From assembly GCA_050739175.1 (NCBI GenBank), contig JBOIAZ010000038.1:1-49606 (forward strand): a DNA stretch of 49,606 nt, given 5' to 3'. The stretch is from Gammaproteobacteria bacterium (GTDB lineage: Bacteria > Pseudomonadota > Gammaproteobacteria > Natronospirales > REEB76). This document shows positions 1-49,606 of the stretch, in pieces. Under the pieces are notes generated by a model, which saw only the letters and a list, made by a program, of their open reading frames with translations, searched no databases and was not told the DNA's origin. Within the stretch, counting starts at the first letter, position 1. Every line of letters begins with the position of its first letter. A program made the position numbers and the translations under genes.

Positions 1-305
1 ATGAACACCATGTCGCTGCCGCGCAGCACCTCTTCCAGGCGGTCGCGGTCCTCGAGCGCGGCTTGTTTGCCGGTTTCCGGATTGGAACCGGCGCCCAGCC
101 CGCGGGTGAGATTGCTGCCGATCTGCAGGGTAGTGCGGGCGTTGATCTTCTTCAACACCTGCGCGTCGGTATTGATGGCGACGAAATCCACGCCCTCGAT
201 GCCGCTCGCCACCATGTGCTGCACCGCGTTGCCGCCGCCTCCGCCCACGCCCACTACCTTGATGACAGCGCTCTGCTTCACGTCCTCTTCAATTGTCCAG
301 TTCAT
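1..305 (-). CDS. ftsZ: Cell division GTPase FtsZ, N-terminal 101 codons (gene runs off the left edge)
   Basis: My own reverse-complement translation from ATG 305-303 gives MNWTIEEDVKQSAVIKVVGVGGGGGNAVQHMVASGIEGVDFVAINTDAQVL...GLGAGSNPETG, which carries the tubulin/FtsZ GGGGGN and GLGAG signatures. GGAGAG SD about 8 nt upstream. Not in the ORF track because it is open at the edge. The plus-strand ORFs 1..354 and 63..332 are antisense artefacts. Confidence 0.9.
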   Translation of the reverse strand, partial: MNWTIEEDVKQSAVIKVVGVGGGGGNAVQHMVASGIEGVDFVAINTDAQVLKKINARTTLQIGSNLTRGLGAGSNPETGKQAALEDRDRLEEVLRGSDMVF

Positions 306-338
306 GTCCCGCTCTCCTCTGCTGGTTGCTGAATTCGA

Positions 339-1580
339 TCAAAATGAACCCTGAAACCACTGCTTCATGCGTTGCCATACATCCTTGACATTCACGTTGC
401 CCGCCAGGCGCCGCGCACTGCCGTCGCGTGGCAGGCTTTGCGCGCCGAACAACAACAAACCCACACCGGTTGCGTGGATCGGATTGCGCACCACGTCCGC
501 CAGTCCGGTGACGTACTGCGGCACGCCCAGGCGCACCGGTGAGTGAAATACTTCTTCGGCGAGTTCCACCGCGCCTTCCATCTTGGCGCTGCCGCCGGTG
601 AGCACCACGCCCGCGGGCACCGCGTCCTCGAAGCCGCTGCGCCGCAGCTCCGCCTGCACCAGGCTGAAGAGTTCCTCGTAACGCGGCTCGACCACTTCCG
701 CGAGCGTCTGGCGCGCCAGGCGCCGCGCGGGTCGCTCGCCGACACTCGGCACCTCGATGGTTTCGTCGGCGCTCGCCAGTTGCGGCAGCGCGCAGGCGTA
801 CTTGATCTTGATGTCCTCCGCGTGATGCGTGGGTGTGCGCAGCGCCACAGCGATGTCGTTGGTCACCTGGTCGCCGGCAATCGGGATCACCGCGGTGTGA
901 CGGATGGCCCCTTCGGTGAACACCGCGATGTCAGTGGTGCCGCCGCCGATGTCCACCAGGCACACGCCCAGGTCCTTCTCATCCTCATTGAGCACGGCGT
1001 GACTGGAGGCCAGTTGCTCGAGAATGACGTCGTCCACCTTCAGGCCGCAGCGTTCCACGCAGCGCACGATGTTTTGCGCCGCGCTGAGTGCGCCGGTAAC
1101 GATGTGCACGTGCACTTCGAGACGCACCCCGGACATGCCCACGGGCTCGCGGATGCCGTCCTGGCCGTCAATCACGAAGTCCTGCGGCAGGACATGCAGA
1201 ATTTTCTGGTCCGCCGGCACGCTCACCGCACGCGCCGCGTCGATCACGCGCTCCACGTCGCCCGCGGTCACCTCCTTGTCGCGGATGGCCACCACCCCGT
1301 GCGAGTTCAGGCTGCGCACGTGGCCGCCGGCGATGCCGGTATACACCGAGTGGATCTGGCAACCGGCCATCAATTCGGCCTCGGCCACCGCCCGCTGGAT
1401 GGATTGCACGGTGGACTCGATGTTGACCACCACCCCGCGTTTCAGGCCGCGCGAGGGATGCGAACCGATGCCGACGATATCGATTGCGCCATCGGCGAGA
1501 ATCTCGCCGACGATGGCCACCACCTTGGAGGTGCCCACGTCGAGTCCCACGATGAGCTGCTTGTCGGATTTTCTAACCAT
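339..1580 (-). CDS. ftsA: Cell division protein FtsA (actin-like ATPase)
   Basis: ORF 339..1661. Start chosen at the internal ATG 1580 ([20 protein letters not shown]...), which overlaps the ftsQ stop by 8 nt. DVGT...DIGGGTTD actin-fold phosphate motifs. Position between ftsQ and ftsZ. Confidence 0.93.
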   Translation of the reverse strand: MVRKSDKQLIVGLDVGTSKVVAIVGEILADGAIDIVGIGSHPSRGLKRGVVVNIESTVQSIQRAVAEAELMAGCQIHSVYTGIAGGHVRSLNSHGVVAIRDKEVTAGDVERVIDAARAVSVPADQKILHVLPQDFVIDGQDGIREPVGMSGVRLEVHVHIVTGALSAAQNIVRCVERCGLKVDDVILEQLASSHAVLNEDEKDLGVCLVDIGGGTTDIAVFTEGAIRHTAVIPIAGDQVTNDIAVALRTPTHHAEDIKIKYACALPQLASADETIEVPSVGERPARRLARQTLAEVVEPRYEELFSLVQAELRRSGFEDAVPAGVVLTGGSAKMEGAVELAEEVFHSPVRLGVPQYVTGLADVVRNPIHATGVGLLLFGAQSLPRDGSARRLAGNVNVKDVWQRMKQWFQGSF

Positions 1581-2484
1581 TGGGTTTGACCTCGGTAACC
1601 GGGGCGCATGGTTGTGAGCCGTCCGTGATGCGCTGGCCGGCTGCGCCGCTACGCTCCGCATCCTGCTGCGTTAGTGGTCCGGGGCTGCCATCCATGGCGG
1701 CATCTCCAGCTCGGTTTCCCGGCCTCGTGTTCGCCGTGGCGAGGGTGCCACCGGCACGCCCGCAATACCCCACGGCGAACCCATTCGTGTAACGCATGTC
1801 CACGTAGGCCACGCTTGCCAATTGACTCGCCAGCGTCGGCAAGCTCACGCTCACAAACCGCTCGAGCCGCAACTCGGCATTTTCACGACCGAGGCGCACC
1901 TCCAGGCCATTGCCAAGCTGCAGGCTGGCATCGCCGCGTGCATCCACGGTGAGTTGCCGCAAGACGAGCGCGTGTGGCGCGAGCAACGCGGCGAAGGTGT
2001 AGTACTCGGCAAGCAAATCCGCTTCGCTGCCCTGCGGGCCATTCAGCACCGGTAACTGCACCCAGGCGCTATCATCGGAATGCACGAACACGCGGCCCCC
2101 CGCATCCATCAAGCCGTTGCCATTCCAGCGCACCACCGGCTGTTCTTCGGTGACTTCCACGTACAGCGTGTGCGGCCAACTGCGCCGCACCGCGGCGCTC
2201 GCCACCCACGGCAGCGCCGCAACGGCATTGCGCACCGCATCCACATGCGTGGTGAAGAATCCGCTGCCCAGCGCCGAGCGCACCGCGCCCTGCACCGCCT
2301 GCGGCGGCACATGCGCGAGCCTGCCGGTGATTACCAACTGCGTGAGTGCGGGTCCGGCCAGCAGCGGCGGTGTGTAATGCACGGCGGATGCGATTCCAGC
2401 GGCCAGCAGCAAACCCAGCAGGCTGCCGCCGATTACCTGTGCGCGCGTGACGTGCAGGCCGATGCGGGAAATGCGCGTATTCAC
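1573..2484 (-). CDS. ftsQ: Cell division protein FtsQ (POTRA domain, single N-terminal TM), with a low-complexity C-terminal tail
   Basis: 303-aa ORF with an N-terminal TM ([18 protein letters not shown]) followed by a POTRA-like region ([14 protein letters not shown]...[28 protein letters not shown]). 4-nt overlap with the murC stop. Located upstream of ftsA. Confidence 0.88.
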
Positions 2485-3920
2485 GAGTGCGCCTCCCTGT
2501 CGGGCGCGGCAGGCGCGGGCGCGGCAGCCAGATGCTGCGGCAATTCGGCCGCCATCGCGCCGATGTCGCCGGCACCCAAGGTGAGCAGCAGATCGCCGTC
2601 GTGCAGCACGCCGGCGAGCGCCTGCGGCAAATCCTGGGTGTGCAGCACGAACACCGGATCCACGCGCCCACGGTTGCGGATGGAACGCGCCAGCGCACGC
2701 GCATCCGCGCCGGCGATCGGTGCTTCGCCCGCGGCGTACACCTCAAGCAACACCAGGGCATCCACCTGCGACAGCACTTCGGCGAAGTCCTCGAACAGGT
2801 CGCGCGTGCGGCTGTAGCGGTGCGGCTGGAATGCGACCACCAGCCGCCGTCCCGGCCAGCCTTCACGTGCGGCCTGAATCGTGACCGCGAGTTCGCGCGG
2901 ATGGTGGCCGTAGTCATCCACCAGCAATACCTGGCCGGCAGCGGTGGCGATTTCGCCGTGAATCTGGAAGCGTCGGCCCACGCCCTGAAAACCGGCGAGC
3001 GCTTTGAGCACCGCGTCGTCGTTCACGCCCAGGTCCTGCGCCACCACCATGGCGGCCAGGGCATTCAACACGTTGTGGCGGCCGGCCAGATTGAGCGTCA
3101 CCTCCAGCGGCGTGCGCTGGCCGGGCCGCCATGCCTTGAAATGCGTCTGGCGACCGTCGCGGTGAATGTCGCCGGCGCGGAAATCCGCGTTGTCGGCGGT
3201 GCCGTAGGTAAGCATCGGCCGCGCCACCTGCGGCAGCACCTCGCGCACTTCCGCATCGTCCAGACACAGCACCGCGAGACCGTAAAACGGCAGGTGGTGC
3301 AGAAACTCCACGAAGGTGGCGCGCAGCCGGCTGAAATCGCCCTGATAGGTGCCGAGATGGTCGGCATCGATATTGGTGACCACGGCAATCAGCGGCTGCA
3401 AATGCAGGAATGAGGCGTCACTTTCGTCGGCCTCGGCCACCAGATAACGCCCGCTGCCGAGGTGCGCGTTGCTGCCGACGCTGATCAGCCGGCCGCCAAT
3501 CACGAAGGTGGGATCCAGCCCGCCCTCGGAGAGCACGCTCGCCACCAGGCTGGTGGTGGTGGTCTTGCCGTGGGTGCCGGCCACGGCGATGCCGAAGCGG
3601 AAGCGCATGAGTTCGGCAAGCATCTCCGCGCGCTGCACCACCGGTGTGCGCCGCGCATGCGCTGCCGCCACTTCCACGTTGTCTTCGTGCACCGCACTCG
3701 AAACCACCACGACATCCGCGTCGCCGAGATTCTCGGCGCGGTGGCCCAACAGCACGCGCGCACCCAGACCGGCGAGACGCCGGGTGACGGCGTTGGTGCG
3801 CAGATCCGAGCCGCTCACCTGATAGCCGAGATTCAGCAGCACTTCGGCGATGCCGCCCATGCCGGCGCCGCCGATGCCAACCAGATGGATGCGGTGGATG
3901 CGACGCATGAGTTCGTTCAC
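2481..3920 (-). CDS. murC: UDP-N-acetylmuramate--L-alanine ligase MurC
   Basis: 479 aa. [19 protein letters not shown]-terminus, [10 protein letters not shown]-loop, Mur ligase middle and C-terminal domains. ATGA overlap with the murG stop. Confidence 0.95.
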
Positions 3921-4993
3921 GCTGCGCCTCCCACCTGCAGGCAGGCTTCGGCCACCTTGAGCGCGGCGTGCGGTTTGGCGAGCGCGCGAGCGCGCTGCGC
4001 CATGGCCAGCAACATCTGCCGATCCTTCGCTACGCGTTGCAGCACGACTTGCAGACTCGCGGCGGAGAGCACCGCTTGCGGCAGCAGTTCGGCTGCAGCG
4101 GCGCGCACCAGGAATTGCGCGTTGCGCGTCTGGTGGTCATCCACCGCTGCCGCGAAGGGCACCAGCACCGCGCCCAGCCCGGCCGCGGTGAGTTCCGCGA
4201 TCGTGAGCGCACCGGCGCGGCACACGGCGAGATCCGCCCAGGCATAGGCCCCGGCCATGTCCTCGATGAACGCCGTGACGCGCGCCTGGATCCCGTGCTC
4301 GCGGTACACGGCAGCCACTGCCTCCTCATTCCGCGCACCGGTCTGATGCCAGACTTCCGGACGCGGCAGCGCTTGCCATTGTGCAATCGCCGCCGGCACG
4401 GTTTGATTCAGGACCTGCGCGCCCTGGCTGCCGCCGATCACCAGCACGCGCAACGCACCGCCGCGGCCGGCAAAGCGCGCCTGCGGCGGGGGCAAGGCGG
4501 CAATCGCGCTGCGCACCGGGTTGCCGATGAATTCGGCACGGCGTGCGGCGCGGAAGCTGCCGGGAAAACCTTCGAGCACGCGCCGCGCCAAATGGCTGAG
4601 TACGCGGTTGGTAATGCCCGGCATGGTGTTCTGCTCGTGCAGCACCAGGGGACAGCCGCTCAGGCGCGCCGCCAGACCACCCGGCCCGCTCGCAAATCCG
4701 CCCATGCCGAGCGCCACCGCCGGCCGCAGCCGCCGGAAAATCCGCCGCGCCTGCTGCAGCGCGCGTGCCACGCGCCACGGCGACATCAACAGGGTCCCCC
4801 AACCCTTGCCGCGCAGACCGCCGACGTCAATCCATTCCATGGCAAAACCGGCCGCGGGCACCACGCGCGCTTCCAGTCCCGCGCGCGTGCCGATCCAGCT
4901 GACTTCATGGCCACGGGCACGCAGCACGTCCGCTACCGCGAGAGCAGGGAACACGTGACCGCCAGTTCCGCCGGCCATAATCACTATTTTCAT
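3917..4993 (-). CDS. murG: Lipid II-forming N-acetylglucosaminyl transferase MurG
   Basis: 358 aa. [21 protein letters not shown] glycine-rich N-terminus typical of MurG. Position between ftsW and murC. Confidence 0.95.
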
Positions 4994-5190
4994 GTCTCCG
5001 TCACTTCTTCAACCCTCCCTGGTGCGCCGACCAGCCTGCCCGTCCTTGGGCAGGCGCTCGGCGGGATCGGACAGCCACCGGCTGTCCGATAAATACACCC
5101 GCCTCGCCCACGGGCACGCAGCACGTCCGCTACCGCGAGAGCAGGGAAAACGTGACCACCTGTGCCTCCAGCCATGATTACAACCTTCAT
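4990..5190 (-). pseudogene. Relay ORF B: 66 codons whose first 28 codons are a second copy of the murG N-terminus. It then reads through REP-like element E1.
   Basis: 5107-5236 duplicates 4910-5035 (murG codons 1-28, the GGAGAC SD and about 45 nt upstream). Translation is [28 protein letters not shown] followed by unrelated sequence. Its TGA (4992-4990) overlaps the real murG ATG (4993-4991) as ATGA. Confidence 0.75.
5035..5103. repeat. REP-like structured element E1 (two hairpins plus an outer stem)
   Basis: Hairpin 1 is CCTGCCC-gtcctt-GGGCAGG (5035-5054). Outer stem is GGCGGG/CCCGCC (5060-5065 / 5098-5103). It encloses an 11-bp inner hairpin ATCGGACAGCC-acc-GGCTGTCCGAT. A homologous copy lies at 32636-32705. 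Confidence 0.8.
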
Positions 5191-5390
5191 GTCTCCAACT
5201 CTGCCCATAGAACCTTCCCTGGTGCGCGGACCAGCTCGGCATCCCTGCCGCGCGCTCGCCGGGAAATTCGTCCACTGGACGAATTTCTTGATCCGGCTCG
5301 CCCTCCAGCCATGATTACAACCTTCATGTCTCCAACTCTGCCCACAAGACCTTGCGTGGTGCGCGCATCGGCCGGTCTGCTGCGCGGCAT
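5187..5390 (-). pseudogene. Relay ORF C: 67 codons starting 1 nt after the ftsW stop. It contains a third copy of the murG start (MKVVIMAGG at 5327) and reads through REP-like element E2.
   Basis: 5301-5372 repeats the SD+ATG+9 codons and upstream leader of copy B. The ORF's TGA (5189-5187) overlaps the ATG of ORF B (5190-5188). Confidence 0.7.
5251..5297. repeat. REP-like element E2 (same leader and outer-stem architecture as E1/E3, different inner hairpin)
   Basis: CGCGCTCGCCGGG leader resembling GGCGCTCGGCGGG of E1. Outer stem GCCGG/CCGGC (5258-5262 / 5293-5297). 10-bp inner hairpin GAAATTCGTC-cactg-GACGAATTTC (5263-5287). Confidence 0.6.
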
Positions 5391-5391
5391 T

Positions 5392-6555
5392 TCATGCGGT
5401 CACGCCGCGTTCCAGCCAATTGCGACTGGAGCGCGTTTCCAGGTTCACCCGTAGAATCAAACCGACGGCGGCGCAGATCACGATCAGGCTGCTGCCGCCA
5501 TAACTCATGAGCGGCAGCGTCAGGCCCTTGGTGGGCAGCGCGCCCATGTTCACCCCCATGTTGATGAACGCCTGCAGTCCGATCCACAGGCCCAGACCGA
5601 AGGCGAGCTGCGCACCAAACAGCTGACCGGCGCGCGCCGCCCGGCGTGCGATCACCACCGCACGCCAGGTGAGGATGAAATACAGCGCAATCACCGCCAC
5701 ACAGCCCAACAAACCGAGTTCCTCGGCCAGCACCGCGAACAGGAAATCAGTGTGCGCTTCCGGCAGATAGAACAGCTTCTGTACGCTCTCGCCCAGGCCC
5801 ACGCCGAAAAACCCGCCGCGCCCGATGGCAATCAGCGAATTGGTGAGCTGAAAGCCGCTGTCGAACGGATGGCTCCAGGGATGCAGAAAGCCGGTGAGAC
5901 GTTCCAGCCGGTACGGCGAAGCCACGGCCAGCACCACGAAACCCAGCACGCCGAGCGCGGCCAGGCCGGTGAAATCGCGCAGGCGCGCGCCGCCGAAGAA
6001 CAGCATGGCCATGGCCGTGGCGATCAACACCATGGCGGCGCCGAAATCCGGCTCCATCAGCAGCAGCAGCGCCGCCAGGCCCACCACCAGCATGGGCTTG
6101 AGCGAGCCGCTGAAGCGCTGCGCGAGTTCCGCCTGCCGGCGCACCACGTAGCCGGCTATATATATGAGTATCAGCAGACGCGCCGGCTCCGACACCTGCA
6201 GGCGCAAAGGACCCAGGTCCACCCAGCGGATACTGCCGTTGACATAGCGACCGATGCCCGGGATCAGCACCGCTGCGAGCATCGCCAGCGCCAGCATCAA
6301 CAGCGGGAAGTTCCCGCGCTGCCACCAGCTTAGCGGCACGTGGTAAATCACGCCTGCCACGCTCAGGCCCACTACGGCATAGACAAATTGGCGTTCAAAG
6401 AAATAGAAGGGATTGCCCGTGGTCTTGTCCGCCAGCGTGATCGAAGCCGAGGCCACCATCACCAGCCCCAGGCCGAGAATCAAAGCCGCGCTTACCCACA
6501 GCACCCGATCGGGTGCGAGCGTGTGGCGGCCGGCGATGGGGCGTGCCTCAGTCAT
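5392..6555 (-). CDS. ftsW: Peptidoglycan glycosyltransferase / lipid II flippase-family protein FtsW (SEDS)
   Basis: ORF 5392..6612. Start chosen at ATG 6555 (MTEARPIAG...), giving an 8-nt overlap with the murD stop. Polytopic membrane protein with SEDS-like GLGESVQKLFYLPEAHTDFLFAV and GALPTKGLTLPLMSYGGSS motifs. Confidence 0.9.
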   Translation of the reverse strand: MTEARPIAGRHTLAPDRVLWVSAALILGLGLVMVASASITLADKTTGNPFYFFERQFVYAVVGLSVAGVIYHVPLSWWQRGNFPLLMLALAMLAAVLIPGIGRYVNGSIRWVDLGPLRLQVSEPARLLILIYIAGYVVRRQAELAQRFSGSLKPMLVVGLAALLLLMEPDFGAAMVLIATAMAMLFFGGARLRDFTGLAALGVLGFVVLAVASPYRLERLTGFLHPWSHPFDSGFQLTNSLIAIGRGGFFGVGLGESVQKLFYLPEAHTDFLFAVLAEELGLLGCVAVIALYFILTWRAVVIARRAARAGQLFGAQLAFGLGLWIGLQAFINMGVNMGALPTKGLTLPLMSYGGSSLIVICAAVGLILRVNLETRSSRNWLERGVTA

Positions 6556-7891
6556 CGCCCAGCCTCCCCACCGCCTGGGCAAACACGCGGCCGCGGTGCT
6601 CGAAATTGTCAAACATGTCGAGACTCGAACACGCCGGCGACAGCAGCACCCAATCGCCGGCTTGCGCGCGCGCGGCGGCTTGCGTCACGGCAGCCTCCAT
6701 GTTCTTGACACGCACGCTCGGCACACGCCCGGCAAGCGCGGTTTCGATTGCCGCCGCATCCTTGCCGAGCAGCACCACCGCCCGCGCCTTGCCGACCAGC
6801 GCCTGCGCCAGCGGCGCAAAGTCCTGCTGCTTGCCGTCGCCGCCTGCGATCAGCACCAGCGGCTGGCTGACGCCGGCCACCGCGGCCAACGTCGCGCCCA
6901 CGTTGGTGCCCTTGGAATCGTCGTAGTACTCGACGCCGCGCCGCGTGCCGAGGTACTGCATGCGATGCGGCAGGCCGGAGAACTCCCTGAGCGCCGCCAG
7001 TATCGCCGGGCGCGGCAAGCCGGCGGCTTCGCCGAGCGCAAGTGCCGCGAGCGCGTTGGCGACATTGTGTGCGCCGCGGATGCGCAGCTCGATAACGGCC
7101 AGCAGCCTTTCCGCACCGCGCGCCAGCCAACTGGTGCCGCCGTGCTTGAGCACTCCATAGTTCGCGTCCCGCGCTGCGTCCAGACCAAAGCTGATTTGTT
7201 TTTGTCCCGCCGGCAGCATGCGACACACCTGCGCGTCCTCGCGGTTGATGACCGCAGTGCCGCAGTGGCGGAAGATGCGCGCCTTGGCGGCGGCGTAGTC
7301 CGCGACGCTCGCGTAGCGGTCCATGTGATCCGGCGATACGTTGAGCACCGTGGCCGCCGCGCAGCGCAGTGAATCGGTGACTTCCAGCTGGAAACTGGAA
7401 AGCTCCAGTACATACAGCGCGGGTTCGGTGGCGCCGATCAGGTCCAGTGCGGGCGTACCCAGATTGCCTCCGACGCGCGCCTCGATCCCGGCGCGCTCCG
7501 CCATCAGGCCCACGAGCGTGGTCACGGTGCTCTTGCCGTTGGAGCCGGTGATGCCCACCACCGGCGCCCGCACCGTGCGCGCAAACAACTCGATGTCCCC
7601 GAACACCGGCAGGCCGCGGGCGCGTGCGGCCTCGAGAAACGGCACGTGGGCCGCCACCCCCGGCGACACCAGCACCTGTTCGGCTCCGGCCAGCGCCTGT
7701 TCGGAATATCCGCCCACGAACACCGCCGCCTGCGGCACCAGTTCGCGCAGTTGCGCCAGCGCCGGAGGCCGCGCCCGGCTGTCGGTCACCGCCACTTCCG
7801 CGCCGCGCGCCGCCAAGAAGCGTACGCAGGACAGCCCGGTCCTGCCGAGCCCCACGACCAAGGTTTTGTTATGCGCGGGCGGCGTGTGCAT
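6548..7891 (-). CDS. murD: UDP-N-acetylmuramoylalanine--D-glutamate ligase MurD
   Basis: 447 aa. VVGLGRTGLS Rossmann N-terminus, GITGSNGKSTV P-loop. Position between mraY and ftsW. Confidence 0.95.
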   Translation of the reverse strand: MHTPPAHNKTLVVGLGRTGLSCVRFLAARGAEVAVTDSRARPPALAQLRELVPQAAVFVGGYSEQALAGAEQVLVSPGVAAHVPFLEAARARGLPVFGDIELFARTVRAPVVGITGSNGKSTVTTLVGLMAERAGIEARVGGNLGTPALDLIGATEPALYVLELSSFQLEVTDSLRCAAATVLNVSPDHMDRYASVADYAAAKARIFRHCGTAVINREDAQVCRMLPAGQKQISFGLDAARDANYGVLKHGGTSWLARGAERLLAVIELRIRGAHNVANALAALALGEAAGLPRPAILAALREFSGLPHRMQYLGTRRGVEYYDDSKGTNVGATLAAVAGVSQPLVLIAGGDGKQQDFAPLAQALVGKARAVVLLGKDAAAIETALAGRVPSVRVKNMEAAVTQAAARAQAGDWVLLSPACSSLDMFDNFEHRGRVFAQAVGRLGDD

Positions 7892-7901
7892 GCGCGGCTC
7901 C

Positions 7902-8984
7902 CTAACGCACCTTGAGGGTGGACAGACCGATGAGCACCAGGATCACGGTCAGCACCCAGAAGCGCACGATCACGCGCGGCTCCGGCCAGCCTTTGAGCTC
8001 GAAGTGATGGTGCAGCGGCGCCATGCGGAAGATGCGCTTGCCGGTAAGCTTGAAGGAGCCGACCTGGAGGATCACCGAAGCGGTCTCCATGACAAATACC
8101 CCGCCCATGATGAACAGCACGATTTCCTGACGCACGATCACGCCCAGCGTGCCGAGCGCCGCGCCCAGCGCGAGCGCCCCCACGTCGCCCATGAACACCT
8201 GCGCGGGATAGGCGTTGAACCACAGAAATCCGAGGCCCGCACCCACGAGGGCGCCGCAGTACACCACCACCTCGCCGGCACCCGGCAGAAATGGAATCGT
8301 GAGGTAATGTGCGAACACGAAATTGCCGGCTGCATAGCCGAAGATGCCGAGCGCGCCGGCCACCAGTACCGCCGGCATGATGGCCAGACCGTCGAGCCCG
8401 TCAGTGAGATTCACCGCATTGCTCATGCCGACGATCACGAACCAGGTTATGAGGATGAAAAATCCGCCAAAGCTCACCGACACGTGCTTGAGCAGTGGCA
8501 CGATATAGGCGATCTCGGCCACATTGCGGTGGCCGAGATACAAGGCCACGGCGGCCGCCAGGCCCAGCAGCGACTGCAGCAGGAATTTGTGCGCCGGCTT
8601 CAGGCCGCGCGTGTCGCGCAGCACCAGTTTCTTGTAGTCATCGGCAAAGCCGATCAGACCAAAACCCACGCTCACGCCGATCAGGATCCACACGTAGCGA
8701 TCGTGCAGATCCGACCACAACAGCGTGGTGATGATGATGGTCACGAGGATCAGCGTCCCGCCCATGGTGGGCGTGCCGGCTTTCGTGAGATGCGATTGCG
8801 GCCCGTCGTCGCGCACCTGCTGGCCGATCTGGCGCAGGCTCAGGCTGCGGATCATGGCCGGACCGGTGACAAACGACAGCACCAGCGCGGTGAGCACGCC
8901 GAGGATGGCGCGAAAGGTGAGATAGGAAAAGACATTGAATACCGAGTGATAGCGCGTCAGGTATTCAGTGAGCATCAGCAGCAT
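7902..8984 (-). CDS. mraY: Phospho-N-acetylmuramoyl-pentapeptide transferase MraY
   Basis: ORF 7902..9305, but the first 107 codons are an Arg-rich read-through inside murF. Start taken at ATG 8984 ([29 protein letters not shown]), giving about 360 aa as in characterised Mra[14 protein letters not shown] motif. Confidence 0.93.
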
Positions 8985-10372
8985 GGATGACAGCCTCCGC
9001 TCGCGGCGCCCGCCAGCGCCGGGGACGCGCGCAGCGCCTCGACCACACGCTCCATGCGCATGGCGCGTGAACCCTTGATGAGCACGCTGATGCCGGAGCG
9101 CAGCTTGCCGCGCAGTGCGGTGATCAGCGCCTCGCAGTCGCCAAAGTGTTCGGCGCCCGTTCCGAATTTTCCGCTGGCGTGCCGGCTCAGGCTGCCGCAG
9201 GTCCACAGCTGCAGCACGCCGAGGCGCCGTGCGAGCTCGCCGCACTCGGCATGCAGCGCGGCCGCGCCTGCGCCCAGCTCGCCCATGTCGCCCAACACCA
9301 GCCACACCGGATCGCCGAGACTTACGGCAAATTCCACCGCTGCCTTGAGTGAAACTGGATTGGCGTTGTAGCTGTCGTCAATCAGGCGGCAACCGTGCAA
9401 ACCGGACAACACGATCAGGCGGCCGTGGGTTTGCGGCACGCACGCCAGTCCGGCGCTGATCTCACCGAGGCTGGCGCCGGCCGCACGCGCCGCAGCCGCT
9501 GCCGCCAGTGCATTCATGACGTTGTGGCGCCCCGGCAGGGACAGGCGCACCGGAACTGCGCCCTCCGGGGTCTGCAGCGTGAATTCCCACGCGCCGGAGG
9601 GCAGCGGCCGCAATGAATCCGCTGCCGGATGAAGGTCGGCCGACGCGTTCAGGCCGAAACTGCGCTGCTCATGGCGGCCGGCCATTTCACGCCACACCGG
9701 CGCGAATTCATCATCGGCATTGATCACGGCCACGCCGCCGGCATGCAAGCCGGCGAACAGCGCGCCTTTTTCCAGCGCCACGCCGCGCACGCTGCCAAGC
9801 GCCTCGAGATGCGCGCTCCCGGCATTGGTGACCACCGCCACGGTGGCCGCGACCAGCGACGCCAGATAGGCGATTTCACCGGGATGATTGGTGCCCATCT
9901 CGATGACCGCGGCGCGATGCTGCGCGCCCAGTTCCAGGAGCGTCAGCGGCACGCCGATGTCGTTGTTGTGGTTGCCGCGCGTGGCCAGCGTATCGCCGCG
10001 TTGGCGCAGGATGCTGGCAATCATCTCCTTGACCGTGGTCTTGCCGTTGGAGCCGGTGACGCCCACCACCGGAATCTCGAAACCACGCCGCCAGCGGGCG
10101 GCATAGGCGCCGAGCGCGCGGCGCGTATCCGCCACCACGACCTGCGGCAGCCGCGCAGCCAGCTGACGTTCAACCAGCGCGCCTGCGGCGCCCAGCTGTC
10201 CCGCCTGCGCCACATAGTCGTGACCATCGAAATGCGCGCCGCGCAAAGCCACGAACAGCTCGTCAGCGGCGAGCGTGCGGGTGTCGGCGCTGACGCGCAG
10301 GAAATTGCGGTCCGCGCCCTGCAAGCGGCCGGCGGTGGCCGCGGCCAGGTCCGACAGCCGCTGCGCATTCAT
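8975..10372 (-). CDS. murF: UDP-MurNAc-tripeptide--D-alanyl-D-alanine ligase MurF
   Basis: 465 aa. [16 protein letters not shown]-loop, Mur ligase architecture. ATGA overlap with the murE stop. Confidence 0.93.
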
Positions 10373-11883
10373 GCCGATACCCCGCCGAGCAGCTGCTGCA
10401 CCGTGTCGCGATCGCTGTAATTCAGATGCCGGTCGCCCACGATCTGATATTGCTCATGTCCCTTGCCGGCCAGCAGCACCACATCGCCGGCACGCGCGGC
10501 CTGCAGCGCCTCGGTCAGCGCGCGCGCACGGTCGCGCTGCACGCGCACCCGCCTGCGCTGCGTGATGCCGCCCAGGATCTCCGCCACGATGGCATCGCCG
10601 TCCTCGTGGCGCGGATTGTCGTCAGTGACGATCACATAGTCGGCCAGCTTCTCGGCAAGCGCGCCCATCTGCGGACGCTTGCCGCGATCGCGCTCGCCCC
10701 CGCAGCCGAATACACACCAGAGCTGTCCCGTGCAATGCGCGCGCGCCGCGGTCAGGGCCTTTTCCAGCGCATCAGGCGTGTGCGCGTAATCCACCACCAC
10801 CAGCGGCTGGGGGCCGCCACCGAAACATTCCATGCGCCCCGGAACCGTGCGCGCCTGATGCAAGGCGGCAAGCGCCTGCGCGAACGGCAGCTCCTCGGAC
10901 AGCAACACGCCCAGAACCGCCAGCAGGTTCTGCGCATTGAAACGCCCGAGCAGGCGTGAGCTCACCTGCCCGCTGCCGTACTCGCTGGCGACGTCGAACT
11001 GCAAACCGCTGGCGCTCAGCAGGAGTTGCGTGGCCTGCAGGGCCTGGCCGCGCGCCGCGCCGCGATTCTCCAGGCTGTAGCCAATGAGCGCGATGCCGGA
11101 CGGCAACGCGGCGGCCAGCTCCCGTCCGAAGGCATCGTCCAGATTGATGACCGCGTGGCGCAATCCCGGCATCTCGAACAGGCGGCGTTTGGCGGCGCCG
11201 TAGGACTGCATGTCGCCGTGGTAATCCAGGTGATCGCGGGTCAGATTGGTGAACACCGCGGTGCTGAAGTGCACGCCGTTCAGGCGGCCCTGATCAAGCG
11301 CATGGCTGGAAGCTTCCAGGCTCACGTGACGCACGCGCGCATCGCGGAAACGCGCCAGCCAGGCCTGTATGCTCACGGCATCCGGCGTGGTGTGGCTGCC
11401 GGTTTGCAGATGGCCGTATACGCCGTAGCCCAACGTGCCCAGCAGCCCGCAGGGTCTGTCCAACTGCGTGAGGGTTTGCGCACTGAGCAGGCTCACCGAG
11501 GTTTTGCCGTTGGTGCCGGTGACCGCGATCACTCGTTGTGCAGCTGAAGGTTGCGCGTAAAAACGCGCGGCGATCGGGCCGGCCTGCTGGGCCAGATCGC
11601 GCACCGCGAATGCCGGCAGCCCCTTGAGACCCGGAAGATACGACACCGCGCCTTCAGGGTCGTAGGCCACGGCGCTCGCGCCCCGGCGGCGGGCGTCGGC
11701 GAGGTGTTGCAGGCCATGGTGATCGCGGCCGCGCACCGCGAGAAACAGGTAGCGCGGCTGGATCTCGCGACTGTCCAGCGCCACGCCCAGCAGCGGCTGA
11801 TCGCGCTCCGGCGCAACCGGAATCACATCCTGCAATACCGTAGCGAGCGTCGGGCCGGCAAGCGGGCGCGGCTGCGTCATCAT
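10369..11883 (-). CDS. murE: UDP-MurNAc-L-Ala-D-Glu--2,6-diaminopimelate ligase MurE
   Basis: 504 aa. VTGTNGKTSV P-loop. DNPR motif (VTDDNPRHED), which in characterised MurE proteins accompanies meso-DAP specificity. Confidence 0.95.
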   Translation of the reverse strand: MMTQPRPLAGPTLATVLQDVIPVAPERDQPLLGVALDSREIQPRYLFLAVRGRDHHGLQHLADARRRGASAVAYDPEGAVSYLPGLKGLPAFAVRDLAQQAGPIAARFYAQPSAAQRVIAVTGTNGKTSVSLLSAQTLTQLDRPCGLLGTLGYGVYGHLQTGSHTTPDAVSIQAWLARFRDARVRHVSLEASSHALDQGRLNGVHFSTAVFTNLTRDHLDYHGDMQSYGAAKRRLFEMPGLRHAVINLDDAFGRELAAALPSGIALIGYSLENRGAARGQALQATQLLLSASGLQFDVASEYGSGQVSSRLLGRFNAQNLLAVLGVLLSEELPFAQALAALHQARTVPGRMECFGGGPQPLVVVDYAHTPDALEKALTAARAHCTGQLWCVFGCGGERDRGKRPQMGALAEKLADYVIVTDDNPRHEDGDAIVAEILGGITQRRRVRVQRDRARALTEALQAARAGDVVLLAGKGHEQYQIVGDRHLNYSDRDTVQQLLGGVSA

Positions 11884-13598
11884 GAGCTGTGGTCCAGGTT
11901 CACCACGTACGCGGTGGTGAGATTGCCGAGGTTGTCGGGCGGAATGTCGAGCAGGCGCAACGCACCGCTCATGACGCGCGCGAACACCGGAGCAGCCACG
12001 GTACCCGCGTAATACTCGCCGCGGCTGGGTTCGCGGATCATCACTACCGTCACCAGGCGCGGATCGCTGGCGGGCGCCATGCCGCAGAACACGGAAATGT
12101 AATCGGTGCTGGAATAGCCGCCGTTCTGCGCGATGCGCGCGGTGCCGGTCTTGCCGGCCACGTGGTAACCGGCCACGTCCGCCAGCCGGCCGGTGCCTTC
12201 ATTCGACACCACGGTTTCCAGCATGCGCCGCAGCGTCACGATTACCGGCGCGGGAATCACCTGCTGGCCGCGCGGCGGCGTATCCACGCGCACGAAACTC
12301 GACGGGATACGCACGCCGTTGTCGGCGATGATGTCGTAGGCATCGGCCAGTTGCAGCGCGGTGACCGCCACGCCGTAGCCATAGGAAATGGTCGCCTGAC
12401 GCGCCTGCGACCAGCTGCGATACGGCGGCAATGAACCCGGCACCTCGCCGGGAAAGCCGCCGCCGCTCAGCTGCCCGAATCCAAAGGCGCTGAGCGTGTT
12501 CCACAGCAACTGCGGCGGCAGCGTCAGGGCGATCTTGCTGGCGCCCACATTGCTGGATTTTTCCAGAACCGTGGTGAGATTGATGGCGCCGTAATCGCTG
12601 TCGTCGCGGATGGTGTAACCGGAAACCTTGTAAAAACCCGGCGCGGTGTTGACCACGGTATTCGGCGTGTAGCGTCCCGAGAGCAGCGCGGCCAGGATGC
12701 TGAACGGCTTCATGCTGGAGCCGGGCTCGAACTGGTCGGTGACCGCGCGGTTGCGGTACGACGCCGGAGCGTAGTCGGCACGGTTGTTGGGATTGAAAGA
12801 CGGCTGGTTCGCCATGGCCAGCACTTCGCCGGTCTTGGCGTCCATGACGATGATGGACCCGGAGCGCGCGCCCTGTTGCTGTACCGCCTGCTTGAGCGCG
12901 CGGTACGCGAGGTACTGCACGCGCAGGTCGAGGCTGCTCACCAGATCCTTGCCGGGTCGCGGTGCGCGCAGGCTTTCCACGTCCTGCACCCAGTGTCCGT
13001 AACGGTCCACGATCACGCGCTCCGCGCCGGGGGTGCCCTGCAGCCAGTTGTTGTAGGCGAGTTCCAGTCCCTCCTGTCCGACGTCGTCCACGCTGGTGAA
13101 ACCCAGCACCTGGGAGGCCACCTCGCCTGCCGGATAATAACGGCGATATTCGCGCTGGCTGTAGACGCCGGGGATGTCCAGCGCGGTCACGCGCTTTGCC
13201 GCATACGGGTCCAGCCCGCGCTGCAGATACACAAATTCCTTGTCACGATTCTGGTGCAGCAGCGTGCGGATGTCCGCGCTCGACATGCCCAAGGCATGCG
13301 CCAGCTGTGGCACGCGCGCGCCGGCCGCCGCGAGTTCCTGCGGATCCATCCAGATGGAATCCACGGGCGTGGATACCGCCAGCGGCTGACCATTGCGGTC
13401 GAGAATCATGCCGCGATGCGCGGGCATCTGCACCACGCGCAGGTGCCGTTCCTTGCCCTGGGCCTGCAGGAACTGCTCGTCAAACATCTGCAGGTACACG
13501 GCACGGCCCAGCAAGGCCGCGGCCAGCAGCATGAACACCGCAAGCACCAGCGCGCTGCGCCAGTTCCAGGACGCGCCGGGCTCAGCGCCGCGCTTCAC
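11880..13598 (-). CDS. ftsI: Peptidoglycan D,D-transpeptidase FtsI (PBP3)
   Basis: ORF 11880..13718. Start placed at GTG 13598 (VKRGAEPG...), overlapping the ftsL stop as GTGA. N-terminal TM, then a PBP dimerisation domain and transpeptidase motifs (SSMKPF = SxxK, SSN, KTGT). Confidence 0.9.
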   Translation of the reverse strand: MKRGAEPGASWNWRSALVLAVFMLLAAALLGRAVYLQMFDEQFLQAQGKERHLRVVQMPAHRGMILDRNGQPLAVSTPVDSIWMDPQELAAAGARVPQLAHALGMSSADIRTLLHQNRDKEFVYLQRGLDPYAAKRVTALDIPGVYSQREYRRYYPAGEVASQVLGFTSVDDVGQEGLELAYNNWLQGTPGAERVIVDRYGHWVQDVESLRAPRPGKDLVSSLDLRVQYLAYRALKQAVQQQGARSGSIIVMDAKTGEVLAMANQPSFNPNNRADYAPASYRNRAVTDQFEPGSSMKPFSILAALLSGRYTPNTVVNTAPGFYKVSGYTIRDDSDYGAINLTTVLEKSSNVGASKIALTLPPQLLWNTLSAFGFGQLSGGGFPGEVPGSLPPYRSWSQARQATISYGYGVAVTALQLADAYDIIADNGVRIPSSFVRVDTPPRGQQVIPAPVIVTLRRMLETVVSNEGTGRLADVAGYHVAGKTGTARIAQNGGYSSTDYISVFCGMAPASDPRLVTVVMIREPSRGEYYAGTVAAPVFARVMSGALRLLDIPPDNLGNLTTAYVVNLDHSS

Positions 13599-13864
13599 GG
13601 GTGCACCACCACGATCCGGGGATGGGCCGGCAATTGCATGTCCAACTGCTGGGTAGCCATCTGTTCGACGCGTGCATGCGTGGACCAGGTGCTTTCCTCG
13701 AGCAGCAGCTGGCCCCACTCGACATTCTGCTGGTCGCGCTGCTGACGCAACTGCTGCAGCTGCGCGAACAGCATGCGGTTCTCGTGGCGCGCATCAATGA
13801 CCGCCAGGGCGCTCAACATCCCGGCAGCCAGCAGCAACGCCAGAATGGCGCGCGTGAACCTCAC
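13595..13864 (-). CDS. ftsL: Cell division protein FtsL
   Basis: 89 aa. Single TM (ILALLLAAGMLSALAVI) followed by a coiled-coil/leucine-zipper-like region (FAQLQQLRQQRDQQNVEWGQLLLE). Canonical position between rsmH and ftsI. Confidence 0.82.
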   Translation of the reverse strand: MRFTRAILALLLAAGMLSALAVIDARHENRMLFAQLQQLRQQRDQQNVEWGQLLLEESTWSTHARVEQMATQQLDMQLPAHPRIVVVHP

Positions 13865-14805
13865 GCCAGACGCTCCGCTGTGCGCAGCACCGCGCTGCGC
13901 GCGCGCGGGTTGCGCTCAATCTCCGGGGCCTGCGGGCGCGTGGCTTTGCCTGCAAGCCGCAGGCTGGGGCACGTGGCCGGTGACAACCATGGCGCCTTGG
14001 GATCGGGCGGAGCGGCGCGTGCATGCCCGCGCATGAAGCGTTTGACCACACGGTCTTCAAGCGAATGAAAGCTGATCACCACCAGCCGCCCGCGCGGCGC
14101 CAGCACCCGGAGACACTGCTCCAGACATTCGGCGAGTTCGTCCAGCTCGCGGTTGATGTAGATGCGCAGTGCCTGAAACGTGCGCGTGGCCGGGTGCTTG
14201 CGATGCTCGCGTGTCGGGACCGCAGCGCTTACAATTTCGGCGAGCTGTTGCGTGCGGGTAATCGGCACGCGCACGCGCGCGGCGACAATCGCGCGCGCAA
14301 TGCGCCGCGCAAAGCGTTCTTCCCCGTAGCGTTGAATCACGATAATAATTTCCGCCGGCGTGGCACGCTTGAGCCAATCCGCCGCGCTCTCGCCGCTTTC
14401 CGGATCCATACGCATGTCAAGCGGCCCGTCGCGCAGGAAACTGAACCCGCGGCGCGCGTCATCGAGCTGCGCGGAGGAAAGTCCCAGGTCCAGCAGTAAG
14501 CCGTTTACCTGTCCGCACACGCCGTATTGCTGCGCGATGCGCTCAAGCATGGAAAACGCACCTCGATGCACCATGACTCGCCCGTCACCGTTCCATTCCA
14601 TTTGCGCTGCCGCTACCGCCTGCGGATCGCGGTCCATCACGATCAACCGCCCCTCCGCACCCAGGTGCTTGAGGATTTCGCGGCTGTGGCCGCCGCGCCC
14701 GTAAGTGGCATCCACGTACACGCCATCCGCGCGTACCGCCAGACACATCACCGCCTCCTCGAGCAACACCGGCTGATGCGTGTGCCCGGCCGCGGTGTGG
14801 TTCAC
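13861..14805 (-). CDS. rsmH: 16S rRNA (cytosine1402-N4)-methyltransferase RsmH (MraW)
   Basis: 314 aa. HQPVLLEE...DATYGRGGHS...DLGLSSAQLD motifs typical of RsmH. Confidence 0.95.
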   Translation of the reverse strand: MNHTAAGHTHQPVLLEEAVMCLAVRADGVYVDATYGRGGHSREILKHLGAEGRLIVMDRDPQAVAAAQMEWNGDGRVMVHRGAFSMLERIAQQYGVCGQVNGLLLDLGLSSAQLDDARRGFSFLRDGPLDMRMDPESGESAADWLKRATPAEIIIVIQRYGEERFARRIARAIVAARVRVPITRTQQLAEIVSAAVPTREHRKHPATRTFQALRIYINRELDELAECLEQCLRVLAPRGRLVVISFHSLEDRVVKRFMRGHARAAPPDPKAPWLSPATCPSLRLAGKATRPQAPEIERNPRARSAVLRTAERLA

Positions 14806-15257
14806 AGCGCCAGCCTGGCCAGCTCCTCCGGCAGGCCCGCGGCGGCAGCGTGATCCGCCGCGAGGCTCAGTTCGCGGCGTGCGTCCCAGGCGGATTTATC
14901 CCACAACTCGAATTTGTTCATGAGGCCCAGCAATACGACATCGCGTTCCAGCTTGGCGAATTCGCGCAGCTCCGCGGGCAACAGCACCCGCCCGTGGCTG
15001 TCCATGGAAATTTCGGTGGCGTGTCCGACCAGCAGGCGCTGCAGTTCGCGTACTTGCGGCTGCAGGCTCGGCAGATGCACGAGCTTGGCTTCGATCTCTT
15101 CCCAGGTGGGTAATGGGTAAATCAGCAGGTAGTAGCCGCGGTCAATCGTGACTACGAGCTTGCCGTCGCAGGCTTCCGCGAGACGCTCGCGATAACGCGC
15201 TGGCACGGCAAGCCGGCCCTTGGTGTCCAATGTCAGGTTGTTTACCCCGCGAAACAC
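14802..15257 (-). CDS. mraZ: Transcriptional regulator MraZ
   Basis: 151 aa with a GTG start. MFRGVNNLTLDTKGRLAVPARYRE and a second SpoVT/AbrB-like repeat (MDSHGRVLLPAELRE). Confidence 0.93.
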   Translation of the reverse strand: MFRGVNNLTLDTKGRLAVPARYRERLAEACDGKLVVTIDRGYYLLIYPLPTWEEIEAKLVHLPSLQPQVRELQRLLVGHATEISMDSHGRVLLPAELREFAKLERDVVLLGLMNKFELWDKSAWDARRELSLAADHAAAAGLPEELARLAL

Positions 15258-15281
15258 ATGCCCACTCCACAGTCCAGAAAG

Positions 15282-15306
15282 CCCATTTCATCCCACTTTT
15301 ACCCAC
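15282..15306 (-). promoter_or_regulatory. Putative MraZ operator: three direct pentamer repeats with 10-nt periodicity
   Basis: The minus strand reads GTGGGtaaaaGTGGGatgaaATGGG, lying 25-50 nt upstream of the mraZ start. This matches the published E. coli MraZ operator layout of TGGGN repeats with 5-nt spacers. Confidence 0.7.
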
Positions 15307-15314
15307 CTTCGAAC

Positions 15315-15343
15315 ACTATAGGAAGCGTTTCCCCCGCAGTCAA
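15315..15343 (-). promoter_or_regulatory. Candidate Pmra sigma70 promoter
   Basis: The minus strand has TTGACT (15343-15338), 17 nt, then TATAGT (15320-15315). The predicted TSS falls immediately upstream of the MraZ boxes. Confidence 0.6.
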
Positions 15344-15582
15344 GGGTAAACTGCAAAAAAAGTGCTTGTCGGACAGGGACTTAGGCGCGAATCGTAATGG
15401 AAATTTGTAAAGACAACTGCCTATCAATCAGTAACTTGGAAGGTCATCCTAGAGCCGGTATCAGATTGTGGCGAGCGACAAACGGGACGATGCGTGGCCG
15501 CGAAAGGCAAGAGTCTCATCAAGAGTCTCATGTGGAGCGCTTTAAAGCTCCGGTTCGAACCGTCACACAGGCGAGGTATTAG

Positions 15583-15635
15583 CAGGTTGTTGAAAACAAC
15601 CTGTTAAACGGGTACAGGGATGTACCCGCATTTTT
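15583..15635. terminator. Two adjacent stem-loops just downstream of the PEPM-family gene, in the spacer before Pmra
   Basis: CAGGTTGTT-gaa-AACAACCTG (15583-15603) and GGGTACA-ggga-TGTACCC (15610-15627). Only the plus-strand reading of the second is followed by a T-run (gcaTTTTT). The strand of action is therefore ambiguous. Confidence 0.4.
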
Positions 15636-15645
15636 CAACAAGCTA

Positions 15646-16488
15646 TCAGTGCTTCAGCAGATTGTTGAGCGCGGCGTAAGTTAAATCCGTCGCCAAGCCC
15701 CGGAATCCTCCGCCGCTGAGAAAGTCACGCGCCAGCCGTTCGGCATGAGCCAGACTGGCGCGATGCAGGCCCGAGCCGACACTGACCCTGGCTACGCCCA
15801 GCTTTTCCAGCTCGGAAACCGTCGGGGTCGCAGGTCCGGCGAGCACGTTCAACGGCAACTTCAGTTCGCGCACCAGCGCCGCAATGGTGGCCGCATCCGC
15901 AACTCCGGGCGCAAACAGGCAATCGACACCGGCCTGGGTGTAGGCGCCAAGCCGCCGCAGGGTTTCTGCCAGACGCGTGTCCGGTGCCCCCACTTGATGA
16001 AGAAACACATCGGTGCGCGCATTGATCACCAGCGGGATCCCCGCCTCATCCGCGGCCGCACGCGCGGCGCGCAAGCGTGCTTGCTGTTCCTCGATGTCAC
16101 GCAGCGGCTGCGACGATCCCGGAGGCAGGCCGTCTTCAAGATTGACGCCCACGGCACCGGTGGCCAGCAGTTGGTGTATCACGGCCTGCAGTGCCGCCGG
16201 TGTTTGCGCGTAGCCCGCTTCAAGATCGGCGCTCACCGGAATTTGCACCGCCGCGGCAATGCGCTGTGTCGCTGCGAGCACCTGCGCAAGCGGCGCCGCC
16301 TGACCATCGGTATAACCCAGCGCATTCGCGACACCGGCACTGGTAGTAGCGATGGCACGCGCACCGGCACGCGCGAACAACGCGGCGCTGGCGGCATCCC
16401 AGGCATTGGGCAATACCAGTGTCGGTGGCGCCTGATGCAGACGGTGCAATAACTCCGCCTTGCGCTTCCGGGTTGAATCATTCTGCAT
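15646..16488 (-). CDS. Isocitrate lyase / PEP mutase superfamily protein (methylisocitrate lyase / carboxyvinyl-carboxyphosphonate phosphorylmutase-like)
   Basis: ORF 15646..16629. Start taken at ATG 16488 (MQNDSTRK...) behind an AGGAGGA SD, because the upstream part of the ORF overlaps rnpB. LVLPNAWDAASA...ATTSAGVA...VNLEDG motifs of the ICL/PEPM family. Confidence 0.82.
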   Translation of the reverse strand: MQNDSTRKRKAELLHRLHQAPPTLVLPNAWDAASAALFARAGARAIATTSAGVANALGYTDGQAAPLAQVLAATQRIAAAVQIPVSADLEAGYAQTPAALQAVIHQLLATGAVGVNLEDGLPPGSSQPLRDIEEQQARLRAARAAADEAGIPLVINARTDVFLHQVGAPDTRLAETLRRLGAYTQAGVDCLFAPGVADAATIAALVRELKLPLNVLAGPATPTVSELEKLGVARVSVGSGLHRASLAHAERLARDFLSGGGFRGLATDLTYAALNNLLKH

Positions 16489-16561
16489 GATGTCCTCCTG
16501 CCTCGACGAGACTGCGCCCTGACCATCCCTGGTCAGCGGTGCCGCAGTAGTGATCGAAATA

Positions 16562-16920
16562 CGAGGAGTCGGCCTGTAAGCCGGGTTCTGTCGTGGACAG
16601 CCATTCATCTGGGACGCACGTCGCCGCACGCCTCTAGCGGCCTACCCGGAAGCCGTGCGGACCGCACGCGCGGGTTGCCCCGCCGCTTCCCTATTTGGCC
16701 TTGCTCCGGATGGGGTTTTCCGTGCCGCGAACGGTTGCCCGTCGCGCGGTGCGCTCTTACCGCACCTTTTCACCCTTGCCTGTGCCTTGCGGCCATCGGC
16801 GGTGTGTTTTCTGTGGCACTGTCCGTGGGCTCGCGCCCCCCAGGCGTTACCTGGCATCCCGTCCTGTGGAGCCCGGACTTTCCTCTGCGCGTGAGCACAG
16901 CGGCTGCCCGGCCGACTCCG
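16562..16920 (-). ncRNA. rnpB: RNase P RNA, bacterial type A
   Basis: The minus strand contains GGAAAGUCCGGGCUCCACAGGACGGGAUGCCAGGUAACGCCUGGGGG, GGUGAAAAGGUGCGGUAAGAGCGCACCGCGC, GGAGCAAGGCCAAAUAGGG and AGAUGAAUGGCUGUCCACGACAGAACCCGGCUUA, near-identical to the universally conserved M1 RNA blocks. P1 pairing is 5' GGAGUCGGCC / 3' GGCCGACUCC. TATAAT lies at 16931-16926, 6-7 nt upstream of the 5' end. Ends are accurate to about 5 nt. Confidence 0.92.
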
Positions 16921-16974
16921 TACTTATTATAGCGGAGCGCCTGCGGCAAATTGGTTGCATGCGGACGCGGGAGA

Positions 16975-17829
16975 TTACTTGCGTCCGGCGATTTCCAGTG
17001 CCGTGGCGTACAGCCGGTTTTTCCTGCCGCCGCTGATGCGCGCCGCCAGTTCGGCCGCCTGCCTGATGGGCAACTCTTCCAACAGAATGCGCAGCACCCG
17101 TTGCGTCTCGATGTCCGCCCCCCGGGATCGTGCTTCCGCGTTACCGGCGACCAGGATCACGGCTTCGCCTTTCGGCGCTTCGGCGTTTGCAGTCAGTCGC
17201 GTGGCGAGTTCCGACAGCGTTCCGCTGCTCACGGTCTCATGCAGTTTCGTCAACTCGCGCGCAAGCACCGCGGCGCGTTCCGCGCCCAAGGTCTGGGCCA
17301 TATCCGCGAGTGATTCCTGCAGGCGATGCACCGCTTCATAAAACACCAGAGTACGGGTCTCGGTCACCAGCTCGGTGAGCCGTGCGCGGCGCGCGGCAGA
17401 CCTGGCCGGCAGAAATCCCTCGAACACGAACCGGTCGGTGGGCAGGCCACTCACCGACAGTGCGGCAATCAGGGCGCTCGGCCCGGGGACGGGACTCACA
17501 GTCACGCCCGCCATGCGTGCCGCGCGCACCAGATTGAATCCCGGGTCGCTGATGAGCGGTGTACCGGCATCCGAGACCAGCGCCACGGACTCGCCTGCCA
17601 GCAGCCTTGCCAGCACACGCGGTGTGCACTCGGCCTCATTGTGATCGTGCAGAGCCAGCAGCGACGTGCGCAGGCCGAAATGCGCCAGTAGCGTGCGCGT
17701 ATGTCGCGTGTCTTCGGCAGCGATCAACTGCACCTCGGCCATGACCCGCTGCGCGCGCGGCGACAGGTCTTCGAGATTGCCGATGGGCGTAGCCACAACG
17801 TACAGCACGCCGGCGCCGTGTTTTGTCAT
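16975..17829 (-). CDS. rsmI: 16S rRNA (cytidine1402-2'-O)-methyltransferase RsmI
   Basis: 284 aa. LYVVATPIGNLEDLSPRA...AEDTRHT tetrapyrrole-methylase-fold N-terminus typical of RsmI. Divergent from lpoA as in E. coli yraL/yraM. Confidence 0.93.
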   Translation of the reverse strand: MTKHGAGVLYVVATPIGNLEDLSPRAQRVMAEVQLIAAEDTRHTRTLLAHFGLRTSLLALHDHNEAECTPRVLARLLAGESVALVSDAGTPLISDPGFNLVRAARMAGVTVSPVPGPSALIAALSVSGLPTDRFVFEGFLPARSAARRARLTELVTETRTLVFYEAVHRLQESLADMAQTLGAERAAVLARELTKLHETVSSGTLSELATRLTANAEAPKGEAVILVAGNAEARSRGADIETQRVLRILLEELPIRQAAELAARISGGRKNRLYATALEIAGRK

Positions 17830-17909
17830 ATCCGTTCCCCGGTTTTCCCGCCAGCCGTCGCTGCAGGTATCATTGGAGCGGGTCCATCCTGCACTGGAAA
17901 CCGAAATTC

Positions 17910-19816
17910 ATGCAAGGCGATTTCTCTCGCGCCCGACTCCGGCGTTACGGCCTGACAGTCGTGTTGCTTGGCCTGCTCGCGGGCTGCGCGGTGACGCCGC
18001 CACAGCCCACACCCCAGGGCCGTGCCGCACAGGCGCAGCAGTTGCTCCAGCAGGGAGACTACCCGGCCGCCGCCCAGCTTTATGAGTCGCTGGCCGCGGG
18101 CGCGCAGGCGCAGACGCGTGACGAGTATCTGATCAGCGCCGCCGAAGCCTGGTGGCAGGCGGCCCAGGGACAGCGCGCCTGGAAGCTTCTGGGCGAGCTG
18201 CAACCGGCCGCGCTCAACCCACGCTTGAACGCGCGGGCCGAGATGCTCAAGGCGCAAATGGATTTCGCCGCACGCCAGCCGCAAGTGGCGCTCAAGCATC
18301 TGCAGTTTCCATTGGCACCACTCCCCGACGAGCTGAAGGCACGCACCCTGCTGCTGCGCGCGCAAGTCGAAGCCACGCTCGGCAACACGGTGGGCGCCGT
18401 TGAGGACCTGAGCACACGGGAAAATTATCTGGCCGGCAGCCCTGCCGCCATCCGCGATAACCATCAGCGCATCTGGCTGCTCATCTCCCAGAGCCATGCC
18501 GCATTCAACCTGCAGGCGCTGCCCCCCGGGATTTCCCAGGCGGCGCGCGGCTGGCTGGTGCTCGGCAACCTCACGCGCAACATCTGGCAGCAACCGCGCA
18601 ATATGTTGCAGCAGCTGCAGGCTTGGCAGGCGCAGTTCCCCAATCATCCCGCGGAACAGGATATCGTTCCCGAGCTGATCGCCAAGCAGCAGGCATTGGT
18701 GACTTACCCCGCCCGCATTGCGCTGTTGCTGCCGCTGTTCGGGCCCTACCAATCGGTCGCCGATGCGGTGCGCGACGGCCTGTTTACCGCCTATTTCCAG
18801 CTTGCTGGCGACGGCAACGCGCCGACGGTCACGCTGTATGACGCCGGCGCAACCGCGGCCAGCGCTCAGACCGCTTACCGCCAGGCGGTTGCCGCGGGCG
18901 CGGACATGGTGGTTGGACCGCTGATCAAGAACGGCGTGAGCGGCATTGCGGCGCTGGGTTCGCTGCCGGTCCCGGTGCTGGCGCTCAACACGCTCGACTC
19001 CACCCAGTCGCCGCCCGCGGGACTCTTCCAGTTCGGCTTGCCGCCGGAAGACGAAGCCGCGCAAGTTGCCAACCGCGTGATTGCCGAAAGCCTGAAGCGC
19101 GGTGTGGCACTGGTGCCGCAGGGTGACTGGGGCACGCGCGTGCTGAACGCATTTACCGCGCGCTTCACTCAGCTTGGCGGCACGCTGTTGGGCACGCAGA
19201 CCTACACGCCAGGCGCGAACGATTTTTCCGTGCCGATTACGCGCCTGCTCAATCTGAACGACAGCCAGTACCGCGAAGAACAACTGGCGGCATTTCTCGG
19301 CACCAGTCTGCAATTCGAGCCGCGGCGGCGCCAGGACATCCAGTTCATCTTTCTGGCGGCGAACGCCAGTGACGCCAAACTCATCCGGCCGCAGCTGCGG
19401 TTTTTCCACGCCATCAACGTGCCGGTATACGCGACATCGCAGGTTTACCAGCCGGGCACGCCGGCCGACGATGATTTCGACGGCATTACCTTCGATGACA
19501 TGCCGTGGACGCTGGAAACCAGCGGCGCCGCGGCCAGCACGCGCGCCACCGTGAGCGCCTTGTGGCCCAACAATTTCTCCGGCAACAGCCGCCTGTACGC
19601 GCTGGGCTTCGATGCCTGGCGGCTGATACCCCTGCTCTACAAGCGCAACGTGTTCAACATTTCCGTACAAGGCATGACCGGCCTGTTGAGCATGACGCCC
19701 GACGGCCGAATTCACCGCCAACTGGATTGGGCCGCCTTCAACAACGGCACACCGCAACTGCTCGCGCCGGTCGTACCGCCGACTCCGGTGCTGGCGGGCG
19801 CGCCCGGCACCCCGCC

Positions 19817-19820
<4 letters not shown>
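17910..19820 (+). CDS. lpoA: Penicillin-binding protein activator LpoA (LppC family outer-membrane lipoprotein)
   Basis: ORF 17823..19820. Start taken at ATG 17910 (MQGDFSRARLRRYGLTVVLLGLLAGCAV), which has an LLAGC lipobox. N-terminal TPR-like region and a C-terminal periplasmic-binding-protein-like domain. Synteny is rsmI/lpoA-yraN-diaA. Confidence 0.85.
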
Positions 19821-20804
<984 letters not shown>

Positions 20805-20850
20805 CATCCACCTGCAACGCGCGCACCCGGCCAGCACGCGCCAGCCTGCA

Positions 20851-20892
20851 TTGATTTGCATCAATTTCCTTGAGGCCGTCCTTCGCTAGAGT
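20851..20892 (+). promoter_or_regulatory. Class II FNR/CRP-family-dependent promoter candidate for the SDR gene
   Basis: Perfect TTGAT-ttgc-ATCAA at 20851-20864. TAGAGT -10 at 20887-20892, which puts the box centre near -41.5 relative to a TSS around 20899. The gene start is at 20933. Confidence 0.6.
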
Positions 20893-20932
20893 GCCTCGCC
20901 ATTCGACATGCAGCCGAGACAGCTGATATTCC

Positions 20933-21697
20933 GTGGAACTGCGAGAGCAAATCGTGCTGGTAACCGGCGCCGGCCGCGGCCTGGGCATGGCCATTGCCGG
21001 GGCGTTCGCCGCTCAGGGCGCGCGCGTCGTGGTGAACTACCGGCGCAGCCGCGCGCCCGCGGAGGCGCTCGCCGCCAGACTCGGTCCGGAAAAAGGTCTG
21101 GCCCTGGCCGCCGATGTCACCCAAAGCGACCAGGTGCAGGCGATGTTCGCTGCCGTCACGCGCCATTTCGGCCAACCCGTTACCACCGTAGTCAACAACG
21201 CGCTTGCCGATTATGCGTTCAATGGTGAGGCACGCTCCAAAGCGCTCGAGATCAAATGGGATGCCTTCGCCGCCCAACTACAAGGCGCAGTCGGCGGCGC
21301 GCTCAATACCATTCAGGCAGCCGCGCCAGCAATGCGTGCACGGCATTATGGACGCATCATCAACATCGGCAGCAACCTGTTCCAGAACCCGGTGGTGCCC
21401 TATCACGACTACACGGCCGCGAAGGCCGCGTTGCTGGCACTGACCCGTACCATGTCGGCGGATCTAGGCCCGGACGGCATTACGGTGAACATGGTTTCCG
21501 GCGGCCTGTTGCGCACCACCGATGCCAGTCGCGAAACACCGCAAGAAGTGTTCGGCATGATCGCGGCCAACACGCCACTGCGGCACGTCACCACGCCGGA
21601 GGAATTTGCCGACGCCGTGCTGTTTTTCGCCTCGCCGTGGGCACGCGCGATTACCGGCCAGAACCTGGTTGTGGACGGCGGGCTGGTCAAGAACTGA
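20933..21697 (+). CDS. Short-chain dehydrogenase/reductase (FabG-like)
   Basis: 254 aa with a GTG start. VTGAGRGLGMAIA Rossmann motif, NNA, and YxxxK (YTAAKAAL). Confidence 0.9.
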   Translation: MELREQIVLVTGAGRGLGMAIAGAFAAQGARVVVNYRRSRAPAEALAARLGPEKGLALAADVTQSDQVQAMFAAVTRHFGQPVTTVVNNALADYAFNGEARSKALEIKWDAFAAQLQGAVGGALNTIQAAAPAMRARHYGRIINIGSNLFQNPVVPYHDYTAAKAALLALTRTMSADLGPDGITVNMVSGGLLRTTDASRETPQEVFGMIAANTPLRHVTTPEEFADAVLFFASPWARAITGQNLVVDGGLVKN

Positions 21698-21724
21698 CCC
21701 GATCCGCGTGCGCGGATTGGGCCG

Positions 21725-23143
21725 TTAATGCTCCGTACTGCGCGCGCGCACTTCTGCGAATGTCCAATCGCGCAGCAGCATTCCGTTCTCCCACACCGTG
21801 GTCATCGCATCTTCCCAAGCCGGACCGAGCGTGGCCGTACCGGCTTCGATCGCGTCCGGCGGCAATGCCGTGGTTTTGAAAGTGCCATGCCCGCGGTGGC
21901 GCACCAAGGTGAGGCGCCCGGGTTTGGAGGCCTTCGTATGGTCGGTAACTGGATCCTTGAACACGTCCCTCCAGGCCCCACGGATGCGCACCGCAGAACA
22001 CTTAAGCGCGAACTTCTGGGTATCGCGGTTCATCTTCTGCAGGAGCGCGCCGCCCATCCCGAAGGCGATGTTGTCGGCGGCGTAGCGCGCGTGCGTGATG
22101 CGCTCCAGGATCGCGCGGATCGAGTCGGGGTTCACGCCGTCGCCCTGGATCACGCGCACGTGGTTCAGCACGCGGTAGCCCTTGCTGTTCACCGTGCTGC
22201 CGAACGCCGCATTCAGCAGCCTGAGCGTCTGGTGGACGATGTCGGCCGGATCCCCCGAATCGGGCCGCACCACGAGTGTCGCGCCGCTCGCGATGACCTC
22301 GGCACGCAGCGCGTCACCCCACATGGCCTTGACCGCGTGCAACACGTCGTAGCTGTCGGATACGCAGGCGATCACGCTGCCGGGCCTGGCAAACTGGCGC
22401 AACATGTTGCGGTAGGCGTCCAGCTCGCGGTCCCGGCCCCAGGCGGTGATGGTGCTGTGCTCGGCCGCGGGAATCGAGTAGCCCGCCATCGGCTCGCCAT
22501 AGTAGGCACGCGCGGCGAGCACGCCGAGGATGGTGTCGGTACCGCGGAAATTGACGAGATGCGCCATGCCGCCGAGCGCCGCCGATTCCGCGCTGGATAC
22601 GCCGCGCGCGCCGAAATCGTGAAGTTTGAACGCCAGCTGTGCGGCCGCATCGTCGCTGGTCTTGTCGAGGTATTCGCGGATTGTCTGCTTCACGTGCCAA
22701 CTGACGGTGGCGACCGTCACCGGATACCACACCCGCATCAGCAGCGTCTCGACGTAGGACGGCAGCCAGAAACAGGCGGGATCGGTGCTCTCGATCGTCA
22801 TCAACACCTGGTGCGTCGGCACCACCGTGCCCTCCGGCACCGCGCGGATGCGCAAGGGCAGCCTGCCGCCGTGCGCCGCGACGATGTGCCGCCAACCTGG
22901 CTCGTTGAACGGCTCGCCGTGTGCGGCGAAGAACGCCTGAGCCCCCCTGATCATCTCCGCCGTCACCGGCCGGGCGAGATATTCCTTCAGGATCGCCTGC
23001 AAGCCGAAGAACAGCGTGCGCTCGTAGGCGCCGCCGCGGCTTTCCAGATAAAAAAACGTGGCATCGGTACCCGGTGGATACTGCAGCCAGTGACTCGCCT
23101 TGTAGCTGTCGGTGTTGAGGATCAGATTGGAAGCGATGTCCAT
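21725..23143 (-). CDS. nadV: Nicotinamide phosphoribosyltransferase (NAMPT/NadV family)
   Basis: ORF 21725..23356. Start taken at ATG 23143 (MDIASNLILNTDSYKASHWLQYPPGT...). NTDSYK and HDFGARG motifs are characteristic of the family. Confidence 0.88.
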   Translation of the reverse strand: MDIASNLILNTDSYKASHWLQYPPGTDATFFYLESRGGAYERTLFFGLQAILKEYLARPVTAEMIRGAQAFFAAHGEPFNEPGWRHIVAAHGGRLPLRIRAVPEGTVVPTHQVLMTIESTDPACFWLPSYVETLLMRVWYPVTVATVSWHVKQTIREYLDKTSDDAAAQLAFKLHDFGARGVSSAESAALGGMAHLVNFRGTDTILGVLAARAYYGEPMAGYSIPAAEHSTITAWGRDRELDAYRNMLRQFARPGSVIACVSDSYDVLHAVKAMWGDALRAEVIASGATLVVRPDSGDPADIVHQTLRLLNAAFGSTVNSKGYRVLNHVRVIQGDGVNPDSIRAILERITHARYAADNIAFGMGGALLQKMNRDTQKFALKCSAVRIRGAWRDVFKDPVTDHTKASKPGRLTLVRHRGHGTFKTTALPPDAIEAGTATLGPAWEDAMTTVWENGMLLRDWTFAEVRARSTEH

Positions 23144-23570
23144 ATGTTCACACGATACCGCGGGTGCGGTTCGCACGCACTCGCCGCTTGTGGCGCCGGG
23201 CGGCTCACCAAGCATCGCCGGTGGAATTGACAACGCATAGTGCGCATCTTTTTCGCCCCATGGCCAAGTCGCAACCCTGCAAGCCGATTCGGGAGCCTGC
23301 CGCTTTGGGCACCGGCAAGTCTGCACGCGAACGCAATGTCTCACGCCACTCGGCAATCCCGTGGTTAATCAACAATCGGGGATGCGAATTACACGCGCCG
23401 GTTCCGAAAGAAGTGCGCCACGGCAAGCGGTCTGAACCCGGCCGCATATCAACACCATGGATCGGCAGGCGCGATGGCGGTCTCTGCCGGCCTGGCGCGC
23501 GGTACGCGGACCCTCGGGAGATACTTGATTTGGAGGCCCGTCACCCCCATTTCAACTGTGTACGGAGGGG

Positions 23571-25001
23571 GTGTCCCAACACTCGCTGTCTGCCATGACT
23601 GAGGTTCAGAAACTCGCTGAATTTGTCCACGCGGCCGATTTCCACAAAATCAGCAGTGCTGCGGTCGGGCAACTCAAGATCCGCGTTTTGGACACACTGG
23701 GTGTCGCGATTGCCGCCCTGGATTCGGCCCCGATGGTCGCGATCCGCAAGCTCACCGCGGTGCTGGGCGGAAACCCGGAGGCCACGCTCATCGGCGGCGG
23801 GCGCACGGCGGTGGATCGCGCTGCGTTCTACAACATCGCCTTGAGCCGCTATCTCGATTACATGGACAGCTATCTCGCGCCCGGTGAAACCTGCCATCCC
23901 TCGGACAACATCGGCGCGGTGCTCGCGGCCGCCGAAAGCGCGGACGCGAGTGGCAAGGAGTTTCTTACCGCCGTCGCGGTCGCTTATCAGGTACAGACGA
24001 GATTGTCGGACGTGGCTCCGGTCAGGGCACACGGATTCGATCACACGGTGCAGGGCGCGTACGCGGTGGCCGCGGCTACCGCCAAGGCCCTGCAGCTTTC
24101 CCCGTCGCAGATTGCCAATGCGGTTGCCATCTCCGGTACCGCGAACAATGCCTTGCGCGTGACGCGCACCGGCGATCTCTCCCACTGGAAAGGCCTGGCC
24201 TATCCCGAGGTCGGCAAGGAAGGCATGTTTGCCACGCTGCTTGCGCGCGCCGGCATCACCGGTCCGGCCCGGGTCTTCGAAGGCAACAAGGGATTCAAGG
24301 AAACCATCGCCGGGAATTTCTCCATTGACTGGGTGCACGAGGATCTGGAAAGCGTGCTGCACACCATCATCAAGAAGCACAACGCCGAAATCCATGCGCA
24401 ATCGTCCCTGGATGCCGCCCTTGCGGTCAGGTGTCAGGCCGGTTTCCACGCCGGGCGGATTCGCGCCGTGCGCGTGCGCACCTTCCAAGTCGCCTACGAC
24501 ATCATCGGCGGCGGAGAGGAAGGCGACAAGCACGCGATCCGCACCAAGGAGGAAGCGGATCATTCGCTGCCTTACATGGTAGCGGCCGCGTTACTGGACG
24601 GCGAAGTGCAACCCGCGCAATACGCAAGCGAGCGCATCGTGCGGGACGATATCCAGGCGCTGCTGAAGAAGGTGACGGTGGCACCGGATGCGGCTTATAC
24701 GAAACGCTTTCCCTCGGAAATGCCGAGTTCCGTCGCGGTGGAGCTGGACGACGGCACTACGCTGGCAGCGAGCGCCGCAACCTATCACGGGTTCCACACC
24801 AAGCCCTTCGATTGGGATGCGGCCGTGGAGAAATTCTCGAAGCTCGCGACACCTTTTACCGGCAACCGCCTGGGTGACCGGATAGCGGGCACCGTGGCAC
24901 GGCTGGAAAGCCACAGCGTGCGGGATCTTGCCGCGCTGCTGGCTCAGGTACCGCGGGAGCGACTGAATTCCAAGCAGCAGGCTGATTTTCTGCCGGCCTG
25001 A
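23571..25001 (+). CDS. MmgE/PrpD family protein (2-methylcitrate dehydratase-like fold; substrate unknown)
   Basis: 476 aa. GTG start behind a GGAGGGG SD; the alternative ATG is at 23595. Family-typical KIRVLDTLGVAIAA..., CHPSD and GFDHT segments. Confidence 0.88.
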   Translation: MSQHSLSAMTEVQKLAEFVHAADFHKISSAAVGQLKIRVLDTLGVAIAALDSAPMVAIRKLTAVLGGNPEATLIGGGRTAVDRAAFYNIALSRYLDYMDSYLAPGETCHPSDNIGAVLAAAESADASGKEFLTAVAVAYQVQTRLSDVAPVRAHGFDHTVQGAYAVAAATAKALQLSPSQIANAVAISGTANNALRVTRTGDLSHWKGLAYPEVGKEGMFATLLARAGITGPARVFEGNKGFKETIAGNFSIDWVHEDLESVLHTIIKKHNAEIHAQSSLDAALAVRCQAGFHAGRIRAVRVRTFQVAYDIIGGGEEGDKHAIRTKEEADHSLPYMVAAALLDGEVQPAQYASERIVRDDIQALLKKVTVAPDAAYTKRFPSEMPSSVAVELDDGTTLAASAATYHGFHTKPFDWDAAVEKFSKLATPFTGNRLGDRIAGTVARLESHSVRDLAALLAQVPRERLNSKQQADFLPA

Positions 25002-25017
25002 CATAAGGAGAGCCACC

Positions 25018-25854
25018 ATGTTCAACACCAGTTTTGATTTTATTCCGCGCGCGTATCGTCCCGAGAAACCACGCAAGTTCGGCATCACCGAAATCCGAGC
25101 ACCCTACTACTCGACCTTCGGCACCCGTCACCTCGCCGATGTGCTTGAAGTGGCCGGGCAATGGGTGGACGGCATCAAGTGGGCGGGGGGATCCTTCTCG
25201 CTGGTGCCGCGCGAGCAGGTGCGCGCGTTCAGCGATCTTGCCCACAAGTACAACGCGTACGTATCCTCGGGCGGCTGGATCGAGACGGTGCTGCGCTACG
25301 GCCCCGAGGCGGTGGAGAAATATCTCAAGGAAGCCAGGGAACTCGGCTTCGACGTCATCGAGATTTCCGCTGGCTTTCTCACCATCCCGACCAGCGGCAT
25401 GCTGCGCCTGATCGAGCAGGTCAAGAAGGCGGGATTTAAGGCCAAACCCGAGTTGGGCATCCAGTTCGGCTCGGGCGGTGATTCCACCGAAGCCGAGCTC
25501 GCGGCGGAAGACAGGAAAGATACCGGCGACCTGGTTAACCGCGTAAAACGCGTGCTTGAAGCCGGTGCCGATATCGTCATGATCGAGTCTGAAGGTATAA
25601 CCGAGAATGTCGTGAAGTGGAATACCGCGCCGGCAGCCGCGGTCATCAACGGCGTGGGCACCGAGCATGTGATGTTCGAGGCGGCCGATCCGCCGGTGTT
25701 CGAGTGGTACATCAAGAACTACGGCAATGAGGTCAACCTGTTCTGCGATCACTCGCAGATCCTGCAGCTCGAAGGCCTGCGCCAGAACGTCTGGGGCAAC
25801 AAGTCCACCTGGGGCCGAATCGCGAATCCCGCACCGCGCGCAAGCCACAAGTAA
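25018..25854 (+). CDS. Phosphosulfolactate synthase (ComA) family protein
   Basis: 278 aa behind an AAGGAG SD, 16 nt after the PrpD-family stop. RPEKPRKFGITEIR...GIKWAGGSF...IEISAGF...IMIESEG TIM-barrel pattern of the ComA family. Confidence 0.85.
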   Translation: MFNTSFDFIPRAYRPEKPRKFGITEIRAPYYSTFGTRHLADVLEVAGQWVDGIKWAGGSFSLVPREQVRAFSDLAHKYNAYVSSGGWIETVLRYGPEAVEKYLKEARELGFDVIEISAGFLTIPTSGMLRLIEQVKKAGFKAKPELGIQFGSGGDSTEAELAAEDRKDTGDLVNRVKRVLEAGADIVMIESEGITENVVKWNTAPAAAVINGVGTEHVMFEAADPPVFEWYIKNYGNEVNLFCDHSQILQLEGLRQNVWGNKSTWGRIANPAPRASHK

Positions 25855-25899
25855 CCGCCGCGGCACGCGCCTGCGCAACAGCCGGCTGCCGGTCCGGCT

Positions 25900-27312
25900 T
25901 TAAGCCAGCAGCTTCCCGGGATTCATGATCCCCTGCGGGTCCAGCGCCGCCTTGATGCGGCGCATGAGCGCCATCTCCACCGGGTCCTTGTAACGCGGCA
26001 GTACGTCCCGCTTGAGCTGGCCGATACCGTGTTCCGCGCCGATCGACCCGCCCACGGCATGCACCCGGTCGTGCACCAAGGCCGCGATTTCCTCCTGCTG
26101 TGCGAGCAACCGATCCTCGGTCCAACCCGCGCCCCGCGCCACGTTGTAGTGCAGATTGCCGTCGCCCAGGTGCCCGAAGATCACGTGCTGGATCCCGGGA
26201 AACGCCTCGTCGAGCGCAGCGTTCGTGGTACGCACGAATTCCGCCATGCGCGACACCGGGATCGAGATGTCGTGCTTGATGCTCTTGCCGGATTCCTTTT
26301 CCGCCAACGGGATGCTTTCGCGCAAATGCCAGAGCGCATGGCTTTGCGCGATCGATTCCGCGATGACGGCATCCTGCACGCATCCGGCCTCGACAGCCCC
26401 GGCCACGACGGATTCAAAACGCTGGCGCGCATGGACTTCAGACTCGCTGTCCGACAATTCCAGGAGCGTGTACCAGGGAAGTTTGGCCGCGGGCCCGTCA
26501 AAGGGCAGACGCTGCTGCGGAAAGCAGCGCACCACTTGCTGCAGGCAATATCCCGCCATCAGCTCGAACCCGGTGAGCGCAGCCCCCAGGCCGGTACGCG
26601 CCCGCCCCAGCATGGCGACCGCGTTTTCGATGGAATCCAGCGCCAGCAGCGCCGTGCATTGCGCCACCGGCAGCGGAAACAGCTTGAGTGTGGCCGCGGT
26701 AATCACGCCCAGCGTGCCTTCGCTGCCAATGAACAGGTCACGCACATCGTAGCCAGTGTTGTCCTTGCGCAGCGCGCGCAGTCCGTGCCAGACATCGCCT
26801 TGCGCCGTCACGACTTCCAGCCCCAGGGTCAGCTCGCGCATGTTGCCGTAGCGCAGTACCTGCGTGCCGCCGGCATTCGTCGCCAGATTGCCGCCAATCG
26901 TGCAACTGCCCTCGGCGGCGAGACTCAGCGGAAACAAGCGCCCGGCGTCGCGCGCAGCCTGCTGCACAGATTGCAGAACGCAGCCCGCCTCGACCTCCAG
27001 GGTGTCGTTGTCGGTGTCGATGCCGCGAATCCGGTTCAGGCGTTGCAGCGAGAGGATTACCGCACGGCCCGAATCATCCGGCGTGGCACCGCCGCACAGC
27101 CCGGTATTTCCGCCTTGCGGAACCACGGGGATGCGCGCCTGCGCACACAGGCGCACGACCGCGGCGATTTCCTCGGTGGTCGCGGGCCGCACCACGGCCA
27201 GCGGTGTCCCGCTATAGCGCTCGCGCCAATCCACCGCATAGACGTGCGCGTCTGCGCCGGTCAGCACCTGCGCGGCACCCACGGTGGCCCGCAACGCATC
27301 CAGACGGTTCAT
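25900..27312 (-). CDS. FAD-linked oxidase (GlcD / D-2-hydroxyacid dehydrogenase family)
   Basis: 470 aa. FAD-binding PCMH domain (VVPQGGNTGLCGGA, GGNLATNAGG, KDNTGYDVRDLFIGSEGTLGVIT). Sits 53 nt downstream of fabB on the same strand. Confidence 0.9.
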   Translation of the reverse strand: MNRLDALRATVGAAQVLTGADAHVYAVDWRERYSGTPLAVVRPATTEEIAAVVRLCAQARIPVVPQGGNTGLCGGATPDDSGRAVILSLQRLNRIRGIDTDNDTLEVEAGCVLQSVQQAARDAGRLFPLSLAAEGSCTIGGNLATNAGGTQVLRYGNMRELTLGLEVVTAQGDVWHGLRALRKDNTGYDVRDLFIGSEGTLGVITAATLKLFPLPVAQCTALLALDSIENAVAMLGRARTGLGAALTGFELMAGYCLQQVVRCFPQQRLPFDGPAAKLPWYTLLELSDSESEVHARQRFESVVAGAVEAGCVQDAVIAESIAQSHALWHLRESIPLAEKESGKSIKHDISIPVSRMAEFVRTTNAALDEAFPGIQHVIFGHLGDGNLHYNVARGAGWTEDRLLAQQEEIAALVHDRVHAVGGSIGAEHGIGQLKRDVLPRYKDPVEMALMRRIKAALDPQGIMNPGKLLA

Positions 27313-27365
27313 GATCCGGGAACCTTGTATCCGAAAAAGCAGGAAACGGTATCAGGCGCTGGCCA

Positions 27366-28574
27366 TCAGACTGCGGAAAACACCAGGCTGGCATTGGTGC
27401 CGCCGAAGCCGAAACTGTTCGACATCACCGTGGTCAGTTTTGCCGCGCGGCTCTGGCGCAAAATCGGAAAGCCCTCGGCACGCGCGTCCAGGGTCTCGAT
27501 ATTCGCCGAGCCGGCCATGAAACCGTCGCGCATCATCAACAGGCTGTAGATCGCCTCGTGCACGCCGGCCGAGCCGAGCGAGTGACCGGTAAGCGCCTTG
27601 GTCGAGGACAGCGGCGGCACTTCCGCGCCGAACATCTCGCGCACCGCGTCGAGTTCGGCGATATCCCCCAGCGGGGTGCCGGTACCGTGGGTGTTGAGGT
27701 AATCGACCGGGCGCTCGGCATCGGCGAGCGCCATGCGCATGCAGCGCACCGCGCCATCCCCGCTCGGCACCACCATGTCGGTGCCGTCGGAAGTGGCGCC
27801 ATAGCCGACAAGTTCGGCCTGAATATCCGCACCGCGGGCGCGCGCGTGATCGTAAGCCTCCAGCACCAGCATGCCGCCGCCGGCCGCGATGACGAAGCCA
27901 TCGCGTGTGGCGTCATACGGGCGCGAGGCCGCGGCAGGCCGGTCGTTGTTGCCGGTAGCAAGCGCACCCATGGCATCGAATTGGGCGGTCATGCTCCAGT
28001 GCTCTTCCTCACCGCCGCCGGCAAACATCAGATCCTGCGCGCCGCTGCGGATCAAATTGGCGGCCGCACCAATGCAGTGCGCCGAAGTCGCGCACGCCGC
28101 GGAAATCGAATAACTCAGGCCGAGAATGCCGAAGGCGGTGGCCAGCGTCGCGGACACAGTCGAACACATGGTGCGTGGCACCATGAATGGCCCGACTTTG
28201 CGCAGTCCCTTGCTGCGCAGCAGGTCGGCGGTCTCAATTTGCCACTGGGACGAGCCGCCGCCGGAGCCGGCGATCACGCCGACCCGCGGATGGCGGATGT
28301 GTTCCATCGCCAGACCGGCATCGGCAATCGCCGAGCGCATCGCCACGTAGGCATACGCCGCCGCATTGCCCATGAAACGTTTCCACTTGCGTTCGATGGC
28401 GGCGTCCAGATCGATGTCGGGAACCCCCGCCACCTGGCTGCGCAGGCCGCGCGCAGCGTATTCGGGCATGGTGCGAATGCCGCTGCGCAGCTCGCGCAGT
28501 GCACGCGAGACCGTGTCGGCCGCGTTGCCCAGGCAGGAAACGATGCCCATGCCGGTGACCACCACGCGGTTCAT
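27366..28574 (-). CDS. fabB: 3-oxoacyl-ACP synthase I (KAS I)
   Basis: Start at ATG 28574 ([13 protein letters not shown]...), 1 nt after the fabA stop. Active-site region [11 protein letters not shown] plus HGTGT and GHSLG motifs. The fabA-fabB pairing supports KAS I. Confidence 0.92.
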
Positions 28575-28575
28575 T

Positions 28576-29166
28576 TCACAGACCCTCGACCGACTGGAAC
28601 AAGCCCACACGCATGTCTTTGGCGACGTAGATCAGGCGGTCGTCCGCAAAGGTGTTGCCGTCCGCGATCACCATGGGTAATTTCCCGCGCATCACCCGCC
28701 GCACGTCGATCCGGTAGCGCACGAGCTTGGCGCTGGGGAGCACCTGTCCCGTGAACTTGACCTCCCCCACGCCGAGCGCCCGGCCGCGGCCCGGTTCACC
28801 CAGCCAGGGCAGAAAGAAACCACTGAGCTGCCACATCGCATCCAGGCCGAGGCAGCCCGGCATCACCGGGTCACCCGCAAAATGACACTCGAAGAACCAC
28901 AGATCCGGCTGGATGTCCAGTTCAGCCCGGATCTCGCCTTTGTTGTAGGCGCCGCCGGTGTCGGCGATGTGCGTGATCCGGTCAAACATCAGCAGCGGCG
29001 GCGCCGGCAGACGTGCATTGTCCACGCCGAAAAGCTCGCCGCGGCCGCACGCCAATAATTGCTCGCGGCTGAAAGCATGCAGCCGGGATTTATCGCCCTG
29101 CGCGCGGGGTTTGGATGAAGCAAGGTCCGGCGGATTATGTTTGCGCTCGGTCGTCGGCATTTGCAT
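28576..29166 (-). CDS. fabA: 3-hydroxydecanoyl-ACP dehydratase/isomerase FabA
   Basis: [27 protein letters not shown] active-site block. Start taken at ATG 29166 (or 29160). This leaves about 24 residues more than E. coli or Pseudomonas FabA at the N-terminus. Confidence 0.88.
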
Positions 29167-29406
29167 TAGGCTCGCCTGCGCAATTCGGAGTTGGTCACGC
29201 AGCACGGTGCTTGCGCACGCGCATTGCCGGTCAGCCGCTGGAGCCCGGGTACTTCCATGGCCATGGGTACATCATGCGCGATGGAGCCGGGCGTGTCGAG
29301 TCACCGCACAGTCCCGCTGCCGGCGCCCTGCCGAGTGCGGGCGGCGTCCAAGCACAACCGCGACAGTGTGTACTGGTGCACCCTTATCTGCCAAGACCCG
29401 GCATGC

Positions 29407-30829
<1,423 letters not shown>

Positions 30830-30847
30830 GGATGCGTGCCTCGATGC

Positions 30848-31165
30848 TTAACCGGCGTGGATGCCGGTAATCTGGACTTCGGTGTAGTGCTGCCGGTGGC
30901 CGGCGCGGCGCCGGTAATTCTTACGGCGGCGCATCTTGAAAATGAAAATCTTGCCAGCGCGCCCCAGTGACTTGACGGTCCCGGTTACCTTGCCGCCGGC
31001 AATGAATGGGGTGCCCAGCAACGGAGCCTGCGGGTCGCGCCCGACCATAAGTACGCGGTCGAACGTTACCGCGGCGCCGGCCTCGGCCTCGAGCTGCTCA
31101 CAGCGGATCAGATCGCCCTCGCTCACCCGGTACTGCTTGCCGCCGGTCTCGATTACCGCGTACAT
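30848..31165 (-). CDS. rplU: 50S ribosomal protein L21
   Basis: Start at ATG 31165 (MYAVIETGGKQYRVSEGD...), the canonical L21 N-terminus. Confidence 0.95.
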   Translation of the reverse strand: MYAVIETGGKQYRVSEGDLIRCEQLEAEAGAAVTFDRVLMVGRDPQAPLLGTPFIAGGKVTGTVKSLGRAGKIFIFKMRRRKNYRRRAGHRQHYTEVQITGIHAG

Positions 31166-31317
31166 GGGAACTCCAAAGCGCAAAACGCCGTCAAAGGGCG
31201 CGAATTTTACGGCCTTGGGCAATGCCGGTCAAACCGGACGCACGCGCCTTGACACCCCCCCATGGCACCCCTAGCATCGCTTTCACGCGCCGCCCCGGCC
31301 GTAGTCCGACGCCGCTC

Positions 31318-32328
31318 ATGGTTCTAGCCCCTGATTCCATCCCCGCCACCGGCCAGGCCCCGGAATTGGCTGCGCTGCGCGCGCTGGTGGACGCGGATTT
31401 CCGCGCCACCGACAGCCTGATCCGCAAGGCGCTGCACTCGGACGTGGCGCTCATCAGTCAGCTCGGCGAATACATCATCAGCGGCGGCGGCAAGCGGCTG
31501 CGGCCGTTGCTGGTGCTGCTCGCGGCGCGCGCCTGCGAAGTCGCCGACCAGCGCCACGTGCAGCTCGCCGCGATCATCGAGTTCATCCATACCGCCACGC
31601 TGCTGCACGACGACGTGGTGGACGCCTCCGGCCTGCGTCGCGGACGCGAGACCGCCAACGCCATCTGGGGCAACGAGGCCAGCGTGCTGGTGGGCGATTT
31701 CCTGTATTCGCGCGCCTTCCAGCTGATGGTGGCGCTCGACGACATGCGCGTCATGCGCATCCTCGCCGACGCCACCAATCTGATCGCCGAAGGCGAGGTC
31801 CTGCAGCTGCTCAACTGCCACGATCCCAAGACCACCGAGGCGCTCTACCTGCAGGTGATCCGCCGCAAGACCGCGACGCTGTTCCAGGCCGGCGCACACC
31901 TGGCCGCGATCATCGCGGGACGGCCCGAGGCGCAGGCTGCGGCCCTGGGTCGCTACGGTCTGCACCTCGGCAGCGCCTTCCAGTTGATTGATGACGCGCT
32001 GGACTACAGCGCGAGCGCGGCTGAAATGGGCAAGAACGCCGGCGACGACCTCGCCGAAGGCAAACCCACGCTACCGCTGATTTATGCCATGCAGCACGGT
32101 ACCGAGGCGGAACGCGAGCGGATTTGCGCGGCGATTGAATCCGGCGAACGCACCGACATCGTCGGCATCCTGGCAATCCTCAGACGTACCTCCGCACTGG
32201 AATACACCTTGAGCCGTGCACAGCAGGAACGCGAGCGCGCGATCGCGGCGCTCGAGCTGCTGCCGGAATCCATGTACAAAACTGCGCTCGTGGACCTGGC
32301 GGATTTTTCAGTGGAACGGCGCGCCTGA
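31318..32328 (+). CDS. ispB: Octaprenyl (polyprenyl) diphosphate synthase
   Basis: Start at ATG 31318. DDVVD (first DDxxD) and DDALD (second) motifs. Divergent from rplU as in E. coli. Confidence 0.9.
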   Translation: MVLAPDSIPATGQAPELAALRALVDADFRATDSLIRKALHSDVALISQLGEYIISGGGKRLRPLLVLLAARACEVADQRHVQLAAIIEFIHTATLLHDDVVDASGLRRGRETANAIWGNEASVLVGDFLYSRAFQLMVALDDMRVMRILADATNLIAEGEVLQLLNCHDPKTTEALYLQVIRRKTATLFQAGAHLAAIIAGRPEAQAAALGRYGLHLGSAFQLIDDALDYSASAAEMGKNAGDDLAEGKPTLPLIYAMQHGTEAERERICAAIESGERTDIVGILAILRRTSALEYTLSRAQQERERAIAALELLPESMYKTALVDLADFSVERRA

Positions 32329-32472
32329 CGGTTCCGGCCGCCGCGCCAGCCAATGCAGCGTGGCCCTGCTTGTCGCGCGCTGCGAGCATGCCAACGGGAG
32401 CAGCGGGGAAACCCGTCCTTTTCGACCCAATGCGGCGTCCGGATTCCGCTTTCCCGGGCCGACCGGGCGCAA

Positions 32473-32501
32473 TTGCCGGAGCGCTGACCTTGCTTTATAG
32501 T
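32473..32501 (+). promoter_or_regulatory. Candidate sigma70 promoter of tRNA-Pro
   Basis: TTGCCG (32473-32478), 17 nt, then TATAGT (32496-32501). The tRNA 5' end is at 32513. Confidence 0.5.
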
Positions 32502-32512
32502 ACGCGGCCTTG

Positions 32513-32589
32513 CGGGGTGTAGCTCAGCCTGGTAGAGCACTTGGTTCGGGACCAAGGGGCCGCAGGTTCAAATCCTGTCACCCCGACCA
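32513..32589 (+). tRNA. tRNA-Pro (anticodon CGG), CCA encoded
   Basis: Manual cloverleaf: acceptor CGGGGTG/CACCCCG, D arm GCTC-AGCCTGGTA-GAGC, anticodon arm CTTGG-TTCGGGA-CCAAG, T arm with a TTCAAAT loop, then ACCA. Confidence 0.93.
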
Positions 32590-32635
32590 ACCGTTACATA
32601 TCCCGCTCACAGAATCATCCCTGATTGGCTAACCG

Positions 32636-32705
32636 GCCACGCCGTCCTTGGCGTGGCGCTCGGCCGGATCGAACAGCCACCGGCTGTTCGATTGAACATC
32701 CGGCC
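32636..32705. repeat. REP-like structured element E3 (homologue of E1)
   Basis: GCCACGCC-gtcctt-GGCGTGGC, then CGCTCGGCCGGATCGAACAGCC-acc-GGCTGTTCGAT...CCGGCC. It is collinear with 5035-5103, and stem differences are compensated. Confidence 0.8.
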
Positions 32706-32709
32706 AAGC

Positions 32710-32743
32710 CCTGTCACCCCGACCCACCGTTGTGTATCCCGCT
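32710..32743 (+). repeat. Direct repeat of the tRNA-Pro 3' end plus 18 nt downstream (copy of 32574-32607)
   Basis: 30/34 identical to 32574-32607. The two copies bracket the 102-nt segment (32608-32709) that contains element E3. Confidence 0.85.
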
Positions 32744-33466
32744 TTACGCGCCTGCGGCGCGTGCCAAACCCCATCCGGTGATCGCGTAGCGGCCTTGCGC
32801 CGCATACGGGCTGACGTAGCTCACGTGGTGCCACATCGGAACTTCAAACAGCGTCAGTGAATTGAACGTCGGCATGAACGTGTCAATCACGTGCTCGTGC
32901 CCGTCGGTGAACTGCAGCAATCCGCCCCAGTCCGCGCGCCAGCCCTTGGTCAGGTTCAGCACATAGGCCACGCGCCGGTGTTCCTTGTCAATGATGTCAT
33001 TGTGTGCGGTCAGAAAGTGGCCGGGCAGATAGCGCGTCGCCTGGGCCATGGCCATATGGATGTCCGCGATTCCCGTGACCCCGCGCATCAACCCCAGAAA
33101 CTCATCGGAATTGATGAACTCCAGCACATGATGCAGAACCAGCCCCGGATCACGGTGCTCCTTGTAGGCCTCCACCATCTTGTAGCTGTTGTAGATGAAC
33201 CGGAACTGGCGTTCGCCGATGGCGCGTGCCTGCGCCTTGTTGACCAAAGCCAGCCAGTCCGGCTGGCGGAACCCGGCAATCTCCTGGGCGCTGAGAAAAT
33301 TGGCCTGCACGCCGTCGGTAAACGCAACGCCCCACGGCACCTCATGCGCAAGACATGCATACAGGCGTTCCGCGGCTTCCGGAAGCAATACATCCTGAAT
33401 CTGGATGCGATGCGCCACCGTAAAGCCCCTGGCCCAATGCGCCACATCCAGCTTGGGATTCAGCAT
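32744..33466 (-). CDS. 2OG-Fe(II) oxygenase superfamily protein (prolyl-hydroxylase-like)
   Basis: Start taken at ATG 33466 (MLNPKLDV...). HFLTAHNDIID (HxD) and a distal WHHV histidine fit a 2OG oxygenase facial triad. The family assignment comes from motif reading only. Confidence 0.72.
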   Translation of the reverse strand: MLNPKLDVAHWARGFTVAHRIQIQDVLLPEAAERLYACLAHEVPWGVAFTDGVQANFLSAQEIAGFRQPDWLALVNKAQARAIGERQFRFIYNSYKMVEAYKEHRDPGLVLHHVLEFINSDEFLGLMRGVTGIADIHMAMAQATRYLPGHFLTAHNDIIDKEHRRVAYVLNLTKGWRADWGGLLQFTDGHEHVIDTFMPTFNSLTLFEVPMWHHVSYVSPYAAQGRYAITGWGLARAAGA

Positions 33467-33588
33467 GGCCCGTACCTGAGTCTGCCTGCGTATGCAGATG
33501 ATAGCCGATGGCACACGTCGGAATTCCGCGGTTTTGCCAACTGGCTGCATGCAAGGCATGCCGGCCGCTGTCCGCAAGAACGGTGCTG

Positions 33589-34014
33589 TCAGCGCGTCAA
33601 CTCGGTCAACAGGCGGGAAATTTCGCTGCCGATGCGTCGCAGTTCGATGCGATGACTGTACGTCAACTTGTCAAGCATGGCCGAACCCCGCGGGGTCAAT
33701 ACCGCATGCACCTGGCGGTGGTCCACCCGCGAATTCCTGCGCTTCACCAGGCGCTGGCGCGCCAGACGGTTCACCAGGCCCACGGCGCTGTTGTGGCGCA
33801 CGTGCAGGCGCGCCGCCAGCTGGCTGATGGTAGGCGGCGCTCCGCCCGGAAACCCGCGGATCGCCAGCAGCACCTGATGCTGCTGCGGGGTCAGGCCCAG
33901 GCTGCGGGCGATTTCCTCGCTGGTGCGCAGGAATTTGCGCAGCGCCGAGCGGAAATCCGCGAGCGTGGCAAAGTCGGCATCGCTGACCCTGCGCGGGTCC
34001 GGGCTCTCATGCAT
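33589..34014 (-). CDS. MarR family transcriptional regulator
   Basis: 141 aa. LTPQQHQVLLAI...ISQLAARLHVRHNSAVGLVNRLARQRLVKR winged-helix pattern. Confidence 0.9.
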   Translation of the reverse strand: MHESPDPRRVSDADFATLADFRSALRKFLRTSEEIARSLGLTPQQHQVLLAIRGFPGGAPPTISQLAARLHVRHNSAVGLVNRLARQRLVKRRNSRVDHRQVHAVLTPRGSAMLDKLTYSHRIELRRIGSEISRLLTELTR

Positions 34015-34048
34015 GCGGGTATCGGCGCGGCAACAAAAGTCGTTGTTT

Positions 34049-34067
34049 TATATCGTAATACGATATA
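34049..34067. promoter_or_regulatory. Perfect 19-bp palindrome, likely the MarR operator in the marR/ClC divergent region
   Basis: TATATCGTA-A-TACGATATA. It overlaps TATAAA-like -10 candidates for marR on the minus strand. It lies 15 nt upstream of a TTGACA-17-TACGAT promoter-like element (34082-34110) facing the ClC gene. Confidence 0.6.
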
Positions 34068-34121
34068 CCATACCGCGCTTTTTGACACCCCCGCAATTCA
34101 TTTTTACGATCCGGAGTCAGC

Positions 34122-35957
34122 ATGTCGCAGGGCACGCCCGTTGCCGCACGCGCACGGCAGTTTGTACCTCATTTCAGCGGAATACGCCTGTTGCTCATGT
34201 CGGTTCTGGCGGCGCTCATCGGCCTGGCCGCTGGTCTCACCGCCTACATCCTGTTCGTGGTCATCGCGCTCATCACGAATTTCACCTACTTTCACCGCTT
34301 CTCGACCGAGCTGCCGAACATCACCGTCAACACCCTCGGCCTGTGGGTGCTGGTGATTCCCGCCATCGCCGGTTTGATTGTCGGCATCATGGCGAAGTAC
34401 GGCAGCAACAAGATCCGCGGCCACGGCATTCCGGAAGCCATGGAAGCCGTGCTCACCAACAAGAGCCGTATCGCGCCGCGCGTCGCCATTCTCAAGCCGT
34501 TGTCCGCCGCTTTGGTGATCGGCACCGGCGGTCCCTTCGGCGCGGAAGGCCCGATCATCCAGACGGGTGGCGCGCTGGGTTCGCTGGTCGGCCAGATGCT
34601 GCGCATGACCGCGGCCGAACGCAAAGTGCTGCTCGCCTGCGGCGCCGGCGCCGGCATGGCCGCCACCTTTTCGACGCCGATCGCGGGCGTGATTTTTGCC
34701 ATCGAGTTGCTGCTGTTCGAATTCCGGGCGCGTTCCTTCATTCCGCTGGTGATCGCCACCACGCTCGCCACCACCGTGCACATCGTGCTCATCGGACCCG
34801 GCCCGATGTTCCGCGTGGGCCCCGCGCATTTCAACATGATTGCCGGCCTGCCTTTCTATATCGTGCTGGCGGTGCTGTGCGGCTACATGGCGGTGGCCAT
34901 GTGCCGCGGTCTGTACTGGGTCGAGGATTTGTACGAAAAGCTGCCGATTGACGAGATGTGGTGGCCGGCCATCGGCGCGGTCGGCCTCGGCATCATCGGT
35001 TTCTTCGTACCGCGCGTGCTGGGCGTCGGCTACGGCACGATTACCGACATTCTCAACAATCACCTGGCGCTATCCATGCTGTTGCTGCTGCTGGTGTTCA
35101 AGAGCCTGGCGCTGCTGGTGTCGCTGGGCTCCGGCACCTCCGGCGGCCTGCTGGCACCCATGTTCACCGGCGGAGCGGCGCTCGGCGGGGCCTTTGCCAT
35201 CATAGCCAACCACATCATTCCGGGAACCCATCTCGATCCGGCGGCCTACGCCATCGTCGCCATGGCGGCGGTATTCGCCGCCGCTTCGCGCGCCACCTTT
35301 GCACTCATCATCTTTGCCTTTGAGATCACCCGCAATTACGAATCCGTGCTGCCGCTGATGCTGGTCTGCGTGGTGGCCAGCGGCATCGCGCACATTCACC
35401 TGAAGGAATCCATCATGACCGAGCGGCTGTCACGCCGCGGACTGAAAATCCATCTTGAGTACGAGGTGGACCCGCTGCGCGAAGTCGCGGTCGCAAGCGT
35501 CATGGATCGTCATCCGCGAGCGCTCAGTGCCGACATGCCGGTCTCCGAGCTTGCGAGGCGCATTGGCACGCATGATCCGAGCGTGATCGGACACAGCGGT
35601 TACCCGCTGCTCGACGGCGAGGACCGGCTGGTGGGAATGATTACGCGTACCGATGTTTTCCGTGCCATCGAAGAGCACGCCGATCAGGCCATGACCCTGC
35701 TGCAGGCCGGCAGTGCGCATCCGGTCGTCGCATATCCGGATGAAACGCTGCACACCGCCGTCAACAGGATGTTGCGCAACGGCGTCGGGCGACTGCCGGT
35801 CGTGGACCGCGACATGCCGGACAAGCTCCTGGGTTATGTGGGACGCACGCTGATCCTCAACGCCCGGGAACGCCGCCTGCAGGAGGAATCCCAGACCGAG
35901 AATGGCTGGTTCAGCCGCCGCGGCACGGGCGCGTCCGACGAAGCGGAATCCGGTTAG
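34122..35957 (+). CDS. ClC-family chloride channel / H+-Cl- antiporter with a C-terminal CBS pair
   Basis: 611 aa. GPFGAEGP, GSGTSGGLLAP and GxFxP-like selectivity motifs. C-terminal tandem CBS-like region (VMDRHPRALSADMPV..., VVAYPDETLHTAVNRMLRNGVGRLPVVD). Confidence 0.92.
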   Translation: MSQGTPVAARARQFVPHFSGIRLLLMSVLAALIGLAAGLTAYILFVVIALITNFTYFHRFSTELPNITVNTLGLWVLVIPAIAGLIVGIMAKYGSNKIRGHGIPEAMEAVLTNKSRIAPRVAILKPLSAALVIGTGGPFGAEGPIIQTGGALGSLVGQMLRMTAAERKVLLACGAGAGMAATFSTPIAGVIFAIELLLFEFRARSFIPLVIATTLATTVHIVLIGPGPMFRVGPAHFNMIAGLPFYIVLAVLCGYMAVAMCRGLYWVEDLYEKLPIDEMWWPAIGAVGLGIIGFFVPRVLGVGYGTITDILNNHLALSMLLLLLVFKSLALLVSLGSGTSGGLLAPMFTGGAALGGAFAIIANHIIPGTHLDPAAYAIVAMAAVFAAASRATFALIIFAFEITRNYESVLPLMLVCVVASGIAHIHLKESIMTERLSRRGLKIHLEYEVDPLREVAVASVMDRHPRALSADMPVSELARRIGTHDPSVIGHSGYPLLDGEDRLVGMITRTDVFRAIEEHADQAMTLLQAGSAHPVVAYPDETLHTAVNRMLRNGVGRLPVVDRDMPDKLLGYVGRTLILNARERRLQEESQTENGWFSRRGTGASDEAESG

Positions 35958-36023
35958 CGGGCTGAGGCGCCTCGCTCCGGTGTACCCGGCGGCACACCGG
36001 CCGGTGTCTGCTGGTCGGCAACC

Positions 36024-37931
36024 TTATTTCAGCGGCGCGATGATCTGGTCGAGGTAATCCCGGGTGCCCGCCACGCGTTCCAGATGCGGATAGCGCAGGC
36101 CGCCGTGGTAATCCACGGCATAGGTCTGGTAATACGTCAGGTTCTTGACGAGCAGCTTGATCGGTTCCGCCGAATCCTTGGCCGCGCGCAGGGCTTCCCT
36201 GAACACGTCGGGCGTAAACGCCCGGCCATTCACCGCGATCAGCGTCATGCCCGGACCCAGGCCGGCCTTGTACGCCGGACCATTCCACAGCACGTCCTCG
36301 ATTTCACCGTTCTTGCTGTTCGCCGAGAGTCCGATCGAATACATGGCATTCAGCGTGTCATAGACTTTCTCGGTCGCTTCGAAATATTTGGACCGCACAT
36401 CCGTATACACCAGCCGGTAACCGCCGCGCGTGATGCCGGCCAGCGGCGCGTGGTACTGCTTGGTGTCGAGGATATTGCGCAGGAATTTGGCCCAGTCATA
36501 CGGCTGGACCTGGTTGAGCGCCTGCACCACGTCATCGAAGGTGTAGGTCCTGGTCACATAGCTGCCGTTGTCCATGCCGTAAAACAGGCGCGCGAAATCG
36601 TTCAGCGAACGCCGTCCGTGGCTGAGCTCCTGGATCTGCGTATCCACGTCCAGCCACAGCAACACGCCTTCGCTGTAAAAATCTCCGGCACTGCGCCGCC
36701 AGTTGTGCCAGGCGCCCGGTACGTAATAAAGGATGGAAGCCTCATCCGCGGTGTCCTGCAGCGGCCGCCACGTGCGGCCCGGCATGTGATCCATGTTGGC
36801 GGCGGTCAGCGCCAGTGCTTCGCGGTATTGACCCTTGCTCCATAGTCCGCTGCGCGCGGTCATGACCTCACCCCAGTACTCCGTCAAACCTTCATAAACC
36901 CAGAGCAGATCGTCCTGCTCCGGCACTGAATTGAAATCCGGTGTCCACAAGTCGTAGGGGCGCCGGAACTTGCCGTTCCAGGAATGGGTGTATTCGTGCG
37001 GCACCAGGCCGGAACCCAGCAGATAGGAATCCGCATCGGTGAAGTAATTGGCGCGCGTGCGGTCGTCGGAGGACTGATGGTGCTCCAGACCGAAATGGCC
37101 GGTGTTGTCGGAGAGCGTCAGCAGCGCATGGTAGCTGGCGTAGTGATGCGCGCCGAACATGCGGTTTTCCTGCTGTACCAGATTACGGTACGCACCGATC
37201 TGCTCGGGGGTGATGGCGAGATTTTCGGGACCATCCGCCACCAGATCGAGATACACCGGCACGCCCGCACCCGGGTCCAGGTCCACCTGCTTGAAATACA
37301 GCCCGGCGATCAATGGCGAGTCCACCAGGTTGTTGAGTGTCACAGCGTGGAACTGCACTTCACCGCCCATACCGTTGTGCGGTTCGAGTGCGGTGGCAAA
37401 CTGCCAGCCCAGGGGCAGCTTCACGCTGGGCGCGACGGTGATCGCGCGCGACGCGTAGCCCGCCGGATACAGCAGCACCTGGTTCCATTCGAGGTCCACG
37501 ATCGCAGGCGTGGCCGACACGCTCGCCCCGAAGCGGCCGCCGCTCGTGGGCGAGAGGAACTGGAATGAGGCATTCAGGCTCTGCACGCCCTGGGGCACAT
37601 CGAGATGCACGGCATACATGTCCACCAGATCACGGCGCCAGGCCAGCGTCTGGCCGTTGGCGGTGAACACCATGCCCGCAAGGTTTTCCAGCGGTCCGCT
37701 CGGCGAGTGTTCACCGGGTATCCACTTCGGGTAGTAAAGCGTCAAGGGACCCGGGCTTACCGGGATGGTCTCGGATACGCGGAAAATCTTGCGCGGTGCA
37801 TCGGTCAGATCCACCTGCAGCGTGAAGGTGCCGGGGTAGGCGGAAGTGAGGTCCGCGGCCCGGACCGGGGTGGACAGTGCCGCCACCATCAGCAAGGTCA
37901 AAGCGAGCATGAAGGGGATGCCGATTCTCAT
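36024..37931 (-). CDS. Secreted M61 (glycyl aminopeptidase) family metallopeptidase with a C-terminal PDZ-like domain
   Basis: Start at ATG 37931 (MRIGIPFMLALTLLMVAALSTPVRA signal peptide). HEYTHSWNGKF zinc motif. Confidence 0.85.
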   Translation of the reverse strand: MRIGIPFMLALTLLMVAALSTPVRAADLTSAYPGTFTLQVDLTDAPRKIFRVSETIPVSPGPLTLYYPKWIPGEHSPSGPLENLAGMVFTANGQTLAWRRDLVDMYAVHLDVPQGVQSLNASFQFLSPTSGGRFGASVSATPAIVDLEWNQVLLYPAGYASRAITVAPSVKLPLGWQFATALEPHNGMGGEVQFHAVTLNNLVDSPLIAGLYFKQVDLDPGAGVPVYLDLVADGPENLAITPEQIGAYRNLVQQENRMFGAHHYASYHALLTLSDNTGHFGLEHHQSSDDRTRANYFTDADSYLLGSGLVPHEYTHSWNGKFRRPYDLWTPDFNSVPEQDDLLWVYEGLTEYWGEVMTARSGLWSKGQYREALALTAANMDHMPGRTWRPLQDTADEASILYYVPGAWHNWRRSAGDFYSEGVLLWLDVDTQIQELSHGRRSLNDFARLFYGMDNGSYVTRTYTFDDVVQALNQVQPYDWAKFLRNILDTKQYHAPLAGITRGGYRLVYTDVRSKYFEATEKVYDTLNAMYSIGLSANSKNGEIEDVLWNGPAYKAGLGPGMTLIAVNGRAFTPDVFREALRAAKDSAEPIKLLVKNLTYYQTYAVDYHGGLRYPHLERVAGTRDYLDQIIAPLK

Positions 37932-38150
37932 GGAACCACTCCTATTTAATAGTTTGCAGCCGCACGCTGATACCACGAATTCGGCCGGGAACCCCGGGTC
38001 CCGGGAAAGGCCGTGGCGGGAACGGCCTATGTTAGTATCTCTGCCCCGTCATCGCCTACTCCGACTGGCCAACACATGCGCGCTGCCGGCGCGCCATGGT
38101 TCAAGCGCATTCCCACGGCCCCGCAAGGCCGGACTTTCAACGGAGGCTTT

Positions 38151-40196
38151 ATGCGACTGTCTTGTTACCTGCTCCTGGCCACGCTGTGTGCCACCCCACT
38201 CACCGGCTTCGGCGCGGATGCGCCGGCGGCCGCGACCACGGCAGTCGAGGCTCAGGCACTGCATCTCGACTGGCTCGACCGCAGTGTCAGCCCATCCCGG
38301 AACTTCTACCAGTTTGCCAATGGCGACTGGATGAAGAACAACCCGATACCGGCGGCGTTCGCGCAGTGGGGCCAGTTCGGCATCGTGTCGCAACACAACA
38401 AGGAATCGATCCACACGCTGCTCGAGGATGCCGCCAAGAATACCCAGGCGCAACCGGGCAGCAATGAGCAGAAAATCGGTAACTTCTACGCCAGCGGCAT
38501 GGACGAAGCCGCGATCAACAAGGCCGGCATCACGCCGCTGCAAGCGGAACTCGACCGCATTGACGCCATCCAGGACCAGAAACAGCTGCAGGCGGAAATC
38601 GCCCACCTGCAGATGATCGGGGTAAACGCCCTGTTCGGCTTTGGCCAGATGCAGGATCTCCGGAATTCGAGCCAGGTGATCGGTGTGGCCGGCCAGGGCG
38701 GCCTCGGCCTCCCCGACCGCGACTATTACCTCAGTCAGAATCCGAACTTCGTCAAGATCCGCCAGGCTTACGTGAGCCACGTCGCCAACATGTTCCTGTT
38801 GCTGGGCGAGCCGATGTACAGCGCCTCGCGCGATGCCAGCACCGTGATGGACATCGAAACGCGCCTCGCAAAGGCTTCGATGTCGCAGGTACAGCAGCGC
38901 GATCCACGCGCGGTTTACCACATCATGACTCTGAAGAAGCTCGATAAGGAAACGCCCGGCTTCAACTGGCAGAACTATTTCGCCAACGTCGGGCATCCCG
39001 AACTGAAGAGCATCAACCTGGCCATGCCGCTGTTCTTCAAGGCCATGGGCCGGGACCTGCAGCACACCCCGATTGCCGACTGGAAAGTGTACCTGCGCTG
39101 GCAACTGGTGGACGCGTTCGCGCCCTACCTGTCCCAGCCGTTCGTGGACGAAAACTTCAAGATGCACGCCACGCTCACCGGCGCCAAGGAACTGCTGCCG
39201 CGCTGGCAGCGCGTGGTGAATGCCGAGGACGATGCCCTGGGCTTCGCCGTCGGCAAGATCTACGTGGCCAAGATGTTCCCGCCATCCTCCAAGGCGGACG
39301 CGCTTGCGATCCTGCACGGCGTGCGCGCGGCCCTCAAGGATGATCTGCAGACCGTTCCCTGGATGGGCAAGAAAACCCGGCTTGCAGCCATCAAGAAGCT
39401 CGACATGATGGGCGAGCGCATCGGCTATCCCGATAAATGGCGCGACTACTCGGCCCTGCAGATTAACCGCGGCCCCTACGTGCTGAATGTGCTGCGCGCC
39501 GACCTGTTCGCGAATGAGCGCGAACTCAACAAGATCGGCAAGCCCGTGGACCGCAACGAGTGGTACATGACCCCGCAGACAGTCAACGCCTACTACGATC
39601 CGTCCATGAACAACATCAACTTCCCGGCGGGCATCCTGCAGCCGCCGTTCTTCGATCCAAATGCGCCCATGGCGGTGAACTACGGAGCCATCGGCGCGGT
39701 CATGGGCCACGAGATGACCCACGGCTTCGACGACCAGGGCAGCAAGTTCGACGGCCGCGGCAACCTCAAAAACTGGTGGAGCCTCGAGGATCGCCACCGC
39801 TTCAATGAAAACGTGAAGTGCATCGCCACCCAGTATTCGCGTTACACCGTGGACGGCGACGTGCACGTGCAGGGCAAACTGGTGACCGGCGAGGCCATTG
39901 CCGATCTCGGCGGCCTGAAGCTCGCGTGGATCGCGTTCCACAATTCGCCGTACTACAAGGACGCGCCCACCATCGACGGCTTCACGCCGGACCAGCAGTT
40001 TTTCCTGGGTTTTGCGCACTTCTGGGCGAACAACACGCGGTCCGAAGAAGCGCGCCGGCGCGTCACCGTCGATCCGCATGCGCCCGCGCTCTACCGCGTG
40101 AACGGCACGCTTGCCAACCTGCCGCAGTTCCAGCAGAGCTTCGACGTGCCGGCCGGCAGCCCGATGGCGAACAAGCAACGTTGCGTGATCTGGTAG
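38151..40196 (+). CDS. Secreted M13 family metalloendopeptidase (PepO / neprilysin-like)
   Basis: Start at ATG 38151 behind a GGAGG SD (MRLSCYLLLATLCATPLTGFGA signal). NAYY, VMGHEMTHGFDD (HExxH) and GEAIADLGG (ExxxD) motifs. Confidence 0.9.
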   Translation: MRLSCYLLLATLCATPLTGFGADAPAAATTAVEAQALHLDWLDRSVSPSRNFYQFANGDWMKNNPIPAAFAQWGQFGIVSQHNKESIHTLLEDAAKNTQAQPGSNEQKIGNFYASGMDEAAINKAGITPLQAELDRIDAIQDQKQLQAEIAHLQMIGVNALFGFGQMQDLRNSSQVIGVAGQGGLGLPDRDYYLSQNPNFVKIRQAYVSHVANMFLLLGEPMYSASRDASTVMDIETRLAKASMSQVQQRDPRAVYHIMTLKKLDKETPGFNWQNYFANVGHPELKSINLAMPLFFKAMGRDLQHTPIADWKVYLRWQLVDAFAPYLSQPFVDENFKMHATLTGAKELLPRWQRVVNAEDDALGFAVGKIYVAKMFPPSSKADALAILHGVRAALKDDLQTVPWMGKKTRLAAIKKLDMMGERIGYPDKWRDYSALQINRGPYVLNVLRADLFANERELNKIGKPVDRNEWYMTPQTVNAYYDPSMNNINFPAGILQPPFFDPNAPMAVNYGAIGAVMGHEMTHGFDDQGSKFDGRGNLKNWWSLEDRHRFNENVKCIATQYSRYTVDGDVHVQGKLVTGEAIADLGGLKLAWIAFHNSPYYKDAPTIDGFTPDQQFFLGFAHFWANNTRSEEARRRVTVDPHAPALYRVNGTLANLPQFQQSFDVPAGSPMANKQRCVIW

Positions 40197-40222
40197 CCCG
40201 GCGCGCTCTGACGCGCCAGACG

Positions 40223-40254
40223 ATGCGGCGGGCCTGGGCCCGCCGCATTTTTTT
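40223..40254 (+). terminator. Rho-independent terminator after the M13 peptidase gene
   Basis: ATGCGGCGGGCC-tg-GGCCCGCCGCAT followed by TTTTTTT. Confidence 0.8.
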
Positions 40255-40319
40255 ATAGTTCACCCGGTGTCATGCGCGCCGTGCGACCGATGCCTGCGCG
40301 GCGCAAATCGCGGCACGCG

Positions 40320-40637
40320 TTACTGGATTTTCAACGCGCTCAGGTATGCCGCCAGGTTCGCGATATCGGTATCCGTCAAGCCCTTGGCCATCGGGCTCAT
40401 GATGGGATTGACGCGCGTGCCGTCGCGGAAAGCCTTGAGCTGGGTGATGAGGTATTGATCCTTCTGGCCGGCCAGATTGGGATAAATCGGCGCGATGGAA
40501 ATGCCGTTTTGCCCGTGGCAGGCGATGCAGGTTCCGCTGTAGAGCTTCTGACCCGCCGCGGGATCCGCGGCCTGGGCCGCGGGTAATGCAGAGCCCAGCA
40601 ATGCCGCCAGTCCCAGCAACGCACACAGTTTTTTCAT
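40320..40637 (-). CDS. Monohaem class I c-type cytochrome (periplasmic)
   Basis: Start at ATG 40637 behind an AGGAGG SD. Signal peptide MKKLCALLGLAALLGSALPAAQA, CIACH haem-binding motif, distal Met region (NPIMSPMA). Confidence 0.85.
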   Translation of the reverse strand: MKKLCALLGLAALLGSALPAAQAADPAAGQKLYSGTCIACHGQNGISIAPIYPNLAGQKDQYLITQLKAFRDGTRVNPIMSPMAKGLTDTDIANLAAYLSALKIQ

Positions 40638-40688
40638 GACCGAATCCTCCTTCGCAACCACCAAATGTTCGTAACCGTCAAACGCATG

Positions 40689-41024
40689 TCATTCCGCGGC
40701 GGCATGCGACTCGGGCCGATACAGTACCGCCCACAGCGCCACCACCGGTACGAGAATGCCGACCCAGAAGCCGCCCCAGAAGGTGAGATTCGGCAAAGTC
40801 GGCAGCGGCAGCAGCGCCAGGATCGCCAGCAACACCGCGAGCACGATGTTCACGCTGCTGAACCACTTGCGCGGATCGCTGCGCCGTGCCCAGAGCGCCA
40901 TCAGGAACATCACCGCGGCGAAAACCAGCAATGGCAGGTACCGGCGCTCTACCCAGGTGATGTCCAGCACCGTGAGGCCCACCAATGCCAGGCCCACCAG
41001 CGTGTTGATAATGTTCGGAATCAT
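40689..41024 (-). CDS. Small polytopic membrane protein (111 aa, about 4 TM), function unknown
   Basis: ATG 41024 overlaps the stop of the preceding 99-aa ORF (ATGA). Strongly hydrophobic helical segments. The longer ORF 40689..41504 in the track is read-through in this frame. Confidence 0.55.
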   Translation of the reverse strand: MIPNIINTLVGLALVGLTVLDITWVERRYLPLLVFAAVMFLMALWARRSDPRKWFSSVNIVLAVLLAILALLPLPTLPNLTFWGGFWVGILVPVVALWAVLYRPESHAAAE

Positions 41025-41320
41025 GAGGCATGCCCCTCCGCAGCGTGCAGTTTTATGAGAAACCGCCAAGTCAGCGGCGGCACGATCGCATACACCAGCG
41101 CGCTCACCAGTATCAGCAGCTTCCAGCCCGGGGTGAGCGGCGTGGTCAGGATGATCGCACCCGCGAGCGCCGCCGCGATCAGATAGCAGACGCGCGCGCA
41201 GCTCAGCATCCCGCGCCGCGGCCACAGTTTGTTGAGCGCGTAGAGCCCGCCATAGGCGCCGGCAGCAATCAGCATGCTGCCCATGAGCAGCGTGGTATAG
41301 ATCAGCGCAAACGGCGTCAT
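41021..41320 (-). CDS. Small polytopic membrane protein (99 aa, about 3 TM), function unknown
   Basis: ATG 41320 overlaps the norB stop (ATGA). Three hydrophobic segments. Confidence 0.55.
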   Translation of the reverse strand: MTPFALIYTTLLMGSMLIAAGAYGGLYALNKLWPRRGMLSCARVCYLIAAALAGAIILTTPLTPGWKLLILVSALVYAIVPPLTWRFLIKLHAAEGHAS

Positions 41321-42711
41321 GCCGGCTCCGGCGGCGCCACGACCTTGGGCACACGCTTGTTAGCCGTGACCAGGTCATAGACCAAGACCACATAGCCGGC
41401 CGCAAACACCACGCCGAAGCCCATGCGCGCCCACATGCCGGACGTGAACCACGGGTTTTCCGAAGCGGTGGTGAAGGCCATGAGCGTGGAGCCGCCGATG
41501 GCACGACCGTAGAACGCCTGAGCCATGCCGGCCAGGAGTAAGGCCATGACCATGCCGATCATGCCGAAATTCAGCAGGCCGAAACCCCACTTCCACATGT
41601 GCCCGCTCAGATGCTCCGTGTCCGCAAGCTTCTGCTTGGCCAGATAGAAGACCGCGAGCGCGCCGCAGCCATAGGCGCCCCAGAAGGCGAAATGGCCGTG
41701 TGAAACCGTCCACTGGGTCCCGTGGGAAAACAGGTTGATTTGCGGCAGCGTCATCATGAAGCCCCACACGCCCGCACCCAGGAAGTTGCCGAAGGCTTCG
41801 GCGGTGATCCAGTAAAACGCCGGCTGGTTGTTGGTCTTCAGATGGTGACTGCCCGCGTCGTAGATGGCGTGGATCACCATGCCGAGCAGCGGCAACGGCT
41901 CGAGCGCCGAGAAAAATCCGCCGATGCTCAGCCAGTATTGCGGCGTGCCGATCCAGAAGTAATGATGGCCCAGCCCCAGGATGCCGGCACCCAGCACCAG
42001 CATCACCTCGATGTACAGCCAGGTCTCCACGATGCGCCGCGAGGTGCCCGCCACTTCCATGAGCGTCCAGGCCATGATGCAGCCGATCAACACCTCCCAG
42101 GTGCTCTCCACCCACATGTGTACCAGCCACCACCACCAGTAGAGATCCAGCGACATATTGGTGCTGGCGGGAAAGGCATCCAGATACACGAGGCACAGCG
42201 GAATCAGGTCCAGGCACAGCACCCAGAGGATGCCCGTCATCTTGCGCGACTTGATGCAGGTGGCAATCACGTTGTAGGCAAACACCACCAGCACCACGAG
42301 GATGCCGATGGCCGCCCAGCGCGGTGCCTCCACGTATTTGCGTCCCTGGTTGATGAACCACAGGCTGAACTCGTCGCTGGTGCCGTACTGCACGAACAGG
42401 AACACCAGGGAGACGATCGCCACCGCCGCGCAGAACACCCAGAACAGCACTTCCGCGAGCCAGATGCCGTGCACCTCACGGCCCAGTTCCTTCGGCAGGA
42501 ACCAGTACACCGAGCCGATCAGCGCCATCAACAGCCAGATCACCAGCGTATCGATGTGGAAAATTTTCGCCATGTTGAAATTGAAAACGTTGAACAGCAG
42601 CGAGGGATACAGGTAATACAACGCCGACAGCAAACCGAAGATGATCATCACGCCGAACAGGATTATGGCGGCGGCGAAGTAACGTAGCGCAAGTTTCTGC
42701 GAACGGTACAT
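41317..42711 (-). CDS. norB: Nitric oxide reductase large subunit, cNOR NorB-like haem-copper oxidase superfamily protein
   Basis: 464 aa, 12 TM. WWWWLVHMWVESTWE (His plus two Glu), GLGHHYFWIG, SALEPLP and SHGHFAFWG match the cNOR FeB/haem ligand blocks as I recall them from P. aeruginosa and Paracoccus NorB. Confidence 0.88.
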   Translation of the reverse strand: MYRSQKLALRYFAAAIILFGVMIIFGLLSALYYLYPSLLFNVFNFNMAKIFHIDTLVIWLLMALIGSVYWFLPKELGREVHGIWLAEVLFWVFCAAVAIVSLVFLFVQYGTSDEFSLWFINQGRKYVEAPRWAAIGILVVLVVFAYNVIATCIKSRKMTGILWVLCLDLIPLCLVYLDAFPASTNMSLDLYWWWWLVHMWVESTWEVLIGCIMAWTLMEVAGTSRRIVETWLYIEVMLVLGAGILGLGHHYFWIGTPQYWLSIGGFFSALEPLPLLGMVIHAIYDAGSHHLKTNNQPAFYWITAEAFGNFLGAGVWGFMMTLPQINLFSHGTQWTVSHGHFAFWGAYGCGALAVFYLAKQKLADTEHLSGHMWKWGFGLLNFGMIGMVMALLLAGMAQAFYGRAIGGSTLMAFTTASENPWFTSGMWARMGFGVVFAAGYVVLVYDLVTANKRVPKVVAPPEPA

Positions 42712-42721
42712 GAGTGTCTCC

Positions 42722-43318
42722 TTATTGCTTGATGCGTTGCATGCCGAAATTCGCCGGGAAGCCGTTGGTATCGATCGCCGACATCCACTTGAGGTATGCG
42801 ACTACCGACTGTGCCTCAATCTCGGTGAGGTGCAGGTTGGGCATCTCGCGCGTCCAGGTCGGATATTGGTCGGGGTGCATGAGGAACAGGACCATGGCGT
42901 CTTCGCGGGTTTTGGCGCCGGTCATCGGCATCCAGATCTGCTGCCAGGCGGGATCCAGCCAGGATTTGGTGAGGTCCGGACCGTAATAGGCGCCATTGCC
43001 GAAGAACGTGTGGCAGTCCATGCAGGCGCGGCTTTGAATCACCAGCTTGCCCTTGCGGATCAGGGCGTGCGCCTCGCTTTCGGTGTACACCTTGCCGAAC
43101 AACGGCTCAGACCCGCCGATCACAGGCACATCCGCGTGCCGGGTCCAGTCGTAGCTGTAGCCGATCTGCTGGTTAATGACGTCGTACTTGGGCACGTGCG
43201 CGCCACCCGCCGAGATCACCTGATTGCTGTTGATTGAAAGCAGGATAAGCACAACCACCATCACCAGCGTGGTGCTGATCGCGCCGGCACGCCAAAAACC
43301 CGGCTCCTGAATGTCCAC
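42722..43318 (-). CDS. norC: Nitric oxide reductase cytochrome c subunit NorC-like (about 45-aa insertion after the TM anchor)
   Basis: GTG start behind a GGGGAGG SD. N-terminal TM, CMDCH haem c motif, GNGAYYGPDL and REMPNL blocks paralleling NorC. Sits 10 nt upstream of norB. Confidence 0.83.
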   Translation of the reverse strand: MDIQEPGFWRAGAISTTLVMVVVLILLSINSNQVISAGGAHVPKYDVINQQIGYSYDWTRHADVPVIGGSEPLFGKVYTESEAHALIRKGKLVIQSRACMDCHTFFGNGAYYGPDLTKSWLDPAWQQIWMPMTGAKTREDAMVLFLMHPDQYPTWTREMPNLHLTEIEAQSVVAYLKWMSAIDTNGFPANFGMQRIKQ

Positions 43319-43376
43319 GGCATGCCTCCCCAGTAAGCTGACGGCAGCATCATGGCCAGCTGCTCATCCGCGGACC

Positions 43377-43390
43377 TTGATCTAGGTCAA
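43377..43390 (-). promoter_or_regulatory. FNR/Dnr/NNR-type box upstream of norC
   Basis: TTGAT-ctag-GTCAA (9/10 to TTGAT-N4-ATCAA), centred 65 nt upstream of the norC GTG. CATGAT -10 candidate at 43354-43349, consistent with a -41.5 class II arrangement. The box overlaps the stop of the upstream monooxygenase gene. Confidence 0.55.
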
Positions 43391-44631
43391 CAAATCCGCA
43401 TCTGCCGGCTTGCCCGTCTCGCCCAGTGGAATGGCGGCTTGGGCATCGCCAAATCTTGGCGATCATCCGTGAGTCTCGCGACGACCGCACGCCGGAACGG
43501 CGGCAGCCGGGCGCCCGCCCCGAGCACGAGCTTGCGCAACACCCACGCTGGCCCGTGGTCGTCGGTATACATACTCGCCAACATCTGGGTGAGCAGGTAG
43601 AGCGGCCGCGTGGCGCACCGGTGGATGCGTTCGTAACGCTCGAGCGCCTCGGCACCCCAGAAGGGGCAGCCCGAGGCCTGCGCAGCGCGCAGTTCACGCG
43701 CAAGTGTCATCACGCCCAGCAGACCAAAATTAAAACCATGCGCGGTCACCGGATGCATGCCGACGGCGGCATCCCCGATGAGCGCGAAGCACTGGCCCAC
43801 GAAACAGTCGGCATACACGCCGACCAGCGGATACGCGCAGCGCGGTCCCGCTACTTGCATCGCACCGAGACGATTTTGAAAACGCTCCGCGAGCGCTGCG
43901 GCGAACGCGCTGTCGTCGAGCGCGAGCAGCGCCTGCATCTGCGGAGGCGCAAGCGTCACAACCACCGACGAGGTGTGCGCGTCGTACAGCGGCAGCAGCG
44001 CGAGTGTCTGGCCATAGCCGAACCATTCCCAGGCCACCTGCTCATGCGGCGCCTCGTGGCGTATGCGCACCACCAGCATCACCTTGCCGAAATCGTGCTT
44101 GCTCGCCGCGATGCCCATGCTGCGGCGCATCTGCGAATGCCGGGTGTCCGCGGCCACCGCCAGCCCGGCCTGCAAGAGGTCGCCATTATCCAGAACCACC
44201 TCAGCGCCCTGAGCGTGGGTATGCACCGCGGTGGCACGCACCCCGGAAATGAGCTGCACATCGGCCAAACGGGAGGCTTCAGCGTAAGCGGCACGCCGGA
44301 TGGCGTAATTCGAGATCAGCCAGCCCAACTGCGGTTTGCCGGATTCCTCATGGCGGAACATCAGGCTGTGGCGACCATCGCCGTCCATGACCTTGGCATC
44401 GCGCAGCGTGCTGATCTCCTGCGTGTGCAGCCGCGCCCACAAGCCCAGCTCGTGCATGCTGCGCTGCGTGGCATGGGTGATGGCGATCTCCCGGCCGTCG
44501 TCGGGCGGCTCCGCGAGCAGCGCCTCGGATTGCCGCTCTACCAAGACGATGCGCAGACCGCTGCCGGCGAGCGTACGCGCAAAACACAAACCGGCCGGTC
44601 CTGCGCCGATGACTACGATATCCAAGGCCAT
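43387..44631 (-). CDS. FAD-dependent monooxygenase of the UbiH/UbiF/VisC/COQ6 family
   Basis: Start at ATG 44631 (MALDIVVIGAGPAGLCFA, GxGxxG). DG motif (DDGREIA), and GDAAVGMHPVTAHGFNFG (the GD...HP...G.N motif of ubiquinone hydroxylases). Confidence 0.87.
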   Translation of the reverse strand: MALDIVVIGAGPAGLCFARTLAGSGLRIVLVERQSEALLAEPPDDGREIAITHATQRSMHELGLWARLHTQEISTLRDAKVMDGDGRHSLMFRHEESGKPQLGWLISNYAIRRAAYAEASRLADVQLISGVRATAVHTHAQGAEVVLDNGDLLQAGLAVAADTRHSQMRRSMGIAASKHDFGKVMLVVRIRHEAPHEQVAWEWFGYGQTLALLPLYDAHTSSVVVTLAPPQMQALLALDDSAFAAALAERFQNRLGAMQVAGPRCAYPLVGVYADCFVGQCFALIGDAAVGMHPVTAHGFNFGLLGVMTLARELRAAQASGCPFWGAEALERYERIHRCATRPLYLLTQMLASMYTDDHGPAWVLRKLVLGAGARLPPFRRAVVARLTDDRQDLAMPKPPFHWARRASRQMRIC

Positions 44632-44706
44632 ATGCCTGTCCTGCAGTGAGTGCAACGCGCACGCCACGCGTTGTGCCGATGGGCAGACGTACGCGAATTT
44701 CCAGCG

Positions 44707-45336
44707 CTAGCGCGCGGGCCCGGCAGGCGGTTTTACCGCCGTTTGCAGCCTGAGTTTCAGATACTCACCGACCAGCAATGCCGCCGGGTAGGTCACCTGC
44801 TCCTCGGTTAGCGCGTGGTGCATCAACTGTTGCGCGAAGCGTTCCGCCGCGGGTTTATCTTCTGCTTTGGCTGCCGCTTCCAGGCGCACCAATGTGGCCT
44901 GAATTTTCCTGTGCTCCGCCAGCATCTCCGGCAGGTTGCGCCGGAGTTCCTCGGTGATCGGCAGCACCGCCGACATTTGCGCAGTCACCTGGCCCTGCGC
45001 GAGCTCCGGCAGCAAACCGAGCGCCGGCAACGCGTAGCGCTCTTCCTTGGCGAAATGCGGATATAGAACCTTGGCAACGGCTTGCGCGGCTTCCCCTGTC
45101 TTGCCGCCCGCATGCATCGCCGCCGTCAATTCAGCCGGCAGTTCCGCGTGCTCCTCAGTGACTGATTCCGGGATCGGGAATTTGATCGGCGCCTGCTCGA
45201 TCGTAGCCGGGGTAACCGCCGGGTTTGCGAAGGCCGGAACGGAAAAACCGCCAACGCCCAACGCCACCGCTCCCAACGACAGCCCGAGACTGACTATCGA
45301 AGCAGGGCGCGCCCTGCGAAGATTGCAAAATTTCAT
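44707..45336 (-). CDS. Exported hemerythrin-like (HHE cation-binding) domain protein
   Basis: 209 aa. N-terminal signal MKFCNLRRARPASIVSLGLSLGAVALGVGGFSVPAFA. Two H-x3-E-E-x3-x-[YL]-P repeats (HFAKEERYALPAL, HALTEEQVTYPAAL) plus EEHAEL and LAEHRK histidines. Confidence 0.68.
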   Translation of the reverse strand: MKFCNLRRARPASIVSLGLSLGAVALGVGGFSVPAFANPAVTPATIEQAPIKFPIPESVTEEHAELPAELTAAMHAGGKTGEAAQAVAKVLYPHFAKEERYALPALGLLPELAQGQVTAQMSAVLPITEELRRNLPEMLAEHRKIQATLVRLEAAAKAEDKPAAERFAQQLMHHALTEEQVTYPAALLVGEYLKLRLQTAVKPPAGPAR

Positions 45337-45409
45337 GATCGCCTTCTTGGTGGAAAAAATTAAATTGATCTCCGGCCGGCTTGATCCGACCCGTTGGAAA
45401 AATCAGGCC

Positions 45410-46012
45410 TTATTCGAGGAACAACATCTTTTTCCACACGTGCTGGCCGCGGAAGCTGTGTACCAGGGTGCCTCCCACGTGCAGGATCAGATAGGCCGGC
45501 ACCAGGATGTCGCCGATCTCGTGCAGTTCCTTGACTTCGTGCGCCCAGCCCGTGAGCCGCTCGCCCGGCGTAATCGTGAAGGCATTGATCAGGCCGGTGA
45601 GACCCAGCCACAGAAACACCAGCAACCCCAACGCCTGGACCAGACCCGACAGGCCCTCGCGGGTATGGCGCACGGGCACCCGCAAGTGCAGCAGTGTGCC
45701 CAGATCCTCGAGCACCAGCTTGAAACGCGCCCAGGTCCACGGCACCCAGTTCACGAAGCGTGCGTTGGCCGGTCCCACGATGCCCCAGAGAATCCGTGCC
45801 AGCAGAAATGCCGTGAATATGATGCCCACCCACATGTGCTGGGTGTACCAGAAGTGATCGGCGCGCTTGTAATCGCCGGCGCCCTCGCCAATCCAGCCCG
45901 AGCCGATCAACCACGCCCAGACGCCGAATACCGCCAAGCCGAAATGCAGAAAAACGCTGACCCGGTCCAGGGGCCGTGCCGGGCCCGGTACCGTGTTTGC
46001 TACCGTTGCCAT
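45410..46012 (-). CDS. Prokaryotic cytochrome b561 family membrane protein
   Basis: Start taken at ATG 46012 (MATVANT...) behind a GGAGGA SD; the track ORF begins at GTG 46033. Four TM segments with conserved His positions (FLHFG, YTQHMW, ELHEIG, ILHVGG). Confidence 0.78.
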   Translation of the reverse strand: MATVANTVPGPARPLDRVSVFLHFGLAVFGVWAWLIGSGWIGEGAGDYKRADHFWYTQHMWVGIIFTAFLLARILWGIVGPANARFVNWVPWTWARFKLVLEDLGTLLHLRVPVRHTREGLSGLVQALGLLVFLWLGLTGLINAFTITPGERLTGWAHEVKELHEIGDILVPAYLILHVGGTLVHSFRGQHVWKKMLFLE

Positions 46013-46089
46013 GACCGTCCTCCAGGTGCTCACAGTGAAACGGCTTCACTGCATGGGGGCGAGTATCCGCGAATTCACCACTAAACACC

Positions 46090-46103
46090 GTGACTCAGAT
46101 CAA
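46090..46103. promoter_or_regulatory. Weaker FNR/Dnr-like box in the cyt b561 / ATPase divergent region
   Basis: GTGAC-tcag-ATCAA (8/10), centred 84 nt upstream of the b561 ATG. GATACT -10 candidate at 46067-46062 on the minus strand, at class II spacing. Confidence 0.35.
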
Positions 46104-46295
46104 CCGGCGGCAATTCTCTGCGCTGCCGGAGTGCAGATTCACCGCCACCACCGCGCGCATTGCGAATCACATGCATTCCGTTTCATCCCCCACAGGGGGA
46201 CCAGTGCGCGCTTACCAACAAAGGTGGGACTGCCGGATAATCACGCACACTGCAGGCAGTATCATCCACAGGCAGACGTTGCCGAGATCTCGAGC

Positions 46296-48587
46296 ATGCA
46301 AGCCCGTTGGCACATTGATCTCTACATCTTTGTACTGTGCGTGGCCGGCCTTGTCGCCGGCGCGCTGTTGTGGTTCACCACAGCTCACACTACAGCCAAC
46401 TGGGTGTGGGCGGCAGCGGCCGCGCTCGTGGGGGCGGCGTTGCTCTACCGGGTAAGCGCGGCACTGTGGCGGCGCGAAGTCGGCGTGGACTTGCTCGCGC
46501 TGGTGGCCATCGCCGGCGCGCTTGCCTTGCAGCAGATGCTCACCGCGGTGGTGATCGCCGCGATGCTGGCAAGCGGGCGCCTGCTCGAAAGTTACGCGGA
46601 GCGGCGCGCCGCACGGGAAATGTCGGCGCTGGTCGCCCGGGTGCCGCGCACCGTCAACCGCTATCGGGACGGAGAACTGCAAACCGCGGCGCTCGCGGAC
46701 GTGATGGTGGGCGACCGCCTGCTGGTGCGCCATGGTGAAGTGGTGCCGGTGGACGGCGCCCTAGGCGCGGAGCGCGCAGTCCTCGACGAATCGGCGCTCA
46801 CCGGCGAATCGCTGCCGGTGTCCTACCGCAAGGGCGATGTGCTGCGCAGCGGCGTGGTAAACGCCGCCGATGCCTTTGACATGCTGGCCTCCGCCACCGC
46901 GGCCGACAGCACCTTTGCCGGTATCGTCAAGCTCGTCGAGACGGCGCAGCACTCCCGGGCGCCGGCCATGCGGCTCGCGGACCGTTATGCGGCGTGGTTC
47001 ATTCCCGCATCGCTGGCCCTCGCGGCCATCGCCTGGTTGATCAGCGGCGAGTCCATGCGCGCGCTCGCGGTGGTGGTGGTCGCCACCCCCTGCCCGCTGA
47101 TACTCGCGGTGCCGGTCGCCATGGTCTCGGGCATCTCGCGCTGCGCGCAGCGCGGCATTCTCGTCAAGGGCGGCGCCGCGCTGGAAGCGCTGGCCGCCGC
47201 ATCCCTGCTGTTTTTCGACAAGACCGGTACGCTGACGGGCGGCGAAGCGCGCCTCGTCGCTACCGAGAGCGTGACAGCGGGCGGTGAAAACGCCCTGCTT
47301 GCGGCCACGGCCTCGCTTGAGCAGATGTCCGGCCACGTGACCGCCGCAGCCGTGGTGCGCGCGGCACGTGCACGCGGTCTCACGCTGAGCATCCCGACCG
47401 AGGTACAGGAAGTCGCGGGCGCCGGCATCCGCGGCACGGTCGACGGCCGGCGTGTGGCCGCGGGCTCGCGCGCTTACATCGCGCACTTTGCGCCGCTGCC
47501 GGCGGCCGCCGAACAGCTGCTCGAACGCGTGGCAGCCGAGGGCCGGCTGACGGTGTGCGTGGCGGTGGACGGGGAATTCGCCGGCGCATTACTGTTCGCC
47601 GATCAGCTGCGCGTGGAAACGCCGCGCGCGTTGCGCCTGCTGCGCCGTGCGGGCTTCCGCCGCATCGTGATGCTGACGGGCGATCGCCGCGACGTGGCCG
47701 AAGCCATCGGCACCGGCCTGGGCGTGGATGAAGTGCTGGCGGAGCAGACCCCGGCACACAAACTTGAGGTGATCAAAGCCGCCGGCGCATCGGAACCCAC
47801 CGTCATGGTAGGCGACGGAGTGAATGACGCCCCCGCGCTGGCCGCCGCCAGCGTCGGCGTGGCCATGGGCGCACGCGGCGCCGCGGCTTCCGCGGCCGCC
47901 GCCGACATCGTGCTGCTCGTCGACCGCCTCGACCGGCTCGCTGAGGCGCGGTCCGTCGCACACCAGACACGCACCATCGCGTTGCAGAGCGTGTTCGCGG
48001 GCATGGGGCTGTCGATCGCGGCGATGCTGGCGGCCGCGGCCGGCTATCTGCCGCCGCTTGCCGGTGCGGTGCTGCAGGAAATCATCGACGTGGCGGTGAT
48101 TCTCAACGCGCTGCGCGCCTTGCGCATTCATCCGCTGCGCGCCAGCCGCTCCAGCCTCACTGCGGAAGAATCGGAGCACTTGCGGCTCGAGCACGAAAGG
48201 CTCGCGCCGGTGCTCGACCGATTGACCGAGGTCGCCGACCGCCTGCCCACGCTGCGCAGCACGGAGCGCGTGCCGTCACTCACCGCGCTGGACACCCTGC
48301 TCCGCCAACAGTTGCTGCCGCATGAACGCGCGGATGACCGCCAGGTGTATCCGGCGGTCGCCGCCCTGCTGGGCGGCGATGACCCGCTGGCCGCCATGAG
48401 CCGCACGCACCGCGAAATCTTCGTGCTGTATCAGCGCCTTAGCCGGCTGATTTCGGGATTGCCGCCGCAAGGTCCCGATCCCGGCACCCTGCGGGAGCTG
48501 CAACGTGTGCTGTATGCGCTGGATGCGATCTTGCGCCTGCATTTCGCACAGGAAGAGGAGATCTACCAGAGCCTGGCGCAGGCCTGA
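46296..48587 (+). CDS. P1B-type heavy-metal ATPase with a TPCP transmembrane motif (P1B-5-like) and a C-terminal hemerythrin-like domain; no N-terminal metal-binding domain
   Basis: Start taken at ATG 46296 (MQARWHIDLYIF...). TGES, VATPCPL, FFDKTGTLT, TGD and GDGVNDAPAL motifs. The C-terminal roughly 140 aa carries EHLRLEHERL, LLPHERADDRQVYPAV, THREIF and LHFAQEEEIY (HHE pattern). Confidence 0.87.
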   Translation: MQARWHIDLYIFVLCVAGLVAGALLWFTTAHTTANWVWAAAAALVGAALLYRVSAALWRREVGVDLLALVAIAGALALQQMLTAVVIAAMLASGRLLESYAERRAAREMSALVARVPRTVNRYRDGELQTAALADVMVGDRLLVRHGEVVPVDGALGAERAVLDESALTGESLPVSYRKGDVLRSGVVNAADAFDMLASATAADSTFAGIVKLVETAQHSRAPAMRLADRYAAWFIPASLALAAIAWLISGESMRALAVVVVATPCPLILAVPVAMVSGISRCAQRGILVKGGAALEALAAASLLFFDKTGTLTGGEARLVATESVTAGGENALLAATASLEQMSGHVTAAAVVRAARARGLTLSIPTEVQEVAGAGIRGTVDGRRVAAGSRAYIAHFAPLPAAAEQLLERVAAEGRLTVCVAVDGEFAGALLFADQLRVETPRALRLLRRAGFRRIVMLTGDRRDVAEAIGTGLGVDEVLAEQTPAHKLEVIKAAGASEPTVMVGDGVNDAPALAAASVGVAMGARGAAASAAAADIVLLVDRLDRLAEARSVAHQTRTIALQSVFAGMGLSIAAMLAAAAGYLPPLAGAVLQEIIDVAVILNALRALRIHPLRASRSSLTAEESEHLRLEHERLAPVLDRLTEVADRLPTLRSTERVPSLTALDTLLRQQLLPHERADDRQVYPAVAALLGGDDPLAAMSRTHREIFVLYQRLSRLISGLPPQGPDPGTLRELQRVLYALDAILRLHFAQEEEIYQSLAQA

Positions 48588-48626
48588 GCGTTGCAGCACT
48601 GCCGATAGCAACGCGTGCTACTGGTT

Positions 48627-49606
48627 TCAGCGCCTGCCGCCAGCAGCGCGAATCGCCGCGCTCATGGCCGCCGCATCGAACGGCGTGCCGCTATCCACAT
48701 ACAGCGCATGCCGGCGTTCGTCAGAATCGAGCGGCTGCGCTGTCGGCAACTGATAATCGAGCACGGCGGCATTTGCTTCGGAAATCTCGTCACGCACGCG
48801 CGCCCGGCCGTCCAGACGCCGGCGCAACACAGCGTGCGGCGCCCGACACTCCACGATGCTCCAGGGAATCATGAGCTGCGCGGCGAGTTCCGCAAACAGC
48901 CGCCGCTGCCATTGGCGCAGAAATGCCGCATCCACGATGACGCTGTAACCGGCGGCCAGCACAATCTGCGCCAGCGTTGCCAGCTCCGTGTAGGTGCGCG
49001 CGTTTGCTTCCTCGTCATAGAGCTGCCCACCGGGTTCCGAACCGCTGCGCTGGCCCGGCGCCAGGCCGTGCAGGCGCTTGCGCTCCACGTCTGAGCGCAG
49101 CCGCAGCGCGGGTAGGTGCGTCATCAACCGTTCGCTCGCCCAGGTCTTTCCGGAACCGGACAGGCCGTGCATCAGCACCAGCCGCGGCGGCACATCTATC
49201 CGCAATGAATCGGCAAGTTTCATGTACTGATCGGCATTTCGCGCTTGCACGCGGCGGCTTTCGGCATGCTGCATCTGGCCGGCCTGCAGCCTCGCCACCT
49301 TGGCGCGCACCAGCGCGCGGTACACCAAATGATAACGCAACAGCGGCAACCCGCGGTAGTCACCGGTGTGTTCCAAATACCGGTTCAGGAACCGGAACGC
49401 CAGATCGCGCCGGCCGTGATGCAGCAAATCCATGACCAGAAACGCGCTGTCGCTCACGACATCCAGCCAGCGCAGCGCGGCATCGAACTCGATGCGATCG
49501 AAGGCCAGGAGCTTGCCGTTGTAGATGGTGAGATTGGCAAGATGCAGGTCGCCGTGGACTTCGCGCACCCAGCCCTGTGCACGGCGCACATCCATGAGCG
49601 CGCGGT
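48627..49606 (-). CDS. Bifunctional-looking protein: APH-like phosphotransferase segment plus a C-terminal P-loop kinase (AAA_33-like) domain. Partial; the N-terminus probably lies beyond the right edge.
   Basis: VHGDLHLANL (HxDxxxxN kinase catalytic loop) near the window edge. LMHGLSGSGKTWAS Walker A in the C-terminal half. The frame stays open to the end of the window. Confidence 0.7.
   Translation of the reverse strand, partial: RALMDVRRAQGWVREVHGDLHLANLTIYNGKLLAFDRIEFDAALRWLDVVSDSAFLVMDLLHHGRRDLAFRFLNRYLEHTGDYRGLPLLRYHLVYRALVRAKVARLQAGQMQHAESRRVQARNADQYMKLADSLRIDVPPRLVLMHGLSGSGKTWASERLMTHLPALRLRSDVERKRLHGLAPGQRSGSEPGGQLYDEEANARTYTELATLAQIVLAAGYSVIVDAAFLRQWQRRLFAELAAQLMIPWSIVECRAPHAVLRRRLDGRARVRDEISEANAAVLDYQLPTAQPLDSDERRHALYVDSGTPFDAAAMSAAIRAAGGRR

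Follow-up and report, generated by a model that had tools for sequence, protein, structure and literature searches.

Insertions with a long and variable target duplication have been described (Nobusato et al. 2000, Gene 259:99; Furuta et al. 2010, PMC2853133), in which the insert is flanked by direct copies of its target of 30 to several hundred bp, variable in length and sometimes imperfect, in which no transposase or integrase is attached, and for which amplification through the repeats has been proposed (PMC2853133). The inserts of this class are kb-sized restriction-modification units, unique gene units each seen once and with no other mobile element. Target gene ends on both sides of the insert, as well as tandem accretion at the same site, are found with integrative elements that bring a replacement for the gene end, such as tRNA-targeting islands, SXT/R391 at the 5' end of prfC and the accreting arrays of ICEs and CIMEs; these elements, which measure from kb to 100 kb, carry the gene of a site-specific recombinase that acts at a single att site. 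The AT-rich Rickettsia palindromic elements (RPEs) insert in frame into genes, and we know of no report of RPEs duplicating gene starts or being linked to stop/start relays. Translational coupling relies on termination-reinitiation at overlapping ATGA or TGATG junctions and on upstream ORFs that melt structure. Classical MITEs feature terminal inverted repeats and a 2-10 bp target-site duplication, palindrome-associated elements derived from IS200/IS605 have subterminal hairpins, no terminal inverted repeats and no target duplication and always insert in one orientation 3' of a short fixed motif, and REP/REPIN sequences consist of a single imperfect palindrome of 20-40 nt or an inverted doublet, are dispersed in many copies per genome and have a cognate RAYT transposase gene. 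A conserved tetranucleotide, GTAG or CGTC, marks one of their ends (PMC3733652).

In the window analysed here, a 49,606-nt stretch of DNA, the spacer between ftsW and murG in a dcw operon is a real and polymorphic mobile-repeat array, the hairpins of which are members of a dispersed family of ~100-nt, two-hairpin repeats that we name E. In several places, a direct copy of the end of the flanking gene, termed X, comes after E. As in the class with long target duplications, the direct copies exceed 30 bp and are of a target that genomes with the empty site have only once; unlike in that class, the insert is a recurrent 100-nt non-coding repeat and itself a member of a repeat family, its left junction always lies at the 5' foot of the element, and the duplication always regenerates a gene end. 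E resembles the integrative elements in having the target gene end on both sides of the insert, in tandem accretion at the same site and in a functional copy that appears partly element-borne (the real murG start, copy A, with its foreign leader and codons 1-13). Assignment to the integrase-type elements was nonetheless rejected, as the E-X units are 137-197 nt long without any gene and the same E occurs at four or more different targets.

With REP, BIME and REPIN sequences E shares a short, GC-rich and hairpin-forming make-up, dispersal, a location between operon genes with which it is transcribed, and stems that evolve by paired changes, and we also count as REP-like its density of ~1 per 12 kb (4 copies in 49.6 kb). 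It differs from them in its ~100 nt with two different hairpins and conserved boxes, as well as in its occurrence inside coding starts and tails with long target copies, and no GTAG or CGTC tag was found in the E alignment, which ends in GGGCGAG... and ...GGTTCTRTGRGC. An earlier, sequence-only reading of this DNA had spoken of REP-like hairpins between murG copies; hairpins do lie there, but as parts of a two-hairpin unit of ~100 nt rather than as simple REPs. Classification as a classical MITE was likewise rejected, E having neither of the two MITE features: its left (GGGCGAGGCCGG) and right (GGTTCTATGGGC) ends are not inverted copies of each other, and its direct copies span 34 to ~95 nt. 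Set beside the IS200/IS605-derived elements, E shows two hairpins, no terminal inverted repeats and left junctions that follow GG, in a small sample and with GG being common, and it departs from these elements in the long target copies that flank it at murG, tRNA-Pro and ubiG. Finally, like the RPEs, it is a ~100-nt structured repeat tolerated in ORFs, where it forms part of protein tails (ftsQ; ftsW in the relative L221).

Anatomy of the ftsW-murG spacer

The sequence-only reading had noted on the minus strand a 398-nt ftsW-murG gap with murG copies, hairpins and tiled ORFs, as well as 4-nt overlaps at other dcw junctions; every one of these spacer features is found where it was placed, and the quoted overlaps agree with the ORF coordinates. 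On this strand, the ftsW ORF ends at TGA 5392..5394, up to which relatives align, and 1 nt past it an ATG (5388..5390) lies in frame with the first decoy start. Further on comes the decayed 3' end of an older E (GCGCACCACGCAAGGTCTTGTGGGC, 5340..5372, minus strand), which differs from the 3' end of the first full element, W1, at 8/33 positions and is present as the same remnant in the unit-free relatives L002 and L244. It is followed by the X of unit 1, decoy start C (5302..5339, minus strand), with the Shine-Dalgarno sequence (SD) GGAGAC, ATG 5327-5325 and 8 2/3 codons up to GG, identical at 38/38 positions to 5165-5202; by the 99-nt W1 itself (5203..5301, minus strand); and by decoy start B (5108..5202, minus strand), with an SD, ATG 5190-5188 and 27 2/3 murG codons, which serves strains L202 and L203 as their functional start of murG. 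The 102-nt element W2 (5006..5107, minus strand) then separates decoy start B from copy A (4911..5005, minus strand), which provides the real SD and start of the murG coding sequence (3917..4993, minus strand; 358 aa, PF03033 and PF04101, 100% cluster match).

The claimed duplications of the murG initiation region are borne out, with 88% identity over 89 nt between 4911-4999 and 5108-5196, and 89% identity over 71 nt, the final 43 nt being identical, between 5165-5235 and 5302-5372, both far above chance. The 45 nt of duplicated leader described with them are indeed repeated, but consist mostly of the 3' end of E (in copy C, mostly of the older remnant), the target copy proper starting ~12-15 nt before the ATG. 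Copy A shows 14 mismatches to copy B in its first 54 nt and none in its last 41, codons 14-28 being identical, and its leader and codons 1-13 are, as judged from sequence, of a foreign allele type, the leader resembling that of the L221 lineage. An in-situ duplication of copy B as the source of copy A was rejected on this pattern, in which the leader and codons 1-13 differ at 14/54 positions and the remainder agrees at 41/41.

The E family, its targets and its alleles

E elements are 96-102 nt long and comprise two non-homologous hairpins, a weak third one and conserved single-stranded boxes (GGGCGAG, CGAGCG and CAGGGAWGGTT); in W1, an outer stem is followed by an 11-bp inner hairpin, the CGAGCG box, a second hairpin and the 3' end CAGGGAAGGTTCTATGGGC. 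By covariance model, we found four copies in the window and further copies in 12 other loci, and E is also present in related uncultured Gammaproteobacteria. The two spacer elements, W1 (73.5 and 76.3 bits) and W2 (116 and 104 bits), fold at -44.1 kcal/mol (z = -3.0) and -60.3 kcal/mol (z = -4.7), respectively, and their segments 5252-5303 and 5054-5109 fit one common pattern, for which 0 matches are expected by chance. The remaining copies in the window are T1 (32608..32709, minus strand; 85.8 and 94 bits), which adjoins tRNA-Pro, and Q1 (1686..1785, minus strand; 41 and 67.5 bits), a decayed copy lying in frame within the 3' tail of ftsQ at a position also matched in the relatives L002, L003, L027 and L006. 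All four lie on the G-rich strand and point in the sense direction of the neighbouring protein genes. Across the stems, 90.6% of cells are paired and double changes occur in 22 of the 31 pairs, a level reached by 0/500 shuffles. G-T wobbles (17) are not above A-C mismatches (30), so that nothing in the base pairs shows the structure acting in sense RNA, and a search of Rfam 15 gave no match at the gathering threshold, the best being RF02604 at 22.9 bits (threshold 137) and RF02989 at 24.5 bits (threshold 63.6).

E sites comprise murG, tRNA-Pro, ubiG, the tail of ftsQ and, in L221, the tail of ftsW. The 5' end of murG is broken after codon 9 (W1, L027, L003, L221), codon 12 (L220) or codon 28 (W2), and L221 features a full E-X-E-X. 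At tRNA-Pro, T1 is part of an X-E-X arrangement like that at murG, formed by a 34-nt target duplication: the right copy (32574..32607, minus strand) extends into the functional 3' end of tRNA-Pro(cgg) (32513-32589, plus strand), and the left one (32710..32743, minus strand), a pseudo-copy of the tRNA-Pro 3' end and trailer, is identical to it at 30/34 positions. In another lineage, where the neighbouring 2OG oxygenase is 89% identical, the tRNA-Pro locus reads remnant-X-E-X, and no E remnant was found left of the first X in the copy of the window. The 5' end of ubiG in metagenome contig L102 likewise carries E and then X. At the murG and tRNA-Pro loci, X sets in precisely at the border of an older E remnant, and the final bases of X are always a GG joined to the 5' foot of E (GG/GCGAG, the slash marking the junction); the left junctions of E all follow GG (GGAGG/, GGTGG/, CGTGG/, GGCGG/, ACAGG/ and GTGGG/), in a small sample and with GG being common. 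The sequence-only reading had taken the spacer for a device particular to murG and composed of duplicates of its start; the spacer is instead an array of a dispersed repeat that acts alike at tRNA-Pro and ubiG.

E-X units are gained and lost quickly, with 0, 1, 2 or at least 2 units per allele. Among relatives, ftsW and murG are separated by a 25-nt spacer without E in L212-215 and by a spacer with an E remnant only in L002 and L244, and one unit is present in L202 and L203, two strains that are 99.3% identical to the window and from which the W2 unit is missing. The window and L001 carry two units, and L003 has two or more, even though L244 encodes the same MurG protein. Measured against the empty sites, the flanking copies are 38-43 nt long for W1 (L002, L244) and ~95 nt long for W2 (L202, L203).

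Decoy ORFs as a putative relay to murG

We consider it moderately probable that the 398-nt spacer is a two-unit array built by E in which decoy ORFs pass ribosomes on to murG and units are gained and lost. Each unit consists of E and, behind it, a copy of the murG SD, ATG and first codons. Since each unit closes with a complete ribosome site and start codon, the last one is fused to an intact gene, and the fresh ribosome site and first codons behind each E keep the essential gene intact, earlier units remaining as truncated decoy starts. Units would pass between lineages by homologous recombination, as the foreign leader and codons 1-13 of the proximal W2 plus copy A suggest. Ribosomes loading on the retained SD and ATG of the decoys would melt the hairpins of -44 to -60 kcal/mol and terminate on the next start (ATGA), so that murG initiation would be neither blocked by structure nor overrun out of frame, and in an essential operon only arrays with this stop-on-next-start property may persist. 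The anatomy of the array, the family membership, dispersal and stem covariation of E, the polymorphism among strains and the recurrent stops near the start are directly observed; decoy translation, coupling and the mechanism of mobility are what we infer, and a translational relay from the decoys to the real murG start appears plausible, with backing from the comparison of relatives.

Decoy ORF 1 (5187..5327, minus strand) has 46 codons from ATG 5327, or 67 from ATG 5390, and its TGA 5189-5187 overlaps ATG 5190; decoy ORF 2 (4990..5190, minus strand) has 66 codons and a TGA (4992-4990) that overlaps the murG ATG 4993, each stop lying within an ATGA shared with the next ATG. Comparison of the ftsW-murG spacers of relatives, a check that had been proposed for this relay, found every decoy ORF open through the hairpin and ending at or just before the real start. 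In nine architectures (W1, W2, L027/L204, L003, L216, L219, L102 at ubiG, L220 and L221), the decoy stop lies at -10 to +1 of the real ATG in 9/9 cases, as compared with 2/18 in alternative frames, a range that was chosen after the data were seen. The overlap is ATGA in W1, W2, L027/L204, L003, L216 and L219, and TGATGA at the unrelated ubiG of L102, and in L220 and L221 the decoy TGA is found 7 nt upstream of the ATG. This stop position is kept across decoy-start spacings of 137, 140, 143, 197, 139, 151 and 194 nt and across decayed decoy peptides (MHVVLMSE as compared with MKIVIMAGG). The lengths of E plus leader are all multiples of three (111, 114, 117, 117 and 117 nt, and 117 nt in L216 with the E start set 4 nt further on than in the automated placement), apart from two exceptions of 113 and 116 nt, each with a TGA at -10. 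The decoys of L216 and L219 have drifted in amino acids and lost 3 nt and keep SD, ATG, frame and openness, and no lost decoy ATG was found among the architectures examined, even where the peptide has drifted. As in coupled gene pairs, the upstream stop falls upon the next start or no more than 10 nt away from it, the SD lies inside the upstream ORF, and strong structure falls within the translated stretch; unlike coupled genes, the decoy ORFs are truncated copies of the downstream gene's start made by a mobile repeat, their coupling being our reading of this layout. Each real start also has its own good SD (GGAGAC), and coupling may be needless.

Since ATGA is intrinsic to a Met-Lys (ATG-AAR) start, only frame and openness need explaining, and by our own rough estimate a 47-codon frame is open by chance about 1 time in 3 at ~67% GC. 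The nine architectures are non-independent, with ~4-5 clearly separate events, so that the support amounts to roughly p = 0.001-0.03 by the definition used. A neutral account, in which the array is real, the ORF tiling is a by-product, and murG uses its own SD with the decoys irrelevant or weakly translated, seems to us somewhat unlikely. It can draw on the ATGA built into every such start, the scarcity of stops in GC-rich DNA and the GGAGAC or GAGAGG kept 6-7 nt upstream of all real starts, as well as on the many codon-9 architectures, which may share one event and so provide fewer independent tests. It also gains from ATG 5390, which had been taken as the first relay link after the ftsW stop and is not conserved, being ATA in L027 and L204. 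Yet it fits poorly with stops near the start in all nine architectures, with element length differences that are mostly multiples of three and, in both frame-shifted cases, a TGA placed at exactly 7 nt upstream of the ATG, with the overlapping start of the unrelated ubiG decoy, and with a decoy ATG that is never lost. A role of the dcw mRNA hairpins as a processing site, stabiliser or attenuator tuning murG to ftsZ, with the decoy ORFs modulating it, is very unlikely in our judgement: the hairpins are very stable, in sense orientation to the adjacent protein genes in all four window copies and conserved by covariation, but neither a terminator-like site nor a U-tract was found, no Rfam family matches, and G-U pairs are not in excess over A-C. 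Moreover, the element is missing from close relatives (L212-215) or present as a remnant only (L244), and unit number varies within the species, so that any regulatory role is dispensable. The suggested attenuator of the distal dcw genes gained no support, our searches having found no terminator-like site, promoter-like site or Rfam family.

Origin and movement of E-X units

For the origin of the units we tentatively prefer tandem duplication of E plus X followed by recombination, a route we hold to be possible rather than probable. E would sit in a short spacer directly upstream of the ribosome-binding site, an E-end-specific join of its 5' foot to a GG in the first codons would duplicate E and X in tandem, and unequal and homologous recombination would then alter unit number and spread the units. 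Between C and B, however, the E remnant differs at 8/33 positions and X is identical at 38/38 (Fisher p = 0.0013), which is not as expected for E and X copied in one piece. The tRNA-Pro locus of the window, without an E remnant left of the first X, also counts against tandem duplication.

Alternatively, and rather unlikely, E might be an undescribed non-autonomous mobile element that moves as E-plus-X and joins at GG, with selection keeping the decoys as a ribosome relay; carrying with it a copy of the end of the neighbouring gene, delimited by an E-end-specific join, it could enter the first codons of essential genes or tRNA 3' ends without inactivating them. We regard as distinctly unlikely that E is a non-autonomous transposon whose staggered cut gives target duplications of 30-100 nt, the survivors being those that span a gene end. 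The X-E-X geometry, the perfect 38-43 nt duplication of W1 and, at tRNA-Pro, the 34-nt duplication that lacks an E on its left side speak for transposition, but the recent W2 copies differ at 14/54 positions before 41/41 identical ones, for which a fresh duplication would need added recombination, and X starts exactly at the end of the older E remnant at two loci, where a random stagger predicts otherwise. To our knowledge, no bacterial transposase makes target duplications as long as those of E, which also counts against transposition. The longest duplication by a transposase mentioned in one account is that of Mycoplasma IS1630, and the documentation there of insertion with long, variable target duplication as a rearrangement class is a point in favour of transposition (PMC2853133). 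That the array is an assembly artefact or strain chimera is extremely improbable. The source is indeed a metagenome-assembled genome (MAG), related contigs break at arrays (L003, L210, L240-242), and copy A resembles the allele of another lineage; against this, contig L001 of another MAG, 99.93% identical, likewise carries two units in this arrangement, exact identity between the repeats extends over only 41-43 nt at a stretch, murG codons joined to a hairpin element are inexplicable by chimera, and the same architecture recurs across many samples and assemblers.

Here an essential and tightly coupled operon tolerates being invaded repeatedly by a highly structured repeat: the ribosome site and start of the gene come with each unit or are recreated by it, and the truncated starts that remain terminate at the start codon that follows. 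Should the relay prove real, translational coupling would have been built by a mobile element; if E-plus-X is the mobile entity, it would be a miniature counterpart of the integrative elements that repair the gene they enter, as well as a recurrent and tractable example of the unexplained class of insertions with long target duplications. The arrays also matter for annotation, as they break MAG contigs, yield small 'glycosyltransferase' ORFs that are spurious and cause the start of MurG to be miscalled (353, 364 and 404 aa).

Spacer anatomy and repeat boundaries

Re-reading of open reading frames, starts and stops reproduces exactly the layout that the sequence-only reading had given for the ftsW-murG spacer on the minus strand. 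The ftsW stop codon (TGA 5394-5392) is followed by a 67-codon ORF that opens at ATG 5390, contains a second ATG at 5327 (decoy start copy C, MKVVIMAGG...) and ends at TGA 5189-5187, within an ATGA that also holds ATG 5190 (decoy start copy B). The ORF from copy B encodes 28 residues followed by unrelated ones and runs to TGA 4992-4990, within an ATGA shared with the real murG start (copy A, ATG 4993). The ORF coordinates likewise agree with the 4-nt overlaps described for other junctions of dcw, the surrounding operon. The direct repeats (4911-4999 versus 5108-5196, 88% over 89 nt; 5165-5235 versus 5302-5372, 89% over 71 nt) are separated by two hairpin-rich segments that fold at -44 and -60 kcal/mol and share end and centre motifs, with 0 matches to the shared pattern expected by chance. 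We refer to this roughly 100-nt two-hairpin repeat as E, to its two spacer copies as W1 and W2, and to the copied gene end beside it as X. The murG leader reported as part of the duplication is indeed duplicated, but consists mostly of E's own 3' end, with X starting 12-15 nt upstream of the ATG. A decayed E 3' end also stands ahead of copy C; it is mismatched at 8/33 positions whereas the X of copy C is identical at 38/38 (Fisher p = 0.0013).

The window derives from a metagenome-assembled genome (MAG) of an uncultured gammaproteobacterium. The two-unit spacer is also present, at 99.93% identity, in L001, an independent contig from another MAG, the longest perfect repeat stretches in the spacer are 41-43 nt, and the same structure type was found across many samples and assemblers; an assembly artefact is therefore rejected. 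Arrays of this kind end several MAG or Logan contigs (L003 and L210 at their starts, L240-L242 at their ends).

A recurrent repeat family joined to copied gene ends

A covariance model built from four E copies and run on the window found extra copies beside tRNA-Pro (32613-32714, 85.8 bits; T1) and in the ftsQ 3' tail (1686-1785; Q1), overturning a view of E as a locus-specific element that had rested on a first pattern matching just the two murG copies. A second covariance model, run without filters, returned exactly four E copies for the 49.6 kb, each in minus-strand orientation. Further copies lie in metagenome contigs L102, L128, L131 (two) and L147, the only real E among the metagenome pattern matches listed, where 76/80 loci are chance matches. 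None of 17 pattern matches in viral contigs is a real E, BLAST against 72,556 plasmids gave no match, the decoy peptide encoded by E drew zero candidates as a protein query, and a search of Rfam for RNA families or ribozymes gave sub-threshold chance matches only. Among these, the antisense of W1 (5251-5295, plus strand) weakly matches the Brucella sRNA CI153 (RF02604; 22.9 bits against a gathering cutoff of 137, E-value 0.016), which for a GC-rich palindrome is probably due to chance.

The 5' part of the E consensus comprises GGGCGAG, an outer stem of 5-6 bp, a bulge of ~7 nt and an 11-bp inner stem capped by a GGT or AGT loop; the 3' part comprises CGAGCG, a second hairpin of 7-9 bp with an AWGGA-type loop, and GCTGG...CACCAGGGAWGGTTCTRTGRGC. 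Across an alignment of 21 copies, pairing holds in 90.6% of cells and both-sided changes occur in 22/31 pairs, a score that neither shuffles nor slid registers approach; a caveat is that this alignment had been fitted to the covariance model. With 17 G-T pairs against 30 A-C mismatches there is no G-T excess, and the pairing thus gives no assignment to sense RNA over DNA. The element had been called REP-like; this holds for its behaviour, which is similar to that of the REP/MITE class, but not for the defining features, as E is without terminal inverted repeats, short target-site duplication or GTAG or CGTC tag, nor does it consist of a single palindrome.

At several loci E separates two copies of a gene end. 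The tRNA-Pro(cgg) gene lies at 32513-32589 on the plus strand, and an X-E-X arrangement occupies 32574-32743 on the minus strand, between it and a 2OG-Fe(II) oxygenase gene. Read on the E strand, the oxygenase stop codon is followed by a 34-nt X, by E, and by the same 34 nt leading into the intact tRNA-Pro; X consists of the trailer and the last 16 nt of the tRNA, and its copies match at 30/34 positions. The left X has CCC in place of the CCA of the functional copy. We considered the oxygenase C-terminus (32744-...) as a further E remnant and rejected this, since the tail is conserved in relatives; it is presumably the usual C-terminus of that family. The same locus in L243 (oxygenase 89% identical) carries an E right-end remnant, X, a full E with stems quite different from those of T1, X and the tRNA, and three further assemblies end at this array position. 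The ubiG gene of L102 starts twice: E comes after the first 24 codons, and beyond it lies another ubiG start, this one complete. At murG the join falls after codon 9 in W1, L027/L204, L003, L216, L219 and L221, after codon 12 in L220 and after codon 28 in W2; GG always precedes it and E's 5' foot always follows.

Other copies differ in setting. The decayed ftsQ copy (1686-1785, minus strand) is translated in frame within the FtsQ C-terminal tail, its outer stem now a perfect GTTCGCCGTG/CACGGCGAAC palindrome. E sits at the equivalent place in four lineages (L002/L027 6209-6308, L003 3429-3534, L006 6197-6302) and is kept in lineages whose MurG identity falls as low as 74%. In L221 a full E (942-1044) stands in place of the last ~11 codons of ftsW, providing a new 34-codon tail and stop codon, and is directly followed by X-E-X-murG. 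Intergenic relatives in L128 (2133-2234), L131 (5048-5147 and 6458-6556) and L147 (1580-1674) have a GGCTTTC...GAAAGC hairpin as 3' module replacing the CACCAGGGAWGGTT end, with no obvious long flanking duplication, and may form a sister subfamily. The L147 copy (region ~1430-1830, minus strand) is preceded by the partial second hairpin of another E and is enclosed by the arms of a perfect 23-nt inverted repeat (GGGGCAGGTGATCTGCTTCGAAA ... TTTCGAAGCAGATCACCTGCCCC), an arrangement suggestive of insertion in the loop of a terminator or of a different palindromic element. Between orthologous copies (T1 versus L243 ~2000-2150; W1 versus L027 versus L003 at murG) most stem positions differ and the partner has always changed; around murG, identity in the flanking genes is ~89%. 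Such a pattern points to E copies replacing or converting one another, or to templated correction of one arm by the other, rather than to gradual compensatory change. GC skew on the plus strand is negative across the whole window (-0.03 to -0.07), and the sense strand of all four E copies is the G-rich minus strand; this is the presumed lagging-strand template and the bias would be that expected of HUH-type single-strand elements, with gene orientation as a confounder and n = 4.

Unit number and the origin of E-X units

Related loci form an allelic series at ftsW-murG, from no E and a 25-nt spacer (L212-215, 88% MurG identity) through an E remnant only (L002, L244) and one unit (L202, L203; L027/L204-211; L216-219; L220; L221) to two units (window, L001) and at least two identical units on a broken contig (L003). 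L202 and L203 share 99.3% identity with the window, and their murG begins with the copy-B sequence, and L003 encodes the same MurG protein (P0004) as the unit-free L244. Unit number therefore varies within species, and the unit proximal to murG in the window is recent. Copy A differs from copy B at 14/54 first positions and 0/41 next, placing a putative recombination breakpoint near codon 13 of copy A, and its leader (GAAGAAGTGACGGAGAC) is similar to the one found in the L221 lineage (80% MurG identity). From this mosaic and leader we therefore conclude that E arrived with a foreign murG 5' end.

Three routes to such units can be considered. E's 5' foot might join GG in a gene, duplicating E plus X in tandem, with unequal and homologous recombination subsequently altering the units. 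X begins exactly where an older E remnant ends at two loci, L221 has the order E-X-E-X, L003 holds an array, and unit number differs between closely related strains, all of which favour this route; simple tandem duplication as the sole mechanism is weakened by the window tRNA-Pro copy, which has no E at its left, and by the uneven mismatch pattern of copy C versus copy B. Alternatively, E could insert with a long staggered target duplication, which fits parts of the data and matches a class that has been documented for restriction-modification genes but not explained (PMC2853133). The long flanking copies of E agree with the operational definition of that class, in which the insert is a unique gene unit and not, as here, a recurrent repeat family; the mosaic of copy B versus copy A does not fit, and simple target-site duplication is weakened by it. 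An excised E plus X could also re-enter through recombination inside X, much as a very small integrative element would; this too fits parts of the data and accommodates the foreign 5' end of copy A, and it counts against this route that neither an enzyme nor a circle is known for it. Overall, we tentatively prefer foot-to-GG tandem duplication combined with homologous transfer, a choice that commands somewhat less than even confidence. It is conceivable, if rather unlikely, that E plus X is a small mobile element of a new type that takes the gene end of its target along.

Termination of decoy frames at the real start

The observation behind the sequence-only reading stands, and its interpretation, a relay in which decoy ORFs stopping on the next start hand ribosomes toward murG, is supported in part. 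In nine architectures we mapped where the decoy starts, where its frame first stops and where the next real start lies. The start-to-start distance is 137 nt in W1, 197 nt in W2, 143 nt in both L027 and L003 and 140 nt in both L216 and L219, in each case leaving 2 modulo 3, and the decoy stops on the TGA of ATGA; at ubiG in L102 (194 nt, also 2 modulo 3) TGATGA stands at the start, and in L221 (139 nt) and L220 (151 nt), both leaving 1 modulo 3, TGA lies 7 nt upstream of the ATG, within the Shine-Dalgarno (SD) region. Decoys therefore stop at or near the real start in 9/9 architectures despite drift, within a stop window of -10 to +1 that was chosen post hoc. In L216 and L219 the decoys read MHVVLMSE and MHVVLMGG after drift and have lost 3 nt, but SD, ATG, frame and openness are all intact. 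Only 2/18 alternative entry frames stop within 20 nt of the start; the others stop early in E, run past the murG start out of frame or fuse in frame. Weighing against the relay, ATGA is inherent in the start itself, GC content makes open frames common, and independent events number perhaps four or five among the nine architectures. On these comparisons near-start termination is probably maintained by selection, though by no wide measure of confidence. The relay would resemble termination-reinitiation coupling, but with upstream ORFs that are truncated copies of the downstream gene.

Two elements of the proposal fared less well: its first ATG (5390) is not conserved, being ATA in L027 and L204, and an attenuator of distal dcw genes drew no support from a scan of 4700-5700, in which promoter-like and terminator-like sites were absent; the scan likewise gave no support for a promoter pointing outward. 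Finally, the arrays mislead gene callers, yielding a 61-aa ORF with a weak Glyco_transf_28 match (L001 254-439) and MurG calls of 353, 364 or 404 aa instead of 358 (L203, L204, L220). That the 404-aa call begins at the decoy and continues in frame into MurG was considered and rejected: the L220 decoy is in another frame and stops at -10, and the call begins at a different in-frame codon.
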